Assembly (NCBI GenBank): GCA_964234715.1
Contig: OZ174278.1
Source: Podarcis melisellensis
Lineage: Eukaryota
DNA: 64,000 nt
Direction: 5' to 3' (one strand)
Part shown: positions 1 through 64,000 of the stretch, one piece after another
Layout: every line of letters starts with the position of its first letter
Numbering within the stretch: the stretch's first letter is position 1
The notes under the pieces: generated by a model
The model's database searches: none
The model's input: only the letters and a program-made list of their open reading frames with translations
What the model was told of the DNA's origin: nothing
Program-made: the position numbers and the translations under genes

Positions 1-891
1 ATGGCTATTATTTTAATTTGGGTATAACTGTAAAGTCTTTATTATTGCTATTATTGTTATGATTATTGTTACTATGATTATTGTTACTATTATTGTTTCT
101 ATTGATTTATTGGTTTGTTTGCTGCTCTTTTAGGATATTTTGTTTTTTACTGTTTGATGCTTTGCTGTGTTTTTATATATGTTGTAAGCCGCCCAGAGTG
201 GCTGGGGAAACCCAGCAAGATAGACGGGATATAAATTTAAAAAATATCATCATTATCATTATGGCATGGATAAATGTAGCTACTAAACCTTACAGTGAGA
301 GTTGGGATAACATAACCACCCCTTTGGGTTTGTTGCCAGGATTCTCTGGACTCTCTGAAGATCAGCTCTCCAATAATAGATGTTATAAGAGACCTGCTTG
401 AGCTCACATCCGTGGACCCAAGCAATTGTTAAGATTTCCTTGACAGACAAGCTATAAGCGTCTGATGAGCAAAACCATATCCTGAAACACAACCCGAGAA
501 GGCCCACAGTATATCATCAGATAGGTAAGGAAGGAAGCCTCCTAAATGGCATCCTGCCCCTCTCATCTCTAAGTAATGGACAAGCCAGCTGGGTTAAAGA
601 AGAAGAAGAAGAAGCAATAGTCTGCTAGAAACACAGTTGTTTTTAAAAAGCATTGCTTATTTTTAATAGGAATACTTGCAGGTGGTAACCTCAGGTAGGA
701 GTTCTGTCCTAAAAGAGGCACGCTTCATTCTCTTACACATAGGAGTGAATGGTCCGTCTAAAGGCTACATGCTGGGAATAATTGGTTTGGAATCGCCCAA
801 GAAAGATGTTAGATTGTTTTTGCATGCCACAACTGCAGCAAGAATTTTGTTGGCCAAAAATTGGAAACTACAAGAAATGCCTACAGTAGAG

Positions 892-1049
892 CAGTGGCGT
901 AGCGTGGGTTGTCAGCACCCGGGGCAAGGCAAGTAATTTGCACCCCCTAACCCGTGGATTTGCGCCCCCTAACCCGTGGATTTGCGCCCCTAACCCTAAC
1001 CCCCAGATGTTGCGGCCGGCCCCCCCGCACCCCCCACGCTACGCCACTG
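892..1049 (+). mobile_element. Non-autonomous hAT-type MITE
   Basis: TIR CAGTGGCGTAGCGTGGG/CCCACGCTACGCCACTG; perfect 8-bp TSD cagtagag (884-891, 1050-1057). Confidence 0.9.
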
Positions 1050-1497
1050 CAGTAGAGGAATGGCGGATGAAGATGATGGACTTTCTGGAGCTGGCCGACC
1101 TGACTGGAAGAATCCGCAAACAGAAAGAGGAGGAGCACCAAGAAGAATGGAAGAAATTTAAGGATTATTTAGTTAAATATGCTAAGATAACATAAGTAGA
1201 ATTATTTGTAAGTACCAAATTGGCCTAGGAGTTCAATATGTAAAATTGTATAACATTATGGATAGAGGATAATATGAAAAGAAAGAAAGATGTTAATTGA
1301 CTAAGTTTATCTCAATTGAAAGAAGTATTGGGAAACTGCTACAATGACTTATATGGAAACTCAGCTAGGGGGTTTTGAGGAAGTCACCCAACAATGATAA
1401 CAAAATTGGGATTTTAACAGTTAGGATAAATGTTTGTTTGTTTATTTGTTTGTTTTATATTGTAATGTTTTTCTTTTATGTTTGTTATGTTTGTTAA

Positions 1498-1965
1498 GCC
1501 CTTCACGGCCTAGGACCCGTGTACCTATGGGACCGCCTCTCCCGGTATGACCCACGGAGAGCCTCAAGGTCCATAAATAGCAACACCCTAGTGGTCCTGG
1601 GCCCTAAGGAAGTTAGATTAGCTTCAACCAGAGCCGGGCCTTTTCAACTCTGGCTCCGGTCTGGTGGAACGCTCTGCCTCATGAAACCAGGGCCCCGCAG
1701 GATCTGATTTCTTTCCGCAGGGCCTGTAAGACAGAGTTGTTCCGCCTGGCCTTTGGCTTGGAGCCAATTTGATTCCCTCCCTCTCTTTCTTTTTTCTTTT
1801 CCTTCTCTTCCTGCAATGAGGCTACATTTTAATATTTTAATGTTTCAATATTTTAATGTTGTATTTTAATGCTGTTTTTAAGTTGTAATCATTCAACTTG
1901 TTTTTACTATTGCTTGTAAGCCGCTCTGAGCCCAGCCTTGGCTGGGGAGGGCGGGGTATAAATAA

Positions 1966-2016
<51 letters not shown>
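1498..2016 (+). mobile_element. L2-clade LINE 3' fragment with (TTA)n tail
   Basis: ALHGLGPVYLWDRLSRY...EVRLASTRA...WWNALP...FRRACKTELF-like ORF2 end; tail gggtataaataaattt(atta)n. Confidence 0.8.
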
Positions 2017-2017
<1 letters not shown>

Positions 2018-2440
2018 AATTCAGAAAATTAATTTGAAAAAAGGACACATGCTGAGCCAAGGGGTGAGGCAAAGGGGTGCCGAAGTGGAGGTACTGAACA
2101 GTCGCCTGCAGCACCATCAATACCTACCCCTACGATCTGTCTCCACGGAGCTTTTTCCTTCTTTCTTTCTTCTGGTCAGTCTCTAAGAGCAAATTGAACC
2201 TAGCTGGATGACAAGGGCTAGGGGGTAGGGTGGGCACCAATGTCAGGAGCAGAGGAAGGTTTTGTCACCCTCCAGCTGTGCATCCTACTAAATTGCACCC
2301 CTTCTTTCTGCTTTGGATGAGAATGGAGCAGCCCCAAGTCCAGTATTAAGTTCTGCTGCCCACATGACATGCAGTTTCGACCCTGGATGATGCTTGCAGT
2401 GAAATGCATAGGATCGCCATATATACCGAAAAATTCTGGT

Positions 2441-2586
2441 CAGTGGCGTAGGGTGGGGGTGCAGGGGGGGCCAGCTGCACTGGGCACAACATCTGGGGGT
2501 TAGGGTTAGGGGGCACAAATCCACGGGCTAGGGGGTGCAAATTACTTGCCTTGCCCCGGGTGCTGACAACCCACGCTACGCCACTG
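2441..2586 (-). mobile_element. Second copy of the hAT-type MITE (inverted)
   Basis: Same TIRs and interior as 892-1049; perfect 8-bp TSD attctggt (2433, 2587). Confidence 0.9.
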
Positions 2587-2782
2587 ATTCTGGTGATGTC
2601 CTGGGAGCGGAGGCTAACATGGCCACTCGGAGGGATTTTTAAAATTTAATACTAAAAGTCCAGGATTTTGTCTGTTCCTTGGTGGAAGCAGAAACATCTG
2701 CTGATTGCCACCCCACCAAAAAAAAACTCAACAACTTTTTGGACGATTGTCCAAAGAAAACTCTGGATTTTTTATTTCTTGA

Positions 2783-2859
2783 AATATGGCAACCTTAGAA
2801 TTGCACAACAAAAATAAAAAAATAATATGGCAACCTTAGAATTGCACAACAAAAATAAA
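2783..2859. repeat. Local tandem duplication (~36 bp x2)
   Basis: aatatggcaaccttagaattgcacaacaaaaataaa occurs twice. Confidence 0.85.
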
Positions 2860-5119
2860 CAGATGCATAGATTTTTCTACACTGACTTAGCCAAGGACGC
2901 AACAGACTGGGAGGTGAAAATTCACACCATAAACCAAAGCAGAAGCTTCTGCCATTGCCTGCTTACTCATAGTCACAAGCAAGTGAATTCAGTGTAACTT
3001 ACTCCTAAGCAAGGATGGCACCCTTTCTTTAAATTAATGACTACAAAGAAATAACAGCCAATCCGTCGGTCAACTATTATGTTAATTGCATTAAATGAAA
3101 AGTGTGGTTCTCAGTAGCTAAATGGGCATGCCAGGAATATAGCGAAACTTCTCCTGCAAGTAAACATTGCATCCTCAAGTTGCATATTTGTTTAAAAAGA
3201 CTTGTTTCGAAAGATCAACATGATGAGCAGAACTTGAAAACCCTGAAAACCCGACGCAGGTTGCTTTCAAACTGGAAGCCTGATATAACACTTGAGCCTA
3301 AACAGTGCTTAAGGAAAGAATATCCACTCCCAAGTGTACCCACACTAGGATTACATGAAAGGGCAAATTGAACACCCTCAGATCTAGCAGAGCTCTTTGG
3401 TTGACAGCAGACAGCTGGGTAGGCATCTGATTACCAGTCAAATCTGTCCTCGAAGCCCACACAGGCTGATTTCACCTAAACTGAAAAAGAGGAATCTTTC
3501 AGCTCCACAATCAATGACAGTTTCCACTAAGGTTAAGCTGAAACGGAACGGGCATTAAGGGGACATGGGGTGTGTGAAAGGGAAAGCTGTAAAAAAAGGG
3601 TGTTTCTTCAACCCCCCCCCCCCCAAGATAAAAGTGATGTGCCCACTGTCTTGGGTGGAGTGGCTTGGAAGCCGTCTTTTCCAAACTTATCAAATTATCC
3701 CTGGATTGGGGAAATCCAAATTTACTGGGGGGAACCAGCAGGATAGCTGCTGTTGGAGTGAGATGTCATGCGGACAACACCACATTAATAGGAATGCAAA
3801 CAGTATCGAAAGCACATCAAATGTAGGCGTGGACAAGCCCCATTTTTTACTTCTGTGCAAGCAACAATATCTTAGGAGGACTTCATTATAGGTCTACTTC
3901 TGTGCAAATTGTGCAGTGAAAAGTGCACCTGGCGTGTAGTTTTACCCAGAAAGATCTGGGTTAGGGTTAATGTTTTGTTTGTTGATGTTTGTCACCATGT
4001 TAGCCCCAAACAGAAGGTTTTGTGCTCTTTCTACACTGTGTCTTGTTTACAGTACACACACAGTTCCTTCTCTTGTGATTTGTGACGGATGTCTTGCATC
4101 TGTTTTGAAACTGATGGTGCCAAATCTGCACACACCTGGTTGCTAGTCCCCTTCATCCCATACATTTACTGTGGGAATAGGGGAGGGGATGGACCGAGAG
4201 ATTCAGAAGAATGTGGTGACAATCAAAGTCGGGTGGGGGTGAGAGATAATTTTGAAAAGAAGCCTCTTTGGTGGAAATTTTCAGGAACAGTGAAACATGC
4301 AGACTCAGATTAAAAAATATGCAGTCCAAACCTCAGAGGAAGATGGAAGAAAACTCATGAGATGAAACACAGGATGAAAGAAATTTCAGTACCAGATGCC
4401 CTTTGCTAACAAGTCATTTTGTAGCCAGGTTGATATGCCTCTGTTGTGGGGTACTATTGTTGATGCTGAAAAAGGAAAACCCAAATGGCATTACACTGTA
4501 ATTCAGGGCGTGATAGGTGCTGATTGCACAATGGAAAATCAGCATGTGTTGGCATGTCCTATAAGAAACGAAAGGCAGCCAAAATGAAATCTTCCTTATT
4601 GTGTGTAACTTGTTAATCGAGCAGCATAATTCTTGCTTTGAGTGGGAGGTCTTAGGTTCAGTACCCAAACCACTGTCCAAAGCAAGGATTGCTAACTTGG
4701 CAACCTGTTCACTGGTGTCGCTGGACAGGTGTCCCAGACTGAGCTTTTATTTTTTAAAAGTGAGGAGGGGGAGAAACAAGCCTTTAGCCAACACCCCCCC
4801 CCCACTGAAAGTTATGGAGCAAAAGGTGCAGGTCCACTCTAAGTGATTTCTGTGAAATGAGAATGAGTGTGTTGTGGCCACAACCTTGCATATTTTTGCT
4901 AGTGCTGAGGAATGCTCCCTGTTGCAATTAGACCTTGACAGCATCAGTGTGTATGAAAGCAATACCTTTTGATCTCTACATTTAGGGCCAGTAGGCTATA
5001 GCTGACACCCCATTTAAGGTGGTCTAAAGTGGCTGTCTCTCTAACGTTATGCCATGGTGCTTGTGGCAGCCAATTTGTGTTGTGCCATGCTGCCCCCTCA
5101 CCATTGCAGCTATTTTGTG

Positions 5120-5934
5120 GTCACAACATTATGATGGAAGATTGGGAAAAATTATGGAAAACTGATTTAAAATTTACAGATTGTTCCCTATTGAAGGAGA
5201 ACTATGTGAAGATGATGTATAAATGATACACAACACCAGTGCAGTTAGGGAAAATGAACAAAACTAGTTCAAATATATGTTGAACGTGTAAAGAAAAGGA
5301 AGGGATATTTTATCATATGTGGTGGGATTGTAATGCAATTTAAAAATTTTGGGAAATGATATACAATGAATTGAAGAAAATGTTCCATATAACATTTGTT
5401 AAAAACCCCGAGGCATTTTTGTTGCGGATTGTAGGGAAAGACCTGCCAAAAAAGCTGAAGAACATCTTCATGTATGTGACAACGGCCACAAGAGTTCTGG
5501 TAGCACAAGGATGGAAGACTGAAGAAACCCCAACTAAAGAATCATGGCAAGAAAAACTGATGGACTATGCAGAACTCGCAAAACTGACATATAAGCTACG
5601 GGACAAGGATAATTGTGACTTTAAGGATGAATGGGAACCCTTTACAAAGTATCTGAAGATGCAACAAAGCGAACTGGTCTCCTTGGCAGGTTTTGAATAA
5701 ACATTCACAAACTTTTTATTGATAATAATCAGCTAAATAGTTTGAGGATCTATACAACTTTGTAACATGCAGAAGACAGTCTCAGAGAAACAAAAGACTG
5801 GAACTGAGGGAAGTCAGGGGGTGGGGGCAGGTGGGTTTTGTGGGGGGGGGAGGAAGAATGGGGGGGGGACAAGGATGATATGTTTTTGGATGATATGTCT
5901 TGTTTTAATTTTGAATAAAAAAACTAAAACAAAA
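5120..5934 (+). mobile_element. 5'-truncated L1-like LINE (decayed CCHC region and ORF2 C-terminus, G-rich 3' UTR, AATAAA, A-rich tail)
   Basis: C*TCKEKEGIFYHMWWDC motif and ORF 5356-5700; perfect 20-bp TSD accattgcagctattttgtg (5100-5119, 5935-5954). Confidence 0.88.
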
Positions 5935-6049
5935 ACCATTGCAGCTATTTTGTGACTGGTGCCCCCAGCACTCTCTCAACATTTGAAATGTGCCCACTGG
6001 CCCAAAAAGGTTGTTGACCACTATACTAGAGCAGCAATGGGGCAAAGCT

Positions 6050-6225
6050 TGGGGACACTGCTCAGTGGCAGATCATCTGCTTCATATGCAGAAGATGCCT
6101 GGCATCTCTAGACAGGGGTCAGAAGGAGCCCTGGAGAACTGCTGCCTACCAGACAAGACAGTACAGTATTTACCTTTGTGAACCAATTGTCTGATTCATA
6201 TAACGTAGCTTCCTATGTTCCTGTC
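6050..6225 (+). mobile_element. Degenerate Squam3-like tRNA-derived SINE
   Basis: gctcagtggcaga...tgcagaag...ccctggagaactgctgcc...gcttcctatgttcct pattern; family recalled, not searched. Confidence 0.55.
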
Positions 6226-6246
6226 TCTAGCTGAAGATACATAGTA

Positions 6247-6518
6247 CCGTATTTTTCGCTTTATAAGATGCACCAGACCACAAGATGCACCTAGTTTTTG
6301 GAGGAGGAAAACAAGAAAAAAATATTCTGAATCTCAGAAGCCAGAACAGCAAGAGGGATCGCTGCGCAGTGAAAGCAGCAATCCCTCTTGCTGTTCTGGC
6401 TTCTGGGATAGCTGCGCAGCCTGCATTCGCTCCATAAGACGCGCTTCATAAGACGCACACACAATTCCCCTTACTTTTTAGGAGGGAAAAAGTGAGTCTT
6501 ATAGAGCAAAAAACACGG
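6247..6518 (+). mobile_element. Tc1/mariner-superfamily MITE
   Basis: TA-flanked, TIR CCGTATTTTTCGCTTTATAAGA / TCTTATAGAGCAAAAAACACGG. Confidence 0.85.
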
Positions 6519-7422
6519 TACCTATGTGAACCAATTGTCTGACTCATATAAGGTAGCTTTTTATGTTCCTGTCTCTAGCTGAAGATACATAGTATTTTTA
6601 ACGGTGGCGTGCGGAAATGAAGAAAAATCACAAATAGTTTTAAAAGATGTAGCATAATTTTCCAGAACCACTCCAATATCTCAAGGTATCAAGGTATTAG
6701 ATACCTGGGTTATCTGGTTGTTTATCTAGAAAGAAGATTAACGATTCCAAGACGAGCCCCAGGAAGCTCGCTGTGTGTGTTCCTTCTTCCTGGGAGAGCA
6801 ACAGCTCTCGGATAAGGAAAGAACAGAATTGCTTGTGAACTCTTAGTTCAGCAGAATTCTTAAGCTGGATTTGCATACTCTCTGGTTTGAGGTGTCTGTT
6901 TGAAATCAGCAGATGGTTGCAGTTTTGGAAATGAGTCTCCAAGGATCTAACCTTCCAAGAGACCCCTAAAGCACCGGCTTGTATTCAATGGCATTAGCAG
7001 GCAATGGCCTAGAGCAGTGTTTTTGGGTCTCCAGCTTCTGTTGGAATACAGCTCCCATCATTCCTAGCAAGCAGGGCCAGTGGTCAGGGATTGACCCATT
7101 CCAAGAACATCGTACAGTGGCATACTGTGGGGTGGGCACAGGAGTGGTTGCCCTGGGCGCAAAATTGTTAGGGGCACAACATTTCAACACCAGGTGCTGC
7201 CTCAATACAGCTGCACGTATCGACCGCTGGGCTTCATTGAAAGCAGCTTCTCCTTGCAAACCAGGAAGTGAACTCTCCAGACAACGAACGACTCTTCTTA
7301 CCTCTGTGGCTGCAATCTCCTGGATGACACAGACACCTCTATTTTCAGATCATAAAGTCCTTTACACAGATCAGCTATACAGTACTCAATGTGAGACTTT
7401 AATGTTGTGTACAGTGTAAGGT

Positions 7423-7764
7423 GGGACGCTGGTGGCGCTGTGGGTTAAACCACGGAGCCTAGGACTTGCTGATCAGAAGGTCGGCGGTTCGAATCCCCGC
7501 GACTGGGTGAGCTCCTGTTGCTCAGTCCCTGCACCTGCCAGTTCAAAAGCACGTCAAAGTGCAAGTAGATAAATAGGTACCACTCCGGCGGGAAGGTAAA
7601 CGCTGTTTCCGTGCACTGCTCTGGTTCGCCAGAAGCTGCTTAGTCATGCTGGCCACATGACCCAGAAGCTGTACGCCAGCTCCCTCGGCCAATAAAGCAA
7701 GATGAGCGCCGCAACCCCAGAGTTGGTCATGACTGGACCTAATGGTCAGGGGTCCCTTTACCTT
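7423..7764 (+). mobile_element. Sauria/Squam1-type SINE, full length
   Basis: tRNA-like head (ggtggcgctgtgg...ggttcgaatcc), (accttt)n tail, 13-bp TSD tacagtgtaaggt/tacagtataaggt. Confidence 0.9.
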
Positions 7765-7910
7765 TACAGTATAAGGTTGGGGGAGAAGAGAGGTGGGGAG
7801 AGAGAGTAGCAAACTTTCATTATTTTTATTTGGGCCTTCTATAAGGGAGATGTGGTTGTGGTTTTATGCACTTTGCACATTTTTTGAAGACAACGGTGCT
7901 GATTGTAGTA

Positions 7911-8169
7911 CCGTATCTTTTGCTCTATAAGACTCACTTTTTCCCTCCTAAAAAGTAAGGGGAAATGTGTGTGCATCTTATGGAGCAAATGCAGGCTGCG
8001 CAGCTATCCCAGAAGCCAGAACAGCAAGAGGGATTGCTGCTTTCACTGCGCAGTGATCCCTCTTGCTGTTCTGGCTTCTGAGATTCAGAATATTTTTTTT
8101 CTTCTTTTCCTCCTCCAAAAACTAGGTGCATCTTGTGGTCTGGTACGTCTTATAGAGCGAAAAATAGGG
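7911..8169 (-). mobile_element. Tc1/mariner-superfamily MITE, inverted copy of 6247-6518
   Basis: Near-identical reverse complement; TA flanks. Confidence 0.85.
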
Positions 8170-9219
8170 TAAGCTACTATGAACAAGTTTGTATGGTTCT
8201 GTGGCTTCAGCAGTATAGTACAAACAAGTTTTAAATGAATCCACAGCTCTGATGCTATGTTTACTCTCAAAGCCTTTTAAGTTGAGCAACGGCCAACCAG
8301 GAGTGTTCAAGAATGTATAAACCATGATGTGATACATTATACCCAGGCCTAAGAAGAATCTTCTGAGTCGAGGCTGCAACACTTACAGGACTTTTGAAAC
8401 AACAAGCTCTTGGGCCAAAGAATTGAATGCACCAGCATGATGCAACAAAGGAAAGATCTCTTCCATCTGCTGACCCCTACAAAATATTATCCCTAGGGAG
8501 CTGCCTAGAAGAGTTGCTTACTCAGAAGCCCTGGAACTAGTTCTGATCTAATAACTTATCTGTTATGCTGACCTCATTTTCCCTGCAGCACACTTTCCAT
8601 GCAACTGATTAGCAAAAGAGATGTATGATAACGAATGAGACTTTCAGGCCTTCATCTTTTGATCCTCAATTATTATCCTCGACAGTCAGCGATAAATTGG
8701 GAGATGCTTTGGGCCATGCCTGTCTTTGGACTAGAAGCCGGGAATGAATAATGGTAATCGGTCCCTGTTTTTAGTGCTTGCTTATTGTAACTTTGCACCC
8801 TGCCGTGAAATGGGAGGTGGGATCCTTGAAGGAAAGGCGTCATCAAGAGGCATATCCTTCTTCTGAGAGTAGAATCAAATCTGTAATGTAAGCAGCGAGT
8901 ACAAAGATACAGGATGTCATAGCAGCGTCAGGTAATGTGCTGAAGAAGTTTCATTGAATGCATGTGTAGGTACAAAAAGCAGATATGTTAATCAGTCACA
9001 GTGCCATGAAACTACCATCTTAAGGCAGATCTATCCATTTGACAAGTGCTTAGGGAAACACTGGTGTTTAATTCAGCTAGCACAAAAGGCCTTGGTTTCG
9101 TACATACAAGTATGAGCGTGTTAAACAGTACACCCATGTACACATGCTAAGGAAATTGTAATTTGCCAAGATTCCAAAATCCATCTAAAGTGATGTTTAA
9201 AAATGATGTCCACAGGTAT

Positions 9220-9795
9220 TTGTCGGAAATGTAAAGAAAGAGGAGGAACTTGCAAATTAGGAAAGGACTTCTGGGAAATGATATATAATGAAATGGGGGG
9301 GAAATGATGAAGGTATCTTTTAAGAAGAAGCTGGAAGCCCTTTTTAAAGGAATAATAGGGGAGGACATTCCAAAACATCAAAAGAACTTATTGATGTATG
9401 CTACAACAGTGGCACGGATGTTATATGCCCAGAAATGGAAGGAGTAACTCTGACAAAAGAGGAATGACAGATGAAACTGTGGGAATATGCTGAACTGGCT
9501 AATTTAACAAGCAGAATTCAAGACCAAGAGAAGAAGATGTTTAAGAAAGAAAGGGAGAAATTTGTGGAATATACACCTTAAAACGCAAGCAGGACTAGAA
9601 TAATCAGAGCAGAGAAACGAAATAAGGCTGAAGGTGAATATAAAATGGTAAAGTAGCATTTTGGATATGCAGTTGAATAAGGGAAACTTTCATGAGCCAC
9701 TGAAGTGGGGGAGGGAAGTCAAGGATAACAAGATTACTTTAATAAATGTGCATTTGTTGTAAAATTGAAAACTTTAAATAAAATGTGGGGGGAAA
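9220..9795 (+). mobile_element. 5'-truncated L1-like LINE fragment
   Basis: Decayed CRKCKERGG...FWEMIYNEM...MYATTVARMLYAQKWK; perfect 15-bp TSD gatgtccacaggtat (9205, 9796). Confidence 0.85.
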
Positions 9796-11725
9796 GATGT
9801 CCACAGGTATGATGATCATACATGTATGTTCTGTGTTCACTAAAGGAAACACTGGTTTAACATCAGTATAGTAAAATATGAAGTTTCCATCAGTAATTTG
9901 GAAGGGAATCGTACTGTAAATGTAGGGTATAAATTTCCCACCTTACCCGTTTTGGTTAAGGTTGTAAATGTGCCCCAAATGGATTAAACGGGCATATATA
10001 GATAAACAATGCAAACTAGTAACTTTGGTAAGCTTATTTGTAAGGTTCACGTTTTGCAAAACAGTAACTTTGGTAAGTTTATTTGTATTCTACATGCATT
10101 GCCATTTTCAGTTAGCAATAAAATTGCATCTTGAATGGAATTCCACAAAGTAGCTGCTTAAATAGGCTTTGTTGCTTAATTGTAACAATGCTGACCTCAC
10201 AATGCTGCGTGCAACTGCGATGCATCTTCTCTGCAAGATTATTCTAATCTGCATGCATCCTGGTGTATTTATAGCCAATATCATCTCCTTACAGAACCCT
10301 TCAGTCAGGTGGCAATTTCTATATTTAGCTGAACTGCACATTAGTCCACCCTAGGGCAGGAGTTCTGATTTCAGATTTACAATACAGCAAACTTTTCAGT
10401 TGTCGGCTCTGATGAACGACATTCATGAATGAGTGCCATTTTACCCTTTGTACTATGTCTGTCTTTATATTATTCAAAAGTTTAGCCTTGAGTAGCTCAA
10501 GTGGATCTGGGCGATTGCTAAATAAAATAAAACAAAACCCAAACCACACCAATAGCCCAAATCATTTCAAAGTTACTAAAGTCCAGTTCTGTAGGCAATG
10601 GCTGCAAGCATTAGCATTACAAGATCTTTCTCTTTAAATTCATGCGCAAACATTTTGAGATGATTTGAGCCACTTAAAAGGAGAACTATCTATCACAAGT
10701 ATGTTTCTTATTTCATAATGATCCAGAGATTGTACCCGAGCGAAGCAAATGTTGCATATAAAACTTTGGGGTGCAAGAAAGTTGACCCTTGTGGAGTACA
10801 GTGAACTGCTGAAACTTAGGACAAAAGAAACATATAGGAGGGAAGGACGTGGGAAATAAACATTACAATTATATCTAAATACTGATGTCTTGCGCTTTGT
10901 TTCTGTACAACTACCACCACAACAAACACTTCTAAGATTACAGAACTTGTCCTGTCTGGAAGATTCCTGAGAGAATCCAAATGAACTGTATACAGTACAT
11001 TTGTCTGATAAAAGGAAGTCCTTCATAAAGATGTTTGCAATTTTATTTATTTATTTTAAAAAGCCGCCGTACTGATTTCCCTGCTGCAGAGTAGGTTTTC
11101 TGTCTGTATTCTCTTTTTTTTAAAGAGAAACGTGTGTATTTGTTAAGGTTGCTGTATCACGTACACATTTGGAGAGATTTAGATTTTTTAAAAAAGATCG
11201 GGAAGAGTTTTCCTTTCTGGCATACCTCTGAACTGTGTATCCTTATGGGAGAAATATGGGAATTGTTAAAGCCAATGTATAGGGCAGCCACTTAAGCAGA
11301 AGAAACAATGTTTGAGCTCCCTCTGGTGGGACCACAGAAGAAGGAAATAAAATAAAACTGGTCACTGACAGACTGCCAGTTGTTTTACAGCAGAAAATCA
11401 ATGCCTTACCAGAAATTCAGGTTTGTGCAATCAAAGAGTACTAAAATGTTGTATTGTTCTGGCCCTACAAATCCACTTGTAAAGGAAAAGAGAGAGGTCA
11501 CTTTGGGGTTAGAAAAGGAATGAGGAAATGCATTTTGAATGTGGCACAAATAGCCAATTAACCAGTACTTTTTTCTGGAGGAATTCAAGGGTAAGCAGTA
11601 CCAGAACACTTTTTCCGCTGGAAAAAAACTGGTTAAAAGTGTGGGCTTCCTGTAACAACATCATGGATAGTAAGCGGCACTCTTCTTCTTTTTTTTTTGA
11701 GAAGAAAAGTGCAGTGTTTAACTAC

Positions 11726-12294
11726 TGTGTACTGAGTTACCCTTGCCACCCGGCTCGTCGGACGAAGTCCGCGGGTCCTAGCAGAAGAAATGAGCTCAGC
11801 CGGAGACAGAAGCAATAAACGGAGATCCAAAGTTTATTGCGCAACAGGTTCAAAATGGAATTGAACAGCGAGAAAGGGGTGACATGAACTTTTGAAACTC
11901 CCTCCATGTCCCAGAATACAGTGCAAAATACATCCCAGTTATATCATGAATACATTAAGGAAAGGTTGGGTTACACAGATTACATCATTAATACATTAAG
12001 GAGAGGTTGGGTTACACCGGATTAACATAAGGAGGAGGGAGGGGGGAACATGCAGAGCTGGAGATATGTGCAGATAAGCACATCCTGAGTACTGGTGATG
12101 AGAAGACAATGGTAGTCTGCCACCTGGCATTGCCCGGAGGAAAGGTTTGGCAGAGTGATTTTGACACCTTACTTGAGGGATTATGGATATGGATTTTATA
12201 GATTTTAGTTCCCTTTGACATTGACAATTGGCAATAAATGGATATATTGTAGTGAAGAAGGTGAAGAAGACATGCCCCCCCCCCTTCCGTAACA
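11726..12294 (-). mobile_element. Probable solo LTR
   Basis: TG...CA termini, ~570 bp, minus-strand AATAAA (11833-11838) followed by a U5-like CpG-rich segment, internal direct repeats; flanking repeat is atypical. Confidence 0.55.
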
Positions 12295-12585
12295 CTGTTT
12301 AACTTCACCGCTAACAAGTCATAGCAAATGCTCAGCAGAGCCCAGAACTCGTCTAGCCCCCATTTAAGTTTTGTGCAAGCAAGTCAGAATGAATGCTCCA
12401 TAAACAGGCCACCTGGAGAACACTTCTCTTTCTAGAGCAGAGATGAGGAATCTGCAGAACTGCAGATTTTGGACTCCCAACTCCTATCTGCCCCTGCCAG
12501 CATGGTCAATCATCAGGGATGAGGGGAACTGTTGTCTATCAATATATGGAGGATCACAAGTTCCCCGTTCCTGTTCTCTCTACAG

Positions 12586-12906
12586 CATGGGTAGGCAAAC
12601 TAAGGCCCGGGGGCTGGATCTGGTCCAATCGCCTTCTCAATCTGGCTCATGGACGGTCCGGGAACCAGCATGTTTTTACATGAGTAGAATGTGTGCTTTT
12701 ATTTAAAATGCATCTCTAGGTTATTTGTGGGGCCTGCCTGGTGTTTTTACATGAGTAGAAGGTGTCCTTTTATTTAAAATCCATCTCTGAGTTATTTGTG
12801 GGGCATAGGAATTCATTCATTTCCCCCCAAAAAATATAGTCTGGCCCTCCACAAGGTCTGAGGGATAATGGACCAGCCCCCTGCTGAAAAAGTTTGCTGA
12901 CCCCTG
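12586..12906 (+). mobile_element. hAT (Charlie-like) MITE with internal ~63-bp tandem duplication
   Basis: TIR catgggtaggcaaact / agtttgctgacccctg; 8-bp TSD ctctacag/ctctagag. Confidence 0.8.
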
Positions 12907-12963
12907 CTCTAGAGGATCAATGTCATACAAAATGGTTGGCTCTAAAAGCAACTGCTTATATAG

Positions 12964-13336
12964 GTAAAGGTAAAGGACCCCTGGGTGGTTAACTCCAGTG
13001 AAATTTGACTATGGGGTACAGCGCTCATCTCCACTTTCAGGCCAAGGGAAGAAGCGTTTGTCCGCAGACAGCTTTCTGGGTCCTGTGGCCAGCATGACTA
13101 AACCGCTTCTGGCAGAGTAGAACACCATGACGTAAGACAGATCACACAGAAACGCCATTTACCTTCCCACCACAGCAGTACCTATTTATCTACTCGCACT
13201 GGCATGCTTTCGAAGTGCTAGGTTGGCAAAAGCTGGGACAGAGCAATGGGAGTTCACTCGGTCACAGGGATTCGAACCGCCGACCTTCTGAGCCCAAGGG
13301 ACTCGGTGGTTTAGACCACAGCGCCACCTGCATCCC
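12964..13336 (-). mobile_element. Sauria/Squam1-type SINE (more diverged subfamily)
   Basis: Reverse complement of the SINE head and tail; TSD tgcttatatag/tgtttatatag. Confidence 0.85.
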
Positions 13337-13665
13337 TGTTTATATAGTGCAAAATTTATGCCCAACTCCCGGTAATAACAACTCCACTAGGCATTAAGTT
13401 GACTCCAACAATGTCATCCCATTGGCACAAGGACTTCTACCTGTACAATTATACTTCCTCTGCCACCACATGCCTCCTGCAGATCTATTATGGGGTTTTC
13501 CCCAACCCTGCCAAAGAGATGGAGGGGATGAGATTTCATTGGATACAGCGATTGTTTTGTCATTCACGGTCACTGACATTAAAACCCTCACTCTATGTGC
13601 ACACACATACACACAAACTGTAAGGAAAAGGCACCTTTATAATTACTTTGTTTGAAAGGGCTGCC

Positions 13666-14080
13666 GAGACAGAAGAAGAAATCCCGACAAAATAAGAATG
13701 GATACAAAAACTTATGGAATGCGCAGAAATGGCAAAGCTTACCGGAAAAATAAAAAATTCAAGATAACAATTTTTTTTATTATAAAAGAATGGAAATGGT
13801 TTTATTGAATATTTACAAACAAACTGTAACCAGATAAGAACATTGGCAGGATTATTGTAATAACCTGCAGTTTTGTAACATTTAAAGTAGGTGAATAAAT
13901 GATCAAGTTCAGTTAATTTGGAATATGCAGAAAATATAAAAAATAAATTTAAGGAACCGCAGAAAGAGGGGGAAGGAAGTTGTGTTTCAAAATTTTAAAA
14001 TGATTGTAAAATTATTGAAATGTATAAAGTTGAAAATCATACAGTAAATAAGAATTTTATATAGATATAGATGATAGAAA
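13666..14080 (+). mobile_element. Short L1-like LINE 3' fragment
   Basis: EEIPTK*EWIQKLMECAEMAKLTGKI; TSD gaaagggctgcc/gaaagggccgcc. Confidence 0.8.
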
Positions 14081-14125
14081 GAAAGGGCCGCCAAGGTGTT
14101 AATAACGAATGAATATGGTATTGAA

Positions 14126-14470
14126 GGGTGGCGCTGTGGGTTAAACCACAGAGCCTAGGACTTGCTGATCAGAAGGTCGGCGGTTCGAATCCCCGCGACG
14201 GGGTAAACTCCCGTTGCTCGGTCCCTGCTCCTGCCAACCTAGCAGTTCGAAAGCACGTCAAAGTGCAAGTAGATAAATAGGTACCGCTCTGGCAGGAAGG
14301 TAAACGGCATTTCCGTGCGCTGCTCTGGTTCACTACAAGTGGCTTAGTCCTGCTGGCCACATGACCCGGAAGCTGTACGCCGGCTCCCTCGGCCAATAAA
14401 GCGAGATGAGTGCTGCAACCCCAGAGTCGGTCACAACTGGACCTAATGGTCAGGGGTCCCTTTACCTTTT
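14126..14470 (+). mobile_element. Sauria/Squam1-type SINE
   Basis: Highly similar to the 7423 copy; perfect 12-bp TSD tatggtattgaa (14114, 14471). Confidence 0.92.
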
Positions 14471-17092
14471 TATGGTATTGAAACAGAGTCAGATTTAGGG
14501 CAGTGTGACTGGTTTCTCCACGCCGGGGTACTGCAGTTAGGACACGGTGCATGCGCAAAACAGAGAGAGAGGCAGGGAGGGGGCACCAAATTTTGGGCTT
14601 GCACAGGGAGCCGCTGAAAAGCCAAAGTCCACCCTAGTTGAAACTATACCTAGGAAGCACTCCACTTATTCAAACAAGGCTAAGTGGCAACAGAACAGTC
14701 TCCTTTTCACCATATTGAAAATTAACTTTGCAGCGGGGGCCCTCAGACCTTCCCACTGCCGTGACGGGCCTTGTGGTCTCCTTGGAGCATGTGACATCTC
14801 ACATTCTCAACCCTTCTGAAAAAAAGTTAGGGGGAGCCAGGTGCCTGTGCCCTCCCCAACTCATAACAGTATGATTATGCCCATAGTACTGACGGAGAAC
14901 TGAGGCAAAGCCGTCCCTTACCTAAAACTACCTCATGAGTTCATGGAAGGGGCAAGATTTGAATTGAGGATCTGCTGATTCGTAACTCCAATCCAACCAC
15001 TTACCTGGGACTTCTGAACAGACACGCGCAGGATTGTGGTGGCAGTGTCCTTGCCACTTCGAAAGCGGCGGTGTCACAAGCAAGGAAACAGGGAGCACAA
15101 GAACATAGAGATGAGCCCAGCGGATCGGACCAAAAGCCCAGCATCCTGTTCTCAAAGAGGCCACCTAGATGCCACCTCCAAACATGGCACCCAACTAAGA
15201 CACTAGTCCACATGAAGCAAGCACAGAAGTCAGTAGGCTTACATTGCCGAGTTTCCTTTTGCCGACTCTAAGTCGCAACAAGAAGCGGAGGTGAAATTTG
15301 TCAAACCGAAGCATTTTTAAAAGTTAGAAATGTTCAGATGTGTACATTCTTATTTTATGTAAGTATATGAGCTTTGCTGTGGAGGTCCATTTTCTAGGAA
15401 CAAGATTTCTGACAGTTCTCCCCCCCCCCCTCGAAAAAAACCTACCCAGAATGCCAATATCAACATTCCAATATTTGGAATTAACCGTTTCCCCTCCAGT
15501 CTTGAACCTGAAATATTGCGATTTCCATTTGGATTTTCTCGTTCATTTTCTCCCACATTCCCAGCTTACAAAAAGACAACTGCTTTCTAACTCCATGTAT
15601 ATGTACAACACATTGATATTCTTACATCACAGTATGTAAGAACAGCGCCTGCTGTTTTTACTCCGGGGGTCCACTATTCTCCTCCTCTGTAAAAAAACGA
15701 TCTATTCGAATGAGGGAAGATGCAGTACCTGAAATCCATTCTGCCTGTTTCCTATGCCAGATGGTGAAATTCCCCTTGTGTCAATTTCCATACTTCATGG
15801 GCACACAAAATCAGGCCCACAGACCGTAGTGTCAAATCTCATTTTTCGCACGACAGCCATGGGCTTGACAGGCTCATCCCGATGTCACCAAGTTCCACGC
15901 ACGGTCATTCCATTCTACAAACAATTGTTTAACAGCCAAGAGTCTCCGTGTTGCTAAGGATATTGATGCATTCCAGGAACATGGAGAATTTCAGCCTGAG
16001 ATCCTCAGTTCAGGTCCATTCGCGGTATGTAGCATTTTATGGCTCAAATCCTCAGAGGCCGTTGTCACACTACAGGATTTTAATGGCTTCACATTTGACT
16101 GCTGTAGTCACATGACGGAATTCATTTCTATTTTTGCTGTGTTCAGGAGGAGGATAAAACTATTTATAATATTTATTATACAGTATTGATGACCATAATT
16201 GATACTCCCATGAACACGGAAGCAGTTAGCTCCTTGGAGGCACTTGGAATACTATAAATAGCCAAAACTATAAAACTAAGAAGGCCAAAAACTTCTATCC
16301 TCAAAACAGTCCCTTCCTTTCCTTTTAAATTAGCAGCCACAAATTGCATATGCCATACAGTCTTGGGCCCTCATACCCAAGATTTATGGAATTTATGGAC
16401 AAGATAGCATTCTCAGCATGCTTTACATGTGACAGGCCACATATATCTCATAAAACATGAACAGGAATGCAGCTAAGGTTGTACAACACTGCATCCAGCA
16501 TGAAAATGTTCTATCATAAAGCATGGAGAGTTACAAGTGCTGCTGTTCCTTCATCCCCGAGTCCAGCTAAATCATGAAGTGAATTCTTCATTTTGTAATT
16601 ACATGACTAATACAGTTTGTTATTCCATATTAGTATATTCAAACCCACTTAATGGCGGCGAGATACACTTTAATACACTCCCCACAGCCTGCTATATTCA
16701 GTGTTAGGGTAGGCAAAAATGGGCAAAATAGCTGTTTCCCCAGTGAATATTTATGAATAGAGTTTCCAATCCACTTTAGCGACTGAGTGCTGAGTTTGTG
16801 GTATAATAAGAGCTTTGCAAACTTTTCCTGAAAGTGATTCCTGCAGGGTTTGGCTTTACTTACTGCCAAGAAACTGGGATGAACAAGAGGAGAAAAGCAG
16901 AACAAGGCAACAGGACACATTCCAAAAGCGCAGCATAGTCATATGCCAGACGCAGGAGAGTCTTGCAGAACACGGAAAGGCAAGCACATTGTGGCAGAAC
17001 GTGCTCATTCCAGGCGCACAAACACATTTATATAGAGGGCGGAAATTCCAAACCCTCCAACATTTCTCCAATGAAAATAGGGACATCTTATT

Positions 17093-17120
17093 CAATAATA
17101 ATAATAATAATAATAATAAT
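17093..17120. repeat. (AAT)n microsatellite
   Basis: Direct reading. Confidence 0.9.
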
Positions 17121-17459
17121 TTTATTATTTATTCCCCGCCCCCCCAAGACTGGGGTGGAATCTACACACATATAAAAAAACGCTGTGAAAATGTTTTGAA
17201 AAACACATTGAATTTTGCTGAGCTTACTGTTGCCATCTAGCATCACATTTGTATATTGCACTTTAAAACACATTTAAAACGTTTTATTTGCAGCTGTAAG
17301 TTGCTACAGCCACTCTGGGCAGCTTTCAACATATAAAAAGCATAATAAAAATAAAACACTAAAAAACTTCTCTCTACAGGGCTGCCTTCAGATGTCTTCT
17401 GAAGGCTGTATAATTATTTATCTCCTCGGCTCGGGATTGCAAATATTGTAACTCCATAC

Positions 17460-18200
17460 CCTCCGACGGGCCACGCCCCCTCGCTTTTGAAGGCGATCCC
17501 GGCCCTTCAAACCAGCCGGGGATGCGCGCGCAGCCTCCTCCGGCTAGTGACGCCCCGCCTCGCCGTGCGCCTGCGCGCTAGCTCGCTCTCCCGCCTCCTG
17601 CTTTCCCCGCGCGTTGCGCCCCCTCGCGAGGTTTCCGCAAGCCTCGCGACGCTTCCCCGCCGCCATCTTAGTTGTTCCTTGCGTGAAAAGAAGACGAGGA
17701 AAGGAAGGGAAGGGGGCGGGAAAAGGGGGGGGTGGAAATAAGAAAGAAAGGAGAGAGGCTTTAGCTGGGGCCGCGTCTGCATAAGCATTCCGGGGTCAGA
17801 GTCAGGGCCGGGGAGGCTGCCTAGCCGCCTGCCGTTACCCCTTTCCTTGGCTCGGGCCTCTCTCTCGGCGTCCCCTCAGGCCCGGGGCCCTCGCCGCCAA
17901 GCCCTCGTCACCGCTGCCTGAGGAGGCGGGGCTCGGGCCGGCTCTGGATGGTGGCGAGAATGATCATAGAAAACTTCGAGGCGCTGAAATCGTGGCTCAG
18001 CAAGACCTTGGCGCCCATGTGAGTAGTAGGGAGCGTGGGGAACGTCTGAACGCCCGCGCACACGTGTATCCAGGGCGCCTTCATTCTGCATATGCGTGTG
18101 CGGAGGTGCATAAATGCGCACCCGCCCGCGTGGATCCTCTGCAAGCGGGGCTTACAAAAATGGACCCATAGTGTCGTGGGGGTGGGGTGTCTGGTGTGCA
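17460..18200 (+). promoter_or_regulatory. CpG-island, TATA-less promoter/5' UTR of RBM26
   Basis: Abrupt rise in GC and CpG. Sp/KLF box GGCCACGCCCCC (~17469), NRF1-like TGCGCCTGCGCG (17566), CGCG-element-like palindrome CCTCGCGAGG (17622), YY1-type CCGCCATCTT (17660). Confidence 0.88.
17948..18018 (+). CDS. RBM26: RBM26 coding exon 1 (MVARMIIENFEALKSWLSKTLAP, start of PWI domain)
   Basis: ATG at 17948 in the CpG island; donor GTGAGT at 18019; 71 nt. Confidence 0.95.
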
Positions 18201-21200
18201 GAAACCTGACTTCTTCCTCCCTTGCATCTAGTTCAGTGGTTCCCAATCGCTGCAAGGTTTGGCTGGGGGTGTTGAAAAGCGGGGTCGCCTAGCCCTAACA
18301 CACCCCTGTCCCGTCCCCCCCTAACCATGAACACCCTATGCCATTCAGTGTTCAGTGTCTGAACAGCTTCGAGACATGAAGCTCTGTTACTGTATCTCAG
18401 AAGCAACTGGAATGCCAGTGTTAGAAACCGAGATGGAAAAGCTAGGAGCCCTGTGGCACCTTAAACCTAGGTTATGGGCTCCACAGTGTGCTTTGTTATT
18501 GTCTTAGCAAGACTACAAAGCTGTAAATGAATGAACAGCAGCTAAAATGTTACGTTGATTTTGCACATGGTCTGGTCCTCCACTAACCCAGAAACAGTGC
18601 CTTGGGTTAAGAACTTTGCTTCAGAATGAGAACAGAAATCACGTGGCGGCAGCAGGAGGCCCCATTAGCTAAAGTGGTGCTTCAGGTTAAGAACAGTTTC
18701 AGGTTAAGAACGGACCTCTGGAACGAATTAAGTACCTAACCCGAGGTACCACTGTATTCTTAAGAGGGCCTCTTCTCCAGTCTTCGGACAGCAGTGGGGA
18801 GGCAGAAAAAGGTCCTCCTTTCCTTCCCCTCTGCAGTTTTAAGCAGAAATCACAGGTGCTGTACTGTGCCCAGAGCTCAGAAACAGCTCACGCTAATGAT
18901 TTCCCTGTCACAGAACACGCCTCGAATAATGGGAGTTTCGAACGCTGGGTGTAGGTAGGCAGTTTAAAAGTAGCACACGTGTTCTCTTCAAAGCTATTGC
19001 AGTGCACTACCCAAACAGAAAGTGACAGCCTTAAAGGCTGTCTGTGGTTAGCAAGAAAACCATCATCACCTTATGATTATTGACTCATAAAAAGTTTCGA
19101 ACACTGTTCCCAATTAGGGGTCCAGGTATCCCTGGGGGTCCACAGAACCTATCCCGGGGATCTGCAACTTCACCCCTTGCTTCTCCCTTAAATAAATTTT
19201 TACATGGTAATATCACAAATTTTATCATCTTTTTTTTAGCGTACCTAAAATTGTTTGCTTATTAGGGGCTGCTCCACATTTTGTTCATAAAATTGCCTTG
19301 CAGAGGTAGCTACCATAGAGTTATAAAAATTTCCCATGGCTTGGATTTTGAAAAATAGGGAGTCTTCAGTAATTAGCTAATTGGGAACCACTGATCTTGT
19401 TCACTCTGTGAAGGTGTGTTTGTTTTTGTATGGAGGTGCTTTCAACTCACGACAGCCCCTATACCTGCAGCCTGTAGTGGTACTACTCGAAACAAAAGTT
19501 GGAAATTAGCCCACATAGGTATTGTTGCCTCGACATTTGTGGAAGGGACTTCTGCGCAAGAGGATGGGTGACTTGACCTTCCCTTGCTGTATTTGTTGTG
19601 AAAGTTTGCTGTGCTTAACTGATCTGCACCTATGGCTTAGGTATGCATATGCCTTGATCTGGTACACCTGACTCTTCCATATGTATGTTTCAGACTTTAT
19701 AGTGTGTAAATAACTGATGCTGTATAGAATTATACCGCCATCATATTGGATGATGTATAGTTTCCTTATGAGAAAGCACACTTAATTAACAAATGCTTTG
19801 TGCACTTCTGTCATAAAGTCGTGTGAGCAAGGAATTAAAGGGTAAAAGTAAAAGTTCAGTTGCAAGAAATTTTCGAAATGTCAACTGTCGTTCTTGCCTG
19901 TTTGAGACTCTTGCCTAACAATGTATTAAATTGAATTGTTGGTTCATTCTTTGGTGCTTTGAATTGAATTGTTGACACCAAAGTTTGAGAGTGCAGTGTG
20001 TTTTTAATAGATGTTTCTTCTTGCCAGCTATTTCCGGGCTACCACCAATTCAAAGGGTTTGCACTGTGCAGCTGATATGTAGAAAAACATGCAGGAATTG
20101 TGATTTGTGGCAAAGCAAGGTGTTGGTACAGTGGAAATACTCCTGGGATGAAGAATCAGAAATTCTTTTAACATAACAAAACATCATTTTAATATAACTT
20201 ACTGCATAAAAGCAGAATGGACAAAACACGATAAGAAAATTTCATGACTGTGCTACTCCTTTGCATTGTCTCAGAAGTTGAACACTGTAAGTTGATTTCT
20301 GGATGTGTAACTACATTTTGGGATTATAGAATTGTAGAGTTGGAAGGTACCCCAAGAGTCATATATTCCAGTCCTCTGCAATGCAGGACTCTCTTGCCCA
20401 ATATGGGGCTTAAACCCACAACCCTGAGATTAACAATCTTATGCTGTGTGCAGATTAAGCCTCTATAACCAGCGTGATAAGAAATGGTATGAAGAGTTAT
20501 CATTGGTTCTCAGTTTGTCCAGTTTTTGGTCATGCCAGGGATTCTTGTTTCAAATGCAGAAGTAGGGACCTTGTACAGAAATCATTACATTCTTTGCAAG
20601 AGCTGATTTGTTTGGCTGAGGATAGTGAACCCTAGATGGAAATGCAATATGAGCTTTTTAAACACACAAGTCCTGGAAGAAGCAGATGACCAGTTAGATT
20701 CTAAAAGTGTGATTTTGGGTGCCAAATAAATACAGTGGTACCTCTGGTTACTTACTGAATTCGTTCCGGAGGTCCGTTCTTAACCTGAAAGTGTTCTTAA
20801 CCTGAAGCACCACTTTAGCTAATGGGGCCTCCCGCTGCTGCCGTGCCACCGCCATGCGATTTCTGTTCTCATCCTGAAGCAAAGTTCTTAACCCGAGGTA
20901 CTATTTCTGGGTTAGCGGGGTCCGTAACCTGAAGCGTATGTAACTTGAAGCATATGTAACCCGAGGTACCACTGTACTGAAAATGCAAGACGATTCTTTA
21001 ACTGTTGTGCCCAGTGAAGTGTGCTGTGTGTGGAAACAAGGGGAAATCTTGAAATCCTTGGTCAGATATGTATATTTTTGTGCAGTTTTGCAGTTAGGTT
21101 TTAGGAGTGGTTGGTCATCTGCTACATCTTGTTTGGAAAAGCGGCACCGCATTGTGGTTGCTCTCTGCCTTAAGAACAGAAGAGATAGGACACATGTAGC

Positions 21201-24200
21201 CACTTCATAAAATGGGAAGGGCTGCAGCTCAGAAGTAGACCATTTTCTTTGCATGGAGGTTCAATCCCCGGCAACTCCAGGTAGGGCTAAGAGAAATTCC
21301 TGCTAGAAACCCTGGAGAGCCATTGTCAGTCTAGACCAGGGCTTCACAAACTGTGGTCCACAAACATCATTCTGGTGTTCCAGTGTGCCTGTGAATTCTG
21401 TGGAATTCTATGGACTTCAACTTGTAATCAGTGTTGGATAAGAAATAAAAGAAGCAGTTAAAATGCAAATAGAAGTCACACATCATTTCGCATGTGCATT
21501 ACAATAGCTAAAATAGGCGCGTGGGGGGGGAATCATTAAGTGGCCCTTCAAGAGTCTAATTTTCAAGTGGTTCATAGAGGGGAAAGTGTTAGGGAATTAC
21601 AGGTCTAGATAATACTGAGCTGCTTTGACTAAGTGTATGGTCGTTTCCTATACTGCATAGTACTTTTCTGTTAATTGTGGAATTGGGAAATGCAGCACTG
21701 CTGCTGATGTAGTCCTAGTGCTCTGTTGTCTAGCCTTCTTAACAAGCAAAAGGTCTTATCTAGGTAGAGTTGAGGGAATCAATACAACCATTGTAGCATT
21801 TCACTATTTACCTACTTGGGGCAGAGTAGCATAGTGCAGCAATAGCTGCTTGGGCAGGTTCACCTTGAACTTTCGGGTGATCTTCGGAAACGATTATTAC
21901 CAGCCCTAAGTGAGTAGCAAATTGCATAGCTACATTTGCAAGTAATAGTAGCATACCATGGAGAAAGATTCTAGTTCAGCTTGTTCTTGTTGCACTGGAT
22001 GGGCACACTTTTTTTTCCACACCAGAGAGCTTTAAAAAATGTGATTCATTCCATCGTCTGAAGTGAGATAGTGTGTTCTGCCATTCCCATCTTATGCATG
22101 TCTGGACCAGGCTATTCTTTGCAGATAAATATGTGGCTAAGGAAAACATTGACTTGGAATCCTTTTTTTAAAAAAATATCACTTTTTGATACCAAACATG
22201 GAGACTTCTTTGCAATCAATCTCTCTAAGAAACATGCATAAACTTTTCTTTCATATGGCTACCGATACCACTTCAAATATGGTAGATTTTCTTAATGGAG
22301 AATCTATCTGATAAAAGATGAGTGTCCTCATAAGACAGCAGTCTTGTGAACACAATAAGTAAATATGGAATGGTTATTGTGAAAATAGGTTTTGATGATT
22401 ATTCTAAACAGTTTTTCTCCCTGTTTTCCTTATTAATATACTTGTCTCCTAGTTTAAAAGCATCGCTGGAGGTGCTGTCCGTGTAGACTGGGCAAACACT
22501 TTCAGTGATTGTTGTTGCCGTGTTGATTCACTGCAGTGCTCCCTGGAGTTTACAATCATATTTATTTCTCATTTGAACTACTTGTTTGATTTGGCTTTTT
22601 CAGGATATTCAACCTATTGCCCTTTAGTTTTTTTGGAATGATACTTTTTGCACAAGCTTACTATTTTCTAACTCAGGTTATTTTGGGAAATTATGGTTAA
22701 ACATTGCATTGTACAGAGACATTGTAGAAGCATAGGCTCATTAAAATGGAAAGTGTTCCTTCTGCTTGTTAAATGCCCTGGGATTTTGTTACTGTAATTC
22801 ATTATGACGGGAATACAATCAAGGAGATGGTTTAAATGTAGTTCGTGGTTTTATTAGTACTTTGGTTTCCCATCTTTTATATTACCATAAATAAGCTGTG
22901 TGTAGGAGAAATCTTTGGGCAGGAAGAGTAAGGGGCAGCATTGAGAGGCCTGCAAGTCCCCCAAAGAAGGCAAAGCCTCAACATGATGCAGACATTTATT
23001 GGGACAGTAAACTGAAATGCATTGTATACATTTCTGAGGCAAAGAAATTTCTATTCCATTTACGTTGCCTGAATAAATGATAAAATGGCTTGATTGAATC
23101 GTCACAATGTAGAATAGAAATCTTTTTCATGAAGAAGGAGATCACTTATTTACTTGAATCTAATATGCCATTGAATCTAATGCACACCTCAGTTTTCAGA
23201 ACCTTGAAACCGAAAAAGTATTTGCTGGCAAATGTAAATGTGCCATAGAATCTAATGCACACCTTAATTTTCGCAACATCATTTGACAAAAAAATGTGAG
23301 CATTAGATTCAAGTAAATACAGCATGATGGACATACTTTATTTTGTAATGAATTTCTGCACTTGCCTTTTTCGGGACTTAAAGTCCTCTCTTTTTTAACT
23401 TCCTGAGAGGATTTGTTTTCTTCTTATATTCTAAAAGTTTTTTGTCTCCTGTTTTATTAGATTTTCTCACATTTTTCATGTCATTTGGATTCTTTATACA
23501 TAGTTCATAGTTTAATATATGATCAAGTTGCATGGATGACCCATTCATTTTGGTCCCAGGGAACAGCACTAAAAACTGTTGTGTTTGGAAAATATGATGT
23601 TGCAGGTAAGCTACTAGTAGTTGGATTTGTTCTTTGCTATTTGCACCACTTTTATATAATGTTATCCAAAAGAATACAAAGATAAAGTGTGTACAACTGA
23701 ATGTTGCTGAGTGGGCAGAGTTTGTAGCTCAGAACTGGGGTATACATTTATAACTTTCATTAGGCTTCTGAAACTTGATTTCTGGAAATATTTGCTCAGA
23801 TGGCTAAACATATTATGATGCTATGCCATATTGGCAACAAGATTCTTGTCAACAAGTCAATTAAAAATGGTGAATGTTGTATGTAAATAGTTCAAATGAG
23901 TTTGTGAGCTATATAAAAACTGGAAGAATGTCTGTAATTGACAAGAGAGCTAAACTTCCATTTTTTAAATGACTTCTTTTTTAAAGGTTTTTAATCTTGT
24001 ACCATGTAATTGTTTAAACTCTTCAGCCTCGGAAGGTTTGCTGAGTAACCGCAAAATACAGTGATTTTTAACAGGTGTGTGTTGCAGTCTAGCATGGTTT
24101 TGAAACACTTGAAGCAGATGTAAGCTTCTGAACTTGATGCATCCAGGGGAATCATGACACAGGAAGCTTCATATGGTAAAGGTTTTAAAGGGTACATACA

Positions 24201-25897
24201 CAACAAGGGACATCATCATGGCAACCAGCCCCTACAAGGTCTTTTGTTATCATTCCAGCACCATTGTTGGCTCACCTTCCTCTTCACTCAACATGATTTT
24301 CATGCTTGAGTCAGACTGTTGAATTTCTGAGAAGCTCCCTTTTTTATTTAAGATTTCCTATGCACCCTTTATTGTAAGGTCCCAGGATGGATTACAACAA
24401 TAAAATGCAAAATTATGAAAACAGATAAAGCAATTGCAATGATAATGTATGTAAACGGTTCCAAACAGAAGACAACAATGTAAATTCAACAGAGGAGGAG
24501 GTGGTTTCCAGATGAAACAGTAGAACAGACTCTCATGAGAGTTGGTGGAGTCTGCTTCCTTGGAGGTTTTTATGCAGAGGTTGGTTGGCCATCTGTCATG
24601 TATGATTTAGTTGAGAGTCCAGCATTGCTGGGGTTGGACTAAATGACCCTTGGGGTCCCTTCCAGCTCTACAATTCTATGATTCTATGAAACATTAATTC
24701 AGTGGCCATATACTGTGCAGAATATATATTAGATGTATGAACACCTGAAATGCTTAGAAATTTTAATGTAATACTGGTAGGGGACCTTTCACCGATAACT
24801 TTGAAATTTTAAGACAGAGGTTTTCAACCTTTTTGAGTCCCCAGCTCCGTTGACCAACTCCATTTTTCTGCTGCACCCCTGTGGGGCTCAGGAGCCCAGT
24901 TATGTCACCCCTTTCTCACAGAACTGGCAGCCTCTTACCCTTTTTTGAACACCCTCCATTGTGGAGTGTTTCCTCAACCTCCTCTTACCTGTCCTTGGGA
25001 GTCCTCCAGGCGGTCACTACTGCCACCCTTGGTCTCTCAGCTCCCCCCAGCCCCAAAGAGAGGTGCCTCCTCACACTGCCTCACAGTGGCCTGGGAAGAG
25101 GATGCCCCCAGCCTTGGTGGCCCAACGGAGACTGGCCAGAGGTGAACATGAGGCCAGCACCTTACTCACTTTGGGAGGCAGCAATTGCAGCAGCAGGTGC
25201 TGCTGGGTCTGTGTGGTGGAAAGGCTCCCTTTCAGAACCAGACAGTCAACTCCTCGGCAGGCCTTGCACACAGCAAGCACAAGAAAGGCAGAACCATGCC
25301 TGCCTGCCAGGCCTCCCACTTGTCTGTCCATTCCCAACAGCAAGGACCTGGCGGACTGGCTGGCTGAGCTCCCTCGCCCGCTTGCTTGCTTGCTCCAAGG
25401 CTTCCTCAGATCCTGGCAACCAGCACCCCCTGACCAGTCCCTGAGACACCATTCGCCTGGGGAGCTGTGAAAGCCCTTGGGAGGCAGACACATGAGAGGG
25501 CATCAGAGGAGGGAGGGGGGACGAGGGACTGAGGTCAGTGTTGCCTGTGGCACATCTGACCTTCTTTCAAGGCACCCCAGGGTGCCATGACACACTGGTT
25601 GAAAACCACTGCTTTAAGGTATCCTATACCATATTTCACAAACTTAAGTTACTTGTTACTCAATCACTGTATTGTTATTATTTTTAAGTGCTTCAAAATG
25701 GTGGGTTGTAGCCAGCAAAGGTCTATTGGTAGACCCACTGAAATTTAATGTACCTATTAATTTCAGTGGTTCTATTCTCAGTACAACAACAACAACAAAT
25801 TATATTATTTGTATGCTGCCCATCTGATTGGGTTGTCCCACCACTCTGGGTGGCAAGATACACCCTGTATCTTGTTTTTAAGAATGGGAAGTACTTA

Positions 25898-25939
<42 letters not shown>

Positions 25940-28900
25940 GGGCGGCTTCCCAAAAAAAATATTAAAATACTCTAATACATCAAACATTAAAAGCTTCCCT
26001 GAACGTATTAAACTTATGTTTAATATTATGTTCGGTGTTTTTTCTAATCTCTGTGCAAGTGACTAACTGTTTTGTCTTGAAGAACATGATGGATAAGGAA
26101 TATTTAAAATAGTGTAAAGTTAATTTTTAATTTAAAAGAACATCCAGTCTTGCAAAGACCATTGATGCTTTCAGGTGTTCCCAGTTTCCTTGAACCATCT
26201 CTTTAAGGCTACTTTGATCATGACATTCAGAGAACATTACTTGTTTAGATGGAATATTACACTCCTCCACAGAGAGACTGAAATTAGTCTCCTTTAGATA
26301 GATGCACAATGATGAAACAATTTAGTAAAGTTTCAGCTGAACCCTATGCCAGTCATGTATCACACCTACACCTTAAGGATACTCTAGTTGGATAAGTACC
26401 GTAAATTTGAAGATGACGCGTATGAGCATATTGAAAAGCCTAGATCTCCCTTTATCTGGAACTCTAAAGCAATTTGGTGGTAAACATGTGGAATGTTATT
26501 GACCCTACCCTGATACCATTTGTGGTGGTGTTAAAGGAAATGAATGTCTTGGGATCATGTTGACTTCTTGGACTTTCGTGCAGCTTTTATGGTTTCTCAG
26601 TTACTACAGTAGTGGCAGAACTGACATCAAAAGTTGTAAAAGTAAAAACCTTGATTTTTCCATAATTTAATCCTCACAGAAAAAACCTATGGCAATTTAT
26701 ACTTCACCATAGTGCTTTTTTAAATAGAACTGTATTATAACAAGCTTAATACATGCAGGTATCAATATATAACAGTATTCCACAACCTTTCATCATGATT
26801 GTCCTTGAGCCAACTTTTGGTTAGCCATGAAATGCTTTTATGTTTAGTATTAGCCGGTTCTCTTTTTCTCTATGTGATACCTCATCAGCTAATTACATAT
26901 AGTCTGCAGAACAGTAACTAATGGTTAGAAGCCCAGTAATTATCATTGATAAAATGAACATCACAATGGTAAAACTATTCCAATGAAACTTCACCCACCT
27001 TTTTTTAAATAAGTAAGAACAGCAGAGGCCACAATTCCTTTACTAACTATCAAAATGTTACAGGCGGTGACCATATTGCGTGGGGTTTCTGTTCTTGCGG
27101 AGCATATATTAGCCAGTCCTGTTCTGCCCCGCCCCCATTCCACATCCAAAAGCTCCCAAGTGTTGGCAATTACACATCAGTTGAATGCTCCTAAAATGGT
27201 CATGCCTGTATTTTAATGATTGGGGCAAAGGGGATTTTAATACTTTGCAGAAAGCCTGGCTGAGGGGTACACAATGCCCAGCATTTTGGGTCAACCTTAC
27301 ACATTTTGACCCTGTCACTGAAGGCTGGGTAACCCTTGTTAAGGGATGGGAACAGCCATGAGCACAACAGTGGTCCAAAATGCAGTGAAGCAAAACAAAT
27401 GGATGAAGCTCATAGACTGGCTTTTTCAGTAGAAGTTGACACTTGATTCATTTTATATAACACACATCAATGCAAAATGAAAGTGTAAAGATACGGAACA
27501 CCCTGGGCATACTGCACCAGCTTGAGTTAACTTTTTAGGATATCTTCATTACTGACAGAAGTCTTGTTTTGCTTCTTTTACAGATGTGATGCAGACCCAT
27601 CAGCTCTAGCTAAGTATGTTCTTGCTTTGGTAAAGAAGGATAAAAGTGAGAAAGAACTGAGGGCGTTATGTGTTGATCAGTTGGATGTGTTTCTTCAAAA
27701 GGGTAAGCTCTTGTAAATATATCACTGACTTGTTCTGAATTCTGACTCCACCTTGAATTAATTGTATATGATTATTATTGCATCCTGGGCTGAATGGCTC
27801 TGCATTAAATATAACAAAAAAGTATGCAGCCCAACAGATTTGTTGATTCAAAGAAATAAAGTAGTGTATAACATCTAAGAGACATTATAGATACTCAAAT
27901 CCTGTTGTAGAAAATAAATGCATCATATGTCTCACTCTTGGAAGCTATGAATCCTTTTGAGTGCTTATTGGATCATCATCTAGAATTAAGTATTAGAAAT
28001 ACTAAGAATTAAATAGTAGATGCCTTAGATATATAAAAAATACAGTCGTACCTTAGAAGTCAAATGGAATTCATTCTGGAAGTCTGTTTGACTTCCAAAA
28101 CTTGCAGAAAACAAGCCGTCACTTCTGATAGGCTGCAGGAAGCTCCTGCGGAACCCGCGTCAGGCGTTTGGGTTCCAAAGAACATTCGCAAACTGGAACA
28201 CTGACTTCTGGGTTTGCGGCATTCAGTAGCCAAAACGGTCTACTCGTAAGGTGTTTGACTTCTGAGGTATGACTGTAAATATAATAAATTCAATTACAGA
28301 GCACTCCCCAGGCATTTTTATAAACCCAAACATTTTGTCATTTTTAAATGAATAGTGCAGTTTGTGAGTTTGTATCTGTCACACCAAAAATTGATTGTAG
28401 TCAACCCAAAGTTGTGTTTTAGTCTACCATCTTGATTCAAAATGGCCCCTGGCACCCAAACATTGACGAAGACTACCGCCCCCACCTTTTGCATTCTTCT
28501 ACCAAGTTTGGTGACGGTATATCAAGAGGCAATCTATAGAGAACAGACGAACAAAACTTTCGAAAGTGCATAGTAGATATACTTCTCTCTCCTCTGTGCT
28601 CTGCTTGCTAGAAATGCTCTTTTTCCATGTGCTGTCCATAAAGAGTGTGCCAACACTTGAGGAGGCAGATGAATGCCTGATGCTGCTTTTCTCAAGATTG
28701 AAAGCTCCGGGGATGGGTTTTGGGAATAGCACTGTGCCATTGATGGGAAAGGGTTGGTTTACTGTAGGTCTTCTCTACTGCCTACAGTTGTCATGTACCC
28801 CAAGCAAACAGAAGAGTGACCATTTGCTCAACCAATGCAAAATGGCTAATTGAATTCTGAGTAATACTAGCCATAGAAATTGTTTGTCAAGTGTTACCTT

Positions 28901-31900
28901 TGGATCTTGTTTTAGAGACCCAGATATTCGTAGAAAAACTTTTTGATGCTGTGAATACAAAGAGCTATCTACCTCCACCAGAGCAGCCGACATCGGGAAG
29001 CCTGAAATCAGACTTTTTTCAGCATCAGGAAAAAGAAACTAAGAAGGAAGAGGTAGGGATCAGTCATGCACCCTCTTCTTAATGCGTATCTTGCAATTTG
29101 TGTCTGTATGTTTAATCTGTTTTCAGTTACAATGCATTTAAATGCCAATTTCTTAAAGCTCAATACTTTTGATAGGTGATTGTTGAGGATAAACTTCCCT
29201 TGGTGACTCTTAACTACATGATATAGTGAACCTTATAGAATGAAGCTATGGGTGTTACTATTGGATCGAGGGTGTGAGACTAGTATTTACAGGTGCAATA
29301 TTTGTTTGGAGAACCTTGAGCAAGAGTGGATTATCACATATATGTCTAAAAACCACCCTTCATCCAAAGTTCACAGAGCGATTTGCAATATAAAATCACA
29401 AAAGGACATACCATGGTAACAAACAAAAGCAATACCTCCCAGTTTAAAAGGTCATTGATTGTTTAATTAACCCAAGGCATGCGAGAAGTGGAATTTTTTG
29501 CCTGATGCCTCTTCTGAACTTCAAATTCTCATGTCAAAGCATCTTCTTTGTTACAAAGATGTGCAGTTCTAAGGACTGAGGTTGGCGTAGAATTCTTGAG
29601 AAGGATTTTGAAATGGTTCTATTTTATTTGGTTGCTGGATGTTTCTCTGGGTGCTATACTCTTGTCTGATTTTCCTTTTCCTTCTTTATCAAGGTCATTA
29701 AAGAGGAAGAGCGAGAGAAAAAGTTTTCTAGAAGGCTAAACCATAGTCCCCCTCAGTCAAGTTCACGCTATCGAGAAACCAGGTGATCATGTATTCTGTC
29801 CCTTGTAGTAAAAACCAGGAGAGGTTATTTAACAAAGTTTTCATGTTGTTTTTTACTGGCTTTGCCTTCCTTTTTCATGTATAAATGTTTTGAGGTGGAT
29901 TTAGTTACATTGTTTGCTGTTACAGCAGTTTGAAACAAATTATATGGTAAGGATACAAAGGTATAAATGAGCAAGTCTCCATGTGTAATACATACAGAGC
30001 ACAATCCAAATTTTGTAATTTTTAATGAAGTTTTTATAGATACATAAGGGAGTGTGCTTTCAAACATAGCTATCTCCTTCTACCTGACAGTTTTGAAGTT
30101 AAAGAGCACCTTAGTGAATTTTGTAGTACAAAATTGTCAACCTCTGAATTTTCCTACAACGACTCTGCATCATCAGTGTTATTTACACCCACTTAAATGG
30201 ATGGTGATTGTCTTGAGTCAATATACATTTTGTATGATATATTGGGGGAAATGCACAACACTTGCATCTGCAGGAAAGCACCCAACTATTCACAGATTAT
30301 TGCATTTGAATTAGGATTTGCCTTTGGTATGCATCCATTTTTCATGGAAGCAAATCCTGCCTTGGCTACCACTTAGAATGTCTGAGCTCATGAAGGTCTA
30401 GGCTGCATATCAAACAGTGGAAATATAAGCCACTTTACAATACATTGCTGGGTTATTTGAAGTATTCTCTCCCCTTTCATTTGCTTTGTTTTCTCTTATG
30501 AGAGTCTACATCGGGGCGGACTTTTTTCTCTGCTCATGTGTTTTCAATGAGAGTAGGAGGGAAACTTGCATTATTCTAGGTGCATTTTGTGACGTGGAAT
30601 GTCATTATTGTGAGCAGCTTCTCAGCTCTGGGTGCAGTGCTGCACCTGAGATTTCAGATTAAAACTTCAGAATGGAAGGAAAGGAGGACTTTTTTCTGCC
30701 TCCCCTCTTTCAACTACTCTCTGAAGTCTGGAGAAGAGACCTGTGAAAAATGAGCATAATATTTTAGCTGCAGTTCATTCATTTTCAGCTTTGTATTCTT
30801 GTTATAAAACAGCACTCTGAGACGTTTCGTTGATGTGCCCATGACCTAGGTTTAAGGTGTCATGGAGCTCCTAGCTTTCCTATCTTAGTTTCTAACACTG
30901 GCGCTGTGCTATTGGTATTCCAGTTTGCTTCTAATATACAGTAACAGAGCTTCATGTCCTTGAGCTCAGAAACGCAAATGGCATAGCATGTTCTTGTATC
31001 TATGGGGAGTTCATGGGGGAGGGGATAGGAGTGTAAGTTAAGGCTGGGATATACCGCTTTTCAACATCACAGTGTATCACCAGCCAAACATTACAATATA
31101 GTAATGCATCGTGATGATGAAAAATGGAGGGGTGGAACAAGCTACATCGACCCCTGGCGCCTCAGGGGGCCGGGGCCGATGCAGTTCGTTTTCCCTTCAG
31201 CGTTCTGAGTGCTGGCAGCAGAGGGACTCCAGAGCGGTGGTGGATTCACTCATGATATACTGCTCAGAAAAATGCCATTGTGCTCTGGCCCTCAGACCAG
31301 TCCTGGGCGATGTATTGATACCTGAACCAGGGCTTTTTTTCAGCTGGAACTCACCAGAACTTAGTTCCACCACCTCTTTCTAGAAAAATAGCACTGCCCC
31401 ACACTATATAGCTTTTAAAATGGCTTGTGGTAGGTGATAACTGGTGCTGGTTCAAAGTTTGGTTTTGCCCAGAATTGGCACTTAAAATAGTGTTTGCGTT
31501 CATTTTAAAAATATTTTCACTGATTCTGATACAAATGGTTACACTCTTATATTTGGTATGGATTTTCTGTTTAGAGCCTAGAATTTATTTCTGTGTAACA
31601 ATCCAAAATATTTAGAAGCAGGGATGAAAGAAAGAAAGAGGAGCGTTCTCGCAAGAGAGACTACGACCGGAATCCCCCGCGAAGAGAGTCCTATAGAGAC
31701 CGCTACAACAGAAGAAGGGGGCGGAGCCGGAGCTACAGCAGGAGTCGCAGCAGAAGCTGGAGCAAGGAGAGGTTGCGGGATCGAGACCGCGACAGGACCA
31801 GGAGTCGAAGTAGAAGTAGAACAAGGAGCAGAGGTGAGCGATGCTCTGCACAGGCTGACTTGCAGCATTGCAATTCTTTTTGTAATCTGCTTTAAAGGCT

Positions 31901-34900
31901 TTTGTTGTTTTTTTTACAATCAAGCAGTATATAAACTTAAATAAATGAATGAGTGAGTGTAGGACTGTCTCCAAACTACAAATTGGTACTCTGTAGAAAA
32001 TGAACGTTTTCAGGTTTGGATGGATAAATCTTGCTTACCAAAGGCTTTTCAATATATGTGGTTAGATATCATTTGATACATTCAAATGATCATTAATGTT
32101 CTGTCCAATACTGGACATTGCAAAAGTCTGAGGATACCGCTGAGAGGCGAGAAATCATATGTGCTGCCTTGGGATCCTCAAAGGAGATGCAGGATATAAA
32201 GTAGGAAAACATATACCGTATTTTTCTCTTCATAAAACTCACTCCCCCCCCCCCCCTAGAAAGTAAGGGGAAATGTCTGTGCGTGTTATGGAGGGTATAT
32301 GATTATGTTTATGCTCTAGAAAAGCTACGAAGATTTCTTTTGAAAGTACCAGGACAATAATATACAAATATGCCACAGAAGTGTGTTCTAACACACACAC
32401 GTTTTAAGTACAGTGCCATCCTGTGGATATATACTTAGAAGTAAAACCATGGTGTTTGATGGTGTGTGTTCTCATGCATTGGATTAGCAGACACATGCTT
32501 ATTGCTTTCCTTCGCATGTTTTTTCCACACTCTGTACACTAGAGGTGCAAAGGAGCAATTGAACCGAGAAAAACTGTATATATTTGAATGGTCTTTCTTC
32601 TGGTTCACTTGCCTGTTTCTTCCTGTGGTGAGATTATTGGGGAAGAAGAGCACACACAATCTCTCTCTGGGTGAAATCTGATGAAATGACATCACAACAA
32701 GTTATTGGGTTTGATACTTCATTTGTCCCACAGCAAAGGGCTTTCTTTATGTGTTTTAGGATTTAAGACGCTTAGCCAATTGTATTTTGTAAATGTGATT
32801 TGAGGTTGCCATTGGCTGTCCTGCACGCTTTCAGATCGATAAACCAGCTGGGATAGGGAGTTTTTTTAGTTTTAAAAATGTTCATCAGTTTGCGTAATAC
32901 TTGTCTTACTGACATAATGTGGATGCCTTGTTCTTCTTTGCAGAAAGGGATATAGGGAAACCAAAATATGACTTGGACAGAACAGAGCCATTAGAAAACA
33001 GCTATACTCCTGTTTCTTCTGTAACAAACATTTCATCCAGCCATTACCCTGCCCCTACACTAAGTAGCACTATAACGGTCATCGCTCCTGCTCACCATGG
33101 AAATAATACTACTGAAAGTTGGTCAGATTTTCATGAAGAACAATTAGACCACAATTCCTATGGGAGACCTCCACTGCCAAAGAAACGTTGCAGAGACTAT
33201 GATGGTAAGAACAAAAAACGAGTTATCCCATTGCCTTGCCGAGCATTGACAACAATAACCAGTATATCTTCCAGACATTTTAAATATTTTCTTTTAAACT
33301 ATTTCTTATCCTTAGTATTTCGTATTTCATTTTATTGTTTTACAAGTGAAACATAAAAAGTAAAAATGGGTGGAGCTTTCTTTGCGATTGGAGGTTTATG
33401 AACTCATTTCCAAAACTGAATGGAAAGCTATTAATTTGCACTGCTCAGAACATCCTGGTAACATACTGTTTTAACTTTTCAGAAAAGGGTTTCTGTATGA
33501 GAGGAGATATGTGTCCATTTGATCACGGAAGTGACCCTGTAGTTGTAGAAGATGTGAACCTTCCAGGCATACTGCCTTTTCCAGCGCAGCCCCCGGTTGT
33601 TGAAGGACCACCTCCTCCAGGACTTCCTCCACCACCTATTCTTACTCCTCCTCCTGTAAACCTTAGACCTCCTGTTCCACCTCCAGGCCCTTTGCCACCC
33701 AGCCTTCCACCTGTTACAGGTAGGATGTACCTTTTAAATTTCAAAATAACTTACTGTACTATGTTGAAACCCATTAAAACACTGTTCAGATACAATGTTT
33801 CTAAACGAAATTGGGGGAAATTCTTAAAAATGAGGAGGAAAACAAGAAAATATCCTGGGGCATGGAGTTCCATAACTGGATTTCCGTCACTGAGAAGTCC
33901 CTAGGTTTTGCAGCAGCTTGATACATCTTAAAGCATAAGGGCCTCAGCAAAACAAGCACAGAAGGTCTCGCTGCCTGGGAGAGGGAATATATAGAAAGTA
34001 GTGTACTTTTAGGTATAACGGTGCAGATCTCGTAAGCTTTAAAGGTCAAAATTGGCACATTTATTAAATTTGCATTCAGACCAACTGTATCTCTAAGGAT
34101 GAGTGTTTATATTGTCTCTATTACCTGTTGCATTTAAAATTCTGGTGGCCGAAGTTTGAACTAATTGTGGTTCAGGCACCAAGCTGAAATCTGTAACCAA
34201 CCAAGCACTACTCCTCTTTCCTTTTACTACTCACCTTACACTAATAGGGAACAGCATGCTACTATTTTTACAGTGAACCTACATAGTACGGCAAGTAGCT
34301 TCCCTGGTGACTGTACACTTGTTAAACATTGGTTAAAACATCCAGGACCTTTATTTACATACTGAGGATAGCCTTAGTTAAACAGCCAGAAGCTAAACAG
34401 TGAGTTCTTCTATCCCTATGACTGCCTTTATGCTGCTGTCTGCCTCTGAAGATCCATAGTGCTGTCAATGGTCAGGGTATTATATTTTGTGCTGTATGTG
34501 GTTGCTTTTTTCTTTTCACTTTTGGTATTAAATTATTTCTGGTTTTGACAGGACCACCACCTCCTCTCCCACCTTTGCAACCCTCTGGTATGGATGCTCC
34601 CCCAAATTCTGCAACTAGTTCTGTTCCTACGGTTGTAACAACCGGTATTCATCACCAGCCACTGCCTGCTCCACCCTCTCTTTTTACAGGTGCAGTACTA
34701 GAATATTTACTCATGATAAAGAACGTTTTATTATCCTTAGACAGATGCAATGGACAATTGGAGTGTAACAGATTTTATCATCTGGTAGAAACTTGTCATT
34801 GTCAAAGGATAAAACTGTAGAATGTAGTTTTACACTCGACAACAGGATCAAAAGCATTGCAAAATTAGTTCCGAGCCCCACGGAACATGAAATGTATTTT

Positions 34901-37900
34901 TTCCAAGCAGCCAACTTCTTGCAGCAAACTACTTTTGAAACTCATGGGGCTTAAGCAGTTTGTAATTTTTTATTTTTTTTTGCAAATTTATGAATGCTTC
35001 ATAGCCTGAAGCCATCCAAGTGGTGTACAACAGGATAAAAATAAGATAAAATCTACAAAATACGAAATATGTCATGGGGATCAGATGTTCATATTCAAAA
35101 CAGAATTATTATTTTTTTAATCCACTGAGCTAGTTCAGGCTCCACAGAGGAGCCAAAGCAGCTCTTTGGATCCTGGCGAAGATTGTCCAGAGGAAAGGAA
35201 GGTTTTGATCTGTCCACTACAGATAGTTTAAGTTTCTATGGAGAGTGTTGTATAGACTGCCTTGTTTGAATTTGGAGCTATGTAACCCTTTCTGTATTGT
35301 AGTGTAACTAGATAACTTTGTCTTTAACAGAAACATACGACACAGATGGCTATAATCCTGAAGCACCAAGTATAACTATCACTTCAAGGCCCATGTATAG
35401 ACACAGAGTGCATGCCCAAAGACCAAATTTGATAGGACTTACATCAGGGGATATGGACCTTCCACCAAGAGGTATCGTGAAAGATTTATTGATCTATGTT
35501 CTCAAGACTCGTCTTAACATTGTTTTTTAATGCAGTACTAGGAATAATTGCGTGAGTGTGTGTTATGTTTTCTGCCATTTTGAAATCTGCTAGGAGCAAG
35601 ATGTTTTCCAAGCTCTGCTGCCTAACCAACTTGTGATGTTAGAATAAAACATATTGATAATACAGGACTTGTTTGACAACGACATGCTCGTTATGGAAGC
35701 CCCTGTTCATAGACAGCGAAAATGTTGCTTTTGTAAATTTTTTAGCTGAATGTTGGTTTAATGCTATTGTGATATTTTATTATTGTATGTATGGGTTTTA
35801 CCTATTTTATTGATGCTTTTGTATTTTTAAGATGTCTTGGGGTCTCCCATGTTGTCCAAAGGCAGATTTTAAAAGCTTGCTTAATATATCATTTGAACAT
35901 ACCTTTTCGCTATGTCCCATCTTTTTTCTGATTTAAGGAAGTATTTATGTAGTTATGAAATGTTAAGAATATCTTCTCTGAAGTAGAGAAAATAACAAAT
36001 CAAAATTTTGTGTGTGTGTTTGTTTTTGACTGATATTCTACTGTGGAGAAACTAATACCATACTGTTCTGCACATGTACCTAAACCATCCAAAATAATAG
36101 ATGTGTTTGCATTGATAAAAGTCCCAGTTTACAAGTTCATTATCTGATTTTAAAAATGCACCAAAAAAGAAAAAAATTAAATGGTTGGTGGGGAGGGAGA
36201 GAGATATCAGCTAATGCATGATGAGACCTGGGCTTCTGATCATTGCCATAAAACATATTGTGCGTTTTGGAAAACTTGGAATGGTCAGTACTTAGGGCAC
36301 TAGGAATGGTATAGCTGCTTCAGGATACTATAAAACGGCCATGTTACATATATGATTGGTGCAGATGATATTCTACCTTCATCTTGCTTTACTATAAATT
36401 GGCTTGAAGAGTTGTGGGGACCTAAACGTTTTGGTTCACTTTGCAATACATCACACAGCGCAGGATGGTATTCCTTTAATTCTTTCTGCGCATGCCAAAA
36501 CTCCTTGTTTTTCCGCTGGACTGGTTTGGTTCCCTGGCTTGCAGCTTGAATCACCTGAGGCCAGGGCAGTTTGCTCAGAAAGATGTTTAGGGGAACTCTA
36601 CTTTTGCCAGTTTGGGGGCCAACAAGACTTGCCTAAACTCAGGGTATCAACGGAAGGCATGGTTGGATCTGACAAAGAAGGGTAAATTTGTGTGGGAGGA
36701 AGAGAGACTAGTTTTCAAAGCTACAAGGCTCTCCTGAACTACCCATGTGATATTTGTACTGTGCATCTGTGACAGCCCCCCATCTCTTGTCTAGCTTCTT
36801 TTTCAAAAATATTGGAAAATATCAAAGGCATCCCTTTCGGGCTCAAGTCATAAGCCATCTGCTAAATATCTAAAAGTTGAAAAGAAATATTGCTTTCTGG
36901 GCAATGTATTCTGTAGTTGCCCTGTGGGGTTTCTTGCACTTCCTTTTGAAGCATCTGGTTTTGGTATCTGTTGGAGACCAGTGCTGAACCAAAGGGACCT
37001 TGGGTTTGAAGAAGTATAGCACTTAGTATGTTCCAAAAATGCAATAAGTCAGCTGATGGTAATAAGGAGAGAAAATCCTACTATAAAATGCACAGACAAA
37101 CATCTTTTAAAAATTAATCAGTGTACTCTTCTCTTCCACACAGAAAAACCTCCTAATAAAAGCAGCATGAGGATAGTGGTGGATTCTGAGTCCCGAAAAA
37201 GAACTATTGGTGCAGGTGATGGAGTTCCAGCAAAGAAGAATTGGTTTGACAAGTGAGTAGTTGCTAGATGTGTTAACTGCATACTAATGCCTGAACTATG
37301 AAATGTGTTTCAAGTTTGCTTTTCCAGTGTTCAAATTTCCAAACCATTCAATATATTCCAATTAAAATTTCTGTTTTTTGGTTTGGAGTATCCCCATCTC
37401 CGTGATATGGATGTTTGTCACAGGTTGTTTTGTGTAATAGTCGACACTTGTCCATACACCTGTACAATCGGGTGTTTAAATTGTGTTATACAGCCTTTCA
37501 ATTGGTTCCCCATCACTATGTGTTTTTAGATTATGGGGGAGAGGGCTTTCATCCTTGTAAGTCTTGAGCATTTGGTTTCCATGATTAAGTCTGGTTCAAC
37601 ATGGCATGACATTGTAGTAAATTAGTATATGCAAACCCTGGTTGGCCTATGAGAGAGTCACACTGCTCTGAGTGCCAATTATAGAGGCACAAATGAATGG
37701 GTACCTACAGCTTGTAGCAGGAAGGACAACATATGTACATATCTGCAAATTAAGGAAATTCAGACATTTTTAACCTTAAAATCTAAAGTGGACAAAGCTT
37801 GTGATCTTAAGAGGCTTTCGGTGTTGGATTACTGAAAATTTCAGAGCACCCTCCCACCCAGATCTGCCCAGATCTGGTGAGTTGATGCAAGTGTTTTAAA

Positions 37901-40900
37901 GGGGATCAGCTCCCAGAATAACTGGTGTTTCTTCTAACTCCCTGCTTATCTTTTAAAGAGACATTTTGTGCATCCACACTGCAAACTCAAACCATTGGGA
38001 GGCCTTTGCCTGCAATGAGGGAGGCCTGCAACATCCTGTGGCCCCTTTGCCATGTGGCCAAGGGAACATAGGGTTGCTACCTTTGGTAGTTGTTTGGTGT
38101 CAATATGTGCACTCCTTCCACTCTCGTGTTTTATTTTTTGCATTTCTAAACAGCCCTTCTTAGGGCAGTTAACAGAATAGTAAGAATTGCGGAACAGTGA
38201 TTAAAAACGTATGTAAGCATTTGTTCATCTGCAACAACTTCCTTATCTCAGCAGACCAGATGTCTTCTTAGACTCCACATCTGTCTCCCAAAAGCCCAAA
38301 GGAACAGGAGCGTCTTCAGTTGAGACCAGAACATTTCCTAAAATGTAGCTTTAGACTTGTTTTTACTGAAATTCCACATCTTACCTGTCTGTCCCATTGC
38401 AAATACGTTGATTACTAGTAGCTCAAGACAGTCCCCAACTCATTGTTTTATTGCAGGCAAAACTTTAATAGAACAAGCAGTCCTGCTTTCCAGAAGAAGG
38501 TGCAATTTGGAAATGAAAATACTAAACTTGAATTGAGGAAAGTTCCTCCAGAGCTTAACAATATCAGCAAACTAAATGAGCACTTCAGCAAATTTGGAAA
38601 TTTAGTAAATTTGCAGGTAGGTGGTATCTTTGACTTTTTCCTTGCTCCTTGTTAGAGCCTAGATCACCAGGGTGCTTTTTCTAACAGGGTGGCAACCTTT
38701 GGCCTTCCAGGTGTTATTAGACTCTTATCAGACCTCACCTGTGTAGTCAGTGGTCAAGGATGATAAAAAACTGTAGCCTAGCAACATCAGGTGGGCTGTA
38801 GGTTAGCAACCCATGCTTTATAAGGATGAGCTGAAAATTCTTTGATTTAGTCCACTTTGCCGGTAATATAACAGCCAAGTATAAATGGTTATGCTTTCTG
38901 CACTCATCCCACTTCCTTAGCCCTGTTGCCTTTGTCTCCTGCTGTAGTTTTCTCCTTACTTCTGGCCACTACTGCCATCCCTTAGAGCAAAGGTCTTTGT
39001 GATTGTGCAGAGACATGAAGCATGATTGGTCTAGGGATGCCGATGTCACAAAATAGCCATGTCTTACATATTCAGATAGCCTTGCAGTGGTTTTCTACAC
39101 TGCTGTTCCTAAAAGAAAGGAGCTCTGCACACATCAAATCATTATACAGAAGGATGTGCGGAGGCAAGTGTGACCATGTTGTTGTTTTCACCCTCTGGAA
39201 AATAATGTTCTGTCATCCCCTCCACCAATATGTAGTAAAAAAGAGGGCCTGAAATTAGAAAGAAACGCTACTATTTATAAAGTACCAATGCACATTTTGC
39301 ACAGTGTTTGTACATTTAGAAATGGTGTTCCAAATGCATTACAGTGAAACCTTGTTTGTCGAACGTAATCCATTCTGGAAGCCCGCTCAGCTTCCAAAAT
39401 ATTCGACAACCAAAGTGCTGCTTCTGATTGGTTGCAGGAGCTCCCTGCACTCAAGTGGAAGCCGCATTGGACATTTGGCTTCTGAAAAACATTTGAAACC
39501 CGGAACACTTCCGGGTTTTCAGCTTTCGAAAGCCGAAGTGTTCCAAAACTGAGCCGTTTGGGAACCGAGGTTTGACTGTATTAATAGTTATTCTTCTATC
39601 TCCGTTCTCTTTTGCTACTTACTTCCCCCTTCCCAATCCAATTCCTGTTGCCTGCTTAGATTATAGCTGTAGGTATCTTTGAGGCAGGACACATTTTGCT
39701 TCTGAAAGTCTAGCACGCTGGCGGTTTGGGGTTAGTTTTCCCAGTTTCCCCAAGTGATGTAGCTGAATGGGGACAGCAAGCCTGTGTGTTGTTATTTGTG
39801 CTCTTATTCTTGGCTTTTCTTAAAAACTATAGGTTGCCTATCAGGGAGATCCAGAAGGTGCCCTTATCCAGTTTGCTACCCATGAGGAGGCAAAGAAAGC
39901 TATTTCGAGCACAGAAGCAGTATTAAATAATCGCTTCATCAAAGTCTATTGGCATAGAGAAGGCAGTGCTCCACCAATGTCAACTTCAGTACAGAAGGTA
40001 AAGGGGTAGAAGAAACAGGGTTTAAATTTTGTTTATTTTTTTAAATCCACGTAAATATACATTAGTTTTCATGCACATACACATTTATGTATGCTTGTGT
40101 TTATTTATGCAGAAACACCCTACCCTTGAGGAGGCCTCAGGGGTAATGTTGGAAGGTTAGCAGTGGTAATTCATTTAATATCTGATGTGCTACAAACACA
40201 AGATAGCAGCCTGGCTCATATGTAATTTAGTGGCTGCATTTGTACCTAACTCCAAGCCATGGTTTGCTCAACAACCCCGAGTAATCTCATAGATGAACAA
40301 ATGAGCCATGGCTTGCTTGCTTTCCACCTGCTTTTGCATTGTTCCTTTGTAGCCTGGCAAGCACCTGGGGTAGAGTAGCTAACTAAACCATGGTTAAGCA
40401 GGGCTGTTCAGGCATAATACCAAACCATAGTTAAAACAAGCCAACAAAAAATCATGGCTTCACATCAGGGCTTGTTGCTAGAAGACAAACCATGATTAGC
40501 CTACAGGACGGTTCAGTTCAAATGTTCAAACAAGCCACACTATTTAAACAAACAATGGCTTAGCTTTATGTTCCAAAGAGTCCAGTGTTTCAGAAATTAG
40601 TCTGCATGAACCTTAGGTTTGCATGCTTCTCCTTCAAGAAAGGAGAATATTTTTCACCTTATGCTTTAGAACTACACTTCCTAGTGACATTGGAATGAAG
40701 AATTCTGATTTATTCCAACAATGGTTAGTAAAAACAAACTGTCAGGCTGTTTAGACTTTGAAGTAATTCATTTTTAGCCTTAGAATTTACTCTAGTACTG
40801 TAGCTTTGTAAACAATTGCAGTGAAATATAAATGCTCCTGCAAAAGTATTTGATGCTTAGATTAGGAAATTTCTTCAGCAGATGAATACTTGCAGTTTAG

Positions 40901-43900
40901 AAAGCAATGGAAGAATGAGAACATCTGCACTTAAACATTTAAAAATGGTATTGGGGTGAAAAGTTCATTTTGAAATGTTCATGTGCTGCTATAAAGATCT
41001 GCTCTTCTTTTTAAGGTAATGCAGCCTTTAGCTCAACAGCCCATTTTACCTGTTGTGAAGCAGTCTGTCAAGGAACGATTAGGTCCAGTACCTGCCAGTA
41101 ACATTGAGCCTGCTGAAGCTCAGAGTGCCAGTACAGAAGCTGTTCAGGTGGGTATAATATTTGTTTTCCAAAATATTAAGAGATCTGTAAAACTAAACTG
41201 AATTTTCCCTTTGATAAAGGGTTCTATTTAGCAGAAATTGGTGGCCTTTTTTTAATAAACATACTGAAATTTATAGATGGTTTTTCCCCCCTAATACAGA
41301 CTACTGGTAAAAAATCATGTTTCAATTTGTGAACCAGGTTAGAGGCTCTTTAAAAAAACTCCCTTTCACAGCCCTAGACGATAACTGACATAATACTCTT
41401 GTGATATACTGTTTTATCAAAGATGAAAGATCTGTCTTTTATGCTGCTGGTTGGGTAATATTAAAAGTCTTGGTACAAAATACATATCATACCAATATTG
41501 GAAAATGTTAATTATTTTACAAGCAAAACCTATCCACTTAAGCAAAGTTCTTTATGTGGAAAAATATGGGCAAATCAATTTTTATTTTCTGTTTTTATGG
41601 AACTTTGGAAAGCAATGTCATTTTCTCACATGTTTTAGGGAGATTGAGGTAGTGACATGGCACTGCTATTTTTTTGCGATATCTGTGTGCTTCCCATAAC
41701 TCCTAATTCCATTATAAGATTATCTTAACGGTGTGCCCTCTAAAGAAAATGCAGAGAGCACACTGTTGAGTTGAATTGTATTCACGTTTGTTAAATCGGT
41801 TTGCAATCTGTCTTCATGCAGTTCTTGGTATATTATCCAAACGAGAACTACTGCACAGCTTCAGCCTGGGTGTGGAAACCATATGACCTTAGTTGGAGGA
41901 AAGGGGGTTGGTTCATCGATGCCTTGATGCGCTCTTCTTCATCCTAGCCTCTCCACAGCCCCTTTTGAAAGCTTTGTTGCTGCATCTCATTGGCCTGCTC
42001 TTCCCAAGCATTTTGGAGCATGGCTTCCAAGCTGCTGACATCTCTCTGCCAACCCTTAAGGTCCTGGAAATCTACAGGGTCTTGTGATAATGCAGGAGGA
42101 TGTGTTACCATGGTGCTCTGACAACTTTTCACTACCTTGACCTCCTTGTTGCTGGGATAGGCACCTGCCATGCCAGCAATGGAGCTCCTGAATCCTACCA
42201 CATCCAGCAAAAGGTGGGCGGGACAGATTCTTGAACCTGTTGGCCATGACTGTTAAAGTGGTGCTCCTTACTCTCGTACACTGCAAGCACCTTTTCTTTC
42301 AACCTCATGGAGGCTGTACTAGATCCATCACTCCGGTCTACCTACCAACCAGGCCAGCCTTTCTAACTGAACTTAAAAGAATATTTGAAAATGCGAAGCT
42401 TAAGAAATAATGGCTTTGCTTATAGCTCCAGTTAAAGTGAGAAGTGCCCGTGCTTAGTTTAAAAATACATGATCACAAACTATTTTTTTTAAATTCTTTT
42501 TCCTAGAATGTAACAAAACTGTCTGTGAAGGAAAGGCTGGGCTTTGTACCTAAACCACCTACTCCAGCCACTGAAAAGGTAAGGAAATAATCGTGCCCTT
42601 GAACTGTCACATAGCAATAATATCACATGCACACTTAGCATAGGTGCTTCTAATGTCCATTAAACATGTGAATGCAAAATGATTGCATGCTTCTCCTCCT
42701 CCTCCTCCTCTTCCTCCTCCTCCTTCCAATGAATAGAGCTCTGCAGTGAATTGAACACAACTAAACCTTGCTGACAAAGTTAAGATGAAATAAAGTTTTC
42801 AGTATATATAGGCGTCTTCATGAAACCTAAATGGTTGCGGTTTGGGCAGGAGCTTGCATGACAGGGTTATCATTTGTAATACTAAATTGAGATTGGGCCT
42901 GTGAATGAAGAGTGGACAAAATTATGGTCCGTTGGAAATGGCCTCTGAGATCTGGTGACAGGCATCCCTTACCGTGATTCTACTTCTTTGGAGGTCTAGG
43001 ATATTCAATAAGAGCTGGAACTGCATGGGTGAGCTGCCTTCTTCCTGAAAACTCTGAATGCTCTTAGTGAGTGAGGGGTAGCTTCTGCTGAATTCTGCAT
43101 TTTGCTTTCGGTGTTGCTTTTGCTGTTGCCTTACTGCTTGCCCAGTCTGCTTGGGTACATGACCTGCATCTCGCAGGATTGAGATGCCGCTCCCTTCTAC
43201 AGCTCTTCTGTTCTGCTTGGTGAAAACTGCATGATAGAAAGGGGAAAGAGAGGTTGTCTGGAATGGGTGCAGCATCTTCATCTACTGCTGCCCTTGGATT
43301 GTGGACTTAGCTTCTTGCCTTTGCTGAACCAATATACATGAAATGTGCTTCAGGATCATTTGACTTGGATAAAATTGCTCACACTTAGTGCTATAAGCTT
43401 TCTGAAAGCTAGTTGGAAGCCCTGTTAACATCTTACTTGTATGTTGGACATAAAAGCACATAGAGCAAGGAGCAGAGCTATGCTTTTAGGCCTGCCCACA
43501 GCATTGTGTGTTTTTCCTTCTCCCCACAAATGTAGCACTATGTGTGGTTGTGTTAACAAATGGCCCAATGTGCAGACTCTTGCTCACGAGTAGTGGCTCC
43601 ACATGATCTACATGATCAGGTGTTCTGATTGAGTGCAGCGGGAACTCAACATGTTGGGCTTTTTGTTCATACAACATTTGATGGTTTTTGAGGAGTGGGG
43701 AAAGACTCAGGTCATGCTAAGAACACAGCCCAGGTGCCTGTTCTAAATATGTATGCCCTACTTGCAAGTAATGTGTGAATAGGGTCAGTGTTGCAGAAAA
43801 GGGGGTGGGAGAATAACCTTAAATTGTGGTCTTGCATGTTTGTGAATGCTTAAAATAGATTTGACACCCTAGAATTCATTTCTAGTGCATGTTAAAGGAA

Positions 43901-46900
43901 TATTTTGAAAATGGTTTCCTTCTATAGGTGTTATCTACTTCTACTTTGACATAGCTTCAATATACATATTAACAAACTGTTTGGCTTGGTGGCGTTGCTT
44001 CTGTATTTGATGACGCACAATACAAAATAAGACTGGTTCTGAATTTTTTATTTGTGAATCCTTTCGTTTGTGACACAGTGTGAGGCAAGAGAGTTAACAC
44101 CTTTCCCTCCTTTATTGTTTTTTTCCTGCGTGTGGGTCGGGTGACGAATAAGATCTGTGCTAAGTTTATGGAGTGTATTTTTGAGACTTGTTTCTTAGAC
44201 CGTAATATTCAGTACTGTATAGCAAAACTCTCTTGAAGCCGAGAAATGTTTAAAAGCAATTTTGTATGGCAGGGTGGCGATCTGCCGTTCAAAGGGGAAA
44301 GTCAACAATTCCACTGGACATCCTCAGACGTTAAGCAACAACCATTTGGGAGTGAGCGGGGTAGGGATTGGCGGAGAATCTGCTACTAGGTTTTACTGTG
44401 CTAGGAATTTCTGAGAAGAACATTAATTTCTGTATAGTTTGTGTTTTTCAGTGAAAGACTTTTTAGCAATATAGAAATTCTTAGATTTGCTAAGCAGATA
44501 TCTCCCTTGGCTATAGAGCTTCTATATCCTAGGGTCCTGTAGTCAGAAGAGTACTTATGTGTCTTGCTTGTATACTTGGGTGTAAGTGATCAACTTGTTC
44601 CACAGTGAGAATGAATCTCTCCCCAAGTCAATTTTACTGAGTTGTTGTGTTTCATCCTCCAATACTGCATAATGCTTGGCTTGCATGCAGCTTGGCTTGC
44701 TTGTTTATTTGAGCTGTATGTTTTTTAACCAACCATATTCCATGTTGGATATAATGCTTCTTTCTAGGATGCTAGGGACATACAAACATCTCGGGCAATT
44801 GCTGGCAGCTGGGAATTGATCTTATTAGCTATACTCCAGCTGTGGATTTCTATGACTTTGTAACTACATCACTTGCCAGCACTTAAAATATTCACCCCGA
44901 AATAAGTGAAAAAATGGGAACTCCCATTTCTTAATTAACTGATTATATTGCATAGTCTGATTTATATAGAAACTGCCAGGCACAACTTTCCTGCTGAAAC
45001 AGAGGCACATGTTGATAAAGCTCAAGTAGATTGTTTTCTACAACACATGGAAAACAATTCTGGAATTCTGACTTTAGAGGCAGTCCTAGCCTGTCTTTAA
45101 ATTGACATGAGTTTGTTTACTCCATTTTTTATGTTCATGCCATCTTTGCAATCACAGCAACAAGCGTCTGTCTTGGAGTAATATACTTTGAATCCTATAT
45201 TTACGAATTCTTTATTTACTAGCAAAATAAAATGGTTTCCTTCTGTAGGTGTTGTCTACTTCTACTGGCTTGACAAAAACAGTGTATAACCCAGCTGCTT
45301 TGAAAGCAGCGCAGAAAATGTTGCCTGTTGTTAACAGTTCCATGCTAGATTCTAGTGAAGCACAGAAGAAAAAACAGGTAAATTGAACTCTGCTTATTTA
45401 TAAAACAGCAATAATTTATTTAGAAATTTGCAACATCTAGAACATAGTTTGTCATGATTGCTTATTCCTGAAGAAGCTGGATACTGTGCCTTTGCCAGAA
45501 TCTCTGTCAAGTTCTGAAAATTATTTCAAAAGTTGTAGTTTGAGATGTTTTGTTGGTGCACCTTCTCAGTAAAGGCTAAACCTGAATCTGCTTTCATGGA
45601 CACATTTTAGGAAGAGGGGTAATTTTCTCTTTGCTACCTAAGGCAGTGGGTTGCTAGATGCCATTTGATTATCTTACTTGGCTTCTAGGGTTGCAGAAGA
45701 TATAGTACTCAGACCAATTGCTAGAATTTAGTTGTGTGAATTATTTTTCTATTTCATAATATTTATATACTGCTTGAATGTAAGAAAAACCCCCAAAGCG
45801 ATTTACAAAAAGATTAGACCGTTGTAATTGCAGTTGTGCTTGTAGGTGAAGGATGCCTTTCTTACAGTGGGTCAGGCCAGATGCAAGCTAAAGCTTTCTG
45901 ATCATCTAACAACGATTAGAATGAAGATGCTCGCTTTTCTGCGTCTTCCCCTCTTTTTAACAGATTCCCTTCCCTTCCATTTTTCGAGCTAACTGTGCTA
46001 TAGTGTCCTGTCCTCGCTAGTGTGCTTGCTAAAAATGCTCTACTCCAAATCAGTTGCAGCCAAGGTTAGCAGTGGATTTGTAAACTGAAGGTTGAGCAGT
46101 TCATGGCTAGTGGAAATTCAGGTGCAGATTTAGTGCTATATCAGCCTTATAAAGCAAGATGGAAGGAGGATTTATGTGCAGAAGCAAAGGAAGAATGTAG
46201 GGGAAGTTAGATAGGAGTTACTCATATCTTGTGACTTTCATTAGACTTGGTTTGGTGCCTAACTTCTGGTATTCAGCGCCTACATAGAAATAATACCATC
46301 AGGAATTACGTCTGGCCCGCTAAATCCCTGTACTGTGGACAAAAGAAGACAAACGATGTCCTCTAAACAATAAAGTACAATGAGCTATTTGAAGATCTTA
46401 CACTCAAAAGCGTGAAAGAAACATCTTCAGTACCAATTACTGAAATGCCCTTAGCCCCAAGTAGCAGTTTAATCTTGTGTTGATCTTAAGGACAGAACTT
46501 TGTTTCATGTTACATTTTACAGTAGTATGTATTTTCTGCTGCTGTTCTTCTTGCATAGCTTTCTGAGTCGTCAGTTTTCTTCACCTTTTTTACCAATGCA
46601 CTTCATCTTTGGGTGTTTTCATCTCCCTTTTCTAGAATTAAATAATCCTGAGCAATCTTCCTTGAGCTGCTGCTTCTCTTAACGTCTTACATTTTCTCAT
46701 TATCCTTGGAGAGGAGACTTGTTTCTTTTTTCACTTGATTTGGACAAGTGTAAAATGTTTTATCGGCATTTTCCTTTCAGGGCTGTAAGTTTCCAACATC
46801 AGATTTGCAGTATTCTGCACAGTATTTCGCTGAAGAAACCCTAGTATAAAAACATAATATTGTGCACATTCCTTTTCAGAATGTCAAACCATTTTTCATT

Positions 46901-49900
46901 AGTTGAATTTTTTTATCAGTGTATAGTTAGGGGAAGGTGATTAGTATTTGAACTTTGCTATGGGCATGAGAATTTATTTGAATGCTGCGGTAGGTGATAA
47001 GATCTTCAGAACAGGGATGCAGGTGGTAAAATTTATCAGGAGAAGCGAACTCTGGTATTATTTATATATGTAACACCTAGTGGTAGAAATCATTTGACAT
47101 TCTGCATACTTCATTTTGCCGTAAGATAAATAAACTTGGTAAATATACTTCCTAATGTCCCAAGATGAGCAACACATCTATGTTATCTAAGTAAATCCAA
47201 TAATTCACCAATTGAAACTCTTGCATTATCCAGTTTAGTCTCCAAGCGTAACAATTTGGAATCATTTATTGACCTTTGCATTTCTCTGTATGGTCTGGAT
47301 TATTTGGGGAAAGGCCTTGAGTGATACTCAGCTAAGTTTTACTTAGAGTAGACCTCTTGGAATTAATAGCGCTTAGTCATGTTCATTAATTTAAATGGGT
47401 CTACTCTGAATAAGTTGAATAGCACCCCTTCAGTTTGGTGCCCAACTATGGTTAAGAGATGCCACATAAGGCTAATATGTGCAATACATCTGAAACATTG
47501 ACACCTAATTCTAATGTTTTAGAATTTCTATGCATATCTTCTAATAAAAGGGGGTGAGATCCATAGTTACCTGCTTTCAGAAACAAGTTTGATTTCTTAC
47601 AAATCTGGTATTAACCACTTTAGAAAGTTGTCACGATAAAAGAGTTTCTTTCACTTCTCTTGCAAGTTCAGATTTGTTTCAGCTACTACAGAAAAATCAG
47701 TAAAATAAAATTCATTTGATCAAATATTTTGTAAGGGGTGTCTTATTGCATCACATTTTCTTCAATTGTAATTCAGACATGAATGGGATTCACCTCCACT
47801 TGAAAACAACTGGCTTACTCAGTACTGTAGTCCCATTAATGTAGCAGTTCTGCAGGCTGGTTTCTTCATTTGCAGAGACCAAATATGCAGATTTCTTTCT
47901 CAGAGGCCATTGATTCAGAATGACCCAGATTTGTGTCAGATCTTTTTGTATTTAATCATTGGGAAAAGTAATTCCTCTAATTTCCTTGCATATTAATCAT
48001 ATTTGTCACCAGAAATTGGGTTTCTGGATATCTTGCTCTGAAAGTCATGATGCAGGTGGTTCAGTGCTTTAAGAAATTGTTCTTGAGGAGAACAAGCTGA
48101 TTTTGGAATAGCAAAATAGGCCACATAGGGTTACAGCGATAATTATTTCCTTAACTTAGAGTCTTACATGCTTTGTGACAAATTTTCTCTGTTAAACTGT
48201 GTTGAATTTCACTTTTGTTCAAGTTATGAAACTGAAGCACATGACTGTCATTACCGTGTCTTGCCTCAAAATGGAAAACTTTCTGCTAATATGGTTTTTT
48301 TTTTAAAAAAAACATAAATCGCAGTCACAACTGTGATGAACCAGTAAATATTTCTGTTAACATAAAACAACTTCATTGCAATTCCTTATTCAAAGAGTCA
48401 TGGAAAGTTCAAACAGAAAGGAAACAAGGAATTCAGAAGCGGTCCTAAGAATGCATTCCAGATTTAATGAATTGCATTTCCTTGCTATGTGTAGCTATTT
48501 TTCTGTAGGCTCTTAATGCATATTGGTTGGAAATCCAATATATTTTTCAATATTTTTGTTAATTTAGCTACTAGAAAGGTGCAATTTAGCCATAAAAGTT
48601 ATGCATCCTCCAGACCCCTAACTTTAGAAATGCTCCAACAAATCCTGTAAACAGCACAGAATTAGTAATCTTGGAATTCCAGAATGGCACCTGTGACAAA
48701 AAGTAATGCACAAAAAGCTCTAAATATATAAATGATGCAATCGTGCAGCATCCCCATAGCAAAGCATGGAACCTTGCACTTCCTAATCCTGAATATGGTA
48801 AGGGAGTGTACAAGTCTCCAGAGGAGCAGATATAACACAAGCATTTGGTCAACAAATATCGGTTGTCAAATGATGTAACTGCATATATTGCTGTTCTGTG
48901 TCAATTATAAATACAGGAAGAGATGATATCACATAACCATTCAAGGCGAGATTCCATGTATTGTTCTCTCAAGATGTTTGAGAACTGACATTGTGCAAGT
49001 GGTAGCATACAGAGTTTAATAATAGTAGTTGCATCAGGGGCTGAATATGATCTTTCACAAATGCAACATACCCATTGGATTCTGCTGTTGTGCTACATTA
49101 AGACATAGGCACGAGTTAGCGGTATGGCTGCCATTTTTGGAGATCACCTTCAGCGTGCCCCTGCTCAGTCACATCAGTTCTTTCCACATTATTGGTTTAT
49201 TCTAATCGGACAGAATATATGAGTAAAATGGGTGGAATTGCGCAGTTACTCATCAGCTTATGTTTAACAATGGGCGATAATAATTGTGTTTTTATGCTTC
49301 CAGGAGGCACTAAGACTTCAGCAAGACGTGAGAAAGAAAAAGCAAGAGATTTTAGAAAAGCACATTGAAACACAAAAGGTAAATATATACATTAATGCAA
49401 CTGGGCTACTGTTGAATAATATTAATAATCATTGATGTATTGTAAGACAGTGCTACTCAAAGTGGTGGTCCATGTACTGATGTTGGTCCACAAGCCATCA
49501 GTTGCTGGTCCATGACCCCATCACAGCCCAGGTTGAGTAGGATGCTTCAGGAACCAAATATTGGCATATTGTGGGTAGGTTGTTGATACACCACAGCAAC
49601 ATAGTTTGAGAAGCAATGTTGTAAGATACAGTGCTTGCTACGTCACTGTAAAATCCTGTGCTGTAAAGGTTGCTAAGCGGTGATTCAGGTGAAACACAAA
49701 TCTTACTTATCATTCCAGGGCTCATAGGGATCCCACTAAAATTAATGAATCTAGGGCGGTGTGAGCTTGTGCACACCCAGATGAAACTTTGCAAGTAAAA
49801 CAGAAAGTGGTGATGGAATTAATGGGATGGAAGCCTCTGCCTCCGTATCCTAGGTATTAAGTCTGTGTCATTTGAGTGGAATTCCGCTTGGGTCGCCAAC

Positions 49901-52900
49901 CAAAAATCCACTCTGGAAGGCCCAAACTGTGTGAGGTGATGCCACAGGGCTGAAGGGAGAACTAGCGAAGAATCGCCCTCCCGCTTTCATTCATGGAAGC
50001 CCTTGTGGAAGGTAAACCACTCCTTCCAAGAACGAAATAACTCCTTCCGTGGACAGAACCGTTTGCATCTGGCTCATGGAAAAATAATTCCAGATTCTCA
50101 GCTGAAGCAATCCATGCTATTCGCAGCTGGTGTTACTGCCAAGCTAGTACTACTTTAAGAATATGGGTTTTAACAGCATAAAAAATCTTCCCAATCAAGT
50201 TGTGGAGAGCTACAAATTCAGTTCAAATCTGCCAAACACCGCCAAGCTGTCCTAGCTGTTCTTTCCCAACTCTTCACAGAGGAGAGCACAGTTGACAAAT
50301 TTTGTAGAAGAGTTACACGAATGACTAGTGGAAATCTGTATTGGAGAGTTCTCAATGCATCTTTCTAAGCGCACTAAGTTTGGTATCAAGACTGTACTTC
50401 CTACATCAGAATCTAAGGGTTGTTTAATTCCTCTCTCCAGTTGGAGCTGTTTTCCATTGATCTTGGTGCCATTTTGGATATTTGGCAGCTTTCCTTATTA
50501 TGTATGGATAATTTTTTTAAAAAAAATATCACTTGTGTCTTCATAAATGTGTGCGATGGTGGGGAGCTTAGATAAACTTCCTTCGAAGATGAAAAATAAC
50601 CCACGGGTAAAGGATTCCTGTTAGTAATATGTGTAATTTCAATAGATGCTGATTTCAAAACTGGAGAAGAATAAAACAATGAAACCGGAGGACAAAGCTG
50701 AAATCATGAAAACTCTGGAGACCTTGACTAACAGCATTACCAAGTTAAAGGATGAATTGAAAGGGGTCTCCACTCCAGCAAGCACTCCCCTGAAAAACAT
50801 GAAAACAAAAACACAGGTATCTGTATTTTGTCATCATTGGATGCTTTTAAGCTATCTTTTCTTTAAATCATTTTCTTTTGATGTATAAGTTTGCTGCGGA
50901 AAGCTGGGAGCGGATGCATTGATCACATTTTTGTTTTGCTTATCCTCCAAGATAACATACATAGGACTCTCTCTTTCCCACCACCACAATCCCATGACTG
51001 AGAAGTAGTGACTTGCTTAAAACCACCAAGTGACCTTTATGGCTGAATAGAAGTTTGAATCCATTCACCTGTCACTGGTGGGTCATTACAACACACCAAG
51101 GTTATGCTAAATCCAAACCACAGAGCCTAGGACTTGCTGATCAGAAGGTCAGCGGTTCGAATCCCCGCGACAGGGTGAGGTCCCGTTGTTTGGTCCCAGC
51201 TCCTGCCCACCTAGCAGTTCGAAAGCACAGTCAGAGTGCAAGTAGATAAGGTAAACGGCGGGAAGGTAAACAGTGTTTCCGTTTGCTGCTCTGGTTCGCC
51301 AGAAGCGGCTTAGTCATGCTGGCCACATGACCCGGAAGCTGTACGCCGGCTCCCTTGGCCAATAAAGCGAGATGAGTGTTGCAACCCCAGAGTTGGCCAT
51401 GACAGGGCCTAATGGTCAGGGGTCCCTTTACCTTTAAGGCGGTTTTCAGTGTGGGAGAGGAGGAGACAATTTTTGAAATTTGAGAAAAATAAAACTGCAT
51501 TACCCTCCTGGATTTATACCCCGTTAAAAAAAGAAGGCCCTTATGCTAACCTAGCAATCATCCTTCCCATAGATGTCAGCTAATGTTTCTTTTGAAGACA
51601 TTCCCCCTGAAACTTGAAACATTGTAATGCTCTATGGGAGTCTGGCTATTTACTCCCACGTTTTCTGCACGAGTTAAGAAATGCATACTAAATTGCTTAG
51701 TATCCTTTAGATGCAAAAAGAACTACTGGACACTGAGTTGGACTTGTATAAGAAGATGCAGGCAGGCGAAGAAGTCACTGAACTAAGACGAAAGTACACA
51801 GAACTGCAGCTTGAAGTAAGTTTATTTCATTTTTGATGGTCAGCACGGCACTATTCCACATGTATCCCCCCCTCAGTGAATTTGTGTAACAGTTAGGAAA
51901 AAATAGATTCTTACAACATATGACAACATCATACGCATAAAATAAAATATCCCACCCTAACCCAGAAGATGATGTTTATGCATTATATCCAAAATAACAT
52001 CCAAATAACTTAACTTTGGGAGCAGCATGCATTTTCAAAATGTTCCCCTAGGTGGTGCTGTTGGTGTTTAGAACTGTTAAGCAGTTACTGAAATGTCTGT
52101 TTTCAATTCGCTGCCTTTAAAAGAACGCGAGCGCATTGAAAATAATGCATCACCTTAAAATGATTGTATGTTAAGCCCAGACTCCTAGAGTGAAGTGAAA
52201 TGAATGGCAGAAGGTCATCTGATGCAAAGTTAGTTCTCTTTCTCTTTGAAACCGAATTTTGCTAATTATTGCTTCCCAATTCTTATCGATTTGCAAAGCA
52301 TATTAAAATGAAGCGTTACGTAATGCCAGCTTGATCAGCATTCTTTCATATTTCATTTCTTTGGAAGTGCCTTTACCAGGCCTAAACTTCATACACTGGC
52401 ATTTGCTGCCCTGTTAGGTGATTTGCCGCACCATATATATATTGCTGTCATGTTGTCCCCAAACAATATGGAAATAAGAAGTGGCAAAGTCTTCAAGGAT
52501 CTTTCCATCTGTGTGTTCCTCTGCCTGCCTTGCGTCTCTGACTCAGTGCAGCGTACCCATGGGGAGAGAGCCTGTAATCCCATCAGGCACATAGTATTTC
52601 CTAAATGAGGCAGACATGAATTTGGCCCAGGACAAAACAGACTGACCCACTACCACATATTAGAGAGAGATTACCACATATTAGAGAGCTAAGAAAATGA
52701 ATGGGTGGATGTAAGCATCTGGAATGATCAAATGTCTTTGGGAGTCCTAGAATTTGTGCCTGAGTGTGAAAGTTGTTGCATGTAATTGCTCTGGGGTGTG
52801 TTTCAAGAGGTTTACTATTCAAGGTGACTTGGTGTGGTGTTGCAAAGGCTGTCAATTGGCAAGTCTGGCTCAGATCTTACCTCTGACATAAATTCCTGAG

Positions 52901-53556
52901 GTAGCATTAGACTTGTGTTTCCCAAACTTGGGTCTCCAGCTATTTTTGGACTACAACTCCTGCCATCCCTAGCTAGCAAGACCATTGGTCAGGGATGAAG
53001 GGAATTGCAGTCTGAAAACAGTTTGGGAAACACTGCAATTAGACAATCTCCCCTGAGTCCCCATTTGCAATGTGGAAATAATAACAATATTGGTATATCA
53101 TCAAGATGTTTTAAGGTTTACAGTAGCATAAGTTCAGACCCTCGTACCTACGGGACCGCCTCTCCTGGTATGTCCCACAGAGGAACTTACGGTCTTCAAA
53201 CAAAAACATATTGAAGGTCCCAGGCCACAGAGAGGTTAGGCTGGCCTCAACTAGAGCCAGGGCTTTTTCGGCTGTGGCTCCGATCTGGTGGAATGCTCTG
53301 TCACAAGAGACTAGGGCCCTGCAGGACTTGACATCTTTCTGCAGGGCCTGCAAGACAGAGCTGTTCCACCAGGCCTTTGGCCAGGGCACAGTCTGACTCC
53401 CTCCTTTGGCAATCTTCACAGAACTCTAGCCCAATGGTTGCCATCAATTTGATTTGAATTAATTTTATAATGAAATGATTTTAGAATGTTGTATTATTTT
53501 ATTGTTGTTAGCCGCCCTGAGCCCGGCTCCGGCTGGAGAGGGTGGGATATAAATAA

Positions 53557-53614
<58 letters not shown>

Positions 53615-55403
53615 ATAACACATATGGATAGGTTTGGCTTGCATTAGATGTTGTTATTTCATGTTAGGCTGCGAAACGAGGGATTTTGTCCTCGGGTCGT
53701 GGGAGAGGAATTCATACACGAGGTCGTGGTGCGTCTCGCGGCAGAGGCAGGGGAGGACGAGGCCGGGGTCGGGGAAGAGGTGTTCCTATCCATGCCGTGG
53801 TGGATCATCGTCCAAGGGCACTTGAAATCTCTGCTTTTACAGAGAACGACCGAGAAGATCTCCTCCCACATTTTGCGGTATGTACCCGCCCCACTGCCTT
53901 CCTGATCTCAGTGTGATAATATGTCTTAGAAACCTAACATTCTGTTGCAATATGATTGTGATCAGTGAAAATCAGCAAAGTGTTGTAAATCAAATATGCA
54001 CCTCTAACTTCCGGAGGAAGGCCTTAGGCTAGGCGGGCACTATAATAATGTTTTGTTAAGTATGTGAAATTAAGTGCATTGGACAGGGATGATTGGTTCT
54101 TATAGTCACGACTGCAGGTTTGTTTTGATGCCTTTCCTAACTTGTCCGTCTGTGCTGGCAAACAGTCATTCAGAGAGAAGACGAATGGGCACCTGTCACA
54201 CATGTAGGCTTTTCTGCACAGAAATTATCTTAAGAGTGTACTGTTGCATAATTTGAAGTATGTTGCAACTGTTTCTTTCTACTGTGAATAAATTAACTAG
54301 AAAGGCAACAGCCATTCCCTGACCTGTGTAAAACACTCGATGCCTATGTTTTTTTCTGCATAGAGTTTATTTCACAAACTCATGTGAAGCTACCCTTAGC
54401 AGAACTAAGAACTGAAAATAGCTCTCTTGATCCAAAGTCAAAAGCAAGCAAAGTTTCAGGTCAAACTTCAAGTACATCCGACATAATAAATTCTTGGGCT
54501 GCTCTTTGGAATCATAAAAGTTATCATTAGTGACCTATTTATAAATTGAATGTCTGTTTTCCTTAAGTTTCATTTTTCAGTTTCCTTTTCTTCCATTTTT
54601 AAAAATTTTGGGGGATCGTCTATTTTACAACTATCTTAGAAGATTTGGGATCATTAGGTTGCGTTCTCAATCCAGAACTGTTAACAGCCCTTGCATGTTA
54701 TGCATCAAGGAGAGATTATTTCAGTAAGGTGACAATTGTCCTCCTCTTAAAAAGCAATATGGTGAAATTGAAGACTGCCAGATAGATGACTCGTCTCTCC
54801 ATGCAGTGATTACTTTCAAGACGAGAGCAGAAGCCGAGGCAGTAAGTATATCCTTCTTTTTTTGTTTTCATGTTAGGTGGTAAGGTTGAGGTTTTAACTG
54901 CATCTAAGTATTGTACAGAGCTTCTGTGTTCCACCCCTTCCTATTACCTGTAATACATGTGTCGTGTATTAGCATACGCTTTGTCTGGCTTCAGTTATTT
55001 AATTAAATAATGAAGACCAAACCACTGAAATAAAGTGAGTGTGTACAGAGGCTTTGCTCTCATTTTCCCGTTTCAATCTAAGATGTTAGAGGATGGAGGA
55101 CTGCGGGGGGGAGGGGGCGTTTCCTATAATGAAGTGTCTCTGGCAATGTAACCTTAAGCACTTAGATTGGATTCAGCTAAGGAGTCCCATTAATGGAAGG
55201 ATTTCTGCTGGTGCTGCAGGGATCTTCCCACCCCACCCCAGGCCACCACACAGACAACCGGTTGGCTCTGGGAGCGTTGAGAGAACCTGCACAACAGTAA
55301 GCAAAATGTGGAGAGGGGGGTTCGTTCCAAGCATCATACGGAAATGCTTGTGTCTAGGGAATGATTGCTACAGCACTACATTGAATTCTTCCCTTCATGG
55401 TTT

Positions 55404-55440
<37 letters not shown>

Positions 55441-58210
55441 GTGTAAAATACAATTTGAAACGCTGACCTCTGTTCTATTTATCAGCTTTTGTCATATTGG
55501 CGTTTTCTTTGGTTGTAGTTCTCTTTCTCAGCTTTTAGTTGAAGAATCAAGAGAAAATGTGCTTTATGAAAGCTAGAAAGAGCTACGGCCTGAATTCCTT
55601 GTAACACATTTGTTTTCCATGCTTGTGAGCACAGGAATAGTCAACTAGGATTCTCTTTAACATCTTGCAGCTTCTAACAGTATTTCATCACTAAATGGGG
55701 AAGCAAAGTTTTGTGCAAAATTACTTTGGAAGGATTAAGGCCCCAAAGATGCACTCCAAAACCCTGAGTGCACATTGCGAATGGAACAACACATTTGTGT
55801 TTTCTCTAAAACTTTCAATCTGATTGTGTTATGGATATGAATGTTTTCTCGAATACAAGCAGAGGAACTTGATTAGCTGTAAAACTAACAAAAAAAAAAA
55901 AGGTCATAGTGTATAAATCAAATATCTGCAAGTTAAGTTTCTACTTGTTAGCAAATCAAATATATTATAAATAATAATTGGTAGTAGAAGTTAATCTTCA
56001 AAGTAGTTATAGCTTTCTTTGAAGGAATGGTAGCTAATATTTTACTGTCTTGAATGAAAGAGGTTTAAGTTTTATGGCCGTGTGCATTTGAGCTTGGAAG
56101 GGTGAGGAGGATTCCCTAGTCGTAAAATGTTGCATTTTTATGTTGCAGTAATTTCTTTCAAAGATTACAAGTTGTTTCTGAACCCAAATGTCATATATAA
56201 GTATTCTTTAAAAATTCCAGTTTGTGACATTGCGATGAGACCATGGACAAAAAACCCACTCCTGTGGTGCATTTTAATAGGCATGGAATCTTTTAAAATT
56301 GATCATAAATTTATATGTACAGATTTAAAATTTATACCTGGGGACCTTAATATCACACAATTCATGTTCAGATGTCATCAAACATGTAATTGTTTCCACA
56401 TTTCACATTATGCTGTACTTTCAGATTGTACTATAAATCTTTTGTGACTGTGGCAGTTATTTCGGAATGTTGCTAACACTGATTTATGGTAGTTCATGTT
56501 ACTTTAATTTGAACATACTATTTCCAAAGCAGCCACTTAATGCAGCTGGTACTTAAGAAGGCATGAATATCCCATAGGTTAATTTTTTTTTTTTAACATT
56601 TCAATTACCAAGCCTTTACAGAAAATGGAATGCTTTTCGGCAGAATAAGTTATATTCTTTAAGTTTATTTTTTTAAAAAATCAACTCAGTTTTATTTTCA
56701 GGATGCCCCGTTTTGGGCAGTAGTAATAATGTATGAAGATTAAAAAGTATCAATATTTCACAAGCAAAACACCAATGAGGAGATTGTTCAGTAACAGTTG
56801 GTTTCTCTGAACAGCATGCTACCTGCATGTTGAAATAATTCAGGACTTTAAAAAAAAATCATTTTTCTTCATTGCCTTGTGTATGTGTAGACACCAAAAG
56901 AAATCTGGAAAGGCTTGCATGAACATTTACCTTTGAAATAGTAATCTGCAATAGAATACTAAGACTACAGTATACCTTGTAGGGTTTGCTCACACCTGCA
57001 TTGAAACCTAGGCTTAAAATTTGCCAAAGGACTTGGGGATGCCCACTGGGGTGTTGATTTGTTCTTTAAACAACAACCCCCCCCAAAAAAACCCACCTCC
57101 CAATGCTATATCATAACCTGCTTTTGTGATTTCCAAAGTGATTTGCCATGTGGCATAGTGAAATACTGTCCTAAAAACAAGTCCTGAGAGTTGGGACAAT
57201 TACTTCAGTTGCAGCCTAGATACGCAGAGGCGCATTTAGTTTATCCTGGTATTTGTTGCCATTTGACCATTTCCCCCCAGAGGACATGTTTCGTTTTTAA
57301 AGAGAATATTGCTCTTCTCTTTAGGCTGCTATCCACGGATCTCGCTTCAAAGGGCAAGACCTGAAGTTGGCCTGGAACAAGCCGGTCGCAAATATCTCAA
57401 CGATGGAAACGGAGGAGACTGAACCAGATGAAGAAGAAGTAAGTTTGCGTCTCCTCCTCCTTTACAAACAGACGAAGGAATAGAAAACTTGTTACTGTTG
57501 CTGTTTAATAAAGATAGCTTTTGCAAATTCGTAACAGCTCTGGTGATTTTGTAACACTAATACCACTTGTTTTCTCTGGGGGAATGTGTGTCTCTTTGGT
57601 AACAGAAATATTAGCAGAAAACTCGAAAACAGTTATTGAAAAGAGGATGTCAATATAATGCTCTTAGGGATAGTATGCAACCAGATCATACTCAGTTGAC
57701 CCACTGAAGAAAGGCAGTTTATTTCATATTTATAAAATGTAAAATAATATATTAATAAGTGTCCATTATTTCAGTGAGTCTACTAGGAATAAGACTTGAT
57801 CAGAAACCATCCCTAGACTATGATTCAAAAGTTGAGTGGGTAGTTCATATACAGTGGTACCTCGGGTTACATACGCTTCAGGTTACAGACTCTGCTAACC
57901 CAGAAATAGTGCTTCAGGTTAAGAACATTGCTTCAGGATAAGAACAGAAATCGTGCTCCGGCAGCACGGTGGCAGCAGGAGGCCCCATTAGCTAAAGTGA
58001 TGCTTCAGGTTAAGAATACTTTCAGGTTAAGAACGGACCTCCGGAACGAATTAAGTACTTAACCCGAGGTACCACTGTACATACTTTCGTCTTAATATCC
58101 CTACAATTTCCATGTATTGCGCATTGGAGCAACTTTTATATATTTATTACATTTTGTTTACTGTTCCCCCTTTCAAGTAGTTTAGGGGTCATGTAAGGAT
58201 AAATAAATTA

Positions 58211-58261
<51 letters not shown>

Positions 58262-60279
58262 CCTTACACCAGTTGTGTGAGAGAGTGAGTTGCCAATAGC
58301 TATCCAGATTGTTTTGTGGCTAAGCAGAAATTTAAAACTGAGACTTCCGGTTCTATCTACAGCATCAAACTAGTGCATTCAAAATAGCATGCTCAGATAA
58401 TAATTTTCATCCAGAACTATTACAAGTGGTTGATATTCAGATCTTACTTGGTGTATGTGCTGAATGTAAAAATACTGCAAACTCTCTTGCTATCTTCTTG
58501 TGATGCAATTAGGAATCCTTAATTTTCTCAGAATTTGTGTATTTTGCATTTGTAATAGTTTTGGTACAGCACACACCTATATTTTCCTTTTTTCTTAATA
58601 TACATTCTGTTACTTAAGTCATGTTTTCTGTCCTGTATGCATTGGCCTTTTTCTGATTTACTTAACCAGGTTATATTAATTTACGTTCTCTTCCACTATT
58701 ACAGAACCAGTCCCCTCTTTTCTTCAATAAATTCCCATACATAATGGATTTCCAATCAAAGTTCCCTCAAGCATTTTGTATTTCTTAAATGTCAGCTTTT
58801 CCTAAGATAGAATTTCACGAGTGCTTCTAGCACAGACACTAAGGAGTATTGAAATAGAATATTTGTAATCACCAGGTCCTGGATGTATCAGCTGTAGAGT
58901 AAATTATGAGTGAGAACCTACATTGCTTTCACTGTAAATTTTGTCGGAGTTGCTGTTCCACTGTCAGGATATTTTCTGTTATTTATGGGTTTTGGCTCTG
59001 ACCTTCGCGTAAGCACCTCCTAGAAAATGCATACTCCATTTATGAAAAATTAGTTTCATAACTTCTCACTGGAATGGATTATCTCTCATTCTGAACTAGT
59101 AGCATGTGTTCATTGCAAAAATATTATATTTATTTAAATAAATATTAAGTAATTACCTATATTCAATAAATAATAAGAGGAGAATTTTGGCTCAATAGTG
59201 GATAGACCCTTACTTGGGTTCAACCCTATCCAAAATGCTCAGGATGAAAGTAAAATATATGTGCATTACTAGATAGCAAGGTTTGTTTAGATCTTATATC
59301 TTGTAGATTGCTTGGAGGGAAAGAAACCACAAGTCCAGGGTTGGCTATAATGACCAGCCAAACCATGGTTTGTTTCCCAGCAGTACAGCAGTAGCAGGAA
59401 GGGGTCAGGGGGAGTGTTTTAGCTTGTGATTTCAGCACATGTACCAGGACAATGCATGTTTGCATTAAAAAGTTTACTTTAACTATGTTTTAATGTGGCA
59501 TGCAAACCAAAACTGAATATGCATCTGCTGTCTTGTTGAGTGTTCAGCGCACATGACTTCAACCCTGGTGAGCCCTCTGTGGGCTGGTCCATAATAACAA
59601 GAGCGACTGGTTTGGATGTAAAATAAATGAGCAAATGACTCATGCTCTCCCCTCTAGTCCTCTGGTGCAGTTACAACGAAGAGATTGGAAATTTTCTTTT
59701 CCATTTGTAGCTAGCCATGGTTTGCTGTTACATGCACACTGAAGTGTGGTTAAACGGTGGTTTGCCAAAACTAGCCAGGAACATAAATCACATTTTGGAA
59801 GTTGGCTTGTCCAGACAAGACCTACAACCGTTATCCATACCTCATGTCACTTACAGAATAAATCAATGATGTTTAGAATTTATTAGATAGCTTTTCAAAG
59901 CATTATACACTTTGCAGCAGCATAACGGCTTAACATAAATAAATGAACCCCAGCATGAGATGTATATCTCATGATCTGTAGAATTTCCTGCCATTTGTTA
60001 ATCTTCATAAACAACAACACTTGGCATGGAAGATGCTAACATTCTGATTGTGTTTTTCCCATACTTTCAAACTGCAGAAGTAATTTGCATAGTCCTAAAA
60101 GGTGCCTGAATGCCACACACCCCTTTTCGTTAGGGAATTTCATATCTTCAGTGCTTCCGGCATGGTCTTACGAAACATTTCTTTTTCAGTTTCAGGAAGA
60201 ATCCCTGGTAGATGACTCATTGCTTCAAGATGATGATGAAGAAGACGACGACAATGAATCTCGTTCTTGGAGAAGATGA
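17948..60279 (+). CDS. RBM26: RNA-binding motif protein 26, whole spliced CDS span (22 coding exons, 3030 nt, 1009 aa)
   Basis: Exon translations match vertebrate RBM26 as I recall it, from MVARMIIENFEALKSWLSKTL to DDNESRSWRR*. All 21 introns are GT-AG and phases sum to an open frame. The N-terminus and C-terminus fit RBM26 rather than paralogue RBM27. Confidence 0.97.
18234..19393. mobile_element. Non-autonomous hAT element (~1.16 kb) in intron 1 with a nested pogo/Tigger-type MITE fragment
   Basis: 13-bp TIR CAGTGGTTCCCAA/TTGGGAACCACTG; 8-bp TSD atctagtt/atcttgtt. Confidence 0.75.
18583..18754 (+). mobile_element. Partial pogo/Tigger-type MITE
   Basis: Matches the 3' part of 57852-58077; ends aacccgaggtaccactg-TA. 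Confidence 0.8.
20733..20974 (-). mobile_element. pogo/Tigger-type MITE, full length
   Basis: TA-CAGTGGTACCTC...GAGGTACCACTG-TA; reverse complement of the 57852 copy. Confidence 0.88.
21337..21602. mobile_element. Old hAT MITE inserted into a Squam3-like SINE fragment (starting ~21219)
   Basis: 8-bp TSD gtctagac/gtctagat; degenerate TIRs. Confidence 0.55.
23147..23319. mobile_element. Small TIR element (Tc1/mariner-like MITE)
   Basis: 18-bp inverted ends tatttacttgaatctaat / attagattcaagtaaata. Confidence 0.7.
24541..24689 (+). mobile_element. CR1 LINE 3' end
   Basis: gggttggactaaatgacccttggggtcccttccagctctacaattctatgattctatga, with the CR1-type (ATTCTATG)n tail. Confidence 0.8.
24815..25611. 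mobile_element. Non-autonomous hAT-like element with GC-rich interior
   Basis: TIR cagaggttttcaacc / ggttgaaaaccactg; degenerate 8-bp TSD ttttaaga/ctttaagg. Confidence 0.65.
25898..25939. repeat. (ATT)n microsatellite within an antisense L2-type tail fragment
   Basis: Direct reading. Confidence 0.85.
27584..27702 (+). CDS. RBM26: RBM26 exon 2 (CDADPSALAKYVLALVKKDKSEKELRALCVDQLDVFLQK; PWI)
   Basis: ttctttTACAG acceptor, GTAAGC donor, 119 nt. Confidence 0.96.
28043..28275. mobile_element. pogo/Tigger-type MITE
   Basis: TA-CAGTCGTACCTTAGAAGTCAAA...TTTGACTTCTGAGGTATGACTG-TA. Confidence 0.78.
28916..29052 (+). CDS. RBM26: RBM26 exon 3 (ETQIFVEKLFDAVNTKSYLPPPEQ...KKEE)
   Basis: ttgttttAG acceptor, GTAGGG donor, 137 nt. 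Confidence 0.95.
29694..29782 (+). CDS. RBM26: RBM26 exon 4 (VIKEEEREKKFSRRLNHSPPQSSSRYRET)
   Basis: Pyrimidine tract plus AAG acceptor, GTGATC donor, 89 nt. Confidence 0.92.
31616..31833 (+). CDS. RBM26: RBM26 exon 5 (Arg/Ser/Asp-rich region)
   Basis: Reads SRDERKKEERSRKRDYDRNPPRR...RSRSYSRSRSRSWSKERLRDRDRDRTRSRSRSRTRSR; tttAG / GTGAGC; 218 nt. Confidence 0.95.
32216..32295 (-). mobile_element. Fragment of the 6247/7911 MITE family
   Basis: TA-CCGTATTTTT...aaagtaaggggaaatgt, same as the 7911 end. Confidence 0.65.
32944..33204 (+). CDS. RBM26: RBM26 exon 6 (RDIGKPKYDLDRTEPLE...PKKRCRDYD; first Cys of CCCH finger)
   Basis: ttctttgCAG / GTAAGA; 261 nt. Confidence 0.96.
33483..33719 (+). CDS. 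RBM26: RBM26 exon 7 (rest of C-x8-C-x5-C-x3-H zinc finger; Pro-rich tract)
   Basis: KGFCMRGDMCPFDHGSDPVVVEDV...LPPVT; cttttCAG / GTAGGA; 237 nt. Confidence 0.96.
34552..34689 (+). CDS. RBM26: RBM26 exon 8 (PPPPLPPLQPSGMDAPPNSATSSVPTVVTTGIHHQPLPAPPSLFT)
   Basis: ttttgaCAG acceptor; the phase-compatible donor is a weak GTGCAG at 34690; 138 nt. Confidence 0.88.
35331..35471 (+). CDS. RBM26: RBM26 exon 9 (TYDTDGYNPEAPSIT...GDMDLPPR)
   Basis: tctttaaCAG / GTATCG; 141 nt. Confidence 0.94.
37144..37252 (+). CDS. RBM26: RBM26 exon 10 (KPPNKSSMRIVVDSESRKRTIGAGDGVPAKKNWFD)
   Basis: cttccacaCAG / GTGAGT; 109 nt. Confidence 0.95.
38457..38616 (+). CDS. RBM26: RBM26 exon 11 (first half of RRM1: TKLELRKVPPELNNISKLNEHFSKFGNLVNLQ)
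   Basis: ttttattgCAG / GTAGGT; 160 nt. Confidence 0.96.
39342..39578. mobile_element. pogo/Tigger-type MITE related to the 28043 element
   Basis: TA-CAGTGAAACCTTG...CGAGGTTTGACTG-TA; shared cttctgat(t/a)gg(t/c)tgcagga core. Confidence 0.72.
39833..39997 (+). CDS. RBM26: RBM26 exon 12 (second half of RRM1: VAYQGDPEGALIQFATHEEAKKAISSTEAVLNNRFIKVYWHRE...)
   Basis: TAG acceptor / GTAAAG donor; 165 nt. Confidence 0.96.
41016..41147 (+). CDS. RBM26: RBM26 exon 13 (VMQPLAQQPILPVVKQSVKERLGPVP...TEAVQ); alternative in-frame acceptor at 41025
   Basis: cttctttttAAG acceptor, GTGGGT donor; 132 nt. Confidence 0.93.
42507..42578 (+). CDS. RBM26: RBM26 exon 14 (NVTKLSVKERLGFVPKPPTPATEK), frame-neutral 72-nt exon, likely cassette
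   Basis: ttctttttccTAG / GTAAGG; phase 0-0. Confidence 0.93.
45249..45377 (+). CDS. RBM26: RBM26 exon 15 (VLSTSTGLTKTVYNPAALKAAQK...EAQKKKQ)
   Basis: tttccttctgTAG / GTAAAT; 129 nt. Confidence 0.95.
49304..49378 (+). CDS. RBM26: RBM26 exon 16 (EALRLQQDVRKKKQEILEKHIETQK; coiled coil)
   Basis: tgcttcCAG / GTAAAT; 75 nt. Confidence 0.95.
50646..50816 (+). CDS. RBM26: RBM26 exon 17 (MLISKLEKNKTMKPEDKAEIMKTLE...KTKTQ)
   Basis: tttcaaTAG / GTATCT; 171 nt. Confidence 0.95.
51115..51436 (+). mobile_element. Sauria/Squam1-type SINE, 5'-truncated, sense orientation in intron 17
   Basis: Same sequence as the 7423/14126 copies; ends ccctttaccttta. Confidence 0.9.
51711..51815 (+). CDS. RBM26: RBM26 exon 18 (MQKELLDTELDLYKKMQAGEEVTELRRKYTELQLE)
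   Basis: tccttTAG / GTAAGT; 105 nt. Confidence 0.96.
52912..53035. mobile_element. Hairpin-type hAT MITE (related remnants near 7015, 12440, 38685)
   Basis: gtgtttcccaaact...agtttgggaaacactg with quasi-palindromic interior. Confidence 0.7.
53134..53613 (+). mobile_element. L2-clade LINE 3' fragment with (TTA)n tail, sense orientation in intron 18
   Basis: ORF 53211-53396 EVRLASTRARAFSAVAPIWWNALSQETRALQDLTSFCRACKTELF; homologous to 1498-2016. Confidence 0.85.
53668..53877 (+). CDS. RBM26: RBM26 exon 19 (RG/RGG tract and start of RRM2)
   Basis: AAKRGILSSGRGRG...VVDHRPRALEISAFTENDREDLLPHFA; atgtTAG / GTATGT; 210 nt. Confidence 0.96.
54755..54841 (+). CDS. RBM26: RBM26 exon 20 (QYGEIEDCQIDDSSLHAVITFKTRAEAEA; RRM2)
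   Basis: ctcctcttaaaAAG / GTAAGT; 87 nt. Confidence 0.95.
55409..55438. repeat. (GT)n microsatellite
   Basis: Direct reading. Confidence 0.9.
57325..57438 (+). CDS. RBM26: RBM26 exon 21 (AAIHGSRFKGQDLKLAWNKPV...EPDEEE)
   Basis: ctcttctcttTAG / GTAAGT; 114 nt. Confidence 0.96.
57852..58077 (+). mobile_element. pogo/Tigger-type MITE, full length
   Basis: TA-CAGTGGTACCTCGGGTTA...TAACCCGAGGTACCACTG-TA. Confidence 0.9.
58214..58259. repeat. (TTA)n microsatellite
   Basis: Direct reading. Confidence 0.88.
60190..60279 (+). CDS. RBM26: RBM26 exon 22 coding part (FQEESLVDDSLLQDDDEEDDDNESRSWRR*)
   Basis: tttctttttCAG acceptor; TGA at 60277-60279; second in-frame acceptor 6 nt downstream. Confidence 0.95.
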   Translation, partial: FQEESLVDDSLLQDDDEEDDDNESRSWRR

Positions 60280-61430
60280 TTCAGCGGATTGCTGAGAATG
60301 CTAGAACTGTTCCTGTGTTGCATTAGCATTTTCTAATGTACTTTTGCATATTTGTACTTCGAGGAGTTTGGGTGAAAGTGGTGAATTTGGATTTCAGATA
60401 AGACTCAAGCAGCTGATTGGTCCCGTCTTTTGAGTGATTGATGTTCGAGTTGCATTTACATTTCGGTAAATGATTGCTAAAGACATCATATTAGGAACAT
60501 ATGCAATGTTTTTATTACTCCTACAGAAACATTACGGAATTCTTTGGGTTCTTTGTAATTTAAAGACTTGGTCACACAACAAGATGACCAAGAGTTGTTA
60601 TAACATAGATTTTTGTTTTGTTTTGTTTTATTCCAAGTATGGAATGGAAATTTGCATTTAAGATCTTTGTGAATGTTTTCAGAAATAATAATAGATAACA
60701 TTACTAAACGGAAGTCTCTAAAGTTACGTATTCATAATATTGCATAGTAGTATACTTAGGCTTTACTATGTACTAGCCTTTTGTTGGATTTGTGTACGTA
60801 TTTTACGTATGAGTTTTAATGATACAGTGTATGACTGCTTTGCATATATCTCCTTATCACTTTAAGATGTTTAAAAAAATAAAGAGATGGAATGGTCTTG
60901 GGGAAAAAAGCAAAAAAAAAAAAAAAGCAATAATGACGTTATACTACGGCCCATGATAACAAAGAAAAAAAATTGAAAAAAAAGAGAGACCATTCCATGT
61001 GGCGACCCCCCACCCCCCCATATTCACGAAAAGAGCTGAATCACTATCACTATTTCAACCTTATAAATAAAACAATTTGGCCTTGAAGCCAAATGCTGAA
61101 AATCCTTTTACGCACAATTTAAATTGCCAGCTGGCTACCTAACTTCAGAACCAGGCTTTCAAAGGGAGTTCTTGCTTCAAGAACAGCATGGCCACACTCA
61201 CATTTGAGAAAGCAAGAGGGCTTGCTTTTCTTGTGTGGCAGAAGCTCACGTTTAAAGAAATGCAGCAAAGTGACGTGACCGGTAGGTACTGTATTAATTT
61301 TATTTATTCTTCGTTAAGCTCTCAATATTGCACACAGAATAAAAATTGAGGTTATCAAAATGGGTTATGCTCTAATAGACAAGGCATAAGGGGCAAGGGG
61401 AGAAAAAAACAAGAAATAAAATAAAATTCA
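60280..61430 (+). other. RBM26: RBM26 3' UTR with candidate poly(A) signals (AATAAA at 60878, 61066, 61338, 61415)
   Basis: AT-rich, TE-free sequence after the stop; hexamers read directly; true 3' end not determinable. Confidence 0.6.
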
Positions 61431-62860
61431 GAAAGCTGGTCCAATCACTTTACAAATGATAGGGCAGATTGGTCTCTGATAGGTTCTTTCCTGGGAGGGA
61501 GGAACCTAGAAGTAGCCAGAGCAGTCATGCCTCCTTGCCCCTGCCATTTACCCTTTAGATACAATTTTGCACCAGATTATATTGTGTCTATGTTGCCTTT
61601 ACAGCTTTGGGCATCCATTATTCTCCAGTGTTAAGTATTATTTTTTTAAAACCCTCCCCTTCTATTTACAGCAGGCCTATTCTACTTCATCACTCCACGA
61701 GGCCTCTTCCTAGGTTGTTCTGACTACCATCAGCTTTAAATTACTCAATTTTAAATCCATTAAGCCAGTTGAATATTGAATTGATTGCTGTTATATTTCC
61801 TTTTAAAGTTATGCTTTCCATCCTTTATATTTTATCACCCATTGAACAGTTGTTCTGATGATTTCCTTTTTTCATTTCAGGCAGATGGTTTGTAAAGCAA
61901 CAAAGAAAGCCGCAACTTTTGGTCTTTCCCCCCATCTTTAATTTTGATTTATTCTTTGTATCGCAACTGTACTGTCTACCTGCCTTATTGGTAAGCCATG
62001 TAAGCTGGGAACCTAAGAGAAGTTAACTCTTGCAAGCTAATGGAATCGCTATGGACCCCGGCAGCTGTTTCAAAATATTGTCAAATATTTTTTAGCAACT
62101 TGAAGCACTTCATACTCCCCTGACCGGCTTAGTGGGGTCTGATTACCTATGTTGAAATGAACAAGAAGATGAAACTACCGAATTCTTAAGCTTGTTGGGG
62201 TCTGTTCTGTCTCCCAACAACTTCTCAAATAGGCTAGAGAAAATAACTTCGCGTTTTGCCTTATCATTTTTATTCTTCTTAAGAGTGTGCTTGTACAACT
62301 TAGAGGAGGAGATTTGTTAATTTTTTTGTAAACCTTTTTCTGTACATTCCTGTGTATACCAAAAAAACACCCCACTATGAACCCATTACAAAGCAGTGCA
62401 GGGGTTCATTGAAACTCGAGAGTGAATTTTACCCTGAGGTCTCCAATGTCGCAGATAGAGCTGGGCAATGTATCGGTAAATGGTCAGAAACTGGTACGGC
62501 GTTCAGATCACGATGCCGGTTTCAGACATTTTGAGTTGGCAATACAGGTGGCAAAGGCGCAGGGAGGTGGCAAAGCCGCAGGTGGATGGGAATCTGAGAA
62601 GGCACTTTTTCGGGCTCCATTTGCCTGCTTCACCTGCCTGTGGCTTTGAGGAAGCCCCCGTCCCCAGCTCGTGCGAACCGGAACATTACCGGGGTTCACT
62701 CAGATTCCCGCCCCCAGCGGAGCAATTTAAGGAAGCCTCTGCCCCTCCAGCTCCTGTAAGCTAGAGCAATAGGGGGGCTTGCTCAGTAGGGCTGGACGAT
62801 GTATCTTGACTGCTTCTTCCTCCCCTAAGGTGGGAGATACATTCCAGACATTGTGATATA

Positions 62861-63216
62861 CAGTGGTGCCCCACAAGACGAACGCCTCACAAGACGAAAA
62901 ACCCGCTAGACGAAAGGGTTTTCCGTTTTGGAGGCGCTTCGCAAAACGAATTCCCCTATGGGGTTACTTCGCAAGACGAAAAAAATCTTGCATCCCCCCG
63001 TGGGTTTTTTCCGCTTTTTCAGCCCTTTTCTTAAGCCGTTAAGCCGCTTATCAGCTGTTCCGCTGATAAGCCGCTTAACAGCTGATTGCTGGAAGCCACT
63101 TGACAGCTGTAGCGCTAATCCGCTAAGCTGTCAATGGGCTTGCTTCGCAAGACGAAAAAACCGCTATACGAAGAGCCTAACGGAACGGATTAATTTCGTC
63201 TTGCGAGGCACCACTG
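62861..63216 (+). mobile_element. Tc1/mariner-pogo-type MITE with subterminal caagacgaa repeats
   Basis: TA-CAGTGGTGCCCCACAAGACGAA...TTCGTCTTGCGAGGCACCACTG-TA. Confidence 0.85.
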
Positions 63217-63751
63217 TATCAGCATATCGCGGTAGCTAGCTGCTGATATATCCTGATATTGAAAAACAGATGTTGCCCAGCCCTTGTAGGAGGGACACAG
63301 GTACTGCAGAACCAACCCTACTGAAATTAGGCTTGAAAAACATACTCTCTTGTAGCTGATAGAAGAGGTTGTGCCCATGACAGTGTCTCTACTCTACAAA
63401 TTTGCCCACCAACTAAAAAGTTTGGTGAAGCAGGTCCTGGGGCTTAATTCTGCTCCAAATTTTATCATGACACAAGAGTTAACATCCTCCTTAGTGTGAA
63501 CTTGTACCACTGATTTCTTTCTTGCATTGTTGATTTGGGGGCCAGGGGATCTTATTTGTCTATTGGGCTACCTTGAGCTCCTGCCGCTTACTAAGAACCC
63601 AGTATTTCACCTAGGTAATTTATTTTCTCTTTTGCTATGAGCCCCCTACCCCAGTATTTAACTTCCAAATTTCTGTTTCCTCCTCCAAGATTTTGTGATA
63701 GCCCAAGGAGGAATTTTAAGTTAATAATCAGAGGTCCAATGTACTCTTCTC

Positions 63752-64000
63752 TTCGTCTTGCGGTTTTTTCGTCTTGTGAAGCAAGCCCATTAGCGAATTA
63801 GTGCTATTAGCGGCTTAGCGGGCTTAGCAGATCAGCTGATAAGCGGCTTAGCGGATCAGCTGATAAGCGGCTTAGCGGATCTGCTGTTAAGCGGCTTAGC
63901 GGATCAGCTGTTAAGCGGCTTAGCGGATCAGCTGATTAGCGGCTTGGGAAAAGGGGGGTAGGAAAAAAACCCCGCAGGAACTCGCAAGACATTTTCGTCT
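63752..64000 (-). mobile_element. Inverted partial copy of the 62861 MITE family carrying a 24-bp minisatellite
   Basis: cttcgtcttgcggttttttcgtcttgtgaagcaagcccatt is near the reverse complement of ~63133-63170; runs off the window end. Confidence 0.75.
63821..63945. repeat. 24-bp minisatellite x5 (GGCTTAGCGGATCAGCTGWTAAGC)
   Basis: Five contiguous units counted at 63821, 63845, 63869, 63893, 63917. Confidence 0.92.

What the first reader, a model, noticed from the sequence alone, without database searches (positions are those of the whole stretch)
43908..43954. Duplicated exon-15 splice acceptor forming a ready-made decoy/poison exon (VLSTSTLT-stop)
Seen: aaaatggtttccttctatAG|gtgttatctacttctact-ttgaca-TAG (43908-43954) is a near-exact copy of the real acceptor aaaatggtttccttctgtAG|gtgttgtctacttctactggcttgaca (45229-45275), 1.32 kb upstream in the same intron. 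The pyrimidine tract and AG are intact, the exonic substitution is synonymous, and the reading frame is kept up to an in-frame TAG at 43952-43954. A candidate donor GTGAGG lies at 44080. Inference: use of this proximal acceptor would give an NMD substrate, or a protein ending after RRM1 and lacking the coiled coil, RGG tract and RRM2. This is the unproductive-splicing logic common in RNA-binding-protein autoregulation. It could be a lineage-specific switch gated by the adjacent TGCATG motifs, or just a neutral micro-duplication.
Basis: partly seen in the sequence, partly recalled or inferred. Interest (0 to 1): 0.72.

Follow-up and report, generated by a model that had tools for sequence, protein, structure and literature searches.

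The report
Spare splice acceptor in lizard RBM26
A lizard's RBM26 gene carries a real 44-base copy of one exon's entry signal 1.3 kb upstream in the same intron, most likely an old DNA-repair patch that splicing would largely ignore; whether it is ever used as an off-switch is untested.

Summary
Window 43908-43951 copies the RBM26 exon-15 acceptor (45229-45275) 1,321 nt upstream, with 2 substitutions and a 3-nt gap, and runs into TAG after VLSTSTLT. It occurs only twice in the genome, is identical in a second sample, and lies in colinear DNA of related organisms, so it is no artefact.

It best fits a repair-mediated proximal duplication (Pace et al. 2009), a known class that includes partial exon/intron donors.

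For use: the AG scores as well as the real one (best of 154 in the intron). Paired with a donor at 44141 it makes a plausible cryptic exon.

Against a regulated switch: the proposed donor at 44080 is weaker than all 21 true donors. The copy sits in the fast-diverging part of the intron (inferred from a truncated table). One relative lacks 15 nt within 43833-43929. None of 128 fetched proteins ends this way. The seven TGCATG motifs are more simply read as regulators of cassette exon 14. The catalogued mammalian RBM26 poison exon is in intron 13.

Use in RNA was not tested. The scan has noted similar duplicated acceptors in other genomes.

The parts
43908..43951 (+). Copy of the exon-15 acceptor (20 nt of intron end incl. 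AG at 43926-43927, then 24 nt exon-like)
   Evidence: acceptor score 10.2 vs 9.1 for the real site, rank 1 of 154 AGs in intron 14
43952..43954 (+). In-frame TAG ending VLSTSTLT; not copied from the donor
45229..45275 (+). Donor of the duplication: end of intron 14 and first 27 nt of RBM26 exon 15
45249..45377 (+). RBM26 exon 15 (129 nt, phase 0-0); skipped in many annotated sauropsid isoforms
42507..42578 (+). RBM26 exon 14 (72-nt in-frame cassette exon)
   Evidence: human/mouse 72-nt cassette listed as ORF-preserving, non-NMD in PMC13078869 supplements
41016..41147 (+). RBM26 exon 13
43860..43866 (+). TTTGACA, repeated at the right end of the copy (43945-43951); possible target-site duplication or microhomology around an 85-nt insertion (inferred, found post hoc)
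   Evidence: 109 of 5,205 intronic positions have such a 7-mer repeat within 100 nt
43867..43907 (+). 41 nt between the left 7-mer and the copy; possible filler. Ends in an inverted copy (43901-43907) of the 7 nt at the donor's left edge (45223-45229). Holds TGCATG 43886 and two further AGs. No YTNAY within -18..-40 of the copied AG.
   Evidence: inverted 7-mer in 33 of 5,000 random pairs, post hoc
44080..44085 (+).
   Evidence: 2.9 bits, below 21 of 21 true donors
44141..44146 (+). Best candidate donor within 300 nt, CGG|GTGACG; would close a 213-nt stop-carrying exon 43928-44140
   Evidence: 5.7 bits, above 5 of 21 true donors; pair ranks 16 of 2,314 pseudo-exons
42684..44687 (+). Seven TGCATG (RBFOX-type) motifs in intron 14: 42684, 42855, 43022, 43228, 43833, 43886, 44682

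Best explanation
The element is a real 44-nt copy of the RBM26 exon-15 acceptor, most likely pasted 1.3 kb upstream during repair of a DNA break and likely drifting without a selected role. Inferred mechanism: a broken end in intron 14 copied about 40 nt from the nearby exon-15 boundary and rejoined through a short shared stretch (TTTGACA), leaving filler on the left. This happened before the window's organism split from its sampled relatives. The copy kept a good tract and AG but not the branch-point region or a matching donor, so it is predicted to be used rarely. Any leak would carry a stop at codon 692 and would be removed by nonsense-mediated decay at little cost.
For: Anatomy fits the class. 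It is short, direct and two-copy, with the donor 1.3 kb away. Pace et al. report 824 human cases within 5 kb, an apparent peak near 1,200 bp (which they say may be a method artefact), 4 partial exon/intron donors, microhomology 2-9 nt, filler 1-68 nt, and roughly neutral divergence. Breakpoint-like 7-mers occur on both sides (background 2% and 0.7%, post hoc). No selection is needed: 2 changes in 44 nt has P 0.62-0.85 at 3-5% lineage divergence. Versus organism B, the intron differs 1.3% near exon 14, 2.0% near exon 15, 6.2% at 43547-43867 and an inferred 5.4% at 43868-44295, which holds the copy. Depth and gap arithmetic puts 15 missing nt within 43833-43929 and 5 within 44134-44235 in organism C. 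There is no YTNAY within -18..-40, where the real site has two. The donor at 44080 is weak. 0 of 128 fetched proteins contain STSTLT. Flanks show no protein-level exon-15 likeness (324 of 500 controls score as well).
Against: The copied AG scores 10.2 vs 9.1 for the real one; only 4 of 2,398 intronic AGs in the gene (the copy included) reach it. With donor 44141 the pair outranks 6 of 20 true exons. Organisms B and E show no deletion across 43828-44031, so the copy has persisted. Such doublets are rare here: 0 in 400 kb of sampled genome. RBM26 has a catalogued poison exon in mammals, so the gene does use this logic. 8 of 19 true acceptors listed also lack a YTNAY at -18..-40. Protein databases would not show an NMD isoform. 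The 5.4% figure rests on how a truncated table was ordered, and the letters of the copy in B, C and E were not seen. No empty site was seen.
Confidence: 0.68

Rival explanations
1. The copy has been recruited as a lizard-specific poison exon (43928-44140 or an extended exon 15). It would lower RBM26 through NMD and likely be repressed by RBFOX bound at -42 and -95.
For: Strongest AG in the intron; pair with 44141 ranks 16 of 2,314 pseudo-exons. Stop lies 186 nt before that donor. TGCATG at 43886 and 43833; upstream RBFOX binding correlates weakly with repression (PMC3967051 passages). No change is listed at 43833-43838 in B. Mammalian RBM26 has an NMD_in exon.
Against: No local excess of conservation (inferred 5.4%). 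Deletions in C fall in the bins that hold the acceptor and the 44141 donor (exact places unknown). The GTAGGG donor at 44361 lies next to stretches replaced in B and C. The TGCATG cluster is explained by exon 14; two of the seven motifs are lost in single relatives (42855 in B, 43228 in E).
Confidence: 0.15
2. The copy is a non-splicing decoy that binds U2AF and shifts the balance between exon-15 inclusion and skipping.
For: Exon 15 is a cassette: 20 of 110 classifiable proteins have exon 14 without exon 15. The decoy tract is identical to the real one but for one base.
Against: Exon-15 skipping is annotated in lacertids, other lizards, pigeon, alligator and a frog. It is therefore far older than a copy only about 4.5% diverged (95% CI 0.6-15%). 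No direct evidence.
Confidence: 0.07
3. The element is the remnant of an old duplicate of the whole exon 15 (about 43928-44035), whose front end was later homogenised by gene conversion or kept by selection.
For: A colinear gapped alignment can be drawn to the exon's 3' half and donor; local P about 0.03 (11 of 400) and 0.015-0.09 with one of three scoring schemes.
Against: P 0.09-0.31 with the other two schemes; upstream flank P 0.15-0.43. No protein-level signal. The matching donor scores -2.7.
Confidence: 0.07
4. Assembly artefact or chance match.
For: None.
Against: E 1.5e-7 genome-wide. Identical in a second sample; colinear in three related organisms.
Confidence: 0.01

Closest known systems
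Repair-mediated proximal duplications (Pace et al. 2009, PMC2671141; parts 1-4 of 8 and passages read); 'doublets' of Thomas et al. (seen only as cited there)
   Same: Short two-copy duplication, donor under 5 kb away (here 1.3 kb), no poly(A) tail, possible microhomology and filler; partial exon/intron donors are on record (4 of 824).
   Different: 44 nt is below their 50-bp floor. It was not found inside an annotated transposon. No empty site was seen. No lizard was in their survey.
Mammalian RBM26 poison exon, chr13:79354004-79354081 (PMC9882217 supplement row, class NMD_in; passages read)
   Same: Same gene, stop-inducing on inclusion, next to cassette exon 14.
   Different: Lies in intron 13 (between the exons at 79354438 and 79353224) and has splice sites conserved between mouse and human. 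The lizard element is in intron 14, derives from exon 15 and shows no sign of conservation.
RBFOX2-modulated AS-NMD in RNA-binding-protein genes (PMC3967051; passages read, supplements unavailable)
   Same: RBP gene, TGCATG motifs close to a potential NMD exon.
   Different: RBM26 does not occur in the main text. Those events were shown by knockdown and CLIP; nothing comparable is shown here.
Tandem exon duplication with competing RNA structures (PMC6071210, PMC9013439; search listing only)
   Same: Duplicated exon sequence within one intron.
   Different: Only the front end is copied, it is closed by a stop, and no shared docking partner stands out.

Membership tests
Repair-mediated proximal duplication | Exactly two copies in the genome | tested here: met
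   (search skips very common words)
Repair-mediated proximal duplication | Non-tandem, donor within 5 kb on the same chromosome | tested here: met
   1,321 nt
Repair-mediated proximal duplication | No poly(A)/T tail; intron sequence copied (not retroposed) | tested here: met
   20 nt of intron are included, no tail
Repair-mediated proximal duplication | Microhomology, filler or target-site duplication at the breakpoints | tested here: inconclusive
   7-mer direct repeat and 7-mer inverted piece, background 2% and 0.7%, found post hoc
Repair-mediated proximal duplication | Empty site in an outgroup | not testable with these tools
   the relatives laid span the site; metagenome scans gave no vertebrate locus
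Regulated poison exon (AS-NMD) | Premature stop more than 50 nt upstream of a junction | tested here: met
   125 nt (44080) or 186 nt (44141)
Regulated poison exon (AS-NMD) | Usable acceptor | tested here: met
   gene-trained matrix 10.2 vs 9.1; branch point doubtful
Regulated poison exon (AS-NMD) | Usable donor | tested here: inconclusive
   44080 below all 21 true donors; 44141 above 5 of 21
Regulated poison exon (AS-NMD) | Junctions seen in RNA, rising under NMD block | not tested
   no RNA was laid on the locus
Regulated poison exon (AS-NMD) | Exon and flanks conserved above the surrounding intron | tested here: inconclusive
   leans against: inferred 5.4% vs 1.3-2.0% near true exons, deletions in organism C; table truncated, close relatives only
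Tandem duplicated / mutually exclusive exon | Homology over the whole exon with open frame | tested here: not met
   stop after 8 codons; no protein-level likeness; DNA P 0.015-0.31

The most novel reading that the evidence does not exclude
A 44-nt repair patch created, in one step, a working lineage-specific poison exon (43928-44140) in a nuclear RNA-decay factor, landing under pre-existing RBFOX sites that now gate it: a datable birth of an AS-NMD switch in lizards.
Probability: 0.13. Interest if true: 0.62.

Novelty: new member of a known kind. Interest (0 to 1): 0.2.

Why it matters
As a silent repair scar it is one more example of a documented process, useful at most as a presence/absence marker in lacertids and as a natural test of why a strong acceptor is ignored. 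If it proved used and regulated, it would be a rare datable case of a poison exon born from a single repair event, in a gene whose product serves nuclear RNA decay (PAXT; PMC7049725 passages).

Tried and rejected

Outgroup DNA: the metagenome pattern scan found 0 loci. The second scan gave one locus, L043, which is 59% GC with no match to the window and was rejected as spurious.

Truncated proteins: none among 100 hits, 25 further cluster members or 7 short hits. This is weak, as NMD isoforms are not expected there.

Competing RNA structure: the complement at 47071-47095 (I3) is not among the 10 best duplex partners of either acceptor in the gene. Rejected.

Hairpin masking of the copied tract: z -0.35 and -0.99; accessibility is within the range of true acceptors. 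Rejected.

Whole-exon duplicate: not established.

Alternative last exon: the only AATAAA or ATTAAA between the copy and exon 15 is the AATAAA at 45226, inside the real acceptor.

Pfam on single exons was uninformative. One search had two exon boundaries mis-set; one search repeats the scoring with them corrected.

Literature: six searches listed no paper on this lizard element. Supplements of PMC3967051 could not be read and may bear on RBM26; that of PMC6547761 had no RBM26 hit.

Full report
Gene and context. The window holds the whole RBM26 gene of a lacertid lizard on the + strand. The exon-13 peptide is 100% identical to Lacerta agilis and Podarcis RBM26. Exon 14 matches P. muralis fully and L. 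agilis at 87.5%. A 22-exon model with AG/GT at every boundary gives 1,009 aa. Exons 13, 14, 15 and 16 lie at 41016-41147, 42507-42578, 45249-45377 and 49304-49378, all with phase-0 ends.

The observation. 43908-43945 matches 45229-45266 at 36 of 38 nt, 1,321 nt apart. With a 3-nt gap the match runs to 43951/45275. Only these two places match in the 1.57-Gb assembly (E 1.5e-7), and 1.4 kb around the copy has no other match. A contig from a second sample of the same organism spans 42732-45450 with 8 differences, all listed and none in the copy. It is real. Splicing into 43928 would give VLSTSTLT-stop and a 691-aa or 667-aa product that keeps RRM1 and lacks the second RRM.

Age and conservation. 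Contigs of three related organisms (B, C, E; 4 of the 24 listed runs were laid) cross the site colinearly. The table of differences was cut (109 rows hidden), so I used arithmetic on it. For B the 27 gap letters are all accounted for outside the copy, and depth is full across 43828-44031 in B and E. For C the 53 gap letters close only with 15 nt missing within 43833-43929 and 5 nt within 44134-44235; the exact places are unknown. For B, 35 of 58 differences in 42400-44295 are listed, up to 43867. If the table is in positional order, 23 fall in 43868-44295. That gives 1.3% next to exon 14, 6.2% and 5.4% mid-intron, and 2.0% next to exon 15. The copy would thus sit in the least constrained part. 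The letters of the copy itself in B, C and E were not seen. Copy and donor differ at 2 of 44 sites (95% CI 0.6-15%), which needs no selection at 3-5% lineage divergence (P 0.62-0.85) but would at 15% (P 0.03). No outgroup DNA could be obtained.

Splice signals. No MaxEntScan was available, so I trained simple matrices on the gene's own 20 other acceptors and 21 donors. The copy scores 10.2 and the real site 9.1. The copy is first of 154 AGs in intron 14, and 4 of 2,398 intronic AGs, itself included, reach it. The donor at 44080 scores 2.9, below all 21 true donors. The best donor within 300 nt is 44141 (5.7, above 5 of 21). That pair ranks 16 of 2,314 pseudo-exons and above 6 of 20 true exons, so a 213-nt cryptic exon is plausible, though 15 other pseudo-exons in the gene rank higher. 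The real acceptor has YTNAY at -31 and -35. The copy has none nearer than -50, with two AGs in between; 8 of 19 true acceptors also lack one at -18..-40, so this is weak.

TGCATG. Intron 14 has 7 in 2.67 kb against 11 in the other 36.6 kb of introns (P about 2e-5). RBFOX motifs are enriched downstream of enhanced exons and upstream of repressed ones (PMC3967051 passages). The 72-nt exon 14 is a regulated, ORF-preserving, non-NMD cassette in mouse and human brain tables (PMC13078869 supplement rows). The cluster is thus explained without the copy (inference). If the sites at -42 and -95 act on the copy, they would more likely repress it. Two distal motifs are lost in single relatives.

Known RBM26 events. 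Of 128 fetched proteins, 110 could be classed: 72 have exons 14 and 15, 20 have 14 only, 18 have 15 only. A further 13 were read-through or partial and 5 were unclassified. Two of the 20 look like prediction errors (P0036, P0066). None contains STSTLT. Exon-15 skipping is annotated from lizards to pigeon, alligator and a frog, so it predates the copy. A mouse-human poison exon of RBM26 is catalogued, but in intron 13 (PMC9882217 supplement row and passages). In the lizard intron 13 the nearest candidate by size is 41372-41449, with weak sites.

Origin. Pace et al. 2009 (PMC2671141, parts 1-4 of 8 and passages) describe duplications captured from nearby DNA during break repair: 824 in human within 5 kb, 0.08-0.65 per Mb across vertebrates, 4 of 824 donors being partial exon/intron, with microhomology, filler or target-site duplication at the ends and near-neutral divergence. 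Here TTTGACA flanks an 85-nt block on both sides, and the 7 nt left of the copy are the inverted 7 nt at the donor's left edge (background 109 of 5,205 and 33 of 5,000). Both were noticed after the fact and are only suggestive. In 464 kb sampled (window plus 40 stretches of 10 kb), this pair was the only strictly two-copy near repeat of 18 near pairs. The event is uncommon per kilobase, but published densities imply hundreds per genome and a few over exon boundaries (inference).

Rejected readings. A decayed whole-exon duplicate gave P 0.015-0.31 by DNA depending on scoring and nothing at protein level (324 of 500). A shared complementary site at 47071-47095 is not among the top 10 duplexes. 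Hairpin masking is not above shuffles.

Verdict. Shown: the copy, its strength as an acceptor by a simple matrix, its presence in a second sample and colinearity in relatives. Inferred: repair origin, neutrality, rare use, NMD of leaks. Untested: any use in RNA. Best reading: a repair-mediated duplication with no selected role (0.68). Recruited poison exon 0.15, decoy 0.07, old whole-exon duplicate 0.07, artefact 0.01. Six literature searches listed nothing on this element. The scan's own notes hold similar duplicated acceptors in other genomes and none for this locus; they are unchecked and were not counted as support. The labels YTNAY, the 50-nt NMD rule as applied to lizards, and RGG/coiled-coil are from general knowledge; the coiled coil was not tested.

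Noticed in passing
window 45249-45377: Exon 15 is skipped in frame in annotated isoforms of many lizards, pigeon, alligator and a frog (20 of 110 classifiable proteins, two doubtful), whereas mammalian entries mostly skip exon 14: a possible lineage difference in RBM26 splicing.
   Followed up: partly
window 42579-45248: Seven TGCATG in intron 14 (P about 2e-5 against the other introns); the first 1.1 kb of the intron is the most conserved part between relatives (1.3%).
   Followed up: partly
window 41148-42506: Mammals have a catalogued 77-78-nt RBM26 poison exon in this intron; lizard candidates by size are weak (41372-41449) or nearer exon 13 (41235-41306, acceptor 7.6, donor 4.9, NAGNAG). 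Homology could not be tested.
   Followed up: partly
window 23461-23605, 23987-24074, 46636-46784, 46880-46989: Intronic AG...GT pairs that outscore the finding's best pseudo-exon in the gene-trained matrix (which had two mis-set training boundaries).
   Followed up: no
window 47339-47413: 29-nt inverted repeat, 79% complementary, 17-nt loop, in intron 15.
   Followed up: no
window 31803-31847: The end of exon 5 is the best antisense partner of both acceptors (about -38 kcal/mol), through a purine-rich Arg/Ser-coding repeat; probably low-complexity chance.
   Followed up: no
window 42684-42731: A CTC-type microsatellite directly follows the first TGCATG downstream of exon 14 and varies in length between relatives.
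   Followed up: no
window 63794-63958: Tandem repeat reading SGLADQL in one frame, downstream of RBM26.
   Followed up: no
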